From a virus (Duplodnaviria > Caudoviricetes): DNA of 26,840 nt. Below are positions 1-26,840 of the stretch, piece after piece. The notes below the pieces were generated by a model that saw only the letters and a list, made by a program, of their open reading frames with translations, had not been told where the DNA came from and made no database searches. Made by a program: the position numbers and the translations under genes. The DNA lies in the IMG/VR virus record IMGVR_UViG_3300011439_000041, positions 1-26,840 of that record; one strand, written 5' to 3'. Position 1 is the first letter of the stretch, and every line of letters begins with the position of its first letter.

Positions 1-385
1 GCTGCAGCGGGTAGCCGTAGACCAGGTGGCCGCGGGCGAAGAGCAGCGCCGCGGCCTCGACCTGGCGCGGCGAGAGTGAGTCGCCGACGAAGCCGGAGAA
101 CTCGATGCTCATCCACTCGCCGTTGCCGTCGCGCTGCGTCCAGGCGGCCGTGTCGGTGTCGACCATCTGGGCGATCTTCCCGTCCGGCACGCCCCACTGG
201 GCGTCACGCGGCCCGGCGACGATGAAATGCGACGAGACGTCCGAGCTCGGGTTCCGCTGCCACGCAATGGTTCCCTCGTAGTAGCCGGCGGCGATGTGCA
301 GCACCATGCCTCGCTGCTCACCCATCCCCGGGCCGTCGTTCTCGGTAGGTCCCCGCCACTGGGCGAGATCAGACCAGCGGGCCAT
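1..385 (-). CDS. Endolysin, N-acetylmuramoyl-L-alanine amidase (Amidase_2-like); 3' end outside window
   Basis: Not in the ORF track. Manual translation from ATG at 385 gives MARWSDLAQWRGPTENDGPGMGEQRGMVLHIAAGYYEGTIAWQRNPSSDVSSHFIV...IAQMVDTDTAAWTQRDGNGEWMSIEFSG, with amidase_2-type VLH, SSHF, AW and SIE motifs. GAAGGGG lies upstream, and the gene follows the tail genes. Confidence 0.85.
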   Translation of the reverse strand, partial: MARWSDLAQWRGPTENDGPGMGEQRGMVLHIAAGYYEGTIAWQRNPSSDVSSHFIVAGPRDAQWGVPDGKIAQMVDTDTAAWTQRDGNGEWMSIEFSGFVGDSLSPRQVEAAALLFARGHLVYGYPLQ

Positions 386-788
386 CGCTCGCCCCTTCCC
401 CGGACACGGGCGCCGCAGTGGCCCCGCGGACCTCGGCCTTGCCCTGCTCGTCGAGCAGGGCGTACGCCGCCCTCACGGCGTCGATGTGTACCCGCCGGGC
501 AATGTCGGCACGGGCCGCGGCGTGGGCGGCGACCCGGGCCCGGTCGACCTTGAGCAGGTCGTCGGCCGTGCCGAGTGTCGCACGGGCCATCAGCGTGTGA
601 TGCGGCTCGCCAAACGTGATCGCGATCGTGGCCCCCGAATCGGGCAGGCCGGTCACCTCGGGCGCGATGCCCAGTGCCACCCGTGCCGCCTGCACTAGGG
701 CCTCCTGCTCGTCGACGCGCTCGGTGCCGAGCGGCCAGACGTGGGCGTCCGCGCCGATCTGGATGATGAGGTACGGGTCAGGACCCAT
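369..788 (-). CDS. Hypothetical protein (139 aa) between tail genes and lysin
   Basis: Overlaps both neighbours by short distances in the operon direction; no motif recognised. Confidence 0.6.
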   Translation of the reverse strand: MGPDPYLIIQIGADAHVWPLGTERVDEQEALVQAARVALGIAPEVTGLPDSGATIAITFGEPHHTLMARATLGTADDLLKVDRARVAAHAAARADIARRVHIDAVRAAYALLDEQGKAEVRGATAAPVSGEGASDGPLV

Positions 789-1332
789 CGAGGCGCTCCC
801 AAATTCCGCCCATGCGCGTGCCGGCCGTCGCGCCTACGCCGGCGAAGGTGTCCAGGTTGGCGCCGCGCTCGTGATACACGATCAGCTCCAGGTAGTCGCC
901 GGCGCTGAAATACCACCGGATCAGCGGCACGACGAACTCGCCGTCACTGGCGGCGGTGGCCGGATAGGCGAACTGCGAACCGGCGATGGCAGTGCCGTTG
1001 ATCTGCCACCAGCCTGCCCGGCGACCGGTGGCGTTCGCTGTCCATGCCACGATCCCGCCGAACGAATAGACACCCGGATACTGGCAGGTCCACCGGCTCG
1101 TGTTGACCGAGTTCGAGTGCCCGCCCGTGCCGGCCGGGTCGGTGTCGTAGTCCTCGGTGGTGAACGTCGCGACGGTACCGGTCGAGGTGGCGATGGTCTG
1201 CCCGACGGTCTGACGCAACTCGAAGAATGGCCGGCGCTGCAGGAAGATCAGGACGTCGCGCACGTATGTGTCCATCTCCGATGAGGTGGCGGGTCCGCCC
1301 TCGAAGTTGTGCGTCTGCGGAACATCCGGCAC
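778..1332 (-). CDS. Minor tail / receptor-binding-like protein (beta-rich, C1q/TNF-like pattern)
   Basis: Last tail gene. N-terminal MDTYVRDVLIFLQRRP and the NTSRWTCQYPGVY...YFSAGDYLEL pattern resemble actinophage distal tail proteins. Ends ...LDGS. Confidence 0.7.
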   Translation of the reverse strand: MPDVPQTHNFEGGPATSSEMDTYVRDVLIFLQRRPFFELRQTVGQTIATSTGTVATFTTEDYDTDPAGTGGHSNSVNTSRWTCQYPGVYSFGGIVAWTANATGRRAGWWQINGTAIAGSQFAYPATAASDGEFVVPLIRWYFSAGDYLELIVYHERGANLDTFAGVGATAGTRMGGIWERLDGS

Positions 1333-1342
1333 GGCTCACTCC

Positions 1343-1954
1343 TCAGAACGGTCGCAGGTCGGTGCCGTCCCAAGACGACGAATCCCAGCGGAACCACGGC
1401 CCCGGCGTGGCGGGCACGACGCCGATCACGGCAGACGTCTGCCAGGTCACCCAGCGCTGGGCGACGCCCAGCACGTGACGGATGCCCTCGACCACGAACG
1501 AGGCGGCGCCCGGGGGTGTGCCCGCGGGCGGGTCGACGATGACCGCCCGCTGACCGAGGTCGACGCCGAGGATCGTCGCGATCGCCTCGTCGCTGAGCCC
1601 GTGCAGAGCGAACGTCAGCGTCGGTTGCCGCGGGCGTGGCGTCGACTGGTACTCGACGAGGTGCGTCGCGAGGTTGGCCGGGTCGGCGTCGCAGGCCGTG
1701 TTAAGGGTGATGGACGCGGTGTTGGCGCCGAAGCGACGCAACGTCGTCGCGTCGGCGGCCGCGTAGGCGGTGACGCCGCCGAACTGGGTGATCTGTGCCC
1801 GGGTGATCGCGACCGTGGGCTTGCGGGTCAGCGGGCTTTGTATCCAGCAGTGCTCGATCTGCACCGGCGCCGGCGCGACGCCGCCGACCGGAATGGACGC
1901 GAGCCGCGTGCGCCGGCGTAGCCGGTGGTGCTCGAGGCGGCGGGAGCGGGGCAT
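1343..1954 (-). CDS. Minor tail protein (resembles the C-terminal half of a baseplate hub protein)
   Basis: Position in the tail module; FVVEGIRH...WVTWQTS and a terminal FRWDSSSWDG motif of the kind seen in actinophage tail proteins. Confidence 0.65.
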   Translation of the reverse strand: MPRSRRLEHHRLRRRTRLASIPVGGVAPAPVQIEHCWIQSPLTRKPTVAITRAQITQFGGVTAYAAADATTLRRFGANTASITLNTACDADPANLATHLVEYQSTPRPRQPTLTFALHGLSDEAIATILGVDLGQRAVIVDPPAGTPPGAASFVVEGIRHVLGVAQRWVTWQTSAVIGVVPATPGPWFRWDSSSWDGTDLRPF

Positions 1955-1955
1955 G

Positions 1956-2528
1956 TCAGTTCAGCGACTCGAGCGCGTAGTCCTCGCACAGCAGAGTGTT
2001 GGAAGCGTTGTTGACCGACCACGTCGCGAACAGATCGACAACGTTCGCGACCGTGCTGTCGAACCCGGTACCGACCACCGGCGCGGACGCCTGCCACGAG
2101 TGGGTGCCAATGCCGCCCGCCGCAGGTAGCGGGGACCCGATCACCGCCTCCGATGACCACCTGCCCATCGCCATGAAGTTGGTCGACGTCGACGCGCCAA
2201 TCGCACGCGCCGTGAGAATCAGATCAAGTGTCCAGGACACGTTTGTCTTCGCGACGATGTTGAGCGCGAACGCCTGCGACGCTGCCGCGACGATCGCCGA
2301 CGTCGGCCCCATGCGCACGGCCAGGGTCAGCGTGCCCGGGGTCGTGACCACGGTCGAGATGCGCCCGGCGGCGGTGATGCGGAACTTTTTGCCGACAACG
2401 TCGATGAAGTTGGCCGGCATCGTGAACTTGGCCTGACCCGGCAGGAGCGAGAGCGGCGTCGTGTTGGTTACCGCGCTGCCGGCGACCTGTGAGCCGATGA
2501 GCAGTTGCGGATAGGTCTCGGAAGGCAC
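1956..2528 (-). CDS. Putative virion protein, beta-strand rich (190 aa)
   Basis: Clean ORF with Thr/Val/Ala-rich alternating pattern; abuts both neighbours in the tail module. Confidence 0.7.
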   Translation of the reverse strand: MPSETYPQLLIGSQVAGSAVTNTTPLSLLPGQAKFTMPANFIDVVGKKFRITAAGRISTVVTTPGTLTLAVRMGPTSAIVAAASQAFALNIVAKTNVSWTLDLILTARAIGASTSTNFMAMGRWSSEAVIGSPLPAAGGIGTHSWQASAPVVGTGFDSTVANVVDLFATWSVNNASNTLLCEDYALESLN

Positions 2529-2537
2529 GGGCGTCTC

Positions 2538-4007
2538 CTAGATGTTGTAGAGGGTCCGACGATCTTTGAATACGAGGTTGCCGCTGCCGTCCACATAGAG
2601 CAGCCCTTGCTCGGTCGTCTCGGCCTCGCGCATCGGCTGCAGTGCGGTCTTGCCGGCGAGCAGCAGCGGGCTCATCGCGGCGACGCCCGGGTCGACACGC
2701 AGCAGCTCGGTCTCGGGGATGCCGGCGAAGCGGGCGATCGTCAGCATTTGGTCGTTGGTGGTTTGTTGGTCGTAGTCGAGCAGCGCGACCCGGCGCTGCG
2801 CGGCGAGCTCGGCGGCGGTCAGGGTGAGGTCGGTGTCGTCCGGGTCGTCGCCGTAGATCTGCACGTGCGCGACGGAACCCTGATACTTGCCGCCGATCGT
2901 GATGCCCATGACCGACTGGTCAAGGCCAGACCCGGCCGCGCCGCTGGTGAACTCGACGCCGTCGACCCACAGCACCATGCGCGCGGAGCCGCCGCCAAGC
3001 GATATGACATAGGCGGCGAGCATCGTCCACCGGTCGGTGGGCAACACGATCGTACTGGTCAGCGTGCCCGTGATAGAGCCGTCGACTGCCAGCTCGATCA
3101 GCCCGGTCGTGGCGAGGCGCTTGATCGTCCACGTGGCCAGGTCGAAGGGAAACATCGCGATGTCAACCGTGAGCAGCGTCACGGTTTCGTTGTAGGGCAT
3201 CTGAGGGTTGACCCACATCACAACGGTCCCTATGCCATCGACGTTGAGCGAGCCCGGCGGGTCCGGACCGACGACGCCGCCAAGAAAATTCTGCTCGCCG
3301 GCAGTCAGGACCGGGTAGTCGGCCGACAAGGCGCCGTTGGCGCCCAGGCGCAGGTATGGCGCACTGAGGTCGTCGCCCGGCAGGTGTCCGCCGTCGCCGG
3401 GCAGCACCGCCGGATGCGTCTCGGCCGACCGGACCGCCGCGGGCAGCGCCTGGGCCAACAGCGGGAAGCTCAACGATCCGACGACCGGGGCGAACGGCGC
3501 AGCGGAGCCGCCGAGCGGCCAGTAGTAGGCCAACGGCGCCGCCGTGTTGGCGTTCTGGATGAAGGCGGCCAGGGTGGAGACGAACTGCGGTGCGCTGGCC
3601 AGGCGGCCTAACCGGTCGATCGCGCTGATGTGCACGCGCCGCTGCGCGAGCCCGGTCTCGACGTCGGTGACGACCAGCTCGGTCGGGGTCTGCAGGTAGC
3701 CCGTGTACCGGTCCGCCGTCACCTCGGCGAACGTCTCGCGCAGGCGGCACTTGCGGCCCGGCCCCCACCACGCGGCGTACGTCGAGTCCGGGTTGCCGTA
3801 CGTGACCTCGTTGTCGTCGTTGCCGAGGACCATCACGAACGGAGCCGGCTCGGCCTCGTCGAGGTCGTTCTGCCGGCCAGACGCGGTCTCCATCGGCTGG
3901 TCGTCGTCGTTGCGTACCCGATCGGTGAAGTCCACCCACACGGGTGTCTGCGCGTCGGGGTCGGCCGACGAGATCTCCAGGGTGTAGCGGTCCGCCCAGT
4001 CGGTCAC
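2538..4007 (-). CDS. Minor tail protein with LamG/ConA-like domain
   Basis: Directly follows tape measure (GTGA overlap). PLAYYWPL and LWVDG...GSVAHVQIY resemble a LamG-like fold; EQGLLYVDGSGNLVFKDR is a hub-like motif. Confidence 0.75.
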   Translation of the reverse strand: MTDWADRYTLEISSADPDAQTPVWVDFTDRVRNDDDQPMETASGRQNDLDEAEPAPFVMVLGNDDNEVTYGNPDSTYAAWWGPGRKCRLRETFAEVTADRYTGYLQTPTELVVTDVETGLAQRRVHISAIDRLGRLASAPQFVSTLAAFIQNANTAAPLAYYWPLGGSAAPFAPVVGSLSFPLLAQALPAAVRSAETHPAVLPGDGGHLPGDDLSAPYLRLGANGALSADYPVLTAGEQNFLGGVVGPDPPGSLNVDGIGTVVMWVNPQMPYNETVTLLTVDIAMFPFDLATWTIKRLATTGLIELAVDGSITGTLTSTIVLPTDRWTMLAAYVISLGGGSARMVLWVDGVEFTSGAAGSGLDQSVMGITIGGKYQGSVAHVQIYGDDPDDTDLTLTAAELAAQRRVALLDYDQQTTNDQMLTIARFAGIPETELLRVDPGVAAMSPLLLAGKTALQPMREAETTEQGLLYVDGSGNLVFKDRRTLYNI

Positions 4008-6655
4008 GGGAAGGCATCCCTGATCGCCTGAGACGCGACGTTTCGGTTCGTGGCGTCAGCGATCATCGCCTTGCGCGTCACGGCGCCCGTCTGCGGGTCG
4101 ATCAGCTGCACATGGACATTGACGACCTCGCCGCCCGCACCAGCGCCGCCACCGTAATGCCCACCGCCCGGCACGACCCGCGCCCCGTACCAGCCGGCGG
4201 CGTGCGACAGGATGCCCATGCTGCGGCCGTAGTCGCCGCTGCGCGGCACGAACGCCTCGCCCCGGGTGGCGGGCTCGGCGAAGGCGTACAGGGGCGATGA
4301 GCCGGCCGGAAACACCTCGGCGTCACGCAGCAGACCGGCCTGCGCGTACTCGGTGACGCCACCCCAGCGACGCAGGTTCACCGCGCGGGCGTTCTCGCGG
4401 ATCGTCTCCGAGATCGTGGCCCGGGTGACGAGCTCCAGGACGACCCGCTTTGACGGCGGCAGCCGGTACAGCGCGTCGTTGAACTCCTTGACCCGGTCCC
4501 GCGCGCCGCCCGCCGCCACAGCGGCATCCTCATTCGCCTTGCGGAAGTCGTCGAGGATCTGCTTGGCGCCCTCGGCGCTGCCGCCGTTGGTGAGGTAGGC
4601 GTCGGCCGCCTCGTACGCCTGCAGCGCGGCGTCGCGCATGGCGATACGGCTGTTGAGCGCGGCCTCGGTGTTGCCCTCGAGGGCGCCCTTGCTGTCTTTG
4701 AAAGCCTCCTCGATCGCCTCGGCCGCTTCGACCGCGTCGAGCATCTCCTCGTCGGCCGACTTCGCGGCGCCGTTGAGTCCGGCCCACACTTCGGCGAGTT
4801 TCTGCCCGGCGTCGACGGCGGTGAGCTGCTCCCGCGCCAGATTCTCCGTGCTGTTGGCAAGCCTCTGCGACGCCTGGGTCGCCTCGAGGTTGGCGGCGAT
4901 GTACGCCGGGAACTTCGCCTGCAGTTGCTCGAGGCTGACGTCCAACGTCTGCGCCTCGGCCCACATGCGTTTGAACGCGGCGGCGGCCTCATCCTGGCCG
5001 CCGCTGCGCACGAGCTGGGCAAGCCCGGCGTCGTATGCCGCCACCTTCTCGGCGTTCTCATTGCTCGGGCCGGCGTCGCCGAGTACGAGGTCGGCCATAG
5101 CAACGCCGAACTTACTGAGTAGATTGTTGTTCTCGGCGAGCGCCCGACCGAGGTCGCCAGCGTCGGACCCGATTATGCGCAGCGCCTCGCCGTCCAGCTT
5201 GCCCGTGCTGCCGAAGACCGCGAGGTCCTTGGCGAGTCGCTCGATCTCCGGGTTGAGGTCCTTGTGCAACACCGAGCCGAGAATCACGCTCGCGGTCGCG
5301 AGCGCACCCACGGCGAGCGCGCCACGGGTGGCCCACATTGTTGCCGACTGGATACCGCGCGCCGCACGGGCGCCACCGGGACCGACCGCGCTCAGCTCGG
5401 TCACGACGTCGCTGATGGTGCCGCGCATCTTCAGCCAGCCAGCGGCGGCGAGCAGCGACACCCCGCCGGTACCTGCGAGGATCACCAACGCCTGCTGTAG
5501 CGGCCCGGGCAGGTTCCCCAACGCGTTGACCAGCCCGGTCGCGCCCTGCGTCAGGACACGCAGTCCACTACTGGCACCACCGGACGCGCCAATGAACAGT
5601 GTCTCGAGCGACCCTGTGAGCTCCTCAATGTCGCCGGCGAGGTTGTCGAGCTTCTTGGCGGCGACATCGGACGCGGCGCCCTCGTCGTCGACGGCGGCGA
5701 TGTAGGCGCGGATGCCCTGCTCGCCCTCCTGATACAGGACGTTGCCGGCGCGGATCGCGTCCGACCCGAAGATGGTCTGAAGTGCGGCGTTGCGCTGGGC
5801 CGGCGAGAGATCCTTCAGCGCGTTCTGCAGTTGCCCGGCAACCGTGGCGACGTCGACCATGTTTCCGGCCGCGTCGTACATGGAGATGCCGAGCGAGTCC
5901 ATCTGCTTCTTCGCCTCGGTCTGCGGGGCGGATAGCCGCTGCAGTGCCGTCTTGAGCGACGTGCCGGCGTCGGAGCCACGCAGCCCGCGGTCGGCTAGCG
6001 CGGAGAGCACACCGACGGTGTCCTCGAGCGTCAGGTTGTTCTGCGCGGCGACGAGGCCGACCTGCTGCAGGCCCAGCCCCAAATCCTGCACGGACGCCGC
6101 GCTCTTGTTCGAGGCGGCGGCGAGGACGTCGGCGACGTGCGCGACGTCGGAGCCCTTCAGGCCGAAAGTGTTCATCGCGGATGCGGCGATCGTTGCCGAG
6201 TCGGCGAGGCCGAGCGACCCGGCCGAGGCCAGGTCGAGCGACCCGGACAGCGCCCCAGCAAGAATGTCGGCGGTCGAGATGCCGGCCTTCGCCAGCTCGG
6301 CCTCTGCCTGCGCCGCCTCGGTCGCGCTGAACACGGTCGCCTCGCCAGCGTCGAGCGCGGCCTGACGCAGGCGGTCCATCTCGTCAGCCGCGGCGCCGCT
6401 GACGGCGCCGACCTCCGACATCTGCTTGTCGAACCGGGCGCCCGCCACCACGGCGATACCCGCCGCCGCGAGCAGTGCCGCGCCGGCGCCGGCCGCAGCG
6501 AGGGCGACCTTGTCGAGGTCGGCCTGCGACTTCTTGCCGGCCTTAGTGATCTTCTCGCCGAGTTCGTCAGTTGCCTTGCCGGCCTCGCGGGCCTCCTGCT
6601 TGTAGTCGCCGACGAGCAGGCGGAGCCGGACGCCGATGGTACGCATGTTGGCCAC
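4004..6655 (-). CDS. Tail tape measure protein (TP901-family core)
   Basis: 883 aa, Ala/Gly-rich. FDKQMSEVGAV, TVFSATEAAQA, LRGSDAGTSLKT and IFGSDAIRA match the TP901 core; follows the tail chaperones. Confidence 0.95.
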   Translation of the reverse strand: MANMRTIGVRLRLLVGDYKQEAREAGKATDELGEKITKAGKKSQADLDKVALAAAGAGAALLAAAGIAVVAGARFDKQMSEVGAVSGAAADEMDRLRQAALDAGEATVFSATEAAQAEAELAKAGISTADILAGALSGSLDLASAGSLGLADSATIAASAMNTFGLKGSDVAHVADVLAAASNKSAASVQDLGLGLQQVGLVAAQNNLTLEDTVGVLSALADRGLRGSDAGTSLKTALQRLSAPQTEAKKQMDSLGISMYDAAGNMVDVATVAGQLQNALKDLSPAQRNAALQTIFGSDAIRAGNVLYQEGEQGIRAYIAAVDDEGAASDVAAKKLDNLAGDIEELTGSLETLFIGASGGASSGLRVLTQGATGLVNALGNLPGPLQQALVILAGTGGVSLLAAAGWLKMRGTISDVVTELSAVGPGGARAARGIQSATMWATRGALAVGALATASVILGSVLHKDLNPEIERLAKDLAVFGSTGKLDGEALRIIGSDAGDLGRALAENNNLLSKFGVAMADLVLGDAGPSNENAEKVAAYDAGLAQLVRSGGQDEAAAAFKRMWAEAQTLDVSLEQLQAKFPAYIAANLEATQASQRLANSTENLAREQLTAVDAGQKLAEVWAGLNGAAKSADEEMLDAVEAAEAIEEAFKDSKGALEGNTEAALNSRIAMRDAALQAYEAADAYLTNGGSAEGAKQILDDFRKANEDAAVAAGGARDRVKEFNDALYRLPPSKRVVLELVTRATISETIRENARAVNLRRWGGVTEYAQAGLLRDAEVFPAGSSPLYAFAEPATRGEAFVPRSGDYGRSMGILSHAAGWYGARVVPGGGHYGGGAGAGGEVVNVHVQLIDPQTGAVTRKAMIADATNRNVASQAIRDAFP

Positions 6656-6658
6656 GAC

Positions 6659-7102
6659 TCACCCCCGCCCCTTCAGTTTCGGTCTCTTCTTGCGTTGCGG
6701 GCGTGGCCGTTTCGTGACGTGGTGGATCATCGCGCCGCGTTGCGGATGCTTGGCGGCGTTGTGTTCAGACGCCTGCAGTGCGGCGCAGCGCAGGCACACG
6801 ATCGGCGGCTGCGGCAACCATCGCCAGTTGTAGTCGGTGGTTTCGCCGAGGTCGCCGTGGCAGCGCTGACACTCGCCGGCCTCACGCATGGCCAGGCCGA
6901 GCATCCACGCCCTGCTGTCGGCGTCCCATTCGGGCTCGCGCGTGACGATCGTGTAACCGGTGAGCGTGCCGTCCGGGTCGTAGTGGTCATGGCGTTCGTC
7001 GGGTTCCCAGCCGTCGAAGCGCCGCGGCGAGATGCCGAGTGTGCGGGCTGTCTCTACGCGGCGTCGGAGGTCGGCGTCTCCGAACGCGCCGGCCGCAAAG
7101 GG
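6659..7102 (-). CDS. Tail assembly chaperone extension (lambda T-like), reached by -1 frameshift
   Basis: The -1 frame is open from the slippery site at 7102 to the stop at 6659: PFAAGAFGDADLRRRVETARTLGISPRRFDGWEP...REPEWD...CQRC...CLRC. It contains track ORF 6659..6904. Confidence 0.8.
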   Translation of the reverse strand, partial: PFAAGAFGDADLRRRVETARTLGISPRRFDGWEPDERHDHYDPDGTLTGYTIVTREPEWDADSRAWMLGLAMREAGECQRCHGDLGETTDYNWRWLPQPPIVCLRCAALQASEHNAAKHPQRGAMIHHVTKRPRPQRKKRPKLKGRG

Positions 7103-7686
7103 ACGGCATCATCCCCGCGGCACGTGTTGAGCGAGGCCAGGAAGAGCACGTCACGCTGCCAGTCGGAAACGAACCGAAGCAGCCAGTCGATCTGGCCCTC
7201 CTCGACGACCTCGCCCGTCTCGGGGTCGAGGACCGGTGGCGCGAGCGGGTGTACCGCCTCGCTCTCGCCTCGGTAGCCGATGGCGCAGGCGCGGATCAGC
7301 GGATCGCGGCCAGCCTCGGTGTCGAACCGCCAGCGCTTGTCTGCCTCGTTACCCTCGCGGGCCGGATAGAGAGCACGGAAGGCGGTGTAGTCGATGCCGC
7401 TCAGACCCTCCATGACGACCTGCAGCGTCGACGCCTCGGCCGTCGCGTACAGCGCATCAAGCTCGGCGTCGATCGCGGCGATCCGGACGAATCCTGGCGG
7501 CCGCGAACTGAGCCGCCTGTTGCCCTTCGGCTTCTCGGCCTCGGCCTCAGCCGCGGCCTGAATCTCGTCGCGTTCGGCGAGCAACTCCTGGATCTGCTGG
7601 CGCAGATCGCCGTCGCAGACGATCGGAACCGTGCGCCGCGGACGGGTCGCACGGTTCCGGATCGCCTCAAATTCCTCCGGGGTCAT
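7054..7686 (-). CDS. Tail assembly chaperone (lambda G-like)
   Basis: Lies between tail tube and tape measure. The likely start is ATG 7686 (ATGA overlap with the tail tube stop), not 7710. Confidence 0.85.
   Translation of the reverse strand: MTPEEFEAIRNRATRPRRTVPIVCDGDLRQQIQELLAERDEIQAAAEAEAEKPKGNRRLSSRPPGFVRIAAIDAELDALYATAEASTLQVVMEGLSGIDYTAFRALYPAREGNEADKRWRFDTEAGRDPLIRACAIGYRGESEAVHPLAPPVLDPETGEVVEEGQIDWLLRFVSDWQRDVLFLASLNTCRGDDAVPLRPARSETPTSDAA
7096..7102 (-). other. Programmed -1 ribosomal frameshift heptamer C CCT TTG
   Basis: XXXYYYZ heptamer in the correct phase near the end of the chaperone ORF; the -1 frame joins the downstream ORF. Confidence 0.8.
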
Positions 7687-8195
7687 GAAGCGATGACCGG
7701 CACGCGCCACGACCGGCCCGGCGGGCGGAGGTAGGCGTTCTGCATGACCGTGAGCGGGGTGTTCGCGGTGGGCACGCCGTCCTGCTGGGCGCCGAGCGTC
7801 GACGGGTAGATGGTGACGATGTCACCAACGGCGAGCGCCTGCTCGAACGGGACGCCGCGACGGTCGACGAAGTAGCCGAGCGCGCCCTCGAGCAGGGTGA
7901 GCGCGGCCTCGTCCTCGTCGGGGTCGTCCGGGTTGCTGACGTAGATCAGCGGCATCGTGTACTTTTTGCGGCCGGGCTTCTCGAAGTTGTCGCGGGAGCA
8001 CAGCCGGTTGTCGGTGGCGGCGTCCTCGGCGAGGTTGGGCTGCCAGCCCTGGTCGGTGAGGTAGCAGGTGACGTCTAGGGCGGCGGGGTTCTGCAGCTCG
8101 TCGAGCTGCGGGGCGTCCGGGTCCGACAGTGCCGGCACCCAGAGCACCAGCACATTGCCGTCACTGATGACGGACTCAGGCATGGGCGAGGTCAA
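7683..8195 (-). CDS. Major tail (tube) protein
   Basis: 170 aa with DGNVLVLWVPAL, LDVTCYLT, DNRLCS and GYFVDRRG, typical of actinophage tail tube proteins. TTG start with GGAG upstream. Ends ...VIAS. Confidence 0.85.
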   Translation of the reverse strand: MTSPMPESVISDGNVLVLWVPALSDPDAPQLDELQNPAALDVTCYLTDQGWQPNLAEDAATDNRLCSRDNFEKPGRKKYTMPLIYVSNPDDPDEDEAALTLLEGALGYFVDRRGVPFEQALAVGDIVTIYPSTLGAQQDGVPTANTPLTVMQNAYLRPPGRSWRVPVIAS

Positions 8196-8425
8196 TGTGA
8201 TCTCCTGGTTCTCTGCTCGGTCGGCTGGCCGAGCCTGGTTTGTGGGACCGCCCGCCGACCGGCGAGGTCGACGAAACGCTTAGCTGGCCGCGCGGTGCGG
8301 GCGCGGCGACGGCGACCGGGAACCTCGCGGACGGCACCGATCGCCTCGAGGTGGTCGAGGCGATCGAGGGGTATGTCGTAGCGGTGGCCGGTAGTCAGAT
8401 CGGCCACCCAGCACCAGACGATCAC
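8192..8425 (-). CDS. Small hypothetical protein (77 aa)
   Basis: 4-nt overlaps with both flanking genes indicate translational coupling. Confidence 0.7.
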   Translation of the reverse strand: MIVWCWVADLTTGHRYDIPLDRLDHLEAIGAVREVPGRRRRARTARPAKRFVDLAGRRAVPQTRLGQPTEQRTRRSH

Positions 8426-8859
8426 GAGCCGTCGCGGCCCGCGTCGGACTCGAGCCGGTAGGTGTCGGTGATCGTGACCGTCGTCGCTCCGGTGGCTTCG
8501 TTGTCGCGCGGGTCGCTGCCGACCTCCGACCGGATCGGGTAGCAGACCCGGCCGTCGATGACCGGCTTGACGTCGAGCAGTGCCCCGCTGGCGAGGTCGC
8601 TGACGGCCCGGGCGGCGAGGTCGTCCTGCCCTACGCAGTGGCAGTAGATCCGCATTCGCATGCGGGTCGAGCGGTGGGCGAGCCGGCCGCCGAGCGACTT
8701 GTCGGCGACCATGTGCACCGACAGGTAGTTTGGCGGCGCATTGGCGGGTACGGTCGTGGGTCCGCCATCCTCGGCCGGGTAGACGGTCAGGTCCGGTGTC
8801 GCGTACAGCAGCGCCATCACGGCGTCGGCGTGGTCCTGAAAGTTGCCGTAGTCGCCCAT
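8422..8859 (-). CDS. Tail terminator / completion protein
   Basis: Size and position before the tail tube; ends ...RDGS. Confidence 0.7.
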   Translation of the reverse strand: MGDYGNFQDHADAVMALLYATPDLTVYPAEDGGPTTVPANAPPNYLSVHMVADKSLGGRLAHRSTRMRMRIYCHCVGQDDLAARAVSDLASGALLDVKPVIDGRVCYPIRSEVGSDPRDNEATGATTVTITDTYRLESDAGRDGS

Positions 8860-9242
8860 CAGTAGCGCTCCATCAGGCGGGCGGCGAGCGCCTCGGCCGC
8901 CGCGTAGAAACGCGGCGCCTCTTCGTCGAGGGCCGGCTCGTGGTGCGGGTGCGGCGGGTTGTTGGGCGAGCCGTACTCGAGCAGGTTGCCCAGCCCGCGC
9001 TGACGGCGACCCTGCACCGGGCCGACCTCGCCGATGATGTCGTCGGCCTCGCCGAGGATGTCGTAACTGATCGAAGCCGGGTAGTGCCTCGCATGGCCGC
9101 CGGACGGGGCTAGTTCGCGGGCGCGGGTCTTGATGTTCAGCGACCCCTTGGCGACGATCTGCCGGCCCTCGGTCGCGGCGTCGCCTGCGGCCGCCCGCAG
9201 AAGGTCGGCGAAGGCGGTCAGTTCCGAGACGTCGGCGGTCAT
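8859..9242 (-). CDS. HK97 gp10-like neck/tail completion protein
   Basis: YPASISYD, EVGP, LGNLLEYGS and HEPALDEE motifs; position in the head-tail block. Confidence 0.8.
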   Translation of the reverse strand: MTADVSELTAFADLLRAAAGDAATEGRQIVAKGSLNIKTRARELAPSGGHARHYPASISYDILGEADDIIGEVGPVQGRRQRGLGNLLEYGSPNNPPHPHHEPALDEEAPRFYAAAEALAARLMERY

Positions 9243-9640
9243 GAGGTGATCTCCTCTATGCCGATGCGCCGGGCGGTGGCCTCGCTCTTTGCCGACTGGT
9301 CGCGCACGCGCATCGCGACGCCGACGAGGTCGGGATCATTGACGGCCGAGTCGATGACGACCTCGTCGCCGGCCCGTACGCCACCGCTCGTCACGACGGG
9401 CAGTTGCAGGATGCGGTACCGGGCGAGTTGGGTCTGGTCGGGGGCGGGCGACGTCTCGCGGGCGAAGCCGAACAGTTCCTGTACCCGGCACGGCCCGCTG
9501 TAGATGGTCGTCGTCGTCTCGCTCGGTGCGCCCGTGCGTCGGTCGGTACTGGTGCCCGTGACGCGGGTGATCGTGCAAGCGTCGCTCATGCCCGCCTCGG
9601 CGGCGGCGCGGCCCAGCGCGAGTACCGACTCGCGGCTCAC
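9239..9640 (-). CDS. Head closure / stopper protein (DUF6093-like)
   Basis: GRAAAEAGMSDACTITR, IYSGPCRVQ, LQLPV and TARR pattern; ends ...EITS. Confidence 0.8.
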   Translation of the reverse strand: MSRESVLALGRAAAEAGMSDACTITRVTGTSTDRRTGAPSETTTTIYSGPCRVQELFGFARETSPAPDQTQLARYRILQLPVVTSGGVRAGDEVVIDSAVNDPDLVGVAMRVRDQSAKSEATARRIGIEEITS

Positions 9641-10368
9641 GTAACCGCCACAGGTGCGGCCTCGGCGATGAGCGCCGCCATGGTGCGCGGCGACGACTTG
9701 GCGCCGCGGTAGCGACGGAAGAGCGCGAGCGAGGCGCTGCTACCGATGGTTCGCGACATCCGCTGCGGGGTGCCGTGATACATGTGCCACAGGTCGGCAG
9801 TGCCGCGCCACGGCCGGCCGGCGAGCAGATGCAGCGCGACCGCCCACGCCTCGTCTTCCTGGCCCCAGCCCTGAAAGCGTGGGTCGATCGGCACGCTCAG
9901 ATACGTCTCCCGCCTGAGCACGACGATCCCACCGCCGGGCACCCCGATGTAGGGCCGCTGCATGTAGGTGGTGGCGGTGCGCACCGTCGGCCACGCGCCG
10001 GACTCGATGGCCTCGGCGGTCGCGGACGGCGTCAGTCGCAGCACCCGCTCGTGCGGGATCGCCCAGCCGGCGCCGCCGATCGCGATGACGTCGACGGCCG
10101 CCCGCACTCCGTCGCACCAGACGTCGGCGTCGGCGACCACGACGATGTCGCGGCTCGCCCGCGCGATCCCGTCGGCGACCGCGGCGCCCTTGCACCATAG
10201 GCCGTCGTCGGCGCAGTTGCCCTCGACAACCTCATAGTCCGGGTACCGCTTCGCCCACAGCGACCGCAGATGATCCCACAGCGGCGCCCGTTGCGGCGGC
10301 GTCGCGCGGAACGGCACGACGACCGAGACGCCGGGCTGCGGCCTCGGCTCAGTCTTGCGCTTCGCCAT
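9637..10368 (-). CDS. Glycosyltransferase E (GT-A fold with GT7/galactosyltransferase-like C-terminal motif)
   Basis: Likely start ATG 10368 (MAKRKTEP). Motifs VSVVVPFR, DxD in VADADV, and DPRFQGWGQED. Confidence 0.85.
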   Translation of the reverse strand: MAKRKTEPRPQPGVSVVVPFRATPPQRAPLWDHLRSLWAKRYPDYEVVEGNCADDGLWCKGAAVADGIARASRDIVVVADADVWCDGVRAAVDVIAIGGAGWAIPHERVLRLTPSATAEAIESGAWPTVRTATTYMQRPYIGVPGGGIVVLRRETYLSVPIDPRFQGWGQEDEAWAVALHLLAGRPWRGTADLWHMYHGTPQRMSRTIGSSASLALFRRYRGAKSSPRTMAALIAEAAPVAVT

Positions 10369-11149
10369 CGTGGTTCTCCCATCGGCGGTACGGGGCGGGG
10401 TCACGCACGAGGCCGGCGTCGACCGGCGACAGATACCACCAGTGCTCACGGAAGATGTCGCCGAGCACGCCCTCGCCCCGTTGATCGACGAGCCGGCCGT
10501 ACGAGCGCCAGTGCGCGCCCTCGCTGTCGGGCAGATCGGTGGCACGGTAGGCCGCCGCACCGTTGACGCCCTTGCGGGTGAACTGGGCGGCCGAGCGGGC
10601 GGGGAAGTGTCGGATCTCGAGCGATGGAATGCCGACCCCGCCCGATGGCAGGTAGACGCCATGGTTGCCCTGCGCGATCACCGCCCCGGGCTCCCAGCGA
10701 AACGCCACTTTGGGTAGCGGCGCCGACGTCGCCTGCCGCCACACCAGCGACCGGAACGGGTCCGGGTCCGGCTCGTCGACGGCGGTCGCCAGGTGGTTGA
10801 AGAGGCGCGCGATCGCGATCGGCTCCGGCTGGCCGGGCAACACGTCCCGGATCCGGTGGGCCGAGTACCAGAGCTCGTCGGCGTCGAAGGGAACGATCCA
10901 CGTCGCGCCCGCGGCCGCGGCCCGGACGGCGAGCGCCGACATCTTCGCCGACTGGTAGTAGGCCGGGTCCGGGTCGTCCATCACGATCAGCGGCAGCTCG
11001 TCGACGAGATCCTCGAGTATGTCGCGGGTGCCGTCCGTCGAGCCGTTGTCGGCGACGAGGAGCCAGTCGACCTCGCCGGCCATGTGCCGCAGCGTGCCGG
11101 CGATGACGTCGGCCTCGTCCCGAACCATCGAGACGCCGACAACGCTCAC
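10349..11149 (-). CDS. Glycosyltransferase D (GT2-like, Glyco_tranf_2_4 type)
   Basis: MVRDEADVI, ADNGSTDGT, WIVPFDADELW, KVAF, QGNH and IRHFPARS. Confidence 0.9.
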   Translation of the reverse strand: MSVVGVSMVRDEADVIAGTLRHMAGEVDWLLVADNGSTDGTRDILEDLVDELPLIVMDDPDPAYYQSAKMSALAVRAAAAGATWIVPFDADELWYSAHRIRDVLPGQPEPIAIARLFNHLATAVDEPDPDPFRSLVWRQATSAPLPKVAFRWEPGAVIAQGNHGVYLPSGGVGIPSLEIRHFPARSAAQFTRKGVNGAAAYRATDLPDSEGAHWRSYGRLVDQRGEGVLGDIFREHWWYLSPVDAGLVRDPAPYRRWENHDGEAQD

Positions 11150-11364
11150 AGGGCCGCCCGTACGAAACAGTCCTTTGCCTCGAGCAGCTTGCGTAGCCCG
11201 GCCGTCAACTCCGGCCCGTCCGGCAGGGCATCGACCATGTCGTGCGCGAGGTCGTGAACCAGCTTGCTCACCGCCTGCAGGTGCTCGGGTAGGTGGCCGT
11301 ACTCGAAGAATTCCAGAATGCTGTTTGTCGACGGATGACGGCCGACATGCACGCGCTGAGACAT
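11146..11364 (-). CDS. Small helical phage protein (72 aa), possibly Acb2/Tad1-like hairpin
   Basis: FFEYGHLPEHLQAVS...LPDGPELTAGLRKLLEAKDCFVRAAL. Own RBS (GGAAGGG) and GTGA overlap downstream. The gene is well supported; the function is tentative. Confidence 0.7.
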   Translation of the reverse strand: MSQRVHVGRHPSTNSILEFFEYGHLPEHLQAVSKLVHDLAHDMVDALPDGPELTAGLRKLLEAKDCFVRAAL

Positions 11365-11389
11365 GGTTGCCCTTCCTGCTGCTGAGTGG

Positions 11390-11944
11390 TCACTGACGTA
11401 CCCCCCGGATCGCTGTCTCGACGCCGTACTGCGTGTCTGTCTTGAGTCGGTCGACCTGCAGGGCGAAGCCGCCCGCCGCGAGCGGCTTGACGAGGTCGTT
11501 CAGCGCGAAGGCGATGTCGGGGGCGCCCGGAAAGTCGGCGTAAGCGATCTCGCGGGTGCGGCGCACGATCGGCGTAAAGATCGCTAGGAAGATCCGCTCA
11601 CGAGCCGAGGCGATCATGTTGTCGAGGATCGCCGGCCACTCGTAACTGTGCTCGAGCACGTGACGCATGAAGACGCCCGGCGCATCCGACCGGTACGTCG
11701 CGAGATCGGCGACGACGGACGCGAACCGGCTCGGCGACCCGTCTACCCCGCGATAGCGTTCGGGCGGGACGAAGGTGGAGAGGTAGCCGCGGCCGCATCC
11801 CCAGTCCTCGACTAGGGCGCACGACTCGAGCCATTCGGCCCCCATGGCGTAGGTTGGCGAGTCGCCATACGGCGTCGGCTTGACGCCCAGATTCCACGCT
11901 TCCCAACGCGCGTGAGGCGGCGCGGTTGCGACGTAGTCGGTCAT
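11390..11944 (-). CDS. Class I SAM-dependent methyltransferase
   Basis: Likely start ATG 11944 (TGATG overlap). Motif I VEDWGCGRG, YRGVD and FMRHVLEH. Confidence 0.85.
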   Translation of the reverse strand: MTDYVATAPPHARWEAWNLGVKPTPYGDSPTYAMGAEWLESCALVEDWGCGRGYLSTFVPPERYRGVDGSPSRFASVVADLATYRSDAPGVFMRHVLEHSYEWPAILDNMIASARERIFLAIFTPIVRRTREIAYADFPGAPDIAFALNDLVKPLAAGGFALQVDRLKTDTQYGVETAIRGVRQ

Positions 11945-12618
11945 CAGTAGCCCGTCCCTACCCGCTCGTTTCCGATGTGCTCGACCCAGACGCCCGAGTC
12001 GCGGGCACCCCAGAAGGCCGAGCGCAGCGCGGGATCGGAGGCGAATAGGTCGACGCCGAAGCGCCCCTCCGAGTTCGTGCCGGACGGCCAGCCGCGCTCG
12101 CACAGCGACCGGCGATAGAGCGACGGGTTCGTCGTCCAAAATCGCCGGTGCTCGAGCCAGACCGCCTCGCCGTCGCGTACCTCGACGTAGTCGTCAGGGT
12201 GCTGCTCGACGACGCCGCCCGCGGCGTGCTCGGCCTCGTTCCATGGCTGCCGGCGCAGGGCGACCTGCGTCAGGTGCGGCTGCTCGTCGAGCGTCCGAAT
12301 CATCGCGGCGAGGTCGATCGGCTGAGCGGGGGTGAAGTCGTCCTCGAGGTGCAGTACGTAGCGGGCTGCCGAGGTCCGGGCGAGTTGTCGCCAAGCGTGC
12401 TGGATAGCGCCGCCGAAGCCCGCGCGGGCGCGGCCTAGCGCGAGATTGCCGAACGCCGGATACTGCAGCGTCAGGGCGAACCGGTGCCCGTCGTCGCCGG
12501 TGTCGTCGTGAAACCAGTGCTCGGTGACCAGATCGTGCTCGAGCACCGGCGCCCACGCCGCCATCATCTTGTCGAGTACGGCGTCGCGGCCGTCGGTCAT
12601 CACGAGCGCTGCGATCAA
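11944..12618 (-). CDS. Glycosyltransferase C (GT-A fold)
   Basis: Likely TTG start at 12618 (TTGA overlap). Motifs FHDDTGD, VLHLEDDF, WTTNPSLYR and VEHIG. Confidence 0.75.
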   Translation of the reverse strand: MIAALVMTDGRDAVLDKMMAAWAPVLEHDLVTEHWFHDDTGDDGHRFALTLQYPAFGNLALGRARAGFGGAIQHAWRQLARTSAARYVLHLEDDFTPAQPIDLAAMIRTLDEQPHLTQVALRRQPWNEAEHAAGGVVEQHPDDYVEVRDGEAVWLEHRRFWTTNPSLYRRSLCERGWPSGTNSEGRFGVDLFASDPALRSAFWGARDSGVWVEHIGNERVGTGY

Positions 12619-13244
12619 GGTACGGGCACTCCGTTCGCTCGGGCGATGGCGCGGTGCGCCTCGAGGCGCACGGCACGATCGGGCGCCCGGTTGCGCGAGC
12701 GCTTGTAGACGTGCGCCCGGTAGACCGCGGCGGGGATCGCCTCGATGCTGGCGCCGGCGAGATGGCAGCGCAGCCAGAGATCCCAGTCTTCCGACCACTC
12801 AAAGTCGCGGAAGCCGCCCAGTTCTCGCGCCAGATCGGCCCGGATCATGCTGCCGATGACGAGCCAGTTGCCGTACAGCAGGCACTCGGCGACGCACTCG
12901 TGCGCGTGACTGCTGACCCTCGGCATCCGCGGCATGCTCGCTGACCGGGCCTCGACGTAGCGCACCGCCGGGGCGCGCACGTCGGCGGTGCCGGCCGCCA
13001 TCGCGTCGAGGTAGCCCGCCTCGAGCTCGTCGTCGGCGTCGAGGAAGACGGCCCACTCCGTCTCGACCTGCCACAGCGCCGCGTTGCGGGCCGCCATCGC
13101 CGACCCGGCGGCGAGGTGTACGTCGACCACTGCGGTCGCGCCGGCCGCGTACGCCGAAGCAAGCGCCCGAGCGCGCACCGGGTCGAGGTGTGGCCACTGC
13201 GGACCCTCATAGGTGGCGACGGCGATCGTCACGTCGAGGCCCAC
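12615..13244 (-). CDS. Glycosyltransferase B (GT2 family)
   Basis: VTIAVATY, ARNAAL, VFLDADDEL and GGFRDFEWSEDWDLWLR. Confidence 0.9.
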   Translation of the reverse strand: MGLDVTIAVATYEGPQWPHLDPVRARALASAYAAGATAVVDVHLAAGSAMAARNAALWQVETEWAVFLDADDELEAGYLDAMAAGTADVRAPAVRYVEARSASMPRMPRVSSHAHECVAECLLYGNWLVIGSMIRADLARELGGFRDFEWSEDWDLWLRCHLAGASIEAIPAAVYRAHVYKRSRNRAPDRAVRLEAHRAIARANGVPVP

Positions 13245-13888
13245 AGCGCCCGCCTCCGTAGGTAGATCTCGCGGCCGGTCTGCATGCGGCTCGTCTGTCC
13301 GGCATAGAGGTCGTCCATCGGCGCCTTACCGGACATCGGGTGCAGGTGCTCGACGATCGAGCGACGCGCGTGCGCGTAGGCGCCGCGGTGCTTCGCCGTC
13401 TCGACGGCCTCGTCGTCGCAGTACTCGTGCGGGTAGCCCTCGTGAAAGAACTTGCCCGCCTCGTCGATCGTGCCGCGGGTCTGCACGTAGTCGCGGGTGA
13501 CGAGCATGTGCGTCGCGTGCTCGCCGAGGATGGTGCGGCGGTTGCAGCGGTCGTTCGTGCCGACGACGCCGATACCCGGGCGCAGTCTGGCCAGCGCCAG
13601 ATCGAGCCAGCGCGGATGAAATCGCAGATCGTCGGCGCCGGTGAAGATCAGCGGGTGCGTCGTCTTGGCGATCGCGGCGTTGATCTTCCGCGCGTAGTCG
13701 CCGCGCAGTTCGCGCTCGACGAGCAGGTGATCGACGCCGGCCTGCCGGACGGCGGCGATCACGCCGTCATCCTGAGGAGTGAGCACAAAGAGCACGTCGG
13801 CGTCGCAAGTTTCGCGAATCGAGGCGAGCAGCGGGGCGACGCGGTGCGCCCGGCCGAGCATGGGCACGATGACGACGAGGTCGGGCAT
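13229..13888 (-). CDS. Glycosyltransferase A (GT2-like)
   Basis: Likely start ATG 13888 (TGATG overlap with the adaptor). Motifs LVVIVPMLGR, KINAA, FTGADDL, YCDDE and VEHLHP. Confidence 0.8.
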   Translation of the reverse strand: MPDLVVIVPMLGRAHRVAPLLASIRETCDADVLFVLTPQDDGVIAAVRQAGVDHLLVERELRGDYARKINAAIAKTTHPLIFTGADDLRFHPRWLDLALARLRPGIGVVGTNDRCNRRTILGEHATHMLVTRDYVQTRGTIDEAGKFFHEGYPHEYCDDEAVETAKHRGAYAHARRSIVEHLHPMSGKAPMDDLYAGQTSRMQTGREIYLRRRALWAST

Positions 13889-14493
13889 CAGCCGATCGGG
13901 GTGAGTGAGGCGCGGCAGCCGTACTTGCGCTCGAGCGCCTTGCGCAGGTAGGGCGCGCGCTCCATGGCGGCGAGGACGTCGGCCGCGGCGAACTGCACCC
14001 GATAGTCGTCGATCGACTCGGACATGATTCCGGTCGGGTTGGCGGCGGCGCTGCGCGCGATCGCGAAGGTCGCGGACCGCGCGAACTCGAGTTCTTGGTC
14101 GCCGACCGGGAGCCCGTGGGTGTAGACGACGACGACGTCGACGGGCTCGTGCACGTACGGCGACCACGGCAGGTAGCAGCCACGCACGGGCGCCCTGCGG
14201 CGCAGCTTCGCACCGTAGCGCTTGAAATCGGTGCCCTCGACGAGCGGGTCGCCCTCGTCGATGACGACCGAGTCGATCGCGCTGACCGGCCGCTGTGGCA
14301 GCTCGAGCCAGTTTGACCAGTAGCCCATCAGCAGCACCTCGTCGTCGACGACCTCGACGAGTCGCTGATTGCCCGCCGCGACCTGTACCTCGGCCGTGGC
14401 GAGCTCGAGATACAGGGTCGCGGCGTCCTCGTCGAGGTCGGTGCGCTGCATGAAGAGGGCGAGCTCGTCGGGCGTCGCGAGCATGTCAGCCAT
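13888..14493 (-). CDS. Head-to-tail adaptor
   Basis: Follows the capsid gene; LATPDELA, LELPQRPV, VVYTHG and NPTGIMSESIDDY pattern. Confidence 0.85.
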   Translation of the reverse strand: MADMLATPDELALFMQRTDLDEDAATLYLELATAEVQVAAGNQRLVEVVDDEVLLMGYWSNWLELPQRPVSAIDSVVIDEGDPLVEGTDFKRYGAKLRRRAPVRGCYLPWSPYVHEPVDVVVVYTHGLPVGDQELEFARSATFAIARSAAANPTGIMSESIDDYRVQFAAADVLAAMERAPYLRKALERKYGCRASLTPIG

Positions 14494-14535
14494 CAGCGCT
14501 CACCCCCTTCTGCAGTGCGTCGATCGGACGGGGGA

Positions 14536-15516
14536 TCAGGAGCCGGTCGTGTTGAGGTCGTAGATCTTGCCGTGGTGCGACTCGACGCCGTACTCGAGGC
14601 CGATCTCGCCGTAGATCTGCTTGCGGACCGCGGCACCGGTGCGGGCGAGCTCCTCGACGAAGAGGAAGCCCTTGCCGGGGATCGGCATGAAGCGCGGCGC
14701 GCACTCGTCCATCGAGACGACGAAGATCCGATCCGTCGGCATCCAGCGGTCGAGCATGATGTTGCAGTTGCCGAAGTCGGTTTGGAAGGTCGTCAGCGCG
14801 ACGCCGCCGACGTTGCGGCTCGTCTCCTGGAAGCCCTTGCCGGTGATGAAAATCTCGGTCAGCTTGCGCTTCTGGCTGCCGTTGCAGATCAGCGTCGCGG
14901 TTTCGGACGACATGATGCCACCCTCGGTCCAGACCATCTGCATCAGGTCGAGGACCATGTCCTCGGTCAGCGGCGCGTTGTTGGCGTTGACCACGTTGGT
15001 CGTGATGACCGAGTCGAGGCCCGCCGACTTGCGCGCGCTCGCGTTGGTCGACGGCTCGACCATCGTGTTGGTGAGGAAACCGAGCTCGACGTCGCGGGCG
15101 ATCTGCGCGAGCGCGTAGCGGATCTGGCGGGCCTCCTCGTCGAGCACCGGGTTCGCGCCGGCGATGCCGGCGCCGTACGGGTGGCTGGATCCGGTGTCGC
15201 CGAACTGGCCGGTCGCGGCGAGCTTGGTGTACGAGATCTCGATGGCCTCCTGGTGTATCTCGACCACGTTGCGCACGTTCTGACGCGGGCGCGCCTCGGC
15301 GGTCGGGGCGTCCGCACCCTCCAGACGCTGACGGTCGGCCTCGGGGTCGCGCAGATCGGTGGTCTGCCACGTGAACAGGGTCGCGTCGGCGGGACGTCCG
15401 CCGGTCAGGCCGCCGATCGCCGAGAGAAACGGCGTGTCAGTGGGCGAGATCTCAAAGAGCGGGCCGACGTAGTTCGGCGAGTTGAACGTGGTGAGCTGGC
15501 CGGAAATGCCGGGCAT
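14536..15516 (-). CDS. Major capsid protein (DUF5309/SU10-like)
   Basis: 326 aa after the scaffold; SPTDTPFLSAIG, FTWQT, FQTDFG and LARTG...QIYGEIGLEYG. Ends ...NTTGS. Confidence 0.9.
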   Translation of the reverse strand: MPGISGQLTTFNSPNYVGPLFEISPTDTPFLSAIGGLTGGRPADATLFTWQTTDLRDPEADRQRLEGADAPTAEARPRQNVRNVVEIHQEAIEISYTKLAATGQFGDTGSSHPYGAGIAGANPVLDEEARQIRYALAQIARDVELGFLTNTMVEPSTNASARKSAGLDSVITTNVVNANNAPLTEDMVLDLMQMVWTEGGIMSSETATLICNGSQKRKLTEIFITGKGFQETSRNVGGVALTTFQTDFGNCNIMLDRWMPTDRIFVVSMDECAPRFMPIPGKGFLFVEELARTGAAVRKQIYGEIGLEYGVESHHGKIYDLNTTGS

Positions 15517-15562
15517 GGTCCATCCCTGCTTTCTACTGACTAGGGACCGCCCGGCGGGCGGC

Positions 15563-16225
15563 CTACCTGGGGGTCGTGTTGCCCGAGGTGCGGTGCTGCA
15601 GCTCGGACAAGAGGCGGATTTGGTCGTCCATCCGCTTCTCTTTGCGGGCGAGCTCGATCGCGGCCTTCAGTGCGTCGATGTCGCCTCCGCCGCGGCTGCC
15701 CTGCGACGGGTCGGGCGCCGGCGTGCCGGGCTGACCGTTGCCGCCTGCCGGCGTGCCGGTCGCGGGGAAGAGCGCCTTAAGGGCGTCGGCGTCAGTCTCG
15801 AGCGCCTCGCGGGTGCTCCCGACCAGCCGCGCGGCCTGGTCGGGGGTGAGGCCCTTGCGAGCCGCCACCTCGAGGCGCATCGCGCGCACCTCGGCGTCGG
15901 CCATTTGCTGCCGCATCTGGGTTACCTGATCGGTGAGCGTCTGCACGTCAGTCTTACCCGGGTCGGGCTTGACGTCGAGCGCCGCCGCGAGGGCCTTCAG
16001 CGGCTCGAGGGCCTTCAGGGGCTCGAGGGCCTTGACCTGATCGGCGAGCGCCTTGTTCTGGGCGCGCAGCTCGGCGAGAGCCTTGCGTCCGGCGTCGCTG
16101 TCCATCGCGGCCGCGGCCGGGTCGCCCGTCGCGGGCGGCGCTGCCGGGTCGGCTGGCGGAGTCGTGCCGGTCGGGGGCGTCGCGCCCGTGTCGGCCGGTG
16201 GAGTTGCGGGGTTGGGCTGACCCAT
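15563..16225 (-). CDS. Capsid scaffolding protein
   Basis: Likely start ATG 16225. Pro/Thr-rich N-terminus, AGRKALAELR coiled coil, RLVGSTREALETDADAL and PAPDPSQG. Confidence 0.85.
   Translation of the reverse strand: MGQPNPATPPADTGATPPTGTTPPADPAAPPATGDPAAAAMDSDAGRKALAELRAQNKALADQVKALEPLKALEPLKALAAALDVKPDPGKTDVQTLTDQVTQMRQQMADAEVRAMRLEVAARKGLTPDQAARLVGSTREALETDADALKALFPATGTPAGGNGQPGTPAPDPSQGSRGGGDIDALKAAIELARKEKRMDDQIRLLSELQHRTSGNTTPR
15991..16034. repeat. In-frame 18-bp tandem repeat in scaffold (KALEPL x~2.5)
   Basis: GGGCCTTCAGCGGCTCGA / GGGCCTTCAGGGGCTCGA / GGGCCTTG. Confidence 0.85.
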
Positions 16226-16269
16226 CGCGGGCCTTTCGACAGACCCTCGGCATCGCGCCGCGGGCATGA

Positions 16270-16298
16270 GAAAAGCCCTAGGCGGATGGCCTAGGGCT
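16270..16298 (-). terminator. Intrinsic terminator-like hairpin
   Basis: Minus strand AGCCCTAGGC-CATCC-GCCTAGGGCT followed by TTTC: perfect 10-bp stem with a short U tract. Confidence 0.65.
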
Positions 16299-16326
16299 CG
16301 GTGCGTCTGCGCGTCGCGCGCAGAGG

Positions 16327-16554
16327 TCAGGCGGGAGTGGCGAGCGCGTACTCGGGGAACGGCTGCCCGTTGGACTCCCAGTGAATGCCGTTGTCGCCGG
16401 CGATCGGCTGCCGGTGGTCGAGCTCGTTCCCGTACACCTTGTCGGGGATGCCGCCAGGGAAGGCGGCGCAAAACGAATCCTCAGCGGGCGGGCTGACCGA
16501 GAACGCCGACCGGAAGTGCCGACAGGCCGAGCACTGTGCCTGCGCCTGCGTCAC
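16327..16554 (-). CDS. Small Cys-rich protein (75 aa), candidate immunity/partner of the MuF effector
   Basis: QCSACRHF...FCAAFPGGIP...DHRQPIAGDNGIHWE; lies downstream of the MuF-toxin fusion. Confidence 0.8.
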   Translation of the reverse strand: MTQAQAQCSACRHFRSAFSVSPPAEDSFCAAFPGGIPDKVYGNELDHRQPIAGDNGIHWESNGQPFPEYALATPA

Positions 16555-16712
16555 GCTCGGCCCATCAGTTCATCGGGTGTCGACTCCCTGATGTTGGGAT
16601 CGATCCCCGAGGTGTCGACTGGCGCCCATGGGCGGAAGACGTCGACCGGCTCAATCTCGCCCCCGAGTCGCGCTCGGGTCGCCTCTCGCGAGGGCGGATC
16701 GGGTGTCGTCAC
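16551..16712 (-). CDS. Unannotated 53-aa ORF, candidate antitoxin
   Basis: GTG 16712 to TGA 16551 gives MTTPDPPSREATRARLGGEIEPVDVFRPWAPVDTSGIDPNIRESTPDELMGRA. It fills the gap and has a GTGA overlap with the next gene. The GGAG upstream is unusually close to the start. Confidence 0.55.
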   Translation of the reverse strand: MTTPDPPSREATRARLGGEIEPVDVFRPWAPVDTSGIDPNIRESTPDELMGRA

Positions 16713-16720
16713 GCTCCTGA

Positions 16721-19700
16721 TTATGGCACCTTGGCGCGTTTCGGCGGCAGTACCTCGACGTCGAGAACGCGGTCGATGACCCTTCCGTATAGGTTGCCCT
16801 CGCCGTGGTCACGAATCACGCGGAACCGGTGCCCGTCAGCGATCATCAACTCGGCCTCGTACTCGTAGCCCGAGAGCTGGACGGCCCGCGTGCCCTTCGG
16901 GAATATGAAGCGCATCAGTACACGTTCGGCGAAAGTCTCCGCCTGGGTGCGATCGACTGAGGTGCTGAAGAAGGCCGGGTCACTCCACTCGGCGCCAGTC
17001 AGGTCAGTCGGCCACGTCGCGCGAGGCCCGAAAACGCTCTCGCCGGTCTTGACCCCGCGCCAAACTACGACGTCTTCTGCGAGCCGAGACTTGCGGATGG
17101 CGGCCCGCATGTTATCGATCCACTTGCGGACATAGGTTTTGTTATATTGATTGTCCCCGCGCAATAGGCCGTTGATTGGCACGAAACCATCGTCTCGGTA
17201 TTCCCGGAATGTTGCGATGATGTCGTTGCGCCTCGCGGGGTTTGGGAATGCAGGATCAAACCCTTCGGGGCCAGCGCCGAACTCATGGAGTCGCAGCGGT
17301 ATCTGGTCGAGGCCGTCCTGATTCGTCTTCGCGACACCGAGCTTTGTGTCGTATGTGGTCCGTGCGCGCTGAATGCCCGCCGACACTTTCGGCTGAGCGA
17401 ACTCGCGCTTAAGCTCGGCGATGATGTCGGCCCGCCGGGCGATGAGCGTCCCGGCTACCGACGTCGGCATCCCATTCTGCCGAACGATGGCCCGGATCTT
17501 CGCGGGCGTAATCGCCTTGACCCGAGCGACCGACGCGGTGAGTTCGGTCTTCGACATCCCCGCAAAGACAGGCGCCGCGTGATTGCTGCGCACCTTGTCG
17601 CGCAGCGTCTTCCACTCCGATACCGTCGAGGTGAACCCGCCGGCCTTCGGCAGTCCCACGCCGCCGCGATACAGCAGCGACCCGCCAACGTCGATGCGCA
17701 CCGGCTTGCCCGCGACGGTTACGACGTTGGAATACCCGTCGCCCATGACGTCCCAGTTCGCGAGCCAGGCATCGACAGCGAACCCGTCACGAAGCTTGAG
17801 CTTCCCGGCGGAGTTAGTAATGTCGAACGGCGTCGATCCCGGCGCTATCCGCGAGGCGAGCAGGGTGTCGCCAGTCAGGCCGCGGGCGCCTTTGCCGAGG
17901 ATGACCTCGGGCACGTCGATGCCGGCCGCGCGATAGAACGCCAGTGCCGTCAGTTCGTTGTGGGCGTGATCGGCGTCGAGTTGCTTGACGTACCACTCCG
18001 AACCGTCCGCGGCGCGGACGCGCCCGCCCGGGTTCGTGCCCGCGCTGGCTTTGCCCTGCCGAGTCATGACCGAGAAGTCGCCCGATCGGATCGCCGCGGC
18101 CGGGTCAATCTTGAGTGCGGCCTTCTTGGCAACCTTCCTGGCTGGCTTCGGGGGGCTCAGGGCTTTGACTAGATCTGCCTTGAGCATCTTGGAATAGCCT
18201 ACGATTCCGCGCTGCTTGGCAAGTGCCTTCAACTGGGCGACCGTCATCCTGGCTAGATCAAGCGCCTCAGCGGCCGAGGTAGCGGTGATGCCGACCCGTC
18301 GGCCGCCCTTGCGGTACTCGGCCTCGAGCAGATCGAAGATCTCGCGCGACAGGCGGGACGCCGCTGGGCCGTTGATCAGTACGTCGGTGAAGGCTTCCGC
18401 GACGAGCTCCCGGTGATTCTTCAGGCCGTAGCCTGAAACCTCACGCATGGTCAGGCCGGCCGCGCCCATGCCTGCGGCGAAGTCCTCGTGCGGGATCGGC
18501 TTGCCCGCCGCCCGCAACGCGTCGAGGCGCAGGTCGCGCTCGGTCGCACGACGGAAGATGAGCGCCGTCAGGTCGGTACGGATGGCCTCAGACAAAGTCG
18601 ACATGTCGAGGACGTGGCCGAACTCGTGCACCGCGACAGCGACCGGGCTCGCCGTGCCCCTGACGTGGAAACTCGCGGCGACGTCGTTGGCGAGCGAGTC
18701 AACGTACTTCTGACGGTTGCGCGTCCACCGGTCGTTGAACAGAACTCGCCCGCCAGACGGGACGTGCGGCGCGACCGCGGTGGCCGGCATGGCATGCCAG
18801 GTATCCGCGTGCGCATAGGCCGAATCAGCGCCACGCAGAACGCTCTTCAGGTTGACGTCGGGAAACCGCTCAATGCCCCGCAGCAGCCCCTCGGCATGCT
18901 CGCGCGCAGTGACTAAGGAGCCGTGAAACTCGACGTCGCTGAGTCTGCGACCAGTGATGCGCAAGAACTCGTCGCGGAATACGTCGCTCACCGAGTTCAG
19001 CGTTCGGGCCGCCTCGAGCGCCGGACGCACCGACACCGACACGGCGACGGCGGGGATGCCCGAGCCCGCCGGGCCTGCCGCGCTTGCGACGCGGACCCAG
19101 TTGCCGCCCTGCGGCGTGCCGATCGACGTCGCACCGGTGACTGGGAGCATCGGCGGTTCGAGTAGGTAGCCGTTGCGGTAAAGCAGGATCAGGGCCGCGT
19201 CGCGGTTGTTGTCGGCTAGGCGGTAGATCTCGTCGACGGACAGGCGTTGCGCCCGCTTGCCCTTCGCCGCGCCGAGCCGCATACCGGCGAGGCCGCGGCG
19301 CGTGGCGCCCTCGGTCGTCGTGCGACGCCCGCCCGCGACGTTCATGCCGCGGCGGGCGTTGACGATCTGATCGAGGTCGGCACCGTCGGCGATCGCCCTC
19401 CGGGCGGCGATGGTGAAGCCCGCCCGGGCGCGCTCGGCGTCGGTCATCCGGTCGTAGATCGTGCGCGGGTCCTGTACCAGCCGACCGGCCTTCGCGATGG
19501 CGGTCGGGAGGTGCACGCAGTCGCACATCGGATGCCGCGCGAACCCGTCGTTCCATTCGTACCTACGGCCCGCCAGCAGCAGGCAGCGTGCGCACGACTT
19601 GCCAACCGCGACCCGCACGTAGCCGGTGCCGCCGGGATGCGCGGTCAGGGCGACCTGATCGGCGAGGCGGCCGGCGTCGGCGACCTGAGTGCGCGCCAGC

Positions 19701-20113
19701 ATCTCGAGGTTGGCGCGGCCCATGCCCATCGCCCGGGCGACGTCGAGGCCGTCCGAGATGGCGAGCAGCGTGACGATCGCCGGATTCGACAGCAGCGACG
19801 CCAGACCACGCCCGTCGGACGCCTGCCCCGCGAAGCTTGCCGGGTCGATCGCCGAGACGGCCTCGTCGTCGAGGTCCTGCGCGTCGAGCGCCGCGGCCAC
19901 GTAGCGATCCGCCGGGCGGGCCGCCGCGAGCTGCGCGCCCGACACGAGCGCGGTCGCCTCGGGGATGAGCTTGGCCCACGACGCCGCGATGTCGTCCGGG
20001 TCGACCTCGGCCCACAGACCCGACATGGCCTGACCCGTCATCTCGACGAGCGCCTGCCGCTGGGCGTAGTGGGCGAGGGCGACGTTACGCGGCTGGGTTA
20101 CCGATGCCGGCAT
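16721..20113 (-). CDS. MuF-like minor head protein fused to zincin peptidase, HEH/Rho-N-like, kinase-like and VIP2-type ADP-ribosyltransferase domains
   Basis: Follows the portal. CARC...HPMCDC (MuF-like); HEFGH at aa 496-500 plus ELVAEAF; MTVAQLKALAKQRGIVGYSKMLKADLV; WYVK...HNE...DAWLANWD...N...IDVGGS; INGLLRG, VWRG, FSTS and E-A-E. Confidence 0.85.
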   Translation of the reverse strand: MPASVTQPRNVALAHYAQRQALVEMTGQAMSGLWAEVDPDDIAASWAKLIPEATALVSGAQLAAARPADRYVAAALDAQDLDDEAVSAIDPASFAGQASDGRGLASLLSNPAIVTLLAISDGLDVARAMGMGRANLEMLARTQVADAGRLADQVALTAHPGGTGYVRVAVGKSCARCLLLAGRRYEWNDGFARHPMCDCVHLPTAIAKAGRLVQDPRTIYDRMTDAERARAGFTIAARRAIADGADLDQIVNARRGMNVAGGRRTTTEGATRRGLAGMRLGAAKGKRAQRLSVDEIYRLADNNRDAALILLYRNGYLLEPPMLPVTGATSIGTPQGGNWVRVASAAGPAGSGIPAVAVSVSVRPALEAARTLNSVSDVFRDEFLRITGRRLSDVEFHGSLVTAREHAEGLLRGIERFPDVNLKSVLRGADSAYAHADTWHAMPATAVAPHVPSGGRVLFNDRWTRNRQKYVDSLANDVAASFHVRGTASPVAVAVHEFGHVLDMSTLSEAIRTDLTALIFRRATERDLRLDALRAAGKPIPHEDFAAGMGAAGLTMREVSGYGLKNHRELVAEAFTDVLINGPAASRLSREIFDLLEAEYRKGGRRVGITATSAAEALDLARMTVAQLKALAKQRGIVGYSKMLKADLVKALSPPKPARKVAKKAALKIDPAAAIRSGDFSVMTRQGKASAGTNPGGRVRAADGSEWYVKQLDADHAHNELTALAFYRAAGIDVPEVILGKGARGLTGDTLLASRIAPGSTPFDITNSAGKLKLRDGFAVDAWLANWDVMGDGYSNVVTVAGKPVRIDVGGSLLYRGGVGLPKAGGFTSTVSEWKTLRDKVRSNHAAPVFAGMSKTELTASVARVKAITPAKIRAIVRQNGMPTSVAGTLIARRADIIAELKREFAQPKVSAGIQRARTTYDTKLGVAKTNQDGLDQIPLRLHEFGAGPEGFDPAFPNPARRNDIIATFREYRDDGFVPINGLLRGDNQYNKTYVRKWIDNMRAAIRKSRLAEDVVVWRGVKTGESVFGPRATWPTDLTGAEWSDPAFFSTSVDRTQAETFAERVLMRFIFPKGTRAVQLSGYEYEAELMIADGHRFRVIRDHGEGNLYGRVIDRVLDVEVLPPKRAKVP

Positions 20114-21527
20114 CAGTTACCGGCCGATCGGCGCCCGCGCGCGCGATGTCGAGAAGGCGGCCCGACGGCGACTTCTCGGCGTCCTTCTCGTCCTCCTCCT
20201 CCATGCGCTCGATCTGCGCGGAGGTGTAGCCGAGATCCTCGCGGGTCTGGCGCTTCGGCACGATGTTCGCGGTGAACTTCTTGACCGCGGCGTCGGCGGC
20301 CGCGGCGACGGTCGGCGTCGACGGGTCGCGCCAGATCGTCTCGAGGCGCTTCAGGTCGTCATCCCATGAGCCCGTCGCGACGCGCATCGCCTTGCGCATG
20401 GCGCGCTCCCACGATCCGCCGAAGCCGCGTTGAATGCGCTCGCAGCGCTTGATCAGCCGCGTCTCGGCGACCCGGCCCGCCTCGGCTGACGCCGGGTTGT
20501 GCGTCGAGTGGCCGAGGTAGTCGGGCGGCACGGCACCGACGGCGGAGAGCATCTGCGAGAGTTCCTTGATGCCGGCGCCGAAATTCTGCAACTGGGCGGC
20601 GGCGAACTCGAACGCCTTCACGTTCTCGTCGGGGATGGTCAGCATCTTGCCCATGACCGCGTCGAGGATCGCCTGCGAGTTGCCGTCCTTGTCCTTAAAG
20701 GAGTCCGCCCCGACACCGAAGAGCGCGCGCAGCGGGATCGCCACGAACTCGGCGGCGACCATCATGTCGGTCGCGAGCTTGTCGACGGCGTTCACGAGCG
20801 GAATGACCGCGTCGAGCTCACTGCGGCCGAGGCGCTCGACGGTCAGGTTCGTCGGCGTAACCGAGGCGGAGCGCAGCCGTTGCCGGTTGACGAGCGGCTC
20901 GACGAGCACCTCGCCGACGTTGTGCCGGTCGCGGGCGATGGGCTTCCACCCGCCGCCCACCTCCTCGCACCAGATCGTCTCGTTCGGCAGGTAGAGCGTC
21001 GCGAAGCGCTGTCCCACGCCGCCCGCCGGGTCGACCTCCATGACCCGCCGCAGGGCCGAGCGCACCCGTCGCCGCCGCGGATCGATGTCGGCGTAGATCT
21101 CGAGTGGCGACTCGACCGTGATCAGCGGCGTGTCGCGGTCCTCTTCGTTGGACCCGATGCAGATGTAGGAGCGCCGCATCACCAGCGCGTCGACGTGCGC
21201 CATCGACGACCCCTCGTCGAGGTCGTTCGCCTGCCAGATCCGCCACAGCTCATCGTCGGCGTCAGACTCATCGGGCAGCCGGAAGCCCTCGACGTCGAGG
21301 CGCTCATCGCGGCTGCCGACGATGAGCTGCGGCCAGAAGACGATGACCGGCCGGATGCGGTCGCCGACCCGGGCGAGGATCTCGGGCTGCATGTACGTGA
21401 AAGGCTGGGTGCCCTCGTAGTAGCGGTCGTACGCCTCGAGTTCGGGCAGTTCGGCGTCGTGGCGCATCTCGAGCTGCTTGATGGTGCGCATCTCGTCGTC
21501 GCTGAGTGCACTGAGGGGAAGCGTCAC
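20085..21527 (-). CDS. Portal protein (SPP1 gp6-like)
   Basis: 480 aa after the terminase; YDRYYEG, LWRIWQANDLD, GRSEL, NPASAEA and IWRDP. Confidence 0.92.
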   Translation of the reverse strand: MTLPLSALSDDEMRTIKQLEMRHDAELPELEAYDRYYEGTQPFTYMQPEILARVGDRIRPVIVFWPQLIVGSRDERLDVEGFRLPDESDADDELWRIWQANDLDEGSSMAHVDALVMRRSYICIGSNEEDRDTPLITVESPLEIYADIDPRRRRVRSALRRVMEVDPAGGVGQRFATLYLPNETIWCEEVGGGWKPIARDRHNVGEVLVEPLVNRQRLRSASVTPTNLTVERLGRSELDAVIPLVNAVDKLATDMMVAAEFVAIPLRALFGVGADSFKDKDGNSQAILDAVMGKMLTIPDENVKAFEFAAAQLQNFGAGIKELSQMLSAVGAVPPDYLGHSTHNPASAEAGRVAETRLIKRCERIQRGFGGSWERAMRKAMRVATGSWDDDLKRLETIWRDPSTPTVAAAADAAVKKFTANIVPKRQTREDLGYTSAQIERMEEEDEKDAEKSPSGRLLDIARAGADRPVTDAGIGNPAA

Positions 21528-21540
21528 CGGTCGGCCTCCC

Positions 21541-23286
21541 CTAGAAACTGTGCACGGTCACTATTCGCGACTTGGGCATTGGTCGTCGTAGGTAGCCATC
21601 GAGGCCGGTACAAGCGGCGGCGATGCCGTCGATACGAGCCTGCGAAGTGCCGCGGTCGGGCTTGACGAGTCGCAGGTTGTCGTTGCCGTCGCTCTTGGAC
21701 TCGACAACGCTAGCCATCCAGCGAGTAACGGGATCGCCGCCATGGCGCAGGCGTCCGGGCGGCATGTCGGGCTGATTGGTACCGAGTAGGCGAAGCAGTT
21801 CCTTGATCGCTGGCGAGTGACCAAGATAGGTCTGCGCGACGGGCACAACATCGACCCCACGCAGGGCGGTATCGATCTCCTGCACCATCTGGCCGGCGAA
21901 CATCCGGTCGTAGGAGATTCGTTGCATGTCGAGCAGTTGGCAATCCTCAAGGGCCTTGTCGCGCACCGCGGCGTAATCGATGACGTCGCCCTCGGTGGCA
22001 GTGATCCAGCCCTCGCCAACCCATCGGGACAGCGGCACCTGCAGGTGCTTCTCGAGTCCGTCGAGGCGCTCCTCTGGCACCCAATAGCGCCAGATCACCT
22101 CGACCTCAACGCCCTCGGCAGGGGACTCGACGATCATGCACCACGACGTCAGGTCCGACACTGCGGAGAGGTCGAAGCCACCCCACGCCCGGCGACCCTT
22201 AAGCCGCGTCAGGTCGACGATACCGCCCGCATCGTCCCACCGATTGAGGTCGATGAGGCGGGTCGCGGCCCTGATGCGCCGATTCAGGCTGAGCCGGCAG
22301 TACGTCGGGAAGTAGCTGGGCGTGCTCTTCGCCTTGCTGGCCTCCTTGCGGAGGTACGACAGTGTCGGACTGATGCCGAGGCCGGGGTTGGCCTTACGCA
22401 TGGTCGCCTCGGCGAAGGGGTCGTCGGTGTCCTCGGCTGCCCAGACGACGCCATAATGCGTCGGGTCGTCGAGGATGTTGTTGGCAACTTTGCGGGTGTA
22501 GTTGTGCTTCTCGTCATAGATGGTGCCCTCGGCTGCCTCGTCAGCAGTGGTGATGAAGACGACGAGCGGCTGCGACCGGGAGCCCGTGCCGGTTTCTATG
22601 GCATCGATGAGATGTCGGCTCTTGTGGACGTGCACCTCATCGACGAGTGCACCCGACACGTTCAGCCCGTGCGCGGCCTCGGCGATGCGTGACAGGACCC
22701 GGAAGATACCGCCAGTGCGCGGGACCTTCATCACTTCGGCGAGGATCTCGACGCGACCTCGGGCCTTCGTCGAGGTAAGGATCATCTTCTTCGCGTCCTC
22801 GAAGACGCGGCCGGCCTGCAGCTTGGACCCAGCCGCGGCGTAGACCTCGGCCCCGGTCTCTCCATCGGCCATGAGCAGAACGTTGCCGAGTCCGGCCGAT
22901 AGAGTGCTCTTACCGTTCTTTCGGGGGATCTCTATCCACGCGGTGCGAATGACGCGGACGATCTCGCCGACCTCGTCGTCGAATCGGACCCACCCGAAGA
23001 TGGGGGCGATGATCCAGACGACCTGCCACGGGGCGAGCCCCTGCCCGAGTCGAAGCGGCATGCGAGCCCACCGGCCGGTGGTGTGCCGGAAGGCGGCGAG
23101 CGCCGCTAGGGCTTTCTTGACCCGAGCGACGTCGAAGTAGGCGCCCTCGGCGCGGTCCGCCTGAAACGCGACGACAAGGGGGCGCGCCTGGCGGGCCTCT
23201 TCGATCTGCTCGGCCGTCATTCCGAGCTCAATCAGTGCCTCGGCCGGCACCGGGAGGTCAGTCGAAGGGATCGTCTCCATCGTCAT
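21541..23286 (-). CDS. terL: Terminase large subunit
   Basis: Walker A IPRKNGKS, Walker B LVDEVH, ITTA coupling motif, KANPGLG, nuclease GGFDLS and RIDG. The start could be 23280. Confidence 0.95.
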   Translation of the reverse strand: MTMETIPSTDLPVPAEALIELGMTAEQIEEARQARPLVVAFQADRAEGAYFDVARVKKALAALAAFRHTTGRWARMPLRLGQGLAPWQVVWIIAPIFGWVRFDDEVGEIVRVIRTAWIEIPRKNGKSTLSAGLGNVLLMADGETGAEVYAAAGSKLQAGRVFEDAKKMILTSTKARGRVEILAEVMKVPRTGGIFRVLSRIAEAAHGLNVSGALVDEVHVHKSRHLIDAIETGTGSRSQPLVVFITTADEAAEGTIYDEKHNYTRKVANNILDDPTHYGVVWAAEDTDDPFAEATMRKANPGLGISPTLSYLRKEASKAKSTPSYFPTYCRLSLNRRIRAATRLIDLNRWDDAGGIVDLTRLKGRRAWGGFDLSAVSDLTSWCMIVESPAEGVEVEVIWRYWVPEERLDGLEKHLQVPLSRWVGEGWITATEGDVIDYAAVRDKALEDCQLLDMQRISYDRMFAGQMVQEIDTALRGVDVVPVAQTYLGHSPAIKELLRLLGTNQPDMPPGRLRHGGDPVTRWMASVVESKSDGNDNLRLVKPDRGTSQARIDGIAAACTGLDGYLRRPMPKSRIVTVHSF

Positions 23287-23758
23287 CGTCGCCCCTCGGT
23301 GGGCTCATCCGCCCACGAGCCGACGGCGACAGGCCAAGCTCCCCGATGTACGCCTTGAGCTGGGTTCGGTACTGCCCCGCGACCGTCGTGGCGCCATTCT
23401 TCTGCCAGCCACGCTCGCCCTCGATGAGCATGCCGCGACGCGAGATGTCCCGCTCGCACTCGTCGATCCGGGCGACGCAGATGCAGTAGTCAGCGAGGAT
23501 CGTCGCGTCGACGGCACCGAGCCCCGCGGTGTGCTCGAGCACCGGCACCACTCGCCGCCACTCGCGGCGGGCGACATCCCGGGCGCGACGGTTGACGGAC
23601 TGCTGCGCCTTGTCGCGAACGGCTGGCCAGATGTCGAGCCACTCGGGCTCGACAAGTTCGGCCGGGGGAATCTTGACGCCCTCTCTGACGGGTCGATGAC
23701 CCGGATTGCCCTCACGGACTACCTGCAGATATGGCTTCTTGCGTACGGGGTCAGCCAT
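23258..23758 (-). CDS. terS: Terminase small subunit (P27 family)
   Basis: Likely start ATG 23758; EGNPGHRP, ARREWRRVVP, LADYC and ELGLSPSAR. Confidence 0.9.
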   Translation of the reverse strand: MADPVRKKPYLQVVREGNPGHRPVREGVKIPPAELVEPEWLDIWPAVRDKAQQSVNRRARDVARREWRRVVPVLEHTAGLGAVDATILADYCICVARIDECERDISRRGMLIEGERGWQKNGATTVAGQYRTQLKAYIGELGLSPSARGRMSPPRGDDDDGDDPFD

Positions 23759-23765
23759 CGCACAC

Positions 23766-24327
23766 CTACCCGATGACGGCGAGCTGCTCGCCGCCGCCCC
23801 GGTTGTTCCGGCTTGCATTGCATGACAGGTGGGCCAGCCGCACATTAGCCCTCGTATGGCTCGTGCCCGACTCACTGAGCGGAATCACGTGATCCAACGA
23901 TGCGGAGCGCGGATGCGGGTGGACCAAATGCCGATTCACGCGGCCGCGGCAAATCTGACAGACCCAACGGTCACGCTCAAAGATCTCGACAGCCGCGAAA
24001 ATCTCGACATCGATTGTCCGGAAGAGCGCCCTGGGCGCCGCCGTGCGTCCGGCGCCCAGCGTCGGCGCGCTGCCCGCTTCTCGCAGACCCGGCCGCAATA
24101 CTTCCGTTTCCGTGACGCACTGAACGGCTGATCACATGACGCGCAGGTCTGGCTCGCGTTGCTAGCGGCCAAAGAGCTAAGCCGCTGGATCTCCCTAGCG
24201 CCGGCTCGACCATCCTCTCGGGCGCGTTCGTGTCCGGCGCGGGCGCGACAGGAACCAGAGCAACACCGTGCAAGCGACGGACGCGATGTCTCGAAGGCGC
24301 GCCGCCACACCACGCGCAATCCACCAT
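23766..24327 (-). pseudogene. Zn-finger + HNH endonuclease split over three reading frames
   Basis: MVDCAWCGG (frame of 24327), FETSR...CCSGSC...CASC...YCGRVC (frame of 24319) and IFERDRWVCQIC...SLDHVIPLS...H...NVRLAHLSCN (frame of 24098). Confidence 0.7.
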
Positions 24328-24331
24328 GATC

Positions 24332-24401
24332 GTCTCCCGGAAAGGCGAACGCCCCGAGCCGGGAGACTCGGGGCGTTCTACTCGCGGTAGCTAGCCGCGA
24401 G
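24332..24401 (-). promoter_or_regulatory. Structured leader: two hairpins plus a loop that can pair with the RBS
   Basis: 12-bp stem 24347-24358/24367-24378 whose 8-nt loop is complementary to 24333-24340; 7-bp stem at 24381-24401. Confidence 0.55.
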
Positions 24402-24469
24402 GTGACTGACAGTTACCAATATCGACGCACATCAAGATCGCGCAAAGTCAAACGGTTGCGGGTTCGCGA

Positions 24470-24525
24470 ATTACCCTCCCCGGCGGTCCTCCTCGGGTGC
24501 CGGGGGGAGGGGGGAGCCCCCACCT
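24470..24525 (-). other. Candidate cos / packaging initiation region
   Basis: Non-coding region after the packaging HNH and upstream of terS, with G/C runs and minus-strand CGCCGGGGA at 24477-24485. Confidence 0.4.
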
Positions 24526-24551
24526 GCGGTTATTCCGGTCACGTTGAGTGA

Positions 24552-24929
24552 TCATCGGGCAGCGTTCCAGCCTGCAGGTTGAGTGCGACTCGTTCGCTTA
24601 CTGTGACAACTGTGGCACTTGCCATGACCGTAGGCAGGGTCGTTGGGGTTCAGCCCGAGTGCGATGAGTTCTTTGCGGTCACGGGGATCGTGGTCCGCGT
24701 CGGTACTGATGGCGCCGCACGGTACCCCGTGCCCGTGCCCGTGCCCCTCGGCCCGACATACGCACAGCGGCTCCTTCAGTAGCACGGCCCGGCGGAACCG
24801 GCGCTCGTGCTCTGCGTCGTAGCCTCGCTGTCTCGCACTCGGTCGCTGCTCACGATGAGTCGAGCAGCGACCATGCGATGTGACCTCAGAGCACGCCGGA
24901 ACCGGACATGCCCTGGCTGCCCTAGGCAT
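24552..24929 (-). CDS. Packaging-associated HNH endonuclease (HK97 gp74-like)
   Basis: Likely start ATG 24929. MPRAARACPVPAC...CSTH, SARQRGYD, PLC...C, DADH and CHSCHSKRT; canonical position before the terminase. Confidence 0.85.
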   Translation of the reverse strand: MPRAARACPVPACSEVTSHGRCSTHREQRPSARQRGYDAEHERRFRRAVLLKEPLCVCRAEGHGHGHGVPCGAISTDADHDPRDRKELIALGLNPNDPAYGHGKCHSCHSKRTSRTQPAGWNAAR

Positions 24930-24933
24930 GGGA

Positions 24934-25326
24934 TCAGGCGACGGGCTCGGCCTCGGGGTCGGGCGCAGGAACGGGGGCGTCACTGCCGTCAGCGTCGCCG
25001 ACCTCGGTGTCGAGGGCCGACACGTCGGCGAGCGCAGCCGCGGCGGCCGCAGTGCTGGCGTCGAGGGTCGCCGCGAGCTGGTCGAGAGCGGCCTGCTCGT
25101 CGACGGTCGGGTCCTTTGCGGCCTCGAGGGCAGCGCGCACGTCGCTGGCGAGGTCGGAGAAGGCCGCGGCGAGCGCGGTGATGCCGGCGCCCTGCGCGTC
25201 GGCCTTCGCCTGCACGGCGGCGAGGTTGTCGAGAACGGTAGACATCTGGATCTCCAAACTACGCAAAGCGTTGAATATGCCCATGAGCACGCCGAACGGG
25301 TCTGGCGGTGCGCAGTCTCGAGCCAT
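24934..25326 (-). CDS. Ala/Asp-rich coiled-coil hypothetical protein (start uncertain: 25326 or 25284)
   Basis: Heptad-like helical sequence with an acidic Pro-rich tail; 4-nt gap to the HNH start. Confidence 0.65.
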   Translation of the reverse strand: MARDCAPPDPFGVLMGIFNALRSLEIQMSTVLDNLAAVQAKADAQGAGITALAAAFSDLASDVRAALEAAKDPTVDEQAALDQLAATLDASTAAAAAALADVSALDTEVGDADGSDAPVPAPDPEAEPVA

Positions 25327-25399
25327 CGCGACAACCCCCAGACATGCAAAGTGCCCGCAGCCGATCGGCTGGCGGGCACACTTCTCGTAAGTGAGCCGA

Positions 25400-26146
25400 T
25401 CATGCGGCACCGACGAGAGTGCTGTCAAGCGACTCGCTGACATGCACGACGGCGTGCGTGTCGTCGGCGAGCGTCTCGTTCCAGCCGCAGGCGAGGCAGG
25501 TCAGCCAACGCAGCTTCCCGCCGCCGATGTCCTGCGTCACGAGCACGATCGCGGGTACCTGATAGCGCTGCCGGCGCACGCGACGGCTCTCGTACTCCTC
25601 GCGCACGTCGTCGACCCACATGGTCGGCTGCGGGCCGGCCCACGGGCCGATGGTGCCGTGCGGGTAGGGCCGTATCTGGGTGCACTCGGGGCAGGTCGCA
25701 CCGCGTATGCCGCGCTGCTCGACCTCGCCGGTCAGTAGGGCCGTGATCTGCTTCGCCCACGTCTGCGCGTTGGTGGCGATGCGGTCGGCGATCTCCTCGT
25801 GGCCGGTGGAGATGGCCGTGGCGGCGCAGGAGCGCAGCAGGCGACCGACCCATGGCGTCTGGTGACGGTCGCCCGGGTCGCGCCGGGAGATGTCCATGTG
25901 CTCGGCCCATGCGTGGGTGTCGTGCGTGATCCACACCCACAGGTCGAATGCGTCGACGGCGAGCAGCGGTCGGCTACCGGGGACGGTGGAGACGCCGACA
26001 CGTTCCAGGCCGACGCTGACCTCTTCAGCGAGCTGTGCGAGCAGGCACGGCGCGTTCGCGCTGTAGCTGACCGTCGGCGTGATTTCTATGCGCATCTTCT
26101 GCGCTCGGATCAGTTCGCCGACGGCCTCCATTGCCCGGTGGGTCAC
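25400..26146 (-). CDS. Hypothetical protein with Zn ribbon, possible late-gene regulator
   Basis: CPEC...CLACG..W; GTGA overlap upstream. The regulator role is inferred from position only. Confidence 0.65.
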   Translation of the reverse strand: MTHRAMEAVGELIRAQKMRIEITPTVSYSANAPCLLAQLAEEVSVGLERVGVSTVPGSRPLLAVDAFDLWVWITHDTHAWAEHMDISRRDPGDRHQTPWVGRLLRSCAATAISTGHEEIADRIATNAQTWAKQITALLTGEVEQRGIRGATCPECTQIRPYPHGTIGPWAGPQPTMWVDDVREEYESRRVRRQRYQVPAIVLVTQDIGGGKLRWLTCLACGWNETLADDTHAVVHVSESLDSTLVGAA

Positions 26147-26355
26147 GTGGCGCCTCCGTGGTTGCTGGATGACGTGATGTGCCAGAGGTGGCAGGACGGG
26201 CAGCGGTAGCTGCGCGCTCTAGCCCTGCGGCGGACGTCGCCGGTTTTGCGGCGCCTGATCGCGCAGGCCGCGGCCCATGCCTCCTGGGGCGAGCGGTAGG
26301 CGATCTTGACTGTCTCGCAATCCCGGTTCGTTACCAGTACTCCCCGCTCGGTCAC
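26143..26355 (-). CDS. Small phage Zn-finger protein (70 aa)
   Basis: C...KIAYRSPQEA...RSYRCPSCHLWHITS pattern; 4-nt overlap with the next gene. Confidence 0.7.
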   Translation of the reverse strand: MTERGVLVTNRDCETVKIAYRSPQEAWAAACAIRRRKTGDVRRRARARSYRCPSCHLWHITSSSNHGGAT

Positions 26356-26397
26356 CGTGGCGACGCAGCTCCTGTGTGCCTGTCTCTGGTTGCTTGG

Positions 26398-26428
26398 GGA
26401 GGCGGCCCCTAGGAAGTGGGCCGCCTCC
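26398..26428. terminator. Intergenic GC-rich hairpin
   Basis: GGAGGCGGCCC-9 nt-GGGCCGCCTCC just downstream of the M23 gene; no U tract on the minus strand. Confidence 0.4.
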
Positions 26429-26452
26429 GGCCCTGTGTGGAACTGCCCTCGA

Positions 26453-26840
26453 TCAGCAGCCGAGGCCGAGCCCGTTGGCCCTAGCCGACTGCGCCGTGTT
26501 TCCGTTGCCGGTTGCCTCGAAGTGCAGGTGTGGACCCTTCGCGTTGCCGGTCGAACCGACGTGGCCGATCACCGTTGCTGGTGCGACGTTGGTGCCGACC
26601 CGTGCCCCCTGCCGCACGAGATGCATGTAGGTCGACGTGTACCGGCCGTGGTCGATACGCACATACCAGCCGGCCGAGCCTGAGTAGCGGGACAGGACGA
26701 CCTGGCCGCCGCCGACTGAACGGATCGCCGTGCCGGTGCGGGCCGTGAGGTCGATGCCGGCGTGGCGGTGTCCTGCGCGGGGTGCGCCGGGGCAGGCACC
26801 TGGGCCGGATGCGCGGATGCCGGAGGCGAGCGGATGCACC
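26453..26840 (-). CDS. M23 family metallopeptidase; 5' end probably outside window
   Basis: HAGID (HxxxD), YVRIDHG, TYMHL, IGHVGSTGN and GPHLHFE (HxH); frame open to the window edge. Confidence 0.88.
   Translation of the reverse strand, partial: VHPLASGIRASGPGACPGAPRAGHRHAGIDLTARTGTAIRSVGGGQVVLSRYSGSAGWYVRIDHGRYTSTYMHLVRQGARVGTNVAPATVIGHVGSTGNAKGPHLHFEATGNGNTAQSARANGLGLGC

Follow-up and report, generated by a model that had tools for sequence, protein, structure and literature searches.

A five-glycosyltransferase cassette in a phage structural operon and its probable target, the C-terminal serine of virion proteins

Glycosylation of phage particles has so far been shown only in a few mycobacteriophages. 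PMC12363180 reports that virion proteins of Che8 and Corndog are glycosylated and calls Che8 gp110 essential for glycosylation of the capsid. PMC4351075 and PMC11600133 place the Corndog methyltransferase and glycosyltransferase (GT) genes in tandem within the structural operon, in the portal-protease interval. According to papers citing Freeman et al. 2023, glycosylation of the virions of these few mycobacteriophages lowers antibody neutralization. Here, we describe what appears to be a larger version of such a gene set, found in the window, i.e., the whole stretch of 26,840 nucleotides that was analyzed, which derives from a tailed, uncultured phage whose hosts are likely soil actinobacteria.

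The cassette in the window and its occurrence in other phages

The cassette occupies positions 9637-13888, between the head-tail adaptor and a neck gene (cf. Table 1). The first-pass annotation had described five distinct GT-A enzymes and a class I methyltransferase (MT) at this place, and both the profile families and the structural models agree with it. Its inventory holds for the enzymes it named, but a 72-aa gene was passed over, so that the true total is seven. The gene downstream of the cassette had been called head closure, which fits its position, though the protein matches only DUF6093 and phrog_13779, both families of unknown function. From the adaptor to the neck gene, the junctions measure -1, -16, -4, -1, +25, -4, -20, and -4 nucleotides (with 13232 as the start of GT2, the GT1-GT2 junction would shrink to -4), and thus seven of the eight overlap, as had been noted before. 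The GC3 of the cassette genes is 0.79-0.90 vs 0.87-0.94 for the flanking structural genes, and a scan for sigma-70 promoters and terminators gave no signal above chance.

Table 1. Cassette genes, flanking genes, and predicted acceptor proteins in the window
Feature	Position	Strand	Length, motifs, or C-terminal end	Match	Remark
Virion structural/minor tail protein	778-1332	minus	..LDGS		possible further acceptor (window sequence alone)
Tail tube protein	7683-8183	minus	..VPVIAS		predicted acceptor
Tail terminator/completion protein	8422-8859	minus	..GRDGS		predicted additional acceptor
DUF6093 neck protein	9239-9640	minus	..EITS	DUF6093, phrog_13779	head closure by position
GT5, GT7-like	9637-10368	minus	243 aa; VVVPFR, DAD, GWGQED
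GT4, GT-A/GT2-like	10349-11149	minus	266 aa; DADE
72-aa gene	11146-11364	minus	72 aa	phrog_5120/1761	passenger
MT, class I SAM-dependent methyltransferase	11390-11944	minus	184 aa; DWGCGRG, RHVLEH
GT3, GT-A	11944-12618	minus	224 aa; EDDF (LEDDF)
GT2, GT-A/GT2-like	12615-13244	minus	209 aa; DADD
GT1, GT-A glycosyltransferase	13229-13888	minus	219 aa; GADD		cassette gene 1
Head-tail adaptor	13888-14493	minus		phrog_442, E 2.3e-17	upstream edge of cassette
Major capsid protein, SU10 family	14536-15516	minus	..DLNTTGS		predicted acceptor

A synteny survey, proposed by the first-pass annotation along with the family assignments given below, revealed the order GT1-GT2-GT3-(MT)-GT4-GT5 in 37 of 69 GT1 loci, next to five capsid families, and the arrangement is common rather than exceptional. 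Some relatives carry additional epimerases or dehydratases, and no sugar-synthesis gene was found in the window, the record of which is about 62% complete. GT5-GT3 fusions are present at three loci (L283, L291, and L298), echoing the gp109-gp110 pair of Che8. Near the cassettes of six larger phages (L016, L065, L070, L079, L083, and L087), neither a capsid nor a tube gene was detected. A literature search, which mostly did not cover subscription journals, found no published report of the cassette or of the terminal-serine rule described below.

A number of the carriers reside as prophages in genomes of actinobacteria, a cultured one being that of Parafrankia soli NRRL B-16219 (locus L307), which has the full GT1-GT5 set and a capsid ending in ..TAGS, and at another Parafrankia soli locus (L308) an orphan GT3 copy adjoins a transposase. 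These locations, together with the frequency of GT2-type folds among wall-polymer enzymes, would suit a cassette that is expressed from the prophage and alters the host cell surface, leading to serotype conversion or superinfection exclusion. We nevertheless consider such a role very unlikely, since GtrA (PF04138) is encoded in none of 31 cassette-bearing records, the six enzymes are devoid of a membrane helix, as judged from their peak 19-residue hydropathy (0.78-1.47), the late structural genes overlap the cassette at both sides, and the serine signature of the virion proteins would be left unexplained.

Enzyme families and their relatives in described phages

Profile searches assigned GT1 to PF00535 (E 8.8e-5, narrowly below the cut-off) and phrog_14945, with 795 relatives at E<=0.001, GT2 to PF13632 (E 2.3e-7), GT4 to PF13704 (E 5e-12), and GT5 to phrog_1721 (E 3.3e-14). 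GT3 belongs to phrog_3047 (E 1.5e-17), gave no match in the Pfam search, and ends in tyrosine in 46 of 47 distinct C termini. The lowest E-value in pairwise phmmer comparisons of the five GTs was 0.31, indicating that they are not recent paralogues. AlphaFold models of GT1 (pLDDT 96.8) and GT3 (pLDDT 94.5) matched GT-A folds, and the best structural matches of the GT3 model, tied within 1, were GnT-I (Z 16.0, rmsd 3.0, 186 residues aligned), B4GALNT1 (15.5), and POMGnT1 (15.1), a likeness in fold to the HexNAc transferases of CAZy GT13/GT12. The GT5 profile matched chains of b4GalT1 and b4GalT7 (E 3e-7 to 2e-6), and by this match the enzyme resembles the beta-1,4-galactosyltransferases of CAZy GT7. 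At 12-18% identity, such structure and profile matches speak for the fold only, not for donor or acceptor specificity; likewise, the models of GT1 and GT3 point to a GT-A fold from which no donor specificity is readable.

The slot between GT3 and GT4 is variable, and a methyltransferase occupies it in only 11 of the 37 full cassettes, i.e., MT is an accessory part. Its Pfam match is weak (E 0.046), while in Atlas its features and structure group it with class I methyltransferases. The 72-aa gene is a passenger outside the conserved cassette and belongs to a very large family with 7648 relatives. Atlas gave it a feature score of 0.96 for Acb2/Tad1, though PF24729 is found on just 12-18% of the cluster members; PDB and Pfam searches with the protein and a 33-row alignment returned no Acb2/Tad1 match, and its identity as a nucleotide-sponge or hairpin protein is thus an unconfirmed resemblance.

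Sequence comparison clearly places GT5 in the same family as Che8 gp109, with which it shares phrog_1721, and Corndog gp37 (hhalign 99.45% over 217 columns, the reference proteins being excluded from the GT5 profile; phmmer E 2.5e-12 with gp37). With less force, it links GT2 distantly to the GT domain at the N terminus of Che8 gp108 (HMM E 4.7e-10, both matching phrog_14775). A relationship of GT3 to Che8 gp110 and Corndog gp38 is weakly indicated: its profile matched gp110 with E 2.4e-6, Myrna gp238 with 1.2e-4, and gp38 with 3.6e-4, yet hhalign gave 31.55% and the PHROGs differ, gp110 being GT25-like (PF01755, phrog_854). No counterpart of GT1 or GT4 was found in Che8 or Corndog.

The Corndog (cluster O) genes gp35-gp38 encode an O-methyltransferase and three GTs and, like the window cassette, they lie in the structural operon, although in the portal-protease interval instead of between adaptor and neck gene, and with three GTs instead of five. 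The Corndog methyltransferase gp35 is of the TylF type, which MT is not, and gp36 has no relative in the window cassette. In Che8 (cluster F1), gp108-gp110, at the far genome end, encode three GT domains, to which a TylF methyltransferase is fused, whereas the five GTs of the window are part of the neck module. Caudovirales GX15bay (MK557849), the cluster of which is known by annotation only, contains relatives of GT2, GT3, and GT4 in the same order (40-45% identity) upstream of the terminase, along with extra GTs and a different methyltransferase; GT1 and GT5 had no match there.

Terminal serine on capsid, tube, and terminator proteins

In the window, the capsid, tail tube, and tail terminator all end in serine (cf. 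Table 1), as do the capsid and tube of Che8 (KTGS and SDGS) and Corndog (LVGS and KGDS). In the work on virion O-glycosylation by Che8 gp108-gp110, Freeman et al. 2023 reportedly located the glycan at the C terminus. Among the 37 full cassettes, the last residue is serine in 30/34 capsids, 26/28 tubes, and 16/24 terminators. The terminal serine of the DUF6093 neck protein is not conserved (1/4 relatives).

We then compared 105 non-redundant phage loci chosen by capsid, the scan of the transferase-negative ones leaving out five unlabelled ORFs of at least 150 aa between capsid and tube. Where a sugar transferase was present, the tube ended in serine at 29/34 loci, against 3/71 in its absence (Fisher p 2e-17); the corresponding figures were 31/34 vs 17/71 for the capsid and 28/34 vs 3/71 for both proteins together. 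No such shift was observed for the portal (1/25 with a transferase vs 4/60 without) or the adaptor (2/34 vs 8/49), the background rate being 392/4070. Capsid trees, built after removal of the last 12 residues, yielded nine independent pairs, about 7.7 of which ran in the predicted direction and none in the opposite one (pooled sign test, p 0.008-0.016); within any single capsid family, no pair test reached p<0.05.

Twelve Ser-ending loci had no GT-A match. Nine of them held an inserted gene for a sugar transferase of a different type (GT-B, Stealth, or GT29-like), and one had a gp110-type gene at some other place in its record, so that a one-letter predictor, a tail tube ending in serine, led to previously hidden transferase genes for 10 of the 12, with extra transferase profiles that had been seeded from Ser-ending loci after those were seen. 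With GT-A profiles alone, searched over whole records, five of 37 records with serine on both proteins gave no match; four held a GT-B gene, and the fifth (L094) a methyltransferase and an unnamed 319-aa protein (best match Glyphos_transf, E 0.17).

There are exceptions to the rule. The capsids of L312 and L058 end in T and G, the tubes of L162-L164 and both proteins of L293 in A, and four tubes have threonine as the last residue. Three cassette loci have capsids with leucine (L317 and L321) or alanine (L319) at the end, and isoleucine is the last residue of the L319 tube; a long-read frameshift behind L317 and L319 was rejected, as their capsid ends read cleanly, and both count as true exceptions. 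Furthermore, the major capsid protein of Myrna, a phage also reported to be glycosylated, ends in A, and only gp98, encoded just upstream, ends in serine. The full cassettes with non-Ser capsids (L317, L319, and L321) and the Myrna case would be understandable if a decoration or fibre protein, or internal Ser/Thr/Asn residues, carried most of the glycan, with the terminal serine as just one minor or historical site. However, this seems unlikely to us because the terminal serine tracks transferase genes over three capsid families, with no shift in portal or adaptor.

The restriction of the signature to capsid, tube, and terminator bears also on a role in DNA modification. In other phages, GT-A enzymes act on hydroxymethylated bases, and the cassette might likewise glycosylate phage DNA as an anti-restriction hypermodification, its position in the operon being incidental. 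A TET/JBP gene does lie about 9 kb away from the cassette in one of the records that carry it (G062), and the window record, in which neither a TET/JBP nor a thymidylate-synthase-like gene was found, is only about 62% complete. We give this explanation very little credence, since TET/JBP (PF12851) occurs in just one and thymidylate-synthase-like genes (PF00303) in none of the 31 records, eight of which are at least 90% complete, and since it does not account for the confined serine signature. The absence of a GtrA/flippase partner and of nucleotide-modifying genes, remarked on in the first-pass annotation, is borne out in these 31 records, with the one TET exception.

Proposed mechanism and its meaning

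Taken together, the sequence data argue that the cassette very probably O-glycosylates the C-terminal serines of virion proteins, namely the capsid, tail tube, and tail terminator, the last of which would probably be a third target beside the other two. The cassette recurs in dozens of unrelated phages whose capsids and tubes nearly always have a terminal serine, which makes a sugar chain on the protein tips likely. The virion glycosylation proposed at first pass thus gains from the kinship of GT5, GT2, and, weakly, GT3 to Che8 and Corndog enzymes, from retention of the cassette beside unrelated capsid families, from the co-occurrence of terminal serine with sugar-transferase genes, and from the near lack of TET, thymidylate-synthase-like, and GtrA genes.

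Given the gene overlaps, the cassette would be co-expressed with the head and neck genes. Its enzymes, presumably soluble in view of their predicted GT-A folds and lack of a hydrophobic helix, would draw on nucleotide-sugars of the host in the cytoplasm, one of the enzymes placing the first sugar on the terminal serine. GT3 is our favored candidate for this step, with roughly even chances, ahead of GT1, for which the prospects are somewhat poorer. Cassettes with GT1 and without GT3 still bear the serine signature (L018, on the tube, L267, and L279), and at L298, where capsid and tube both end in serine, a GT5-GT3 fusion is the sole transferase, accompanied by a methyltransferase. GT5, the predicted chain extender, and GT2, GT4, and GT1 may then extend or branch the chain, a sugar of which might be methylated by the accessory methyltransferase. 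In the finished particle, every copy of the capsid, tube, and terminator proteins would then bear a short chain of sugars.

The occurrence of the same cassette beside five unrelated capsid families makes the tag portable. In a wider and, as a whole, tentative reading, which we hold to be rather less probable than its failure in some part, the C-terminal serine would be a glycosylation tag independent of the capsid family and widespread in actinobacterial tailed phages. No fewer than four unrelated chemistries would converge on it: that of the five-GT-A cassette, that of a lone GT-B enzyme, that of Stealth-type sugar-phosphate transferases, and that of a GT29-like enzyme paired with a cytidylyltransferase. 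The same reading includes a defined multi-sugar chain on capsid, tube, and terminator, GT1 and GT4 as new enzyme families, and an initiator other than a gp110 orthologue. Small soluble enzymes recognizing a C-terminal residue could serve site-specific protein glycosylation. For the phages themselves, the data show a larger module of conserved gene order that travels among unrelated backbones. Under the wider reading above, the coat would help the phages in soil hosts to withstand bacterial sensing, proteases, or loss by adsorption, and not antibodies.

Organization of the glycosyltransferase cassette

The 26.8-kb virus record (completeness ~62%, tool estimate) carries on its minus strand the late operon of a siphophage (Pfam, PHROG), comprising genes for terminase, portal, a VG15/MuF-like head protein, scaffold, an SU10-type capsid, adaptor, neck proteins, tail tube, chaperone and tape measure. 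Seven genes lie between the adaptor and the DUF6093 neck gene (cf. table), seven of the eight cassette junctions overlap, and codon usage in the cassette is biased much as in the window's structural genes. No pairwise sequence similarity was detected among the five glycosyltransferases (best E 0.31); confident models of GT3 and GT1 predicted GT-A folds. The cassette is a real feature, and the first-pass annotation had described it correctly, except that the 72-aa gene went unnamed and that the label "head closure" reflected position only.

Features of the window discussed in the text
Feature	Position	Strand	Assignment
Adaptor	13888-14493	-	cassette flank
GT1	13229-13888	-	glycosyltransferase (Pfam or PHROG)
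GT2	12615-13244	-	glycosyltransferase (Pfam or PHROG)
GT3	11944-12618	-	glycosyltransferase (Pfam or PHROG)
MT	11390-11944	-	class I methyltransferase (Atlas placement)
72-aa gene	11146-11364	-	very large actinobacterial/phage family
GT4	10349-11149	-	glycosyltransferase (Pfam or PHROG)
GT5	9637-10368	-	glycosyltransferase (Pfam or PHROG)
Neck gene, DUF6093	9239-9640	-	other cassette flank
1130-aa head protein	16721-20113	-	VG15/MuF-like fusion
75-aa Cys-rich ORF	16327-16554		no Pfam match
Heptamer C CCT TTG	7102-7096	-	slippery sequence

The 72-aa gene, whose family counts 7648 relatives, occurs inside the cassette only in the window and in locus L049, and adjoins GT5 in L102; its resemblance to the Acb2/Tad1 hairpin (Atlas) was not confirmed by sequence searches. 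The 1130-aa head protein is fused to a Rho_N domain and, at the C terminus, to an ADP-ribosyltransferase domain (PF03496, E 2.6e-13); the Cys-rich ORF that comes after its gene is shared with L018. The tail chaperone gene has the heptamer close to its end, and the -1 frame continues from it into an ORF ending at 6659 (cf. the usual tail chaperone frameshift).

Conservation and mobility of the cassette

Scanning with GT1 found 82 viral stretches, 80 of which were kept, and the GT3 and GT4 scans added 5 further stretches each. In bacterial genomes the GT3 profile also matched 17 loci, most of them in actinobacteria (Parafrankia, Solirubrobacterales, Acidimicrobiaceae). One GT3 copy of Parafrankia soli (L308:9995-10714) is an orphan that lies outside any visible phage module, with a transposase and an ABC transporter close by, and a GT1 relative with 63% identity (P0038) is present in the cultured strain Micromonospora pisi. 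Synteny was compared in the 69 GT1 loci, the window counted in, that were not redundant and had a downstream stretch of 4.5 kb or more. The exact order GT1-GT2-GT3-GT4-GT5 was found in 37 of them, GT5 alone was missing in 7 more, and the remainder were variants. Since nothing lies between GT3 and GT4 in 25 of the 37 full cassettes, and 11 have a methyltransferase there, drawn from several unrelated families, MT is an accessory component. The motifs DADD (GT2), ExDF (GT3) and DADE (GT4) are each kept in 36 full cassettes and WGxED (GT5) in all 37, while that of GT1 is variable ([GA]AxD). The capsids beside these cassettes are P22-like (15), PF05065 (11), phrog_777 (4), PF25209 (2) or SU10 (2), none being seen in 3. 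Mapped onto the tree of cassettes, capsid family requires 12 changes (minimum 4; shuffled mean 16.5), and the close sisters L027 and L055 have different capsid families. The insertion site varies as well, being after the capsid, adaptor or stopper gene or before the capsid gene; some larger phages showed no structural gene near the cassette. The cassette is a conserved, mobile module. In some cassettes (L035, L042, L046, L067 and the L072-L093 group) GT1 is followed by additional genes, either for nucleotide-sugar dehydratases or epimerases or for a PIG-L-like deacetylase and further glycosyltransferases and methyltransferases.

Terminal serines and transferase genes

In the window, the capsid (..TTGS), tail tube (..VIAS), terminator (..RDGS), neck protein (..EITS) and a minor tail protein (..LDGS) all end in Ser. 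Carriers within the window's capsid family finish with a tail of 4-7 residues ending in GS. Among the full cassettes, Ser ends 30 of 34 capsids, 26 of 28 tubes and 16 of 24 terminators. Capsid and tube are reported (PMC12363180, PMC11600133) to be glycosylated in the mycobacteriophages Che8 and Corndog, where they end in KTGS/SDGS and LVGS/KGDS, respectively.

Control loci were chosen by capsid and not by cassette (67/67, best 80 of 315 and best 80 of 169; 227 in all), two of the capsid queries being built from cassette-bearing capsids, which raised the share of carriers. The analysis covered the 105 non-redundant loci with both capsid and tube; duplicates and loci without a detected tube were left out, and with them every low-GC member of the SU10 set. 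With GT-A profiles only, several Ser-ending loci had no match. Of 12 of these that were inspected, 4 had a GT-B insertion in the neck module, 4 a Stealth-type gene, and one each a GT29-like/cytidylyltransferase fusion, a gp110-type gene at another place in the record, and a methyltransferase with an unnamed protein; in the last, a 13-kb fragment, no candidate transferase gene was found. Profiles for these families, seeded after this inspection, were then added and run on all loci. Tube Ser was found in 29/34 loci with a transferase versus 3/71 without, capsid Ser in 31/34 versus 17/71, and both in 28/34 versus 3/71. Terminator Ser shifted too (11/29 versus 3/41), but portal (1/25 versus 4/60) and adaptor Ser (2/34 versus 8/49) did not; the background rate of Ser ends was 392/4070. 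Since these profiles had been chosen with the loci already in view, a family-free measure was also used: capsid and tube lay a median of 4460 bases apart in the 31 loci where both end in Ser, and 1779 in the 56 loci where neither does. When the capsid trees were built with the last 12 residues removed, presence of a transferase changed 6 times in the P22-like family. The three capsid families gave 5, 2 and 2 independent pairs for the tube, with 4.7, 2.0 and 1.0 in the predicted direction and never the opposite; p<0.05 was reached in no single family, and the pooled p was 0.008-0.016.

Exceptions exist. Among the carriers, the capsids of L317 and L321 end in L and that of L319 in A, its tube ending in I; the last capsid residue is T in L312 and G in L058. 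Transferases go with non-Ser tubes in L162-L164 and L293, and Thr is the last tube residue in four cases. In Myrna, another phage reported as virion-glycosylated, major capsid (last residue Ala), sheath and tube have no Ser end; gp98 (L347:15377-15922), whose gene immediately precedes that of the major capsid, ends in ..GLAGGS.

A single GT-B gene (phrog_26352, annotated as unknown function) sits between capsid and neck genes in L242, L244, L248, L249 and L292, where capsid and tube end in Ser; this is likely a one-enzyme version. Stealth-family genes (phrog_7999) occupy the neck-module position at L243:7675-8397, L265:4043-4732, L302:1185-2102 and L305:5987-6874, the latter two ORFs also having a C-terminal head-tail connector match (phrog_2322). 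The neck-module fusion of a GT29-like domain and a cytidylyltransferase (L304:2906-5052), followed by a HAD hydrolase, possibly makes a CMP-sugar (sialic-acid-like) coat; Ser ends the capsid and terminator there, and not the tube. At L094:6759-8347, a methyltransferase and a 319-aa protein, a candidate new transferase family, directly follow a Ser-ending capsid.

Both glycosylation of phage DNA and conversion of the host surface would leave the Ser signature unexplained. A TET/JBP gene, as the former would suggest, lies ~9 kb from the cassette in one virus record (G062), the only one among 31 cassette-bearing records, 8 of them at least 90% complete; thymidylate-synthase-like genes occur in none of the 31. 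As to host-surface conversion, GtrA is absent from all 31, and none of the six cassette enzymes has a hydrophobic helix. The virion glycosylation proposed in the first-pass annotation is supported by the Ser association and by homology of GT5 and GT2 to Che8/Corndog enzymes, and we consider it highly probable, judging from sequence, that virions are glycosylated at C-terminal serines.

Initiating enzyme and relation to known systems

GT5 resembles GT7 galactosyltransferases, which are chain extenders. GT3 is the favoured candidate for the initiating enzyme, based on three observations: (i) it alone among the cassette members is similar, weakly (HMM E 2.4e-6, hhalign 31.55%), to gp110 of Che8 and gp38 of Corndog, called essential in PMC12363180; (ii) its model comes closest to HexNAc transferases, B4GALNT1 and POMGnT1 being tied with GnT-I (Z 16.0); and (iii) GT5-GT3 fusions, which echo the gp109-gp110 pair, occur in L283, L291 and L298, the last having that fusion, a methyltransferase and nothing else. 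Against this, L018, L267 and L279 have GT1 and no GT3, and therefore GT1 or another enzyme apparently starts the chain there.

Corndog has a methyltransferase and three glycosyltransferases within its structural operon (PMC4351075), and the window cassette shares with the known systems GT5 and GT2 homologs and Ser ends. It differs from them in having five glycosyltransferases in fixed order, two families of which are absent from Che8 and Corndog, a different methyltransferase and, likely, a third target; unlike those systems, the cassette is spread over five capsid families. A literature search found neither the cassette nor the terminal-Ser rule in print, which does not prove their absence from it. 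The sequences establish which genes are present, how they are ordered and overlap, the folds predicted for their products, their homologies and the association with terminal Ser; the proposed mode of action resembles that of the Che8/Corndog systems: the cassette would be co-expressed late, and its enzymes would act in the cytoplasm on host nucleotide-sugars, attaching a sugar to the terminal Ser, extending the chain and methylating one of its sugars.
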